A stretch of DNA of 26,055 nucleotides from a virus (taxonomy: Duplodnaviria > Caudoviricetes): the IMG/VR virus record IMGVR_UViG_3300020355_000011, positions 1-26,055 of that record, one strand, 5' to 3'. Shown here in pieces: positions 1-26,055 of this stretch. A program made the position numbers and the translations under genes. The notes beneath the pieces were generated by a model. That model had not been told where the DNA came from, searched no databases, and saw nothing but the letters and a program-made list of their open reading frames with translations. The number at the start of each line of letters is the position of its first letter. Position 1 is the stretch's first letter.

Positions 1-18
1 ACATAATCCATCAAGGGA

Positions 19-708
19 TTATATCATACGCTTGGGTCGTTTCCTTTTAATAGTTGGAAATATTGTACGAATATTTCTATGAAAATTAATACTAGCAGTG
101 GTGTATGACATAAATTTTAAAATTTTTTCTGTAGGTTCTATTTCATTTAAATTTATAGGTTTATTAAAAAATATTGTATTACTTGGTTTATCTCTAACTA
201 AATTAATTGTTGCAGGTTTATTTATATTATCTTGCACCCATGAAAGATTTATAGGTCTTAACCAAGCATATGGATAAAAAGAACCTATGACAGCAGAACA
301 ATTAATTTTATCTACATTATCTAAAGGATTCATCAAAGTCATTTCTAAATCTTTATCATCAGTTACAAATATCATACTTATAGTTTGTTGTAGTACAGCT
401 CTGCCATCATCTGAAGCTCTTACACTTAACATGTTACCCATTAACTCATGCATATCAGATGATGTACTATGAACTTTTTCATCAAGCATATAGTTGTAAT
501 AAGGACCTTCTTTATTAATTCCAAATTCTATTTCAACACTTAATATGCTAGGTAGAGTAAAAAGTCTATTGTTTAATCCACCTATAGATGGACAACCATA
601 AACATTTTTATTTATCTTTTGTAACTCTTGCTGTAAAGATGGATGCATAAAATCATTAGGTATATAAAAATAACCTACCTTTGTTTTTTTTAATTTGGGA
701 TAAACCAT
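19..708 (-). CDS. Hypothetical protein; divergent member of the DUF6065/dUTPase-fold-like phage paralogue array
   Basis: 229 aa; GCPS...LFTLPS and GSFYPYAWLRPINL segments; size and early CP motif match the three upstream ORFs; TAATG overlap at 708. Confidence 0.55.
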   Translation of the reverse strand: MVYPKLKKTKVGYFYIPNDFMHPSLQQELQKINKNVYGCPSIGGLNNRLFTLPSILSVEIEFGINKEGPYYNYMLDEKVHSTSSDMHELMGNMLSVRASDDGRAVLQQTISMIFVTDDKDLEMTLMNPLDNVDKINCSAVIGSFYPYAWLRPINLSWVQDNINKPATINLVRDKPSNTIFFNKPINLNEIEPTEKILKFMSYTTASINFHRNIRTIFPTIKRKRPKRMI

Positions 709-1424
709 TATTTAAATTTTTTCTTAGACCAACTTGTATCACGATAGTGATTTTGCATAGTAGCATTAAATCCATTTTCAGCTAATATATCTAGTTCTCC
801 ATCTGCAAGATAGTCTGTTTCCATGGACCAATTTTCTCTTTTATAAGGTATGATTTGTGCAAGTGGTGTGCCTTTAGTTATTATTCCTGTAAAATTTTCT
901 TTTAACCACATAGGAAAATGAAAGTTTAATACTTGTTTATCTGTATCTACTATCGCAGGTATCATTCTAAGTGGTGTATCATGCCAACCAAAAGGTTGTG
1001 TAATTAAACAACTGTAGCCTTTAGGAGTTTTTATTATTGTATTCCATATGTAATTTACAACTTGACTGTTATATCCAGTAGGTGGTTCTATTATATTCGT
1101 GCTTGTATTGTGTATTGTAAATAACAGCTCATCACTATTCCATTGCAAATCAAAAACATTATCTTTGTTGTGTTGAACTATCATGTCTTTGCGTAGCTCT
1201 ACAATGTAACCTGATTTCATAGTATCAATAAAAGGTAAACATTTTTTAAAGGTCATGTTTTTACCCTCATCTGTCATCATAAGTTTCTTATCAGGCGTAC
1301 CATTACTCATATACACAGGAGATAAAGAATACCAACTAGGTTTATATGAATACGCAGGTTTGGGTGGTGGTTGTATTTTAGAATATCTTTTATTTACAGC
1401 TACAAACTTAATCTTTTTTGGCAT
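708..1424 (-). CDS. DUF6065-like (dUTPase-like fold) phage protein
   Basis: Motifs KPSWY, TFKKCLPFIDTMKSGY, TPKGYSCLITQP, IVDTD, KGTPLAQIIPYKRE. Start moved from 1469 to ATG 1424 (MPKKIKF, AGGA upstream, aligns with paralogue N-termini, shorter overlap). Confidence 0.7.
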   Translation of the reverse strand: MPKKIKFVAVNKRYSKIQPPPKPAYSYKPSWYSLSPVYMSNGTPDKKLMMTDEGKNMTFKKCLPFIDTMKSGYIVELRKDMIVQHNKDNVFDLQWNSDELLFTIHNTSTNIIEPPTGYNSQVVNYIWNTIIKTPKGYSCLITQPFGWHDTPLRMIPAIVDTDKQVLNFHFPMWLKENFTGIITKGTPLAQIIPYKRENWSMETDYLADGELDILAENGFNATMQNHYRDTSWSKKKFK

Positions 1425-2127
1425 TACGTTTCCTAAAAAGTTTTCTGTATCCATTTCTAAATGTACCAAGATTATTTACATAACCTCTAGCAGATAACTC
1501 TTCATCCCACTCTTGTAATATTAAATTGTACTCTTCTCTTTTATATGGAACTATATAACACAATGGTTCACCTTGTGCAATAAACACATCTTTCACACCA
1601 TTCTTTAACATAATTTGTGGATTAATTAAATGATATTGGTCAGTGTGTATTATTCCGTATGCTACTTCCCAATTAGGATTAGCATGCCACAACATAGGTA
1701 TTTGCATAATTGAGTAGCCATCAGGTGTAATACATTCCCAAGTATTATCTAGTTTAAATACAAAATCAAAATTAGAATCACCATAATCAAGTAGTTGGTC
1801 ACGACTATGTATAACTATCTCTATACCAGGTATACCTGTTTCAAATCTCCAATCACCATTATCTTTGTTATACATTAGTTGTAAATCGCAAGGTGCAGGT
1901 ATTACATATCCAGTGTTAAATACATCTACAAAAGATGGACATAACTTTGCTGTTCTTGTTTCACTATTAGGACCAGTATGTTTATATGGGTCTAGTGGAT
2001 TATGTTCTATATCTGCAGCAACAGGTGTATTCTTCCATATGTCAGGTATAAAATTTTTAGCAGGTTGTACAGTTACTTCTGAATGTAGTAATCCTTTTAC
2101 AGGTGTTTGAAATTTTATATCTATCAT
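1408..2127 (-). CDS. DUF6065-like (dUTPase-like fold) phage protein
   Basis: 239 aa; QPAKNFIPD, RTAKLCPSFVDVFNTGYVIPAPCD, TPDGYS, IIHTD, GEPLCYIVPYKRE; ATGA overlap with the upstream gene. Confidence 0.7.
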   Translation of the reverse strand: MIDIKFQTPVKGLLHSEVTVQPAKNFIPDIWKNTPVAADIEHNPLDPYKHTGPNSETRTAKLCPSFVDVFNTGYVIPAPCDLQLMYNKDNGDWRFETGIPGIEIVIHSRDQLLDYGDSNFDFVFKLDNTWECITPDGYSIMQIPMLWHANPNWEVAYGIIHTDQYHLINPQIMLKNGVKDVFIAQGEPLCYIVPYKREEYNLILQEWDEELSARGYVNNLGTFRNGYRKLFRKRNAKKD

Positions 2128-2816
2128 TTGTTAAATCTTCTATAACCATTTTTAAATTTAGATAATGCTCTATGCATACTGCCTTCTATCTGTGGTTTAT
2201 ACTTATCATAGTTATTATCTATAACTAATTTAGAATCTTCTCTTTTAAATGGCACATAGTAACATAAAGGTTCTCCTGCTTTTATAAGAACTTCTTTATC
2301 TTCACTTGTATAACAAATTTGTAAGTTTATTTCATTAACAACATCTGCTTTTAAAACACCATAAGCTACATGCCAATCAGGATTGTAATCATAAAATAAT
2401 GGTATTTGTCTTACACTATAACCTTTAGGTAGAATTATTCTCCAGGGATAATTTAATTTAAATATTTGTTTTACTACAGGATTAGGTAAATAATTATGTA
2501 ACTGTCCTTGTCCGTGCATTTCTAAACCAAATGCTGAATTAGATGTCTTCCACATCCAATCATCTACTTTATCTCCAGGAACACTTAGCCATATATCACA
2601 AGGTGCAGGTAAAACAAATCCTTCAGTAAATATATCTGAAAAATTAGGACATAGTTTTGCTGTTCTAAAGTTAGGTATTTTTTTGTAATCTGTATCATAC
2701 TGTACATCTGAAGGCATTTTTTTATACCAATCAGGCATAAAGTTTTTAGCAGGTTGTGGTTGAAATTCTTTTATGTCTCTGTGTCCTACGACATCAGATG
2801 TGAATATTGTTTTCAT
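2124..2816 (-). CDS. DUF6065-like (dUTPase-like fold) phage protein
   Basis: 230 aa; QPAKNFMPDWY, RTAKLCPNFSDIFTEGFVLPAPCD, LPKGYS, GEPLCYYVPFKRE; AGGTGGAG SD-like sequence upstream. Confidence 0.7.
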   Translation of the reverse strand: MKTIFTSDVVGHRDIKEFQPQPAKNFMPDWYKKMPSDVQYDTDYKKIPNFRTAKLCPNFSDIFTEGFVLPAPCDIWLSVPGDKVDDWMWKTSNSAFGLEMHGQGQLHNYLPNPVVKQIFKLNYPWRIILPKGYSVRQIPLFYDYNPDWHVAYGVLKADVVNEINLQICYTSEDKEVLIKAGEPLCYYVPFKREDSKLVIDNNYDKYKPQIEGSMHRALSKFKNGYRRFNK

Positions 2817-2832
2817 TCTCCACCTATATTAG

Positions 2833-3330
2833 TTAATCGCCTAAATTTTGTCCTTGTAATGCATCTTCATCAGCTTGTGTCCATTGAACAAATTCCCAAC
2901 CTGTTGTATTATCAGCTTGATATGCTTCTTCATTCCATCTATGTATCCATATTTCATCAGCAGGTTTACTTGTAACGTAGTCAGGTTGTGCTGCTTCATC
3001 ATTTGGGTCTATGTCTGCTAATGGATGAGGTAATGGAGCTACATATTCGTTTTTAGTATCATCCCAAGTCCAACTATCAAAAGGTTTTGGTTCTTGAAAT
3101 TTGTCAAGACTGCTATCATAAGTACCGCCAATGTGTGCAAAAGCACCTCTAATGTTATCATTGTAAGATGTTTGTACCCATGTTCCTTCTAGTTTTAAAA
3201 CATCAGCAATAAAGTCTAAGCCAAGTTGTTCTGTATCTGTACCTGTATTTTCAGGGTCTGTAATTTCATTTCCAACAACAATAACTTGTTCTACTATGTT
3301 GTCATCTCCTATTTTTGCAAAGTGTGCCAT
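2833..3330 (-). CDS. Tail-fibre-associated protein (MAHFA...WxQTSYN family; possible assembly chaperone)
   Basis: 165 aa; MAHFAKI...VIVV...WVQTSYN...AHIGGTYD...PKPFDSWTWD pattern, familiar downstream of glycine-rich proteins in aquatic phages; TAATG-coupled to the Gly-rich gene. Confidence 0.6.
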   Translation of the reverse strand: MAHFAKIGDDNIVEQVIVVGNEITDPENTGTDTEQLGLDFIADVLKLEGTWVQTSYNDNIRGAFAHIGGTYDSSLDKFQEPKPFDSWTWDDTKNEYVAPLPHPLADIDPNDEAAQPDYVTSKPADEIWIHRWNEEAYQADNTTGWEFVQWTQADEDALQGQNLGD

Positions 3331-4226
3331 TAGTATGTAATCGTTCCTGAACCAGTAAATGTATATATCTGATTTCCACCGCTTGTTGATGCAGTTACTG
3401 AACCTGATGTTGCTGTGGCTACAGATGTGCTGCTAAGAATAACTACTCCTGAACCACCTCCACCACCGTTAAAAGTTTGTCCGTGGTTTCCGTGACCTCC
3501 GCCACCGCCTCCGCCACCTTTGTTTCCAGAGCCGCCTCCACCGCCTCCACCTTTACCTCCAGAGCCTCCGCCACCAGAGCCTCCACCGCCACCGTGTTGT
3601 TCTCCTCCTGCATAGATACGATAGTAAGCACCGCCACCACCGCCTCCTGCACGAGTTACAGCAGAGCCAGTAATAGATGATGAAGCACCTGAACCACCTG
3701 CTCCTCTGTTTTGACCTGAAGCATTACCACCAGTGCCACCTGCACCTCCTCCACCTGAGTTACCTCCGCTATTTCCTTCAGCAGGAGAGTAACCTCCACC
3801 ATTGCCTGCTTTGCTAGAGCCACCGCCTGAACCACCTACAGCAGCAGAACCGCCACCACCTGTGGAGTTTATTAAAATATTTCCTGAAGTTGTTTCTGCA
3901 ATTCTTGAAAAACCACCATTGCCACCAGTTGTACCATGACCTGCACCCTTACCGCCTTGACCACCACCACCAACTGTAATTGTGTATTCTACACCAGTAA
4001 GTAAACCTACTGTTCCTGTTCTATATCCACCTGCTCCACCACCACTAGCAGTAGAACCTCCACCGCCTCCACCACCACCTATACAAAGAAACTCAACTGA
4101 TGCTTTACCACCCCAGTTGCTATCTTCTGTTAGGTTAGTGATATCTTCTAATGAGAATACACCTTGAAGTGCAGCAGTATCATCTGCTACATTTCCTATA
4201 AATCCGTATTTTTTTCTTTCTACCAT
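3330..4226 (-). CDS. Glycine-rich (polyglycine) virion protein, probable receptor-binding/adhesin
   Basis: 298 aa; VEFLCIGGGGGGG...GGGAGGY, YTITVGGGG, RAGGGGGG, GGSGVVIL, YTFTGSGTITY; AAGGAG SD. Confidence 0.75.
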   Translation of the reverse strand: MVERKKYGFIGNVADDTAALQGVFSLEDITNLTEDSNWGGKASVEFLCIGGGGGGGGSTASGGGAGGYRTGTVGLLTGVEYTITVGGGGQGGKGAGHGTTGGNGGFSRIAETTSGNILINSTGGGGSAAVGGSGGGSSKAGNGGGYSPAEGNSGGNSGGGGAGGTGGNASGQNRGAGGSGASSSITGSAVTRAGGGGGGAYYRIYAGGEQHGGGGGSGGGGSGGKGGGGGGGSGNKGGGGGGGGHGNHGQTFNGGGGGSGVVILSSTSVATATSGSVTASTSGGNQIYTFTGSGTITY

Positions 4227-4244
4227 TTAAAAAAAACTCCTTGT

Positions 4245-4571
4245 TTAGACGTCTATTTCAAGAACGCTGAGTGTCATTTCTAAATCTGATGCTGCACCTG
4301 CCCATGCTCTAAGTTCATCAGCAGCTTCTAGTACTAGTTTTCCTCCAATAGGATTTATTGCAGTTTTTGCTGGTACTGATAATGCTGATACTAGAGCTGC
4401 GACAACTGAACCATCATTCATGTCAACGTTTAAATCTGCAGCATTTGTACCGTCTACGTTAGCAACTTGACAATGGATAACCACTGCAATCTTACTAGCA
4501 GGACAAGTATAAACTACTGCATCAGCACTAGAACCTAATGCTGTATTGACTGTTTGAAACGCTTCTGCCAT
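4245..4571 (-). CDS. Small beta-rich virion/fibre-associated protein
   Basis: 108 aa; VYTCPA...VANVDG...KLVLEAADEL...LSVLEI pattern typical of small tail-region proteins; GGAG SD. Confidence 0.6.
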   Translation of the reverse strand: MAEAFQTVNTALGSSADAVVYTCPASKIAVVIHCQVANVDGTNAADLNVDMNDGSVVAALVSALSVPAKTAINPIGGKLVLEAADELRAWAGAASDLEMTLSVLEIDV

Positions 4572-4597
4572 AATTTATCTCCAATATAATTAATTAA

Positions 4598-4801
4598 TTA
4601 ACTATCTCCCAATACTATAGCACGACTTTGTGTTGCAGTCACGCTTGTAACTGAAAGACCTTCATAGGTTAATCTTAGTGCAAGACTTATTCCTGCACCT
4701 CCACTATCAGGTAATAAATCTATATCATCATCAATAGCTTGATTACCAATAGTATCTATGAGTAAACTTCCACCTTCTTTAAGCATCATAAGCATACTCA
4801 T
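4598..4801 (-). CDS. Small hypothetical tail-region protein
   Basis: 67 aa; fills the gap between neighbours; GGAGG SD in the upstream gene end; ends AIVLGDS. Confidence 0.55.
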   Translation of the reverse strand: MSMLMMLKEGGSLLIDTIGNQAIDDDIDLLPDSGGAGISLALRLTYEGLSVTSVTATQSRAIVLGDS

Positions 4802-4802
4802 A

Positions 4803-5699
4803 TTATCCTCCTAATGCCAAGACTGTTCCTATTGTTGTACCTGCACTTGGGTACAATGTTATCTCACCTTGTCCACCCATACCTGAGTGAATAGAACAAT
4901 AGTAATACAATTTGGTGACAGCTCCTGCTATGCCTAATGTCTCAGGAGTTATTTCTATTTGTGCATATGCACCTGTGCTTCCTGGACTATTGACTGTAGT
5001 AACATTTGTAGTAAATTCTGAACCACCATTATGAGAGCCATCCCTTGTTGTAGAAAATTTAAAATTGTGTCCTGATAAAGATGAATCAGATAAATCAAAT
5101 TTATATTTAAAACCTACTTTTAATATAAAATTAGTTGACCTTGTTCCTGCACCACTATCAGTTCCTGATAAAAAGTAAAAAACATTTTGTGAACCTGAGC
5201 CATCATCTGCTACTTTTACTGATATTTCAATAGTTTGTGATGATGTTCCTGCTGTTATGCCATCTATTTGTGCTTGAATATTAGAACTTGCATTATTTAA
5301 AGTTTGAAACTCTGTATTGCTTATGCTTCCATCACCAATAATTGTTGCAGCTATTGATGTAGGACCTGCATCAATTCTATCGTGAATATCTTCAAACATT
5401 TCTTTTACAACTGCCATACGTACTACAGTTCCATCTGCATGTGTAGGGTCAGATGTATGTCTACCTTCTACATCTCTAGTTACTGCAGATAAAGTTGTAC
5501 CTGATGCACCAGTTACTAATATAACTTCTCTATTTGATGCACTGTCAGGGTCTAATACTAGATAATATGGTGCTGCAATATTTGATGTACCATTTGATGT
5601 AGGTGCAGCAGTCAAAGTTGCTGATGTACTACCTGATGCTAATACACCACTTAAAGTTGTTTCAAAAAAGTTTGCAAATTTTACTTCTTGTGCAGTCAC
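4803..5699 (-). CDS. Tail fibre/appendage protein with C-terminal cupredoxin-like domain
   Basis: 298 aa, Thr/Ser/Gly-rich; GTG start with GGAG SD; C-terminal YKFDLSDSSLSGHNFKFST...LYYYCSIHSGMGG. Confidence 0.7.
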   Translation of the reverse strand: MTAQEVKFANFFETTLSGVLASGSTSATLTAAPTSNGTSNIAAPYYLVLDPDSASNREVILVTGASGTTLSAVTRDVEGRHTSDPTHADGTVVRMAVVKEMFEDIHDRIDAGPTSIAATIIGDGSISNTEFQTLNNASSNIQAQIDGITAGTSSQTIEISVKVADDGSGSQNVFYFLSGTDSGAGTRSTNFILKVGFKYKFDLSDSSLSGHNFKFSTTRDGSHNGGSEFTTNVTTVNSPGSTGAYAQIEITPETLGIAGAVTKLYYYCSIHSGMGGQGEITLYPSAGTTIGTVLALGG

Positions 5700-7634
5700 T
5701 TAAGCTCCAAATTTCATAAATCCTAATGCGTTGATACCAAACACTTCTGCAGAAGTTACATCAGTAACAACATTCTGTCTCGTTCCACGCACTGTAAGTA
5801 TAGCATATTGAACTACACTTCCTACTTCTGAATTAGATTGTATAGGATAACTTATACTTTCTACAACACCTCTAATAATTTCATTAGGGTCAAAGATTTC
5901 AAGGGTAACAGCATCACCTTCTTTATCTCTTAATGCATTGTACAAAGTATCTCCTAAACCTTTAACTTTAATTGGTTTTCTATTTGGTCTATTTACTCTG
6001 TCTGATATATTTATTGGTATTCTTGCTACAACTAATTCTGGTCTTGCTAATGCTCGAAACTGTACAGATTTTACTTTAGGTGTATTAGCAGTGTTAGAAG
6101 TTTTTAAAGTTATCTTACCTACTAAATATCTTGATACTTTTTCAATCTGAACTTCGTTGTCACCAGTACCTGTAGTTTGTGTTATAACATTATCAAAAGA
6201 ACTATCTCCTGAGTTGTTTAATGATTCAAATTTTGTAGATACATCTATTTCAACACTTGTACCAGCAGTTAACAATTCTGTTGATACTTCTGCACCAACA
6301 AACTGTTTATTTTCTGCTGTAAAGAAATCTACTGCAGGTAACAATAAAAAACCTTCAGATTCAAATACAGATGTTTGTGCAAATAAACCTGAGCCAGAAA
6401 CTATAAAAGAAAACTTTTCATTTAATTTACATATTCCTGTAACTAATCCACCTGCTGCAGCTTTATAATATCTAGCAATACCAGCAGAAGGTAAATAGTA
6501 TCTCCATAAAAAACTTGTTGAAGCAGATTCTTTTATACCTGTGTAAACAGAATCTCTTGTTGCATATATCTTTTTTGGTGATGCATCTATCCCATCAATA
6601 TCCCACTCTTTTATTAATTGATTATCCCCAAGAACATATAAGTCATCTGCTGTTTGTAAATTTGCTCTATATAATCTACCTATTTTTTTGGCTGTAGTTT
6701 GGTCTTCTCTAGTTCCATAAAATACAATTCCATTTGATTCTGCAATACAAGTAGGAATTTCATTAGTAATTTCTGTTTGTCCTTTTAGTGTAAAAGAGCC
6801 AGATACATCTTTAAAAGAATATATTCTTCCATCTGTAGCTGTAGCTAATACAACAGCACCAGCATCAACTACATCTGTCCAAGTTTCACCAGATGCTAAA
6901 GTAACTAATACTGAACTTACAGTTGTAGCACCATCATATTCATAAATGCCTGTACCTGCAGATACTAAAAACTTTCCTTTAACTGACCATATACCATCAA
7001 ATTGATGTGCTGTTGACTTTTGTGTAGAAGTACCTGAAGAATTTAACGTTTCTATTTCTCCTGCAGAAGAACCGTTATTAGCAACCATATACAATAAATC
7101 TCCATGTGCAGCCATACCTTTAATTTGTTGACCACCAGTAATTCCATGAGATTGTACTGAATAGGTTTCACCACCATCATCTGATTTATATAATGTTGCA
7201 TCATCTGAAACGTATATAGTAGTTCCTACTTGTGCAAGATAATTATCAGCATCACTTGATGAAAGACTTCTTAAATTTGTAGTTGTGTTTAGTAATGATA
7301 TATTGTAAGAATTACCTAAGTCTTTTCCAAATACATCAACACCTGAACTATCCCAAAATCTTATTGTATCTTTTTCTGTACCGTCTCTTCTATGAGCGCT
7401 ATCTAAATTAGAACCACCACTAAAATCATTTCTTGAAAATACTCTACCTAAGTTTGATGTAAAGTCTTCTGCATTTTGTTTTACATTAACTTGCCCACCT
7501 TCAACATCTGATGATTGTATAGTCATATCTCTACCTGGACCAATAGCTGCTCTTAGTAAGATATCATCAAGTTTTATATCATATCCATATCTTTTAGGAT
7601 TACTTATGTTTATTGAAGTTGCTACTCTAGGCAT
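5700..7634 (-). CDS. Probable tail nozzle / tail tubular protein B-like beta-propeller
   Basis: 644 aa of repeated short beta strands, an Asp-box-like SDDGGETY, DFSGG motif near the N-terminus; lies between adaptor and fibre. Function inferred from size, composition and position. Confidence 0.55.
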   Translation of the reverse strand: MPRVATSINISNPKRYGYDIKLDDILLRAAIGPGRDMTIQSSDVEGGQVNVKQNAEDFTSNLGRVFSRNDFSGGSNLDSAHRRDGTEKDTIRFWDSSGVDVFGKDLGNSYNISLLNTTTNLRSLSSSDADNYLAQVGTTIYVSDDATLYKSDDGGETYSVQSHGITGGQQIKGMAAHGDLLYMVANNGSSAGEIETLNSSGTSTQKSTAHQFDGIWSVKGKFLVSAGTGIYEYDGATTVSSVLVTLASGETWTDVVDAGAVVLATATDGRIYSFKDVSGSFTLKGQTEITNEIPTCIAESNGIVFYGTREDQTTAKKIGRLYRANLQTADDLYVLGDNQLIKEWDIDGIDASPKKIYATRDSVYTGIKESASTSFLWRYYLPSAGIARYYKAAAGGLVTGICKLNEKFSFIVSGSGLFAQTSVFESEGFLLLPAVDFFTAENKQFVGAEVSTELLTAGTSVEIDVSTKFESLNNSGDSSFDNVITQTTGTGDNEVQIEKVSRYLVGKITLKTSNTANTPKVKSVQFRALARPELVVARIPINISDRVNRPNRKPIKVKGLGDTLYNALRDKEGDAVTLEIFDPNEIIRGVVESISYPIQSNSEVGSVVQYAILTVRGTRQNVVTDVTSAEVFGINALGFMKFGA

Positions 7635-8616
7635 AAGTTATTTTATTAAGAGCAACTGGTTCTGGATATCTAGCTCTTAAATCTTTCCTTGCTTGTTCTA
7701 TTAAATCACTTTGATATCTTAATAATGATGTTCTTATGTTTGATGCAGAGTTTACAGGAAAAGTAGATGTAGCAAGTTGGTCAGAAATATAATCAGCAGT
7801 TGCTGTTGGAATATCACGACCTGCAATAAGTTGTGCTGCAACACCTGCCATAATGATAGGCTCATATTCGTTTTCTAAACCTACTGTTGCAAGTGTATCT
7901 GCCTCTGCAGTTGGCTCTATAAATTTCTTTTTAAAAGTAACAAAAACAGTATGTCCAGATGAAACTCCATATACTTGCAAAGCATTTACTTTATTAGGTC
8001 CATTATTACTATATGTAATTGTTTGAGAAACACCATCAGAATCTCTATAAGTAAATGGGTTAGGTAAATCTACTAGTTCTACAGCCACACCTTGATAAAC
8101 TATTCCTGTCTCATCAGAACCTGCAGCAAAGTCTGTCATTTGTGATATAGCACTTATAGGTGCAACTATATAATTATCATTAGCTCCATCCATAGGAATA
8201 TATCCTGTTTTAGCAGTAACTGATTTAGTTTCTACTGCGAATAATGTAGGATATAAATTTTTTATTTGGTCACACACAGCATCAAAAACATTTTTTCTAG
8301 GAAAAGGTGGAGATATTTTTATTAAATCACCTGCTGTATGTGCTGTTGCTGTTGTTCCTTTCATTCCTCTTTTTACAGTTATTGTATTTGTAACAGCATT
8401 TAAATCAGTACATATCATAAGTTCCTGATTTATTTCTATTATTGTGCCTTTATCTAAAGCATCTTCTTCTTCAACAGATAACAAGTCTCCATCAAATACA
8501 ATACTTGTAATTGAATCATTTACTCCTGTGGATAATGTTGTATAACTTACTAAATCATCCATAGGTTCAAGATACTCTCTAAAGGTTCTATCTACGAGAT
8601 TACCAATATTAGCCAT
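7627..8616 (-). CDS. Probable head-tail adaptor / tail tubular protein A-like
   Basis: 329 aa; helical N- and C-termini (YEPIIMAGVAAQL) around a beta core; second gene after capsid; AGGAG SD. Confidence 0.55.
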   Translation of the reverse strand: MANIGNLVDRTFREYLEPMDDLVSYTTLSTGVNDSITSIVFDGDLLSVEEEDALDKGTIIEINQELMICTDLNAVTNTITVKRGMKGTTATAHTAGDLIKISPPFPRKNVFDAVCDQIKNLYPTLFAVETKSVTAKTGYIPMDGANDNYIVAPISAISQMTDFAAGSDETGIVYQGVAVELVDLPNPFTYRDSDGVSQTITYSNNGPNKVNALQVYGVSSGHTVFVTFKKKFIEPTAEADTLATVGLENEYEPIIMAGVAAQLIAGRDIPTATADYISDQLATSTFPVNSASNIRTSLLRYQSDLIEQARKDLRARYPEPVALNKITYA

Positions 8617-8624
8617 TGGTTCTC

Positions 8625-8957
8625 CTAACTATGTCTGAAATGTAGAATTATTTGTCTGTCTGCAGCTTCATTACCGTCAGATGTAACTCTTAAAAATCCA
8701 TTACTTGCAAAAGCAAAACCACTTGGGTCAAGCCTAACTAAATCACCTGTTGAGACAGTTACTGAAGTCTCTGTTCCATCTGTTTCTTTGACATCCACAT
8801 AAGCTAAATTGTCAAAAGAAAAATCAAATGTAATGTTTGAACCTGTCATTGCTGCAGGAAATTGAACACCACAAAGTAACATTCCGTCAGTTGATACTCC
8901 TAATGAATTACTATTATCTGATGATATATCTATTAATGCTAATTTTGATTTAATCAT
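8625..8957 (-). CDS. Small virion protein (possible capsid decoration)
   Basis: 110 aa, all-beta; LCGVQFPAAMTGSNITFDFSFD; directly follows the major capsid gene; GAGG SD. Confidence 0.5.
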   Translation of the reverse strand: MIKSKLALIDISSDNSNSLGVSTDGMLLCGVQFPAAMTGSNITFDFSFDNLAYVDVKETDGTETSVTVSTGDLVRLDPSGFAFASNGFLRVTSDGNEAADRQIILHFRHS

Positions 8958-8966
8958 ATCTTCCTC

Positions 8967-8975
8967 ACTATAGCA
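8967..8975 (-). promoter_or_regulatory. Possible extended -10 element (TGCTATAGT)
   Basis: 8/9 identical to TGCTATACT at 10815-10823; no -35 visible; only 9 nt from the next ATG. Confidence 0.3.
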
Positions 8976-9013
8976 GAAGAAAAGGGTGGAGGTGGAGTTC
9001 CACCCTAATCTTC
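8975..9013 (-). terminator. Intrinsic terminator-like hairpin after the major capsid gene
   Basis: AGGGTGGA (9006-8999) pairs with TCCACCCT (8990-8983), 8-nt loop, followed by TTTCTTCT; outer GAAGA/TCTTC pair also possible. Confidence 0.7.
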
Positions 9014-9025
9014 AATGCTTTTTTA

Positions 9026-10144
9026 TTAACTTACTGCTTGAATTTTGCAGTGATATGAAGGAGGTCCGAACTCGAATCCCATCTCCATATAAACAGCTTT
9101 TCCAATTCTAGCGTTTGCATCTTGGTCAATATCACGAACAAACACAGTTCCAAATCCTGGGATATTGGTAAACACTGGGTTTATGTGTGCTAAGTCTAAG
9201 ATGAATGCAGTGTTATCAGGCATAATATCAGGGTCAATAATCATCATTCCGATTGAACCGAATGGTGTAACTATTGTATCAATATCAACACCTGCAATAT
9301 TTCTATCTCTAGGAATAATTGCTCCTGCAATATCAACTGTTCCTTTAACAAGTTCATTGTTAAGGTCTAGTAATTGTTTTGGAGTAACAGCTAACACAGG
9401 TTGATTCATTGGTGCATGGTTATCATACATTCTCTTTAACGCACCTGAAATAGTTGCGAAAGAAAGAACTTGTGTTGAACCAGAACCATCTCCGTTTGTG
9501 TCATTGTAGAAACAGTTACCGCCTAATGGGTTAACTGCTGCTGAGTTGCTAGCGTTCTTGCCGATTGTAATCCATACGTCAAGACCGTACATTTCTCTAG
9601 TTCCATCACCTGGTGTGGTATTAGCACCATCTGAGAAAGAACCGTTGAAGCAAAACCACTCAACTTCTCTTGCTATTTTTTCCATTGTTTTTTCCATTTG
9701 CAATGCAAATTCATCTGCCACTGGACTACCACCAAAAAATGCTAGTTTATCTGCTGCAGTTGTTGTTCCATCTCCATTAGATGAGTTAACAATATTTGCA
9801 GATAAGTCTAGAGGATTTTGGTTTCCGGTAGATGCTAAAGCGGTATATGTCATTTGTACACCCTTGTGAAAGATTTGTGTTACATAGGTATATGCAGCCC
9901 TGTCTCTTCCAAGAAATTCTGTAGGTGTAGAACCTTCTTGACCTTTAGTTGGCTCAGTGGAAATCTTAGCATTGTCTTCTACTTGGACTTGCCAATATGT
10001 AGAATTGATTGCTCTTCCACCATTTAAACCGCCAACTGCGGATAGTAAAGGTGTTCTTTGACCACCAACTTTAAACAATTCACCAGCGAAGTTATTAATG
10101 TTTTGTGCATAAATCGTATTATTTGTTAACGATATACTTGCCAT
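9026..10144 (-). CDS. Major capsid protein (SU10/DUF5309-like, HK97 fold)
   Basis: 372 aa; TPLLSAVG, VTQIFHKGVQMTYTA, EFALQMEKTMEKIAREVE, TREMYGL, IVTPFGSI; AGGAG SD; preceded by scaffold, followed by terminator. Confidence 0.85.
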   Translation of the reverse strand: MASISLTNNTIYAQNINNFAGELFKVGGQRTPLLSAVGGLNGGRAINSTYWQVQVEDNAKISTEPTKGQEGSTPTEFLGRDRAAYTYVTQIFHKGVQMTYTALASTGNQNPLDLSANIVNSSNGDGTTTAADKLAFFGGSPVADEFALQMEKTMEKIAREVEWFCFNGSFSDGANTTPGDGTREMYGLDVWITIGKNASNSAAVNPLGGNCFYNDTNGDGSGSTQVLSFATISGALKRMYDNHAPMNQPVLAVTPKQLLDLNNELVKGTVDIAGAIIPRDRNIAGVDIDTIVTPFGSIGMMIIDPDIMPDNTAFILDLAHINPVFTNIPGFGTVFVRDIDQDANARIGKAVYMEMGFEFGPPSYHCKIQAVS

Positions 10145-10163
10145 CTTTATCTTCTCCTATAAA

Positions 10164-10649
10164 TTATCTTTTGTCTTGTTCATTAAGAGTGTCAATCATA
10201 CGCAGTTTTGCATTGATTGAATCTCTTGTACTTGTGTTGGAATCATTAATGAATTTGTTGAACTCTTGTGATATATCAACAGGTTCAGCATTTACACCAA
10301 GTTTATTTAGCTGTTCAACTCTTCCTTGAGCTTCAGTAACATTATCAGTAATTTTATCTTCAACAACAGGCTCAGCATTAATAGCATCACCAAATTCATT
10401 GTTAACAAAATCTTTGATATCAGTTACATTCATTTCTCCATCGTAAAGTTTTGTTACGGCTTTTCCAATACCTTTATCAGATTGTAAACCTAATGACTCT
10501 AATGCAGTATTCATGGCTTGTGCCTTAAATGCTTTATTCTCAGCTTTGAGTTTTTTGAACTCATCTCTAAGTTGTTTTATATTGTCGTTAGATTCTACAG
10601 CTTCTTCAATTGCATCTTCTGTAGCTTGGTCTAATTTATTTTCTTCCAT
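10164..10649 (-). CDS. Capsid scaffolding protein
   Basis: Acidic, coiled-coil (NIKQLRDEFKKLKAENK), directly before the capsid gene. Start reassigned from 10685 to ATG 10649 (161 aa) because GGAG lies 6 nt upstream. Confidence 0.75.
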   Translation of the reverse strand: MEENKLDQATEDAIEEAVESNDNIKQLRDEFKKLKAENKAFKAQAMNTALESLGLQSDKGIGKAVTKLYDGEMNVTDIKDFVNNEFGDAINAEPVVEDKITDNVTEAQGRVEQLNKLGVNAEPVDISQEFNKFINDSNTSTRDSINAKLRMIDTLNEQDKR

Positions 10650-10810
10650 TATTTTCTCCATTTTCTCTAGCATATTTAATCCCATATAACATAATCGCTA
10701 GGTAATTAAGGGGATTTCACAAGGATTTACGAATGTCAAACAACACACCTTGGCTGTGTCATCGCGTTTGCAGCCCTATATTTTGTGTGCCGAATCCTGC
10801 CAGGCACTAC
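10650..10810 (-). ncRNA. Candidate structured cis-regulatory leader RNA upstream of scaffold/capsid
   Basis: Only long non-coding stretch; GC-enriched; six complementary segment pairs of 4-6 bp, several crossing (see findings); flanked by promoter and SD. Confidence 0.5.
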
Positions 10811-10814
10811 ATCT

Positions 10815-10841
10815 AGTATAGCAGGTTTATTGTTCTGTCAA
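10815..10841 (-). promoter_or_regulatory. Sigma70/SigA-type promoter for the capsid operon
   Basis: TTGACA (10841-10836), 15-nt spacer (short), TATACT (10820-10815) with TGn extension; predicts a start near 10808-10810, where the first leader hairpin begins. Confidence 0.65.
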
Positions 10842-11912
10842 GCCAGTTACAGCACCTTGTCTATTTTGTCTAGCACCTGTTGCTACTGCACTAGCTGATT
10901 CTGCTTGTGCTGATAATGAACCTACTTGTTCCATAAAATCTGTATCAGGAGCTGCTCCAAACTCTGCAAACTCTAATGCTGTATATGTTTCATCAGGTCT
11001 ATTAAATCTTCTAGCTAATCTTGATGCTGTAATAGCTCTAGCTGTAGCTGTTTCAAACTCTCCAGCAGCTCTTTGTGCAGTTAAACCACTACCGATAAGT
11101 CTTTGTACAGCATCAAAGTCTATATCTTCTCCTGTCACTCTTTCGAATGTTGCACTAATTTGTGATACATTTAATCTTCTATTTAATATTTGTGCATTTA
11201 CTTCAGGGTCAATAGCTAAAGCAACAAGTGTTGATGCCTTAGGTTCTACAAACTCACCGAGTTCATTTGAATAATACTCTTGATATTGTCCTAAAATTTG
11301 TGATTTTTGCTCATCAGGAACAGCATCTATTGTTTGTTGCACTGCACTTAATCGCTGTCTCATTTCATCTGGTGAAACATTGTTAGCTAAAAGTTTTGGA
11401 AATACTGTATCAATATTTTCTTTTGCATAACCGCCTAAATTAAATTCATTAAAATGTACAATCACAGCTTCTTTATTTTGCAGATACTGTGCTTCTGTCA
11501 TTCTTAAAGAACCATCTGTTCTTTGAATACCTTCAAACATTTCACTATATTCAGGAGCTGAACGCATTGCAGCCAAAGCAAAAGTGTCTTTTCCAGACTT
11601 AATGTATCCATCTACATATGCTTTAATTAATTTTTCACCTCTTTGAGGGTCAAGTTTTGTAATGTAAGGTAGTAATACTTTTGCTTGCTCAACTGTAAAA
11701 TTAGCTGAAAATGTTTCTGATAAAGGTTTGTCTGCTTCTGCAGCAGTATTACCTTTAAAATTTACTCCCCCACCTGTAAAAGATGCTGCTTCTGCCTCTG
11801 CAAAATTAGTTGTATATCCATTCTCTTCTAAGTCTTGTATTAATTTTGTTTTACTCGTATCAATAGTATATCCCTCTAGAAAATCTTTTCTATAATAAGT
11901 TACTGTTGCCAC
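10827..11912 (-). CDS. Probable internal virion (ejection) protein
   Basis: 361 aa, helical, Ala/Gln-rich C-terminus; MRSAPEYSEMFEG...TEAQYL...NVSPDEMRQR; TAGTG overlap. Confidence 0.5.
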   Translation of the reverse strand: MATVTYYRKDFLEGYTIDTSKTKLIQDLEENGYTTNFAEAEAASFTGGGVNFKGNTAAEADKPLSETFSANFTVEQAKVLLPYITKLDPQRGEKLIKAYVDGYIKSGKDTFALAAMRSAPEYSEMFEGIQRTDGSLRMTEAQYLQNKEAVIVHFNEFNLGGYAKENIDTVFPKLLANNVSPDEMRQRLSAVQQTIDAVPDEQKSQILGQYQEYYSNELGEFVEPKASTLVALAIDPEVNAQILNRRLNVSQISATFERVTGEDIDFDAVQRLIGSGLTAQRAAGEFETATARAITASRLARRFNRPDETYTALEFAEFGAAPDTDFMEQVGSLSAQAESASAVATGARQNRQGAVTGLTEQ

Positions 11913-13264
11913 TATATACTCCTAACTACTGGACCACCTAATGATTTATTCATAAGGTCTGCTACGCTATATCCAAAAAACTCATTACCTGTATCATAAG
12001 CGTTTTGTCTAAAATTTACAGCCGATGTATTGTAATCGTTTTGAAACTGTGATAAAAAGAAATCAGATTCTTCATCTGGTGCTTCACCATAAATTGAAGC
12101 ATAAAGTTTTATGTAAGGTGCTGCTACTTTATTGTAGTTTAATCCTTTACCTGCAAATCTTTCAAAGTATGGATTGTTGTCAAATAAATTTTGATAATAT
12201 GCATTTGCACTTTCTTCTCCCTCAGTAGCAAACAACATAGCACCTTTTCTTTTATCTGCTTCTGATAAACTGTTAAATGCACCTGCACCTAGATATGAAA
12301 TACCTTTTGCATTATTTTTATTATTGTAAATAAAATCAGATAAGTCTAATCCAGAACTATCTGAAGTCAACTTTGTTTGCTGTGATTTAAACAAATTGTA
12401 ATATGGACTGTTAACATCCACTTCATATCCATCAATGTTTTCTACATATCCTATAAATTTAGGTAGTAGTGCAACTGAAATTTGTCCTTCTACAGCTCTC
12501 TGTAATAGCTGCTCATATAGTTCTGGATTATCTTTTTTGTAGTCATTTGGATTTATACCTAGTCTAACAAAAGCACCTTCAAGTTGTGTTGCTCTTGTTT
12601 CACGCAAAGCTAATAACTTTTGGTTAGGCTTTCCGTTTATTGTGTAACCTTCAGTTCCTAATGCATTTAAATATTGAATTGTTTCTGTTGTATATGGTGC
12701 TTGTATTTCTAATAATCTTGGGTCATCTTCTGATATTGGTGTTCCATTTATAATAAAATCAAATAATAATTCCATACCTGGATAATCAGTATTACCATCT
12801 GCATCGACCACTGCATCAAAAAACCAAGGAGCTACATCTTCATAAAGTAATATTCTGTCATCAAATGTTTCTCCTGGACTCCAGTTATCAAGGTTTGCAT
12901 ACTTATTAGATATATCACCTACCATAAGAATATCTTCGCCTAAAAGTACTCCAGGTGGTGTTGTAACTGCTCGTGGTCCTACTCTTTTGTTTCCAGCTAC
13001 AGTATCTCCAAAACCATAAGGATTATATTTTTTTCCAGCATTGTATGCTAAATAAGAAGTCCCTTGTGGTTCATCAAGTGTTGTAGATATATCCCAAAGA
13101 AAATAATAAAAGTCTCCATCATAATAAACTTCTTCAGGTGTAGGTTTATTAGAATATGAGAATACACCAGCACTTGCTGTATTTACTTCTGTATTATCAG
13201 TAGTCCTATAATCTTTTATATTTTCTACAGTTGGTTCTTCTGTATGTCCAGGTTCGTGTGGCAT
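11912..13264 (-). CDS. Hypothetical protein, probable internal virion protein
   Basis: 450 aa, acidic, Tyr-rich; coupled by 1-nt stop/start overlaps on both sides. Confidence 0.45.
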   Translation of the reverse strand: MPHEPGHTEEPTVENIKDYRTTDNTEVNTASAGVFSYSNKPTPEEVYYDGDFYYFLWDISTTLDEPQGTSYLAYNAGKKYNPYGFGDTVAGNKRVGPRAVTTPPGVLLGEDILMVGDISNKYANLDNWSPGETFDDRILLYEDVAPWFFDAVVDADGNTDYPGMELLFDFIINGTPISEDDPRLLEIQAPYTTETIQYLNALGTEGYTINGKPNQKLLALRETRATQLEGAFVRLGINPNDYKKDNPELYEQLLQRAVEGQISVALLPKFIGYVENIDGYEVDVNSPYYNLFKSQQTKLTSDSSGLDLSDFIYNNKNNAKGISYLGAGAFNSLSEADKRKGAMLFATEGEESANAYYQNLFDNNPYFERFAGKGLNYNKVAAPYIKLYASIYGEAPDEESDFFLSQFQNDYNTSAVNFRQNAYDTGNEFFGYSVADLMNKSLGGPVVRSI

Positions 13265-13989
13265 TATCTCCTCATCGCTTCTAAAATTTCATCACTTAAT
13301 ATATTTTTAAGTTTAATCGAAGCTAACCAAGCTCGTTGTCTTTTTCTATTATCAACTGATGAAAATACTATTCTTTTATTTAAAGGCATTGGTTTTCCGT
13401 CTTGTAATAATCTTCCTGTACCTGGTTCTCTATCTGGAGTATAAAGTCTCTCAGGGTCTACAGCATCTGGAGGTATATTCATTTCATCTATTTTTTCATA
13501 GGTATATTGTTTTGCATAATCAATGAATTGTGGTGTCTTAGGATTAGTAACAAAACTATTCCAAGTAGACCAGTTATCATATCCATTTGCACTTTGCAAA
13601 ACAATTAAATATGCTTTTGCTGCTAATGTAGGATTCTCTGATATTAACGAACTTAATTCTGGTCCGTCAATATTTTGAAACTCTGGAACAAATTTATTAT
13701 TTATAACTGTTACATCTACATCACTTGTATCTTTACCCCAAGTTTGTTCATAAATTTGTGCAGGTGAATAAGATTTTTCGTCTCCTATTGCTTTACCCAT
13801 ACCTGGTCCATCTAAATCTACTTGATTACCTTTTCTCCATTCAGCAGCAGATATGGCAATCATATTATGTAAAACTTGTAAATCTTCTGATGGGTCTAAA
13901 TCTAATGGCATACCTGCTTCTTTTAATTCAACTGCAGCAGCTACTATTTCATTAATCCAATCTATCCATGGAATTTGTTCTCCATCCAT
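13264..13989 (-). CDS. Lysozyme-like / lytic transglycosylase domain protein (probable virion-associated muralytic enzyme)
   Basis: MIAISAAE (candidate catalytic Glu), SYSPAQI, NPTLAAKAYLI...GYDNWSTW echo the SLT-type pattern AIAxAES...SYGLxQI...NAxAA...WxPWSTY. Confidence 0.6.
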   Translation of the reverse strand: MDGEQIPWIDWINEIVAAAVELKEAGMPLDLDPSEDLQVLHNMIAISAAEWRKGNQVDLDGPGMGKAIGDEKSYSPAQIYEQTWGKDTSDVDVTVINNKFVPEFQNIDGPELSSLISENPTLAAKAYLIVLQSANGYDNWSTWNSFVTNPKTPQFIDYAKQYTYEKIDEMNIPPDAVDPERLYTPDREPGTGRLLQDGKPMPLNKRIVFSSVDNRKRQRAWLASIKLKNILSDEILEAMRR

Positions 13990-15443
13990 TATCTACCTGC
14001 ACTAAAAGCAGCAACAAGTCTTGCTGTTCCTTCTTTTCTAGCCTGGTCAACTTGATTTGATTCTATAAGTTCTCCATACGTAGAGAGTATGTATTTATTA
14101 AGTTCATATTCAAATGCATTACTTACATCTTCAGAACTCATAACTGATTGTATTTCATATTGTTTATCAGGCAAATTAAATTTCTTTCTTCTCAAGGCAT
14201 CTTCTTGAGCCATTCTTAATTGATTAGCATTGAGTCTATATGAATCACGAGCTTCTTTGTTAAGTTCTTTTATTTTATTATTTGCCCAATCCTGTATTGC
14301 ATATACAGATAAATCAGTATTAGGAAGTCCAACAGATGTAATTGCATTTTCTATTTGTTGGTTAAGCAGTCCTGGTTTTGGAATATAAACTATATCTGGT
14401 CCTGTAAATATAGGATTTGTGTCTGTAAATTTAATACTATCTAAACTATCTAAATAGAAATCTCTTACAAAACCTAAGAAAGCTGCATTATTTCCACCTG
14501 ATGCAATAGCAATATCTTCTAAATCATTTGTATCAATTCCAAATTCTGTTTTTGGATTCATGTAATAAAATGATTGTGCAACAGCTTTTTGTGTAGCTTC
14601 ATCATATCTACCCTCTGCAAAACTATTTGGTTCTAAAAATCCTGCTTGTACTAATGCAAGTTGAAAATCAATAACCCTTTCAGCAGGTAAATTTTCTAAA
14701 AATCCAACTTCTAAACCTTGATTATATAATGGTGTAAGATTTTGATTACCTGCTGAATCTCTGTATGTTTCTAAAGCAAATGGGTCATTTGATAAACCAT
14801 AATATCCTATATCACTTCCTTGTGTAAAACCTAATTCAAATTCATAAGCACCTGATAAAAGTTCTTCGTTGTTTGCAATCTGGTCTATTTCAGCAAAAGC
14901 ATTCATTAATTTATTTACATTGCCATCCTCTGTATATTGTTTATAAGCTGCATCTCTAAGCTCTTGTGGAGATAGTTTTTTTTCTTCTGCTTTTACTCTA
15001 GCTCTTGATGTTTCTGCAACTCTTTGAACAATATTTGAATATGCTACTTGAGATTCTTCAACACTATCTCCAGCAATTAAACCAGCAGCTTCTCTTTGTG
15101 CATCTATTTCATCAGGAGTTCTATCTTCTAATGCACCATCTGCAACACCTTGTTTAAAGCTATTTACACCCTCTGCTAAACCTTGACCCATCACGTAACC
15201 AAAGTATGCTTCTCCTGTCATTCCTAACATTTCAGGATTACCAAACTCTTCAAATATATCGTCTGCTAATTCATCAGGTAAACTATCAAAAAAATCTGCA
15301 ATTTTTTGACCAAGCAAAGAACCAATAAAAGATTCAGGGCTTTGTCCTAAATATGCAGGGTCAACAGAAGTAAATCCAGATGCTTTGGTATCTGACCAAG
15401 CTCTTCCTAATCTATAAAAAAGTCCTTTTTTCTTTTTATTCAT
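13989..15443 (-). CDS. Probable internal virion protein with peptidoglycan-binding-like domain
   Basis: 484 aa; RVIDFQLALVQAGFL...AEGRYDEATQKAV (about 14568-14679) matches the PG_binding_1 pattern VxxLQxxLxxxGY...DGxFGxxTxxAV. Confidence 0.55.
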   Translation of the reverse strand: MNKKKKGLFYRLGRAWSDTKASGFTSVDPAYLGQSPESFIGSLLGQKIADFFDSLPDELADDIFEEFGNPEMLGMTGEAYFGYVMGQGLAEGVNSFKQGVADGALEDRTPDEIDAQREAAGLIAGDSVEESQVAYSNIVQRVAETSRARVKAEEKKLSPQELRDAAYKQYTEDGNVNKLMNAFAEIDQIANNEELLSGAYEFELGFTQGSDIGYYGLSNDPFALETYRDSAGNQNLTPLYNQGLEVGFLENLPAERVIDFQLALVQAGFLEPNSFAEGRYDEATQKAVAQSFYYMNPKTEFGIDTNDLEDIAIASGGNNAAFLGFVRDFYLDSLDSIKFTDTNPIFTGPDIVYIPKPGLLNQQIENAITSVGLPNTDLSVYAIQDWANNKIKELNKEARDSYRLNANQLRMAQEDALRRKKFNLPDKQYEIQSVMSSEDVSNAFEYELNKYILSTYGELIESNQVDQARKEGTARLVAAFSAGR

Positions 15444-18400
15444 TAATACTCCATAGGTGTAAATACATCGGTAAACTCTTCTTCTACTTCAAACCTTAGT
15501 ATATCATCATAAACATAGTAGAAATCTGGAAACTGTGAAAATAGTTCTTGTGCTTTTCTTCTTAATACTTCTCTAAAATATGTGTATTCTTGTCTTTTAA
15601 GGGTTGCTCTAGGTCCATCTCTTCTTTGTATTTGTGCAAGAATACTATCTCTTATTTCTAAATATTGAACTAAACCTTGCATCGATGGTAATTCTTTAAG
15701 AGCTAATGATTCTCCACTAGGTAGTGTTACTGTTCTTTCTCCTTCTCTTTGAATCATATCGATAAGCTGTAGTCTTTTTGATTCAGCATCAATAGCTTTT
15801 GCAGTTGTAGATGTTTGTCCATAACCTGGATATTCTTGTCGTAGTGCCATTCTATAATCTGTAAGTATTTCGTATTTTCTTTCAGGAGTTAAATTATTGT
15901 GAGCGCCTGATTCAAATAACAATCTTCTTTGATATTCATAAGCTAATCTACCTTGTGCTTGTCTTACAGCAGTAACATACTCATCTTCAGATAAATCTAC
16001 TCTGTCTCTATCTGCAAATGAATCAGCCCAAGCTACAAAACTAAACTCATCAAGTGGATTATCTGGGAATAAATAATATCCAACATCTGGATATATTTTT
16101 AATATTTCTTCATTGTCTCTGCCAAACTTTACACCTTCATCTGTATAACTTCTTTTTTTAATTTCTTTTGATTTAGAAACTAATAATGCTGTTGGGTCTA
16201 ATCCAAACTGATTAACAAATTCTTTTGTAGCAAGAACTTGGTCTCCTCCATATTTTGAAAGTATTCTATAATATGCATCTGTAAGTATTGACATTCCATA
16301 AAAATGATGTTTAGGGTCATCACCTTTTGTTTGTAATGGGTCTACAAATAATCGTCCTCCTGGTGCAACTTCAATATCATATCTAATAACTGCACCTGTA
16401 GGAGCAGCAAACTGTATAAAAGTTCTTGCAGCAGTTAAAAACATAGCCGTCTTTTTAGCTTCTTCTAACATTCTTGCTTGTTTAGCTGGTGTAGTATCAT
16501 CATATAATCCTGTAGTAACAAACATCTTAATTACATCTTTGTAAGTATTTGCAAATCCTCTTTGCATATCAGGGTCTGATGCACCCATAGACATTGCTTT
16601 TTTTGCCCAAGATGGTATAAGTGCATTTGCATATGTAGCTGGACTTAATGCACTTTTTGTTTCTCTTCCATATGGAAAAAATACTTTGTCTATTAATTCT
16701 GTTTCAGGTAATATCTTTGATGCAGGTATACCAACTAAAGGTCCAAGACCAGGAGCAGGATTACCTACAATCATATTTAAAGAAGATACATAGCCTTTAA
16801 GATTTATTTTTGCATCTGGTGCAGCAAGCTCTTCTCCTGTTACAGGATTTTTTACTGTTCTTGAATCTCTATTACCATCAAACATCCAGTTTGTTAAAAA
16901 CTCTGAACCTGGAAAGAAAAACATTTCTTCTCCTGTCATAGCATCTGTATGAAAGAATCCTTCGTCATCATTATTTAAATCAGCTTTTCTTGCACCATCA
17001 ATACCTCGTGTAATCTTTCTTGTTGCAAGGAATTTTTTTTGATTTAATAATCTTGACCAAGTACCCATTATTTCTATATATACTTCTGCGAATGGAAATG
17101 CTAAACGTAGCATATCAGAAACAACATGTCTTCTGTTTAAATCATAAAGAAGTGATTGTGTTTCTGCTAATGCATATGCTTTTGCTGTATCGTCTAAAGC
17201 ATCTAAGTCAGCTAACCTAAGAAGTTTACCTTCATCTGCTGATACCTTACCTGTTGTATCTAGTGATTTTATAAATTTCTTTGGTAAGTTAGAAGCTTGT
17301 GCTTGTTGTTTAATCTGTTGTCTAAGTCCATCATCAAAATAAGCAATGTTAGTTTCTATAAATCTCCAATAGAATTGTCTAAATGCAGGAGAACGTGAAA
17401 GTCTATTTGTAGGTGCTGACATAACAATACTAAATAATCTTTCTATAGCAGCATCGTAAGAACTAACTCTTTCTCCATCCATATCAAATACAGATTTTTT
17501 CATCACGTGCATTGATTTATAAGGGTCTTTTTTAGCTAACCACTTTGTATATGCTTTTTTATTACCAATACTTGCTTTTCTTCCTATAGCTACAGTCTTA
17601 CCATCAATATCTACAAGTATTGCTTTATCATCTATAGCGTTTCTACCTTTAGATATATGCTCTAGTAATTCTGCATCTCCAGTTTCAATAAGTTCAAATT
17701 CTATTTCTGATTGTGGAGATTTTCTGACTCTTGTCATTCCCTCCATATCTTCAAAAACTACACGTGTACCATCTGGTTTTACTTCTGTAACTTTATACTT
17801 TCCACCTGTTTTATAATGAACTCTAGCTGCTACTGAGTCAATATAATCATCAGCCCATTTTCTATCGTTTAATATTTTTATTTTTTGATATTTACCTGCT
17901 TCATCAGAACCATAAGCTAAAGCTGTTCTCCAACTACTTAAGTCTCCATCTTTATTCCAAAATCTATCTTTTATATTTTGTAGCCCTGCTTTAACATCAT
18001 CAACACCACCTTTGAGTGTTGCTATTTCTGCAGCAATAGGGTCATCTACTAATTGAAATATTTCTGATACTGCAGCTCCGTGATATCCTTTTTCTCCTTT
18101 TTGAACCGATTTGAATGCAAAAGTTCTTTTAAGTTTATCACCATCTAAAATGCCATTATGTGACATAGACATACTTGCTTTATGATAAATACTGTCTGCT
18201 AATATTTCATTGTCTCGTATGCTAAACATACCTCTTTGTATTGTTCTATCTATATCAAGGTTTTCATATCCTTTTACTCTTCTTAAAACAGATTCTCTGT
18301 CTTTACCTAATATCCAAGCAAATGCTGACAATGGGTGTGTAAATACATTATCTAAATCTGCAGCCCACATTCTAACTTGTTCTTCACCAACAACTCTTGC

Positions 18401-21400
18401 TGTCCATGCACCTCTAAGAAGTATGAATGGTTTCCAAGCTCTATTCATATAGTTATCTCCTAACTTAGATAACCAACCTTGAACTAATGCATTAGCATCT
18501 GCATCATCAGCAGATAAATCAAATCTTTTTCTTGCAGTTTTAACAGTCATTTTTAACCAATCTGTTATACCTTTTTGGTCATTTGTTTGTAATTCAAATA
18601 ATTCAGCAACTGGTTTTGCTAACATTTCTTCAAATTCAGAAACTTCAAATTCTCTTCCATCTTCTAAATCAACAGTTCTTCTTGCAGAAGTTACACTTGG
18701 TCTCTTTGAACTAGGTATAATTCTTGTCCAAAATTCTCTTGCTGGTGAAAACACTCTTAAAAATAATCTTGCATCTGGTAAAGGTAATGAACCTGATGCT
18801 AAATACTCTGAAATTAAATGTGCTGTAGGTCTTCCAACAACTGATTCTAATTCATCAAAATTAGCACGTTTCATTAAAGTATTTGTAGCTGTTGTCAATA
18901 CATCATCTTCTGTTGTTATGTCAGAAAAATAATTAAGTATTTGGTTTGGAGATACTTTTGCATTTTTAAATACTTTAAATCCTGCTTTAGTATCAAAAGC
19001 ATCTTGTGTTTTTGTAAATAAAGTTTTTAGTACAGGTGTTATTTTTGACGCATCTCCTGTTCTAGGACCAATAATATTTACAGTTGGATATTTTTTAATG
19101 AGTTCATGTATTTCTTGAACAAATTTATTATCTATTCTTTGTGCAGTATCAACTATTACTAATGGTCTGTTACCTTGATACACGCCTTGCTCAGGTATTT
19201 TAGCTTGTGACCATTTACCCTTTCTTGCATAGTTTATTGCACCAGTAGTTCCTTTACCTGCTGGATTAGTAACAGAATCTATTATTGCAATAGTTATATC
19301 TGCATCATCAATATTTTTTTGACTTCTTGCAACAAAATATTTATTAGCTGGCATCTTTTCATTTATATTTTTAGAAGTTAATCTATTTCTTTCACGTTGT
19401 AATGCCTCTAATTTTTTGACAGTAGAGTCATCATTAATATCATTAAGACGTGCTTGTAATTGTGTCTCATGTTTTGCAAGAGTTTGTTTTTCAGTATTGA
19501 TTCTTTTTTGTAAATTTTTGTATGCTCTTTGATAACCAGGCATGTCAAAGCTATCATATTGTAATATTTTATTTGGACCTTCTTCTACTAAGTTTGTTGC
19601 GTATCTAAGTATTGACGCTTTAGATTCTAATTCTAATCTTGCACCAATAGATAATTCAGGAGCATCTCCATTCTTTATTCTTACATCTTCAGCATCTAAT
19701 GCTTTTCTTGCAATGTAACCAGCTTGTAATTTATTTTGTATTTTTAAATCATCTCTAACTGGAGATAACTCTAATTCCTTATACGCTTTTTCTAATCCTT
19801 TTAATCTTGCTTTATCCTCAGCAACTTTTTGTTTTAATCTATTGTATGTTACAGTTGTAGCTCCTACTCTTTTATCTTTGAATATTGCTTCATTTTCAGT
19901 TCTTTTTATTGTTTCATCAATAAATCCAACTTGTCTTGCTGCATCATCTGTCAATCCATAATCTATTAGCTCTGCTTCGTGAAGCCCATAACTACCTGTT
20001 TTAGTTTGTGCAGAGTCTCCAAAACCAGGAGTTCCTGTACCCCCTGTTTCTATATCAAGTTCTTTTGCAACTCTTAATGCTTGTATTTCTGTACCTCTAC
20101 CACCATTTGATATAACTTTTGCAGGTAAGATTTCTGCCTCTGCTAAATCTGTTGGTACTCTTTGTGCTGAATCAACTTTAGATAAAAAGTCATCTTTTAT
20201 ATCTTGTATGGTTCTTAATCTTCCAGACTTTTTAAAATTAGAGTTACTTATTATTTCATCAATAATATCTAAGGTTTGTTTCATGTTAAAAGAAACATTA
20301 TCTAAATTATTTCTACCTTTATCTAATATGCTAATTTTTTGTAAGTTCCACGCTTCTTCGCCATATGCACCATAAAAATATTTATTAGCTTCATCGACAC
20401 TAGCAACTAATTTACCAACTTGATTTACTACACCTCTAGGAATATTTACAGCTTCAAATTTATCCATAATGTGTCTAAGGACACCATTTTCACCACCATA
20501 AATATCTAACATCATATTTAATTTTTGTAGTGATGCAGGACTTCCATCAAGAGCTTGTATAACTTCATCATCCATAGCGTCAACTATTCTATCTAATGTG
20601 CTTTTTGCAATATCATCATCAACTTTTGCAAACTTCATAAAATCTTTTAGTTCAAAAAATGTTCTATTCAAATCATCTGTTTGTATTCTTGGTGCAGGAA
20701 ATACATTAAACAATCTTTCAAAAATACTATTTTTGCTATTTAACTTCATTGCAGTTTTAAATCCAACTGCTGAGACTTTATCACCATATACAAATTTTGC
20801 TGCAGCTTTTGACAATGTCCCATTAAATAATAATGATGTAGGGTCAAGCCTTTCCATAGCATCAGCAGTAATGTCTTCAGCAGCATTAACAAGAATATTT
20901 TTTATTGCTTGTTTGTCTTTAGTATCTCTTAATCTCCTATAAAGTTTTGCTCCACCTGCTGTTCTTGCTATTGTTTTATCTGAGATTTTTTTACCTTGTC
21001 CACCTAATAATATTTGTACTTCATCGTACGTATCTGCTTGAGCAAACAAATCTGCAATATCATCACCAGCTTTTGTTTCAAAATAAAACTCTCTAGCTTT
21101 TGGTATCTTAACTGTTTTCCTTACAACACTATCTATTAATCCACTTGCTTTTTTAGTTTCATTTAAATTAAAAGATTTTTTTATTGCACCTGCTTTTGCT
21201 AATGCACCACCAGCATAAGTTGCAGGGTCAGTAAGCACTGTATAAGCTCCATCAATAATTCCTGATAATAAATTAAAAGATTTTGTTCCTGGTTCAAATA
21301 CTTCAACAGCAGCTACACGACCAGGAGATAATTTTACAGTACCCTTTCTACCTCTATAAGTACCTGCATGACCTTCTCTTGTATTCATTTCTAATTGTGT

Positions 21401-22072
21401 AATTGGTTTACCATAATATTCTTGTATGATTTGTTTTACTTCATCAGGATTTGCACCTCTACCAACTAACTCTTTATATACTTCTGTATTTTCTGCAACT
21501 GTAGAATTACCAAAATATCCTTGACCTAAGTTTACTTTTCTTCCTGCACGTAATTCTTGGAAGGCTCTTGTAGCAACTGTAGGTCCTTGGTCTTTTAAAG
21601 ATTGTACAAACTCATTTCTACCATTAGGGTCAAGTAATGGTACTAATGTGCCTACACCTGTAAAAGCAAGTAACGGATTCATTTTTCTTGCAGAATAATA
21701 TTTCATACCTGCTTGTCCATATTTTTTTACAAACTGTGATGCAGATTCCATTCCAACTACTGCACCTCTTATAGCACCTCTTCCTGCAGCCTTAACACCT
21801 TCCCACCATGATGTTTCTTTTTCTAAAAATCTTTCTACAATACTTGTAAATTCTGGTGAGTCTTTTGTTAATCCCATTAATGCACCTGCAACCTGCACGT
21901 CTTTTGGTAAAAAACCATAAGTCTTAGATATCTCAGACATGTTGTAAGGTATTGATGGGTTGTTAGCAAAAAAATTATCTATTTGTTGTGCTTGTCCTAA
22001 TAACTCATCTCTGTATAAATCATCCTGGTCTTCTTGCCAGGGTGCTACCCAGTTCCACCTAAAAGCTGTCAT
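15443..22072 (-). CDS. Giant internal virion / DNA-ejection protein with an embedded SLOG (cpYpsA/MoCo-carrier-like) domain
   Basis: 2209 aa, mostly helical, no tape-measure periodicity noticed; SLOG-like motifs at aa ~652-700 and ~912-1015. Confidence 0.6.
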   Translation of the reverse strand: MTAFRWNWVAPWQEDQDDLYRDELLGQAQQIDNFFANNPSIPYNMSEISKTYGFLPKDVQVAGALMGLTKDSPEFTSIVERFLEKETSWWEGVKAAGRGAIRGAVVGMESASQFVKKYGQAGMKYYSARKMNPLLAFTGVGTLVPLLDPNGRNEFVQSLKDQGPTVATRAFQELRAGRKVNLGQGYFGNSTVAENTEVYKELVGRGANPDEVKQIIQEYYGKPITQLEMNTREGHAGTYRGRKGTVKLSPGRVAAVEVFEPGTKSFNLLSGIIDGAYTVLTDPATYAGGALAKAGAIKKSFNLNETKKASGLIDSVVRKTVKIPKAREFYFETKAGDDIADLFAQADTYDEVQILLGGQGKKISDKTIARTAGGAKLYRRLRDTKDKQAIKNILVNAAEDITADAMERLDPTSLLFNGTLSKAAAKFVYGDKVSAVGFKTAMKLNSKNSIFERLFNVFPAPRIQTDDLNRTFFELKDFMKFAKVDDDIAKSTLDRIVDAMDDEVIQALDGSPASLQKLNMMLDIYGGENGVLRHIMDKFEAVNIPRGVVNQVGKLVASVDEANKYFYGAYGEEAWNLQKISILDKGRNNLDNVSFNMKQTLDIIDEIISNSNFKKSGRLRTIQDIKDDFLSKVDSAQRVPTDLAEAEILPAKVISNGGRGTEIQALRVAKELDIETGGTGTPGFGDSAQTKTGSYGLHEAELIDYGLTDDAARQVGFIDETIKRTENEAIFKDKRVGATTVTYNRLKQKVAEDKARLKGLEKAYKELELSPVRDDLKIQNKLQAGYIARKALDAEDVRIKNGDAPELSIGARLELESKASILRYATNLVEEGPNKILQYDSFDMPGYQRAYKNLQKRINTEKQTLAKHETQLQARLNDINDDSTVKKLEALQRERNRLTSKNINEKMPANKYFVARSQKNIDDADITIAIIDSVTNPAGKGTTGAINYARKGKWSQAKIPEQGVYQGNRPLVIVDTAQRIDNKFVQEIHELIKKYPTVNIIGPRTGDASKITPVLKTLFTKTQDAFDTKAGFKVFKNAKVSPNQILNYFSDITTEDDVLTTATNTLMKRANFDELESVVGRPTAHLISEYLASGSLPLPDARLFLRVFSPAREFWTRIIPSSKRPSVTSARRTVDLEDGREFEVSEFEEMLAKPVAELFELQTNDQKGITDWLKMTVKTARKRFDLSADDADANALVQGWLSKLGDNYMNRAWKPFILLRGAWTARVVGEEQVRMWAADLDNVFTHPLSAFAWILGKDRESVLRRVKGYENLDIDRTIQRGMFSIRDNEILADSIYHKASMSMSHNGILDGDKLKRTFAFKSVQKGEKGYHGAAVSEIFQLVDDPIAAEIATLKGGVDDVKAGLQNIKDRFWNKDGDLSSWRTALAYGSDEAGKYQKIKILNDRKWADDYIDSVAARVHYKTGGKYKVTEVKPDGTRVVFEDMEGMTRVRKSPQSEIEFELIETGDAELLEHISKGRNAIDDKAILVDIDGKTVAIGRKASIGNKKAYTKWLAKKDPYKSMHVMKKSVFDMDGERVSSYDAAIERLFSIVMSAPTNRLSRSPAFRQFYWRFIETNIAYFDDGLRQQIKQQAQASNLPKKFIKSLDTTGKVSADEGKLLRLADLDALDDTAKAYALAETQSLLYDLNRRHVVSDMLRLAFPFAEVYIEIMGTWSRLLNQKKFLATRKITRGIDGARKADLNNDDEGFFHTDAMTGEEMFFFPGSEFLTNWMFDGNRDSRTVKNPVTGEELAAPDAKINLKGYVSSLNMIVGNPAPGLGPLVGIPASKILPETELIDKVFFPYGRETKSALSPATYANALIPSWAKKAMSMGASDPDMQRGFANTYKDVIKMFVTTGLYDDTTPAKQARMLEEAKKTAMFLTAARTFIQFAAPTGAVIRYDIEVAPGGRLFVDPLQTKGDDPKHHFYGMSILTDAYYRILSKYGGDQVLATKEFVNQFGLDPTALLVSKSKEIKKRSYTDEGVKFGRDNEEILKIYPDVGYYLFPDNPLDEFSFVAWADSFADRDRVDLSEDEYVTAVRQAQGRLAYEYQRRLLFESGAHNNLTPERKYEILTDYRMALRQEYPGYGQTSTTAKAIDAESKRLQLIDMIQREGERTVTLPSGESLALKELPSMQGLVQYLEIRDSILAQIQRRDGPRATLKRQEYTYFREVLRRKAQELFSQFPDFYYVYDDILRFEVEEEFTDVFTPMEY

Positions 22073-22440
22073 TGAAATCGTTCAGATTCAGATTGTGCTG
22101 TCCCATCATTCATTAATGCTATAATTTCTTTACTCTGTAACACATTTGCCATTCTTCTTAATACCATGTCTGCATCATAAATAGGTTGCCCTGAAGCTGC
22201 CTTATATTGACTTGTAGATACATCTTCACCAGGATTATTGGTAGGTGTATCAAATATAGATTTACCTGGTTGTATAAATTGTCTTATTCTATTCATTCTT
22301 GGATTTGCAGGTTGTGCAGGTGTTTGATTTTCTTCTATAAACATTTCTGCACTATTTTGCAGTTCATTTAATTCTTCACCTTGTCCATAGCTTTCAGATT
22401 CAAACTGTGCTTTATTAGTTTGTGGACTATATCTTGTCAT
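22069..22440 (-). CDS. Small hypothetical protein, probably virion-associated
   Basis: 123 aa; SYGQGEELNELQ and IFDTPTNNPGEDV; GGAG SD; ATGA overlap with the giant gene. Confidence 0.6.
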   Translation of the reverse strand: MTRYSPQTNKAQFESESYGQGEELNELQNSAEMFIEENQTPAQPANPRMNRIRQFIQPGKSIFDTPTNNPGEDVSTSQYKAASGQPIYDADMVLRRMANVLQSKEIIALMNDGTAQSESERFQ

Positions 22441-22666
22441 TTAAATCTCCATAATCAAAATCTTCTGGAACAACAAGTAAATCAATTCTTCCTAACTGTG
22501 GTATAAACGCAATAGTTATTGCATCAATAATAAAATTAGGTTTTTGTTGTTGACTCATTAGTCCTTCATTAAATGCATCTTCATACATTTCCCACATAGG
22601 TTGTTCTTCTACCGTGTAGTTATTTGCAATAATTTGTGCAAATGTAAAGTTTTCATCATTAACCAA
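22427..22666 (-). CDS. Small acidic hypothetical protein
   Basis: 79 aa; AGGAGG SD-like sequence in the portal 3' end; short overlaps with both neighbours. Confidence 0.55.
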   Translation of the reverse strand: MVNDENFTFAQIIANNYTVEEQPMWEMYEDAFNEGLMSQQQKPNFIIDAITIAFIPQLGRIDLLVVPEDFDYGDLNDKI

Positions 22667-24392
22667 TAGCTCCTCCTAACAATGCTGCAAGATTTGGTGG
22701 TCCTTGTTGCTGAGGAGCTTGAGCCTGTTGCAAGACTTGTTGTTCTTCAGGACTAGGTTCTTCACCTTGTGTTGTAAAGTACTTTTCTAATATATTACCC
22801 ATGTTTTTTGGATTATTATATATTTCTACAACAGCCATCATTGCACCTTTATCACCTTGTTGTGATTGTTGTAGCAACATAGAATATAAAATATCTTCTG
22901 TTTTTTGTTTTACAATTCTTTCATTTATCTGTGTAAGATTTTCTAAACCATCCATTTCTTGTTGCATAGTTTCTTTATCAATTATTCCAGCTTGTAATAA
23001 CTGCAAACCAGTAATAATTTTATTTGGAGCATCAAAAGAAGCCATAGCTCCATACTTTCTTTTAGTAACAAAGTTACTGTCTATATCAGTTGCAGGAGTA
23101 TAGTTTTCAGCAAATGATGCACCTTTGTATGTACCACTAATAGGTTTTCTTTGTCTTCCAAATAATTTTTGGTCTAGCTCTAATCTTTTAGAATCAACTT
23201 CTTGTAAAGCATTTTCTAATATTGTGTGATACTCAGAAACCATTGCACCAACACCAGCTTCTAATTCTTCAAGTCCTCTACCTGTAACAAAAGAGTTTGG
23301 AGATATAGCATCATCTTGTACAGGATATCCAGCTACAACTCTAAGTTGTCTTTCTAATCTACCTACAGATTCAAAGAGTTGATATGGTAAATTGTTTACA
23401 GGTTTTACTACTTGTGAACCAGGAGACAAATAGTTTATAGAGTTTCTACCTTTTCTATACTGTCCTGACTCTAGCTCTCCAATAATGTTTGTTTCTGTAA
23501 ATACTGCATCTTCCATAGCTATTACAGATAAAATATTTATCTTTGCCATAGAAGCCATAAGTCCTATGACTTGGTCAAATTGCCCTTGTAATTTATCAAA
23601 ACTAAATCTTTTAGCAACAACAAATGCTGGACCAGATTGTAATGGATTAGGAACAAAATCTAATATTTTTCTTGAAGCAGGATGTAATATGTAAGTTCCT
23701 TCTAAATTCATATATTCAAGTATTACCTCACCACTTTCATTTGAATTTTCCCAACTACCACTTTCTCCATAACCTTGATATGAAATGTTATAAGACTCTT
23801 CTTGTTTATCTTTGTTATCTGTTTCAAAATATGATTTAAGTTCTGGATACATCTGTATTAAGTTCTTTACAGGAACTTTTTGAATAATTGCAAGTTCTTG
23901 TGGTTCTTGCATATTTCCATAATATCCAGGAAAACAATCATAAGGATTACGAAGTTCTGCACACGGATACATGTTTCCATTTGCATCTGGTTTAGATGTA
24001 ATAACCCATACTGCAAATCCATATCCAGGAAGCCATCTAGCCACTTGTGGAAGTTGTAAATCTAATCTTTGCATTTTATCAAATGCAGTAACGATTCTTT
24101 CTAATTTATCTTTTTTACCTTTATTTCTTTGACTATCTCTTGCATTTGTAATATGAACATCAAGTGTAGGTACTTTACCAATTTTTTGTGCAAGTCTATC
24201 TAAAGCAGATAATAATAAGTTTGGTGCTGGTAATGTATAAGAATCCATACCATCCATTCCTGGACCTAATAAATCTCTTATTCCATTTTCACCACCATTA
24301 AGAATGTTTCTGAATCTACTTCTATCTATAAGAGAATCATCATGCATCTTTTTAAGATTAGTTGCTCTATCTATAATCTGGTCAGGCGTCAC
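22659..24392 (-). CDS. Portal protein
   Basis: Directly after terminase; about 577 aa; GYGFAV, LRNPYDCFP, GQFDQVIGL, VTGRGLEEL; Gln/Pro-rich tail. Start reassigned from 24413 to GTG 24392 (GGAG 5 nt upstream, 1 nt after the terminase stop). Confidence 0.8.
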   Translation of the reverse strand: MTPDQIIDRATNLKKMHDDSLIDRSRFRNILNGGENGIRDLLGPGMDGMDSYTLPAPNLLLSALDRLAQKIGKVPTLDVHITNARDSQRNKGKKDKLERIVTAFDKMQRLDLQLPQVARWLPGYGFAVWVITSKPDANGNMYPCAELRNPYDCFPGYYGNMQEPQELAIIQKVPVKNLIQMYPELKSYFETDNKDKQEESYNISYQGYGESGSWENSNESGEVILEYMNLEGTYILHPASRKILDFVPNPLQSGPAFVVAKRFSFDKLQGQFDQVIGLMASMAKINILSVIAMEDAVFTETNIIGELESGQYRKGRNSINYLSPGSQVVKPVNNLPYQLFESVGRLERQLRVVAGYPVQDDAISPNSFVTGRGLEELEAGVGAMVSEYHTILENALQEVDSKRLELDQKLFGRQRKPISGTYKGASFAENYTPATDIDSNFVTKRKYGAMASFDAPNKIITGLQLLQAGIIDKETMQQEMDGLENLTQINERIVKQKTEDILYSMLLQQSQQGDKGAMMAVVEIYNNPKNMGNILEKYFTTQGEEPSPEEQQVLQQAQAPQQQGPPNLAALLGGAIG

Positions 24393-24393
24393 A

Positions 24394-26055
24394 TTAACTC
24401 CATGGTATATCATTTAAGTCTAACATATTGTAACCCTCATAACTAGGAGTGTAATCTAATCCCATATCTGCGTATGTTAGTTTTTGCAAGTTTCTAATAA
24501 CTTTCATTGGAAACCAGCTTGCCATAACTATATCACTTTTATAAGAGTTTTTATTGCCTTTTGAAGCAAAATATGAAAGTTGTTTTGTATATGCAATACT
24601 CTTAGATTGTGCTTCTGGTGAACTAAAAGGTAAAACAATTTTATGTTCTGCAAACATTGGTGCTAAAGCTGTAACTCCAAATCTCTCATCCCATTTGTTT
24701 TTATGAGTTTCATGTCCTTCTAACTTTATTCCATGCATATTTGCAAACTGTTTTGTAGTTTCATCTTGGCGAATAGCTTTTTGAAAACCATTTTCTTCTA
24801 TTACCCAATGATAACAGTTGTACATATCAAACCATTTTTTAATAAGGTTACGTGCTTCTTCAAGACCTCCACCTTGTTGATTCTCCATATCAACCATTTG
24901 TAACTTAATATCATCAACAGATGTTTCTACAGCCCATAAAAATCCTGCTTGATATCCTGTAGCAGCAGGGTCAAGTCCTGCAACAAGGTATGCAGATTGC
25001 GGTATATTACCTAAATCAACATTATGGTCATAACATTCTTTTATAACTTCTGGATTAAACAAAGATAAACCTTTTGCTTGTGCTTTATTAAGATATACCA
25101 TCTCAAATCTTTGTACACCACCAGTAGTTTGTGCATCTCTTTTTCTATTCATAAGCCATCTAAAACTACGTTTATCTTCCCACAACATACAATCTTTATG
25201 GTCATCTTCATCAAACTCTGGTATTACACACATAGAGTCATGTGCTTCTTCAACTATTGTTTCCCATGCTTCATTTTCTAATAATGCTGAATATAAATCA
25301 TCAGGGTGTTGTCTTGAGCCAATTACAACCATTGCGGTATGTTCTTCTTTTCTAGAACCTAATGTTGTAGTCCACCAGTTTTTAGTGTTTTTTCTTGATG
25401 CAGGTTGCATAGTTGATGAAAAGTCTTCAATGTCATCTGCAATAATTATGTCACAGTCTCTTGATAGAATCTTACCACCTCTACCTAAACCAACCATTGT
25501 AGGTGATTTTATACCTGAAACAGTCCTTGTAGATACTGTAAAGCCATTTTGTGACCAAGATTTACCAGTTCTTGTAGCTGGTTTAAATGAACCATTAGGT
25601 CCACAAAAATCTTCTTTAAGTCCTTCATTGTTCTCTAAAGTATCTAAAACAGAAGATACAGAGTTTTTTGCAATATCTTCATTACCACCTATCCAAAGTA
25701 TTCTTATGTTTGGATTTCTACATATAAGCCAAACTACAAAGTGTATAAGTAGTTCTGTCTTTCCATGTCTTGGTGGTGACAATATCATTTGTTGTCCACC
25801 ATTAAGTAATGCTTTATTTATAGACTTAATCCACTTATTGTGAAAGTCTGCTGTTTCAAAAGGTACACCTAGTTCTGTAAGAAAGTATCTATCTCTAAAA
25901 CCTTTGAACTCTTTTAATGATTGCTTTGCATCATCAGATAGTTCCCAGTTTTGTGTAGCTGCTTCTATTTCTATATCTTCACGATATGCAGCCATAAGTC
26001 TTGCTACATTACCAACTGTACATCCTAAACCTGCAGCAACTTCTTGTCTTGTTAT
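24394..26055 (-). CDS. terL: Terminase large subunit (probably 5'-truncated by the window edge)
   Basis: Walker A LSPPRHGKT, Walker B IIIADD, motif III VVIGSR, nuclease VAGLDPA, IEENGFQ, KSDIVMA; frame remains open from 25995 to 26055. Confidence 0.92.
   Translation of the reverse strand: MTRQEVAAGLGCTVGNVARLMAAYREDIEIEAATQNWELSDDAKQSLKEFKGFRDRYFLTELGVPFETADFHNKWIKSINKALLNGGQQMILSPPRHGKTELLIHFVVWLICRNPNIRILWIGGNEDIAKNSVSSVLDTLENNEGLKEDFCGPNGSFKPATRTGKSWSQNGFTVSTRTVSGIKSPTMVGLGRGGKILSRDCDIIIADDIEDFSSTMQPASRKNTKNWWTTTLGSRKEEHTAMVVIGSRQHPDDLYSALLENEAWETIVEEAHDSMCVIPEFDEDDHKDCMLWEDKRSFRWLMNRKRDAQTTGGVQRFEMVYLNKAQAKGLSLFNPEVIKECYDHNVDLGNIPQSAYLVAGLDPAATGYQAGFLWAVETSVDDIKLQMVDMENQQGGGLEEARNLIKKWFDMYNCYHWVIEENGFQKAIRQDETTKQFANMHGIKLEGHETHKNKWDERFGVTALAPMFAEHKIVLPFSSPEAQSKSIAYTKQLSYFASKGNKNSYKSDIVMASWFPMKVIRNLQKLTYADMGLDYTPSYEGYNMLDLNDIPWS

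Follow-up and report, generated by a model that had tools for sequence, protein, structure and literature searches.

Pseudoknotted leaders are already known from phages, and a serial arrangement of pseudoknots is known from eukaryotic viruses, in that the upstream pseudoknot domain of the tobamovirus 3' UTR consists of three small H-type pseudoknots in series. For phage P22 we know of no pseudoknot array. The N-terminus of the P22 scaffold protein has been implicated in translational autoregulation (bioRxiv 10.1101/2022.12.13.520362). The 5' leader of gene 32 in phages T4, T2 and RB69 carries an H-type pseudoknot through which, in T4, gp32 acts as a repressor; as that source describes it, a single knot lies about 67 nt upstream, followed by a long unstructured A+U tract, at a gene for a ssDNA-binding protein, and among T4 mRNAs those of gene 32 are noted as the most stable (PMC3014915). 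Candidate cis-regulatory RNAs are likewise described before GP20 genes (GP20-a, GP20-b and six further candidates, directly upstream of the gene) and before capsid genes in a screen of IMG/VR, the collection in which the present contigs lie (PMC10690425). Knots of this kind also affect mRNA decay. The RNase E of E. coli begins its scanning at a 5' monophosphate; H-type pseudoknots impede it in proportion to their coaxial base pairs, stem-loops are bypassed and the composition of the obstacle is reported to matter little. The knots in question, of eukaryotic and viral origin and with 8–15 coaxial pairs, protect downstream sites when placed in the 5' UTR of engineered E. coli reporters (PMC9943677).

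The leader described here lies in a 26,055-nt virus record (the window), whose minus strand carries a virion module that includes the terminase large subunit. It shares with the gene 32 operator the presence of H-type pseudoknots in a phage 5' leader, but has three of them, reaching up to the ribosome site, in front of head genes and with a repeated capped module. With P22 it shares a possible post-transcriptional control of the scaffold gene. As in the RNase E obstacles, the knots would form coaxial stacks, predicted at about 9, 13 and 9–13 base pairs in knots 1, 2 and 3; here, however, they would be of natural origin, arranged in series, and belong to a phage whose host is probably actinobacterial. 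The tobamovirus domain has three tandem H-type knots as well, but in the 3' UTR of a eukaryotic RNA virus, whereas this array belongs to the 5' leader of a tailed DNA phage and has no Rfam match. GP20 is itself a scaffold-like protein. The motifs found before it differ from this leader in that the downstream protein here lacks a significant Pfam match; GP20-a (RF02991) and GP20-b (RF03003) match neither the window nor the leaders of the eight relative loci scanned.

Rfam yields no match at gathering score in the window and none up to an E value of 10 at 10600–10900; in eight relative loci (leader types A, B, C, D and E, defined below) it yields none in the leaders and five weak matches outside them, far below gathering score. 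The literature on phage leader RNAs that was consulted gives no description of this RNA, and a prior listing is possible in the alignments of PMC10690425 or PMC5737381. An initial annotation of this DNA, made from the single sequence, had proposed a cis-acting leader with several pseudoknots ahead of the scaffold and capsid genes and outside any known family; covariation and the empty Rfam scans bear this out. What appears to be new is a serial array built from a double-capped module.

The non-coding gap and its neighbouring genes

The leader had been singled out as the only long non-coding stretch, and the interval 10650–10826 (177 nt) is indeed the sole gap of more than 70 nt among the minus-strand genes as read here, the next being 68 nt. 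Its description as GC-enriched holds for the 5' half (48% at 10720–10810) and fails for the remainder (31% at 10650–10720, against 34% for the whole window). The features downstream of the gap are as follows.

10647..10659, minus strand: Shine-Dalgarno sequence GGAG (10659-10656) and likely start codon (10649-10647), from which the relatives' proteins align
10164..10649, minus strand: 161-aa scaffold-like protein, named by position and predicted shape, without a family match
9026..10144, minus strand: major capsid protein (phrog_1328, major head protein, E 6.8e-24; PF17236 SU10_MCP, E 1.3e-41)
8975..9006, minus strand: terminator-like hairpin 3' of the capsid gene, supported by its position alone

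A longer open reading frame begins at 10685, with a start that is not conserved among relatives. The 161-aa protein matches phrog_7813, a family of unknown function, and no Pfam family above cut-off (best E 0.013); its model is all-helical and of low confidence (pTM 0.26), and the best Z in a fold comparison is 4.5. Mycobacterium phage Bernal13 has a distantly homologous capsid, and its gene at the matching position is annotated as a scaffolding protein. The term scaffold-like is used here on the basis of the position upstream of the capsid gene, the low-confidence helical model and the Bernal13 annotation. Leader, scaffold-like gene and capsid gene are predicted to form a 1.8-kb transcript ending at the 8975–9006 hairpin, a kind of site of which there are three in 5 kb against 2.1 in shuffled sequence. 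Elsewhere in the window, four adjacent open reading frames at 19–2816 (229–253 aa), alike by eye and one of them with a weak DUF6065 match (E 0.007), are possibly a tandem array of paralogues, and the 2,209-aa product of the open reading frame at 15443–22072, with a weak internal cpYpsA (SLOG) match at residues 909–1020 (E 0.006), is likely an injected virion protein. ARAGORN reports no genes in the window.

A leader RNA predicted to form three serial pseudoknots

Taken singly, the window leader has 34, 15 and 2 Watson–Crick helices of at least 4, 5 and 6 bp, against 34.8, 9.0 and 2.1 in 300 dinucleotide shuffles; these counts are attained by 56%, 4% and 59% of the shuffles, and the z-score of the folding MFE is 0.86. 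The number of helices is thus near chance, as the initial annotation had itself allowed, and it is the homologues that have to decide. Relative loci were gathered by capsid protein, by scaffold alignments and by DNA pattern, the protein searches covering the best 80 matches each. Leaders were obtained from 76 of the first 80 loci: 34 resemble that of the window (type A), 38 belong to type B and 4 are others; further loci gave types C, D, E and F, and the still unclassified leaders from protein searches that were inspected could all be assigned by eye to one of these six types. The distinct leaders analysed number 80 for type A, 34 for type B (31 aligned), 10 for C, 3 for D, 48 for E and 1 for F. 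Type A leaders are 58–100% identical to the window leader (median 79%), and they were excised with patterns that fix some bases, so that the invariance in pseudoknot 3 and at two cap bases is partly imposed. The leader RNA is predicted from these sequences to fold into three H-type pseudoknots in series.

10770..10807, minus strand: pseudoknot 1, with stem GUGCC (10807-10803)/GGCAC (10791-10787) and loop helix GCAG (10800-10797)/CUGC (10773-10770)
10718..10764, minus strand: pseudoknot 2, the double-capped module, with stem GAUGACAC (10763-10756)/GUGUUGUU (10746-10739) and cap C10764...G10737
CAAGG (10752-10748)/CCUUG (10724-10720), minus strand: loop helix of pseudoknot 2, with cap C10753...G10718
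10665..10714, minus strand: pseudoknot 3, with outer stem UCCC (10714-10711)/GGGA (10683-10680) and inner stem UAAU (10708-10705)/AUUA (10695-10692)
CUAGC (10701-10697)/GCUAG (10671-10667), minus strand: loop helix of pseudoknot 3, with cap C10702...G10665

Over the 38 pairs and 80 leaders, 97.6% of 3,021 cells are paired and 22 of the 38 pairs change on both sides; neither value is attained in any of 500 shuffles. The three-knot fold has a covariation score of 0.341, whereas shuffles score 0.159; slid partners, which are 35–42% paired, do not exceed 0.087. Within paired cells G-U outnumbers A-C by 131 to 19, an excess that identifies the folded molecule as the minus-strand RNA. A tree-aware scan, in which all 11,935 pairs of the unedited alignment were put to a product-corrected G-test against 60 tree-based null alignments, returns six type A pairs at E < 0.05, namely three of the pseudoknot 1 loop helix, one of the pseudoknot 2 stem and two cross terms of linked change; pair 10800-10770, in the pseudoknot 1 loop helix, is the top covarying among all 11,935.

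The stem of pseudoknot 1, a hairpin already present in the initial annotation, is paired in 384 of 385 cells, with 3.4 double events on the tree. Its loop helix (307 of 320 cells, 6.8 double events) occurs in relatives as ACGA/UCGU, CCAG/CUGG and GUGA/UCAC, and C10792 may pair with either G10801 or G10776, both alternatives being invariant. In pseudoknot 2 the stem is paired in 612 of 637 cells with 19.4 double events, the loop helix in 390 of 400 with one, and the two caps are found in 76 and 80 of the 80 leaders. The outer stem of pseudoknot 3 (295 of 320 cells, 3 double events) is the part that survives of an AAUCCC/GGGAUU helix proposed earlier; the inner stem is paired in 320 of 320 cells (0.6 double events), and the loop helix, also proposed earlier, in 400 of 400 (2 double events), with CUGGC/GCCAG and CAAGC/GCUUG as variants. 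The case for the loop helices of knots 2 and 3 is the weaker one, consisting of near-complete pairing with only one or two independent compensations each.

In the window the fold extends from about 7 nt past the -10 box to 16 nt ahead of the scaffold-like AUG, and across type A the last cap G lies 15–22 nt before the AUG (16 nt in 43 of 80 leaders). The linkers are short (2–11 nt) and A/U-rich, and unpaired leader positions are 80% A+U. Conservation is not confined to the helices: in the type A alignment 61 columns reach 95% conservation or more, among them unpaired ones and the C...N-G caps.

Helices not upheld by the relatives

The seven complementary pairs of the initial annotation all exist in the window, but four of them are not upheld by the relatives. 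Pairing falls to 322 of 421 cells (76%) for AGGAUU/AAUCCU, 208 of 320 (65%) for GGCU/AGCC, 231 of 316 (73%) for CAAAC/GUUUG and 269 of 320 (84%) for ACAC/GUGU in the register then proposed; none shows a compensatory event, and each has 6–24 breaking changes on the tree of the 80-sequence alignment. Two of the three pseudoknot pairings claimed were consequently misplaced, the loops pairing instead with the next downstream segment (GCAG/CUGC and CAAGG/CCUUG), and the third stands. Already in the first MAFFT alignment (59 sequences) the earlier map was 84.6% paired with a covariation score of 0.148, and the revised map 97.3% with 0.264.

Two copies each of GGAUU and AAUCC had been taken to allow an exchange of partners. 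Of the two exchange pairings, one is paired in 70% and the other in 75% of cells, neither with a double change. GGAUU is duplicated in 9 of the 80 leaders and AAUCC in 16, and both words of AGGAUU/AAUCCU are found together in 8 of 80. As the exchange pairs lack compensation and the duplicated words are mostly absent from relatives, the switch is rejected as a peculiarity of this one sequence. A long-range UAGG/CCUA pairing was discarded on similar grounds, being paired in 313 of 320 cells, broken wherever either side changes (7 of 320) and never compensated, and no conserved alternative fold was found across the 80 type A leaders. For a regulatory switch in the broader sense there remain two hints, namely that the Shine-Dalgarno sequence can pair with C-rich leader strands in a folding model blind to pseudoknots, and that the last knot of type B (L026:1950-1999) looks, by eye, like the preQ1-I aptamer. 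The preQ1-I riboswitch has no Rfam match in the window or in the relative loci scanned, two type B loci and a third among them, and the genes downstream are head genes, structural and not metabolic or related to queuosine. HDV-like ribozymes have a nested pseudoknot topology, whereas the covarying helices here form serial H-type knots rather than a nested core; no Rfam model of a self-cleaving ribozyme (HDV-like, twister, pistol) matches. The ligand sensor and the ribozyme of the initial annotation are thus left without support, and we regard a riboswitch, a ribozyme or a partner-exchange switch as a very remote prospect.

Other leader types and a recurrent capped module

Related phages carry five other leader types, which have three or four pseudoknots of different sequence. 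For type B the tree-aware scan gives five pairs at E < 0.05, every one of them a predicted pair, and the third knot is drawn from the capped-module descriptor presented below. In the last knot of one type B leader (L026:1950-1999), a loop C has an internal G as candidate partner at the position that the ligand takes in the preQ1-I riboswitch. Four knots make up type E, which is 99.1% paired and changes on both sides at 17 of 47 pairs; the tree-aware scan of this type returns no significant predicted pair (best E 0.4–1.1), its sole pair at E 0.02 being the non-canonical 52-63. Type C is fully paired in its 10 sequences, with few changes, and the scan of these 10 returns no significant predicted pair. 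The type A model detects all of five type C leaders (E 9e-9 to 2e-4) and, weakly, one of six of type E, but none of the B, D and F leaders tried and neither Bernal13 nor the Propionibacterium phage B22.

A common pattern marks the inner knots in all types aligned, in which every helix strand is directly preceded by a C and its partner strand is followed, after one intervening base, by a G. C and G are invariant at 12 of the 14 cap positions in four alignments, and the other two are kept in 76 of 80 and 45 of 48 leaders. The base between partner strand and cap G varies at 10 of the 14 positions, and in five type A rows this bulge is of two bases. The caps never covary; we infer that they are base pairs. 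An alignment-free descriptor of the double cap, composed after the leaders had been seen, finds two modules in every type B (34 of 34), C (10 of 10) and E (48 of 48) leader and one or more in 65 of the 80 leaders of type A, 2 of 3 of type D and the single type F leader, against 0.00–0.08 per shuffled leader. On the window itself it gives one match on the minus strand, at knot 2, and six on the plus strand, which are background. In Bernal13 and B22 it gives no match ahead of the gene that occupies the place of the scaffold. In B22 a 201-nt gap (L549:1618-1818) precedes the gene that comes before the capsid gene, without a capped module or a type A match. The first-knot pattern of types C and E has a scaffold homologue downstream in 68 of 82 distinct matches, and the 9 matches that lack a partner strand and a type also lack a scaffold homologue.

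A variable bulge between a fixed C and a fixed G is a typical pattern of protein-binding sites. The leader could accordingly be read as a translational operator of the head proteins, to whose capped modules unassembled scaffold or capsid protein would bind cooperatively, the complex on the last knot blocking 30S entry and synthesis being matched to assembly. Besides the bulge, this reading draws on the recurrence of the double-capped module across leader types (two per B, C and E leader), on the last knot, whose end is 10–22 nt from the AUG in each of the four types with good sampling and which in type E touches the ribosome site, the cap G being the first Shine-Dalgarno base in 48 of 48 leaders, and on the analogies of the P22 scaffold (bioRxiv 10.1101/2022.12.13.520362) and T4 gp32 (PMC3014915). 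Leader type also fits the scaffold tree, with 3 changes over 67 loci (the minimum), better than the capsid tree, with 7, under tree settings that differed between genes. The gene upstream of the leader, used as a control, follows leader type about as well (4 changes, and 3 for its last 90 residues), so the co-segregation with scaffold reflects linkage and was withdrawn as evidence of autoregulation. The scaffolds of different leader types share, moreover, only 22–35% identity, with an acidic N-terminus, and yet the module is kept. In the low-confidence model of the window's scaffold-like protein no RNA-binding fold can be recognised. Translational repression by head proteins is the main rival of the reading preferred below, a serious contender but less likely than not. 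The capsid gene appears, from these trees, to recombine freely among lineages that keep leader, scaffold and upstream gene together, which would mean that one capsid family works with scaffolds of only about 25–35% identity.

A more specific and rather improbable version sees in the double-capped pseudoknot (C-stem1-loop-C-stem2...stem1'-N-G...stem2'-N-G) a pseudo-two-fold block that would dock head subunits on their own mRNA leader, count free subunits, shut off translation and possibly nucleate the procapsid.

Promoter and RNA libraries

Two promoter-like elements lie upstream of the leader.

10836..10841, minus strand: -35-like hexamer TTGACA, recognised by sequence, within the last codons of the upstream gene
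10815..10823, minus strand: extended -10 box TG-c-TATACT, recognised by sequence, with a 15-nt spacer from TTGACA

The consensus promoter of the initial annotation is present as far as TTGACA and TATACT are concerned, but it is of the extended -10 type with a 15-nt spacer and was not listed by a consensus scan for spacers of 16–18 nt. A hexamer starting with TTG is found 15 nt ahead of the -10 box in 51 of 61 matches among the 76 relative loci, usually with the TG extension; such a spacer is unusual for a promoter of the sigma-70 type and possibly needs a phage or host activator. Transcription is predicted to start near 10808–10810, and 64 of the 80 type A leaders have the stem of pseudoknot 1 beginning 7 nt past the -10 box. 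The -10 box and the predicted start are overlapped by an imperfect 12-bp palindrome, ACTA-n-AT-n-TAGT at 10806-10817, the sole copy in the window. Among relatives, 28 of 80 loci of type A and 11 of 34 of type B have perfect palindromes of at least 12 bp close to the promoter (e.g. L011, L026 and L539), and the palindrome over the -10 box is a possible operator.

Two metatranscriptome runs of one marine study contain single contigs that extend, without differences, from the interior of the leader to past the start codon (10551-10785 and 10558-10785). They place the leader in RNA libraries, which is a statement about presence and not about transcription, strand or start. Contigs of four runs, three of them from one study and the runs having been found by way of this region, do not cover 10793 to about 11010; as contigs carry no start or strand, this gap is not taken to place the start site. 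The contigs across the start codon bear on a further proposal, in which the loops pair between molecules by domain swap and a processed leader builds rings or cages, like prohead RNA or manA RNA, for head assembly or packaging. Covariation is blind to whether pairing is intra- or intermolecular, and natural RNAs shorter than 200 nt are reported to form cages and swapped oligomers (bioRxiv 10.64898/2026.07.01.735769). Against it, no terminator-like site lies between leader and open reading frame, single RNA-run contigs cross the start codon (though contigs do not prove one transcript), and linkers of 7–13 nt suit intramolecular H-type knots. We give such assembly hardly any weight.

Host and ribonucleases

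The capsid is related, at 24–29% identity, to those of 24 GenBank phage records, all but two of which are Mycobacterium, Propionibacterium or Bifidobacterium phages. The sole record in genome contigs with a close capsid is an Actinomycetota MAG, from an order whose genomes are about 1 Mb and in which the capsid is present in 1 of 65 genomes; mis-binning of phage contigs is possible. The order of this MAG would resemble Ca. Actinomarinales, as that group is described in PMC7771536, and is tentatively taken as the host on the strength of this one metagenomic bin. Two phage contigs of this family, C30 and C36 (L550 and L551), lie in the same MAG (G001); one bears a leader of type A and the other a leader of type E, which suggests, if the bin is right, that the two types share a host.

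Of 31 genomes from the candidate host order, 28 score above cut-off for RNase E/G. Among 61 of its genomes, which are incomplete, only one has a strong match to RNase J (TIGR00649), itself short of the cut-off, and this streamlined order has apparently lost the enzyme; an xrRNA-like roadblock to RNase J lost weight as a candidate on that account. In Mycolicibacterium smegmatis, RNase E is reported to govern most mRNA decay and to cut before single-stranded C (PMC10641625). The C content of unpaired leader positions is 6%, against 14% on the minus strand of the window, and this poverty offers weak support because the loops are A/U-rich anyway.

A proposed constitutive stabiliser

The explanation preferred here, to which we would assign a little less than an even chance, is that the leader is a non-switching stabiliser which would hinder RNase E on its way into the capsid mRNA and keep the Shine-Dalgarno sequence free. 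The data establish the conservation, the pattern of pairing, the strand, the position and the repetition of the capped module; the start of transcription, the host, the pairing of the caps and the function are inferred from them. Transcription from the dedicated extended -10 promoter would begin a few bases ahead of pseudoknot 1, and the three knots would fold successively, leaving only A/U-rich linkers of 3–8 nt. Each knot, with its 9–13 coaxial base pairs, would obstruct 5'-end-dependent RNase E; the last would finish just upstream of the ribosome site and leave it open, while C-rich strands able to pair with the Shine-Dalgarno sequence would be tied up in the knots. The outcome would be a long-lived and well-translated mRNA for the two most abundant head proteins.

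Several observations accord with this proposal. The natural leaders are built of knots and not of hairpins, in agreement with the RNase E scanning rule, and the five other types keep serial knots with different sequence, which fits a function set by shape. The lack of a conserved alternative fold, of a metabolic gene and of a ribozyme match argues for a static structure. The tentative host order mostly has RNase E/G and rarely RNase J. Withholding the knot strands from other pairings lifts the predicted unpaired probability of the Shine-Dalgarno sequence in the window to 0.72, from 0.29 otherwise, and its mean over the 80 leaders from 0.34 to 0.59; accessibility exceeds 0.8 with knots formed in only 8 of 80, under a folding model that cannot score pseudoknots. 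On the other side, RNase E scanning has been shown in E. coli, and a test in actinobacteria was not found in the literature. The high conservation, which includes unpaired columns and caps, sits badly with an obstacle whose composition is indifferent, and a protein site would explain it as easily as base triples. The layout of type E, in which the cap G coincides with the first Shine-Dalgarno base, suits repression and counts against a stabiliser.

The accessibility of the ribosome site also bears on a role as translation enhancer or standby site, in which the knots and A/U-rich loops would recruit S1 and 30S to the scaffold start. In E. coli tisB mRNA a 5' pseudoknot is reported to be required for S1 and 30S binding, and many pseudoknots to bind S1 tightly (PMC7708055), and the 80% A+U of the unpaired leader positions would suit such recruitment. 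A standby site matters, however, for a sequestered ribosome site, and here the site is predicted to be mostly open with the knots formed; the retention of three or four knots would also be left unexplained. We regard such recruitment as decidedly improbable; it is compatible with the stabiliser and may act jointly with it.

Significance

The leader belongs to an uncatalogued and well-covarying RNA family of abundant marine phages, built on a compact and recurrent pseudoknot module that is open to structure determination and direct mutagenesis. If it acts as an operator of the head proteins, the old question of how phages couple the synthesis of scaffold to the assembly of heads would gain a concrete RNA target. 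Should it be a stabiliser, nature would have provided an array of roadblocks against RNase E scanning, an effect demonstrated until now mainly in engineered reporters and in a riboswitch, and with it a ready-made part for stabilising bacterial mRNA.
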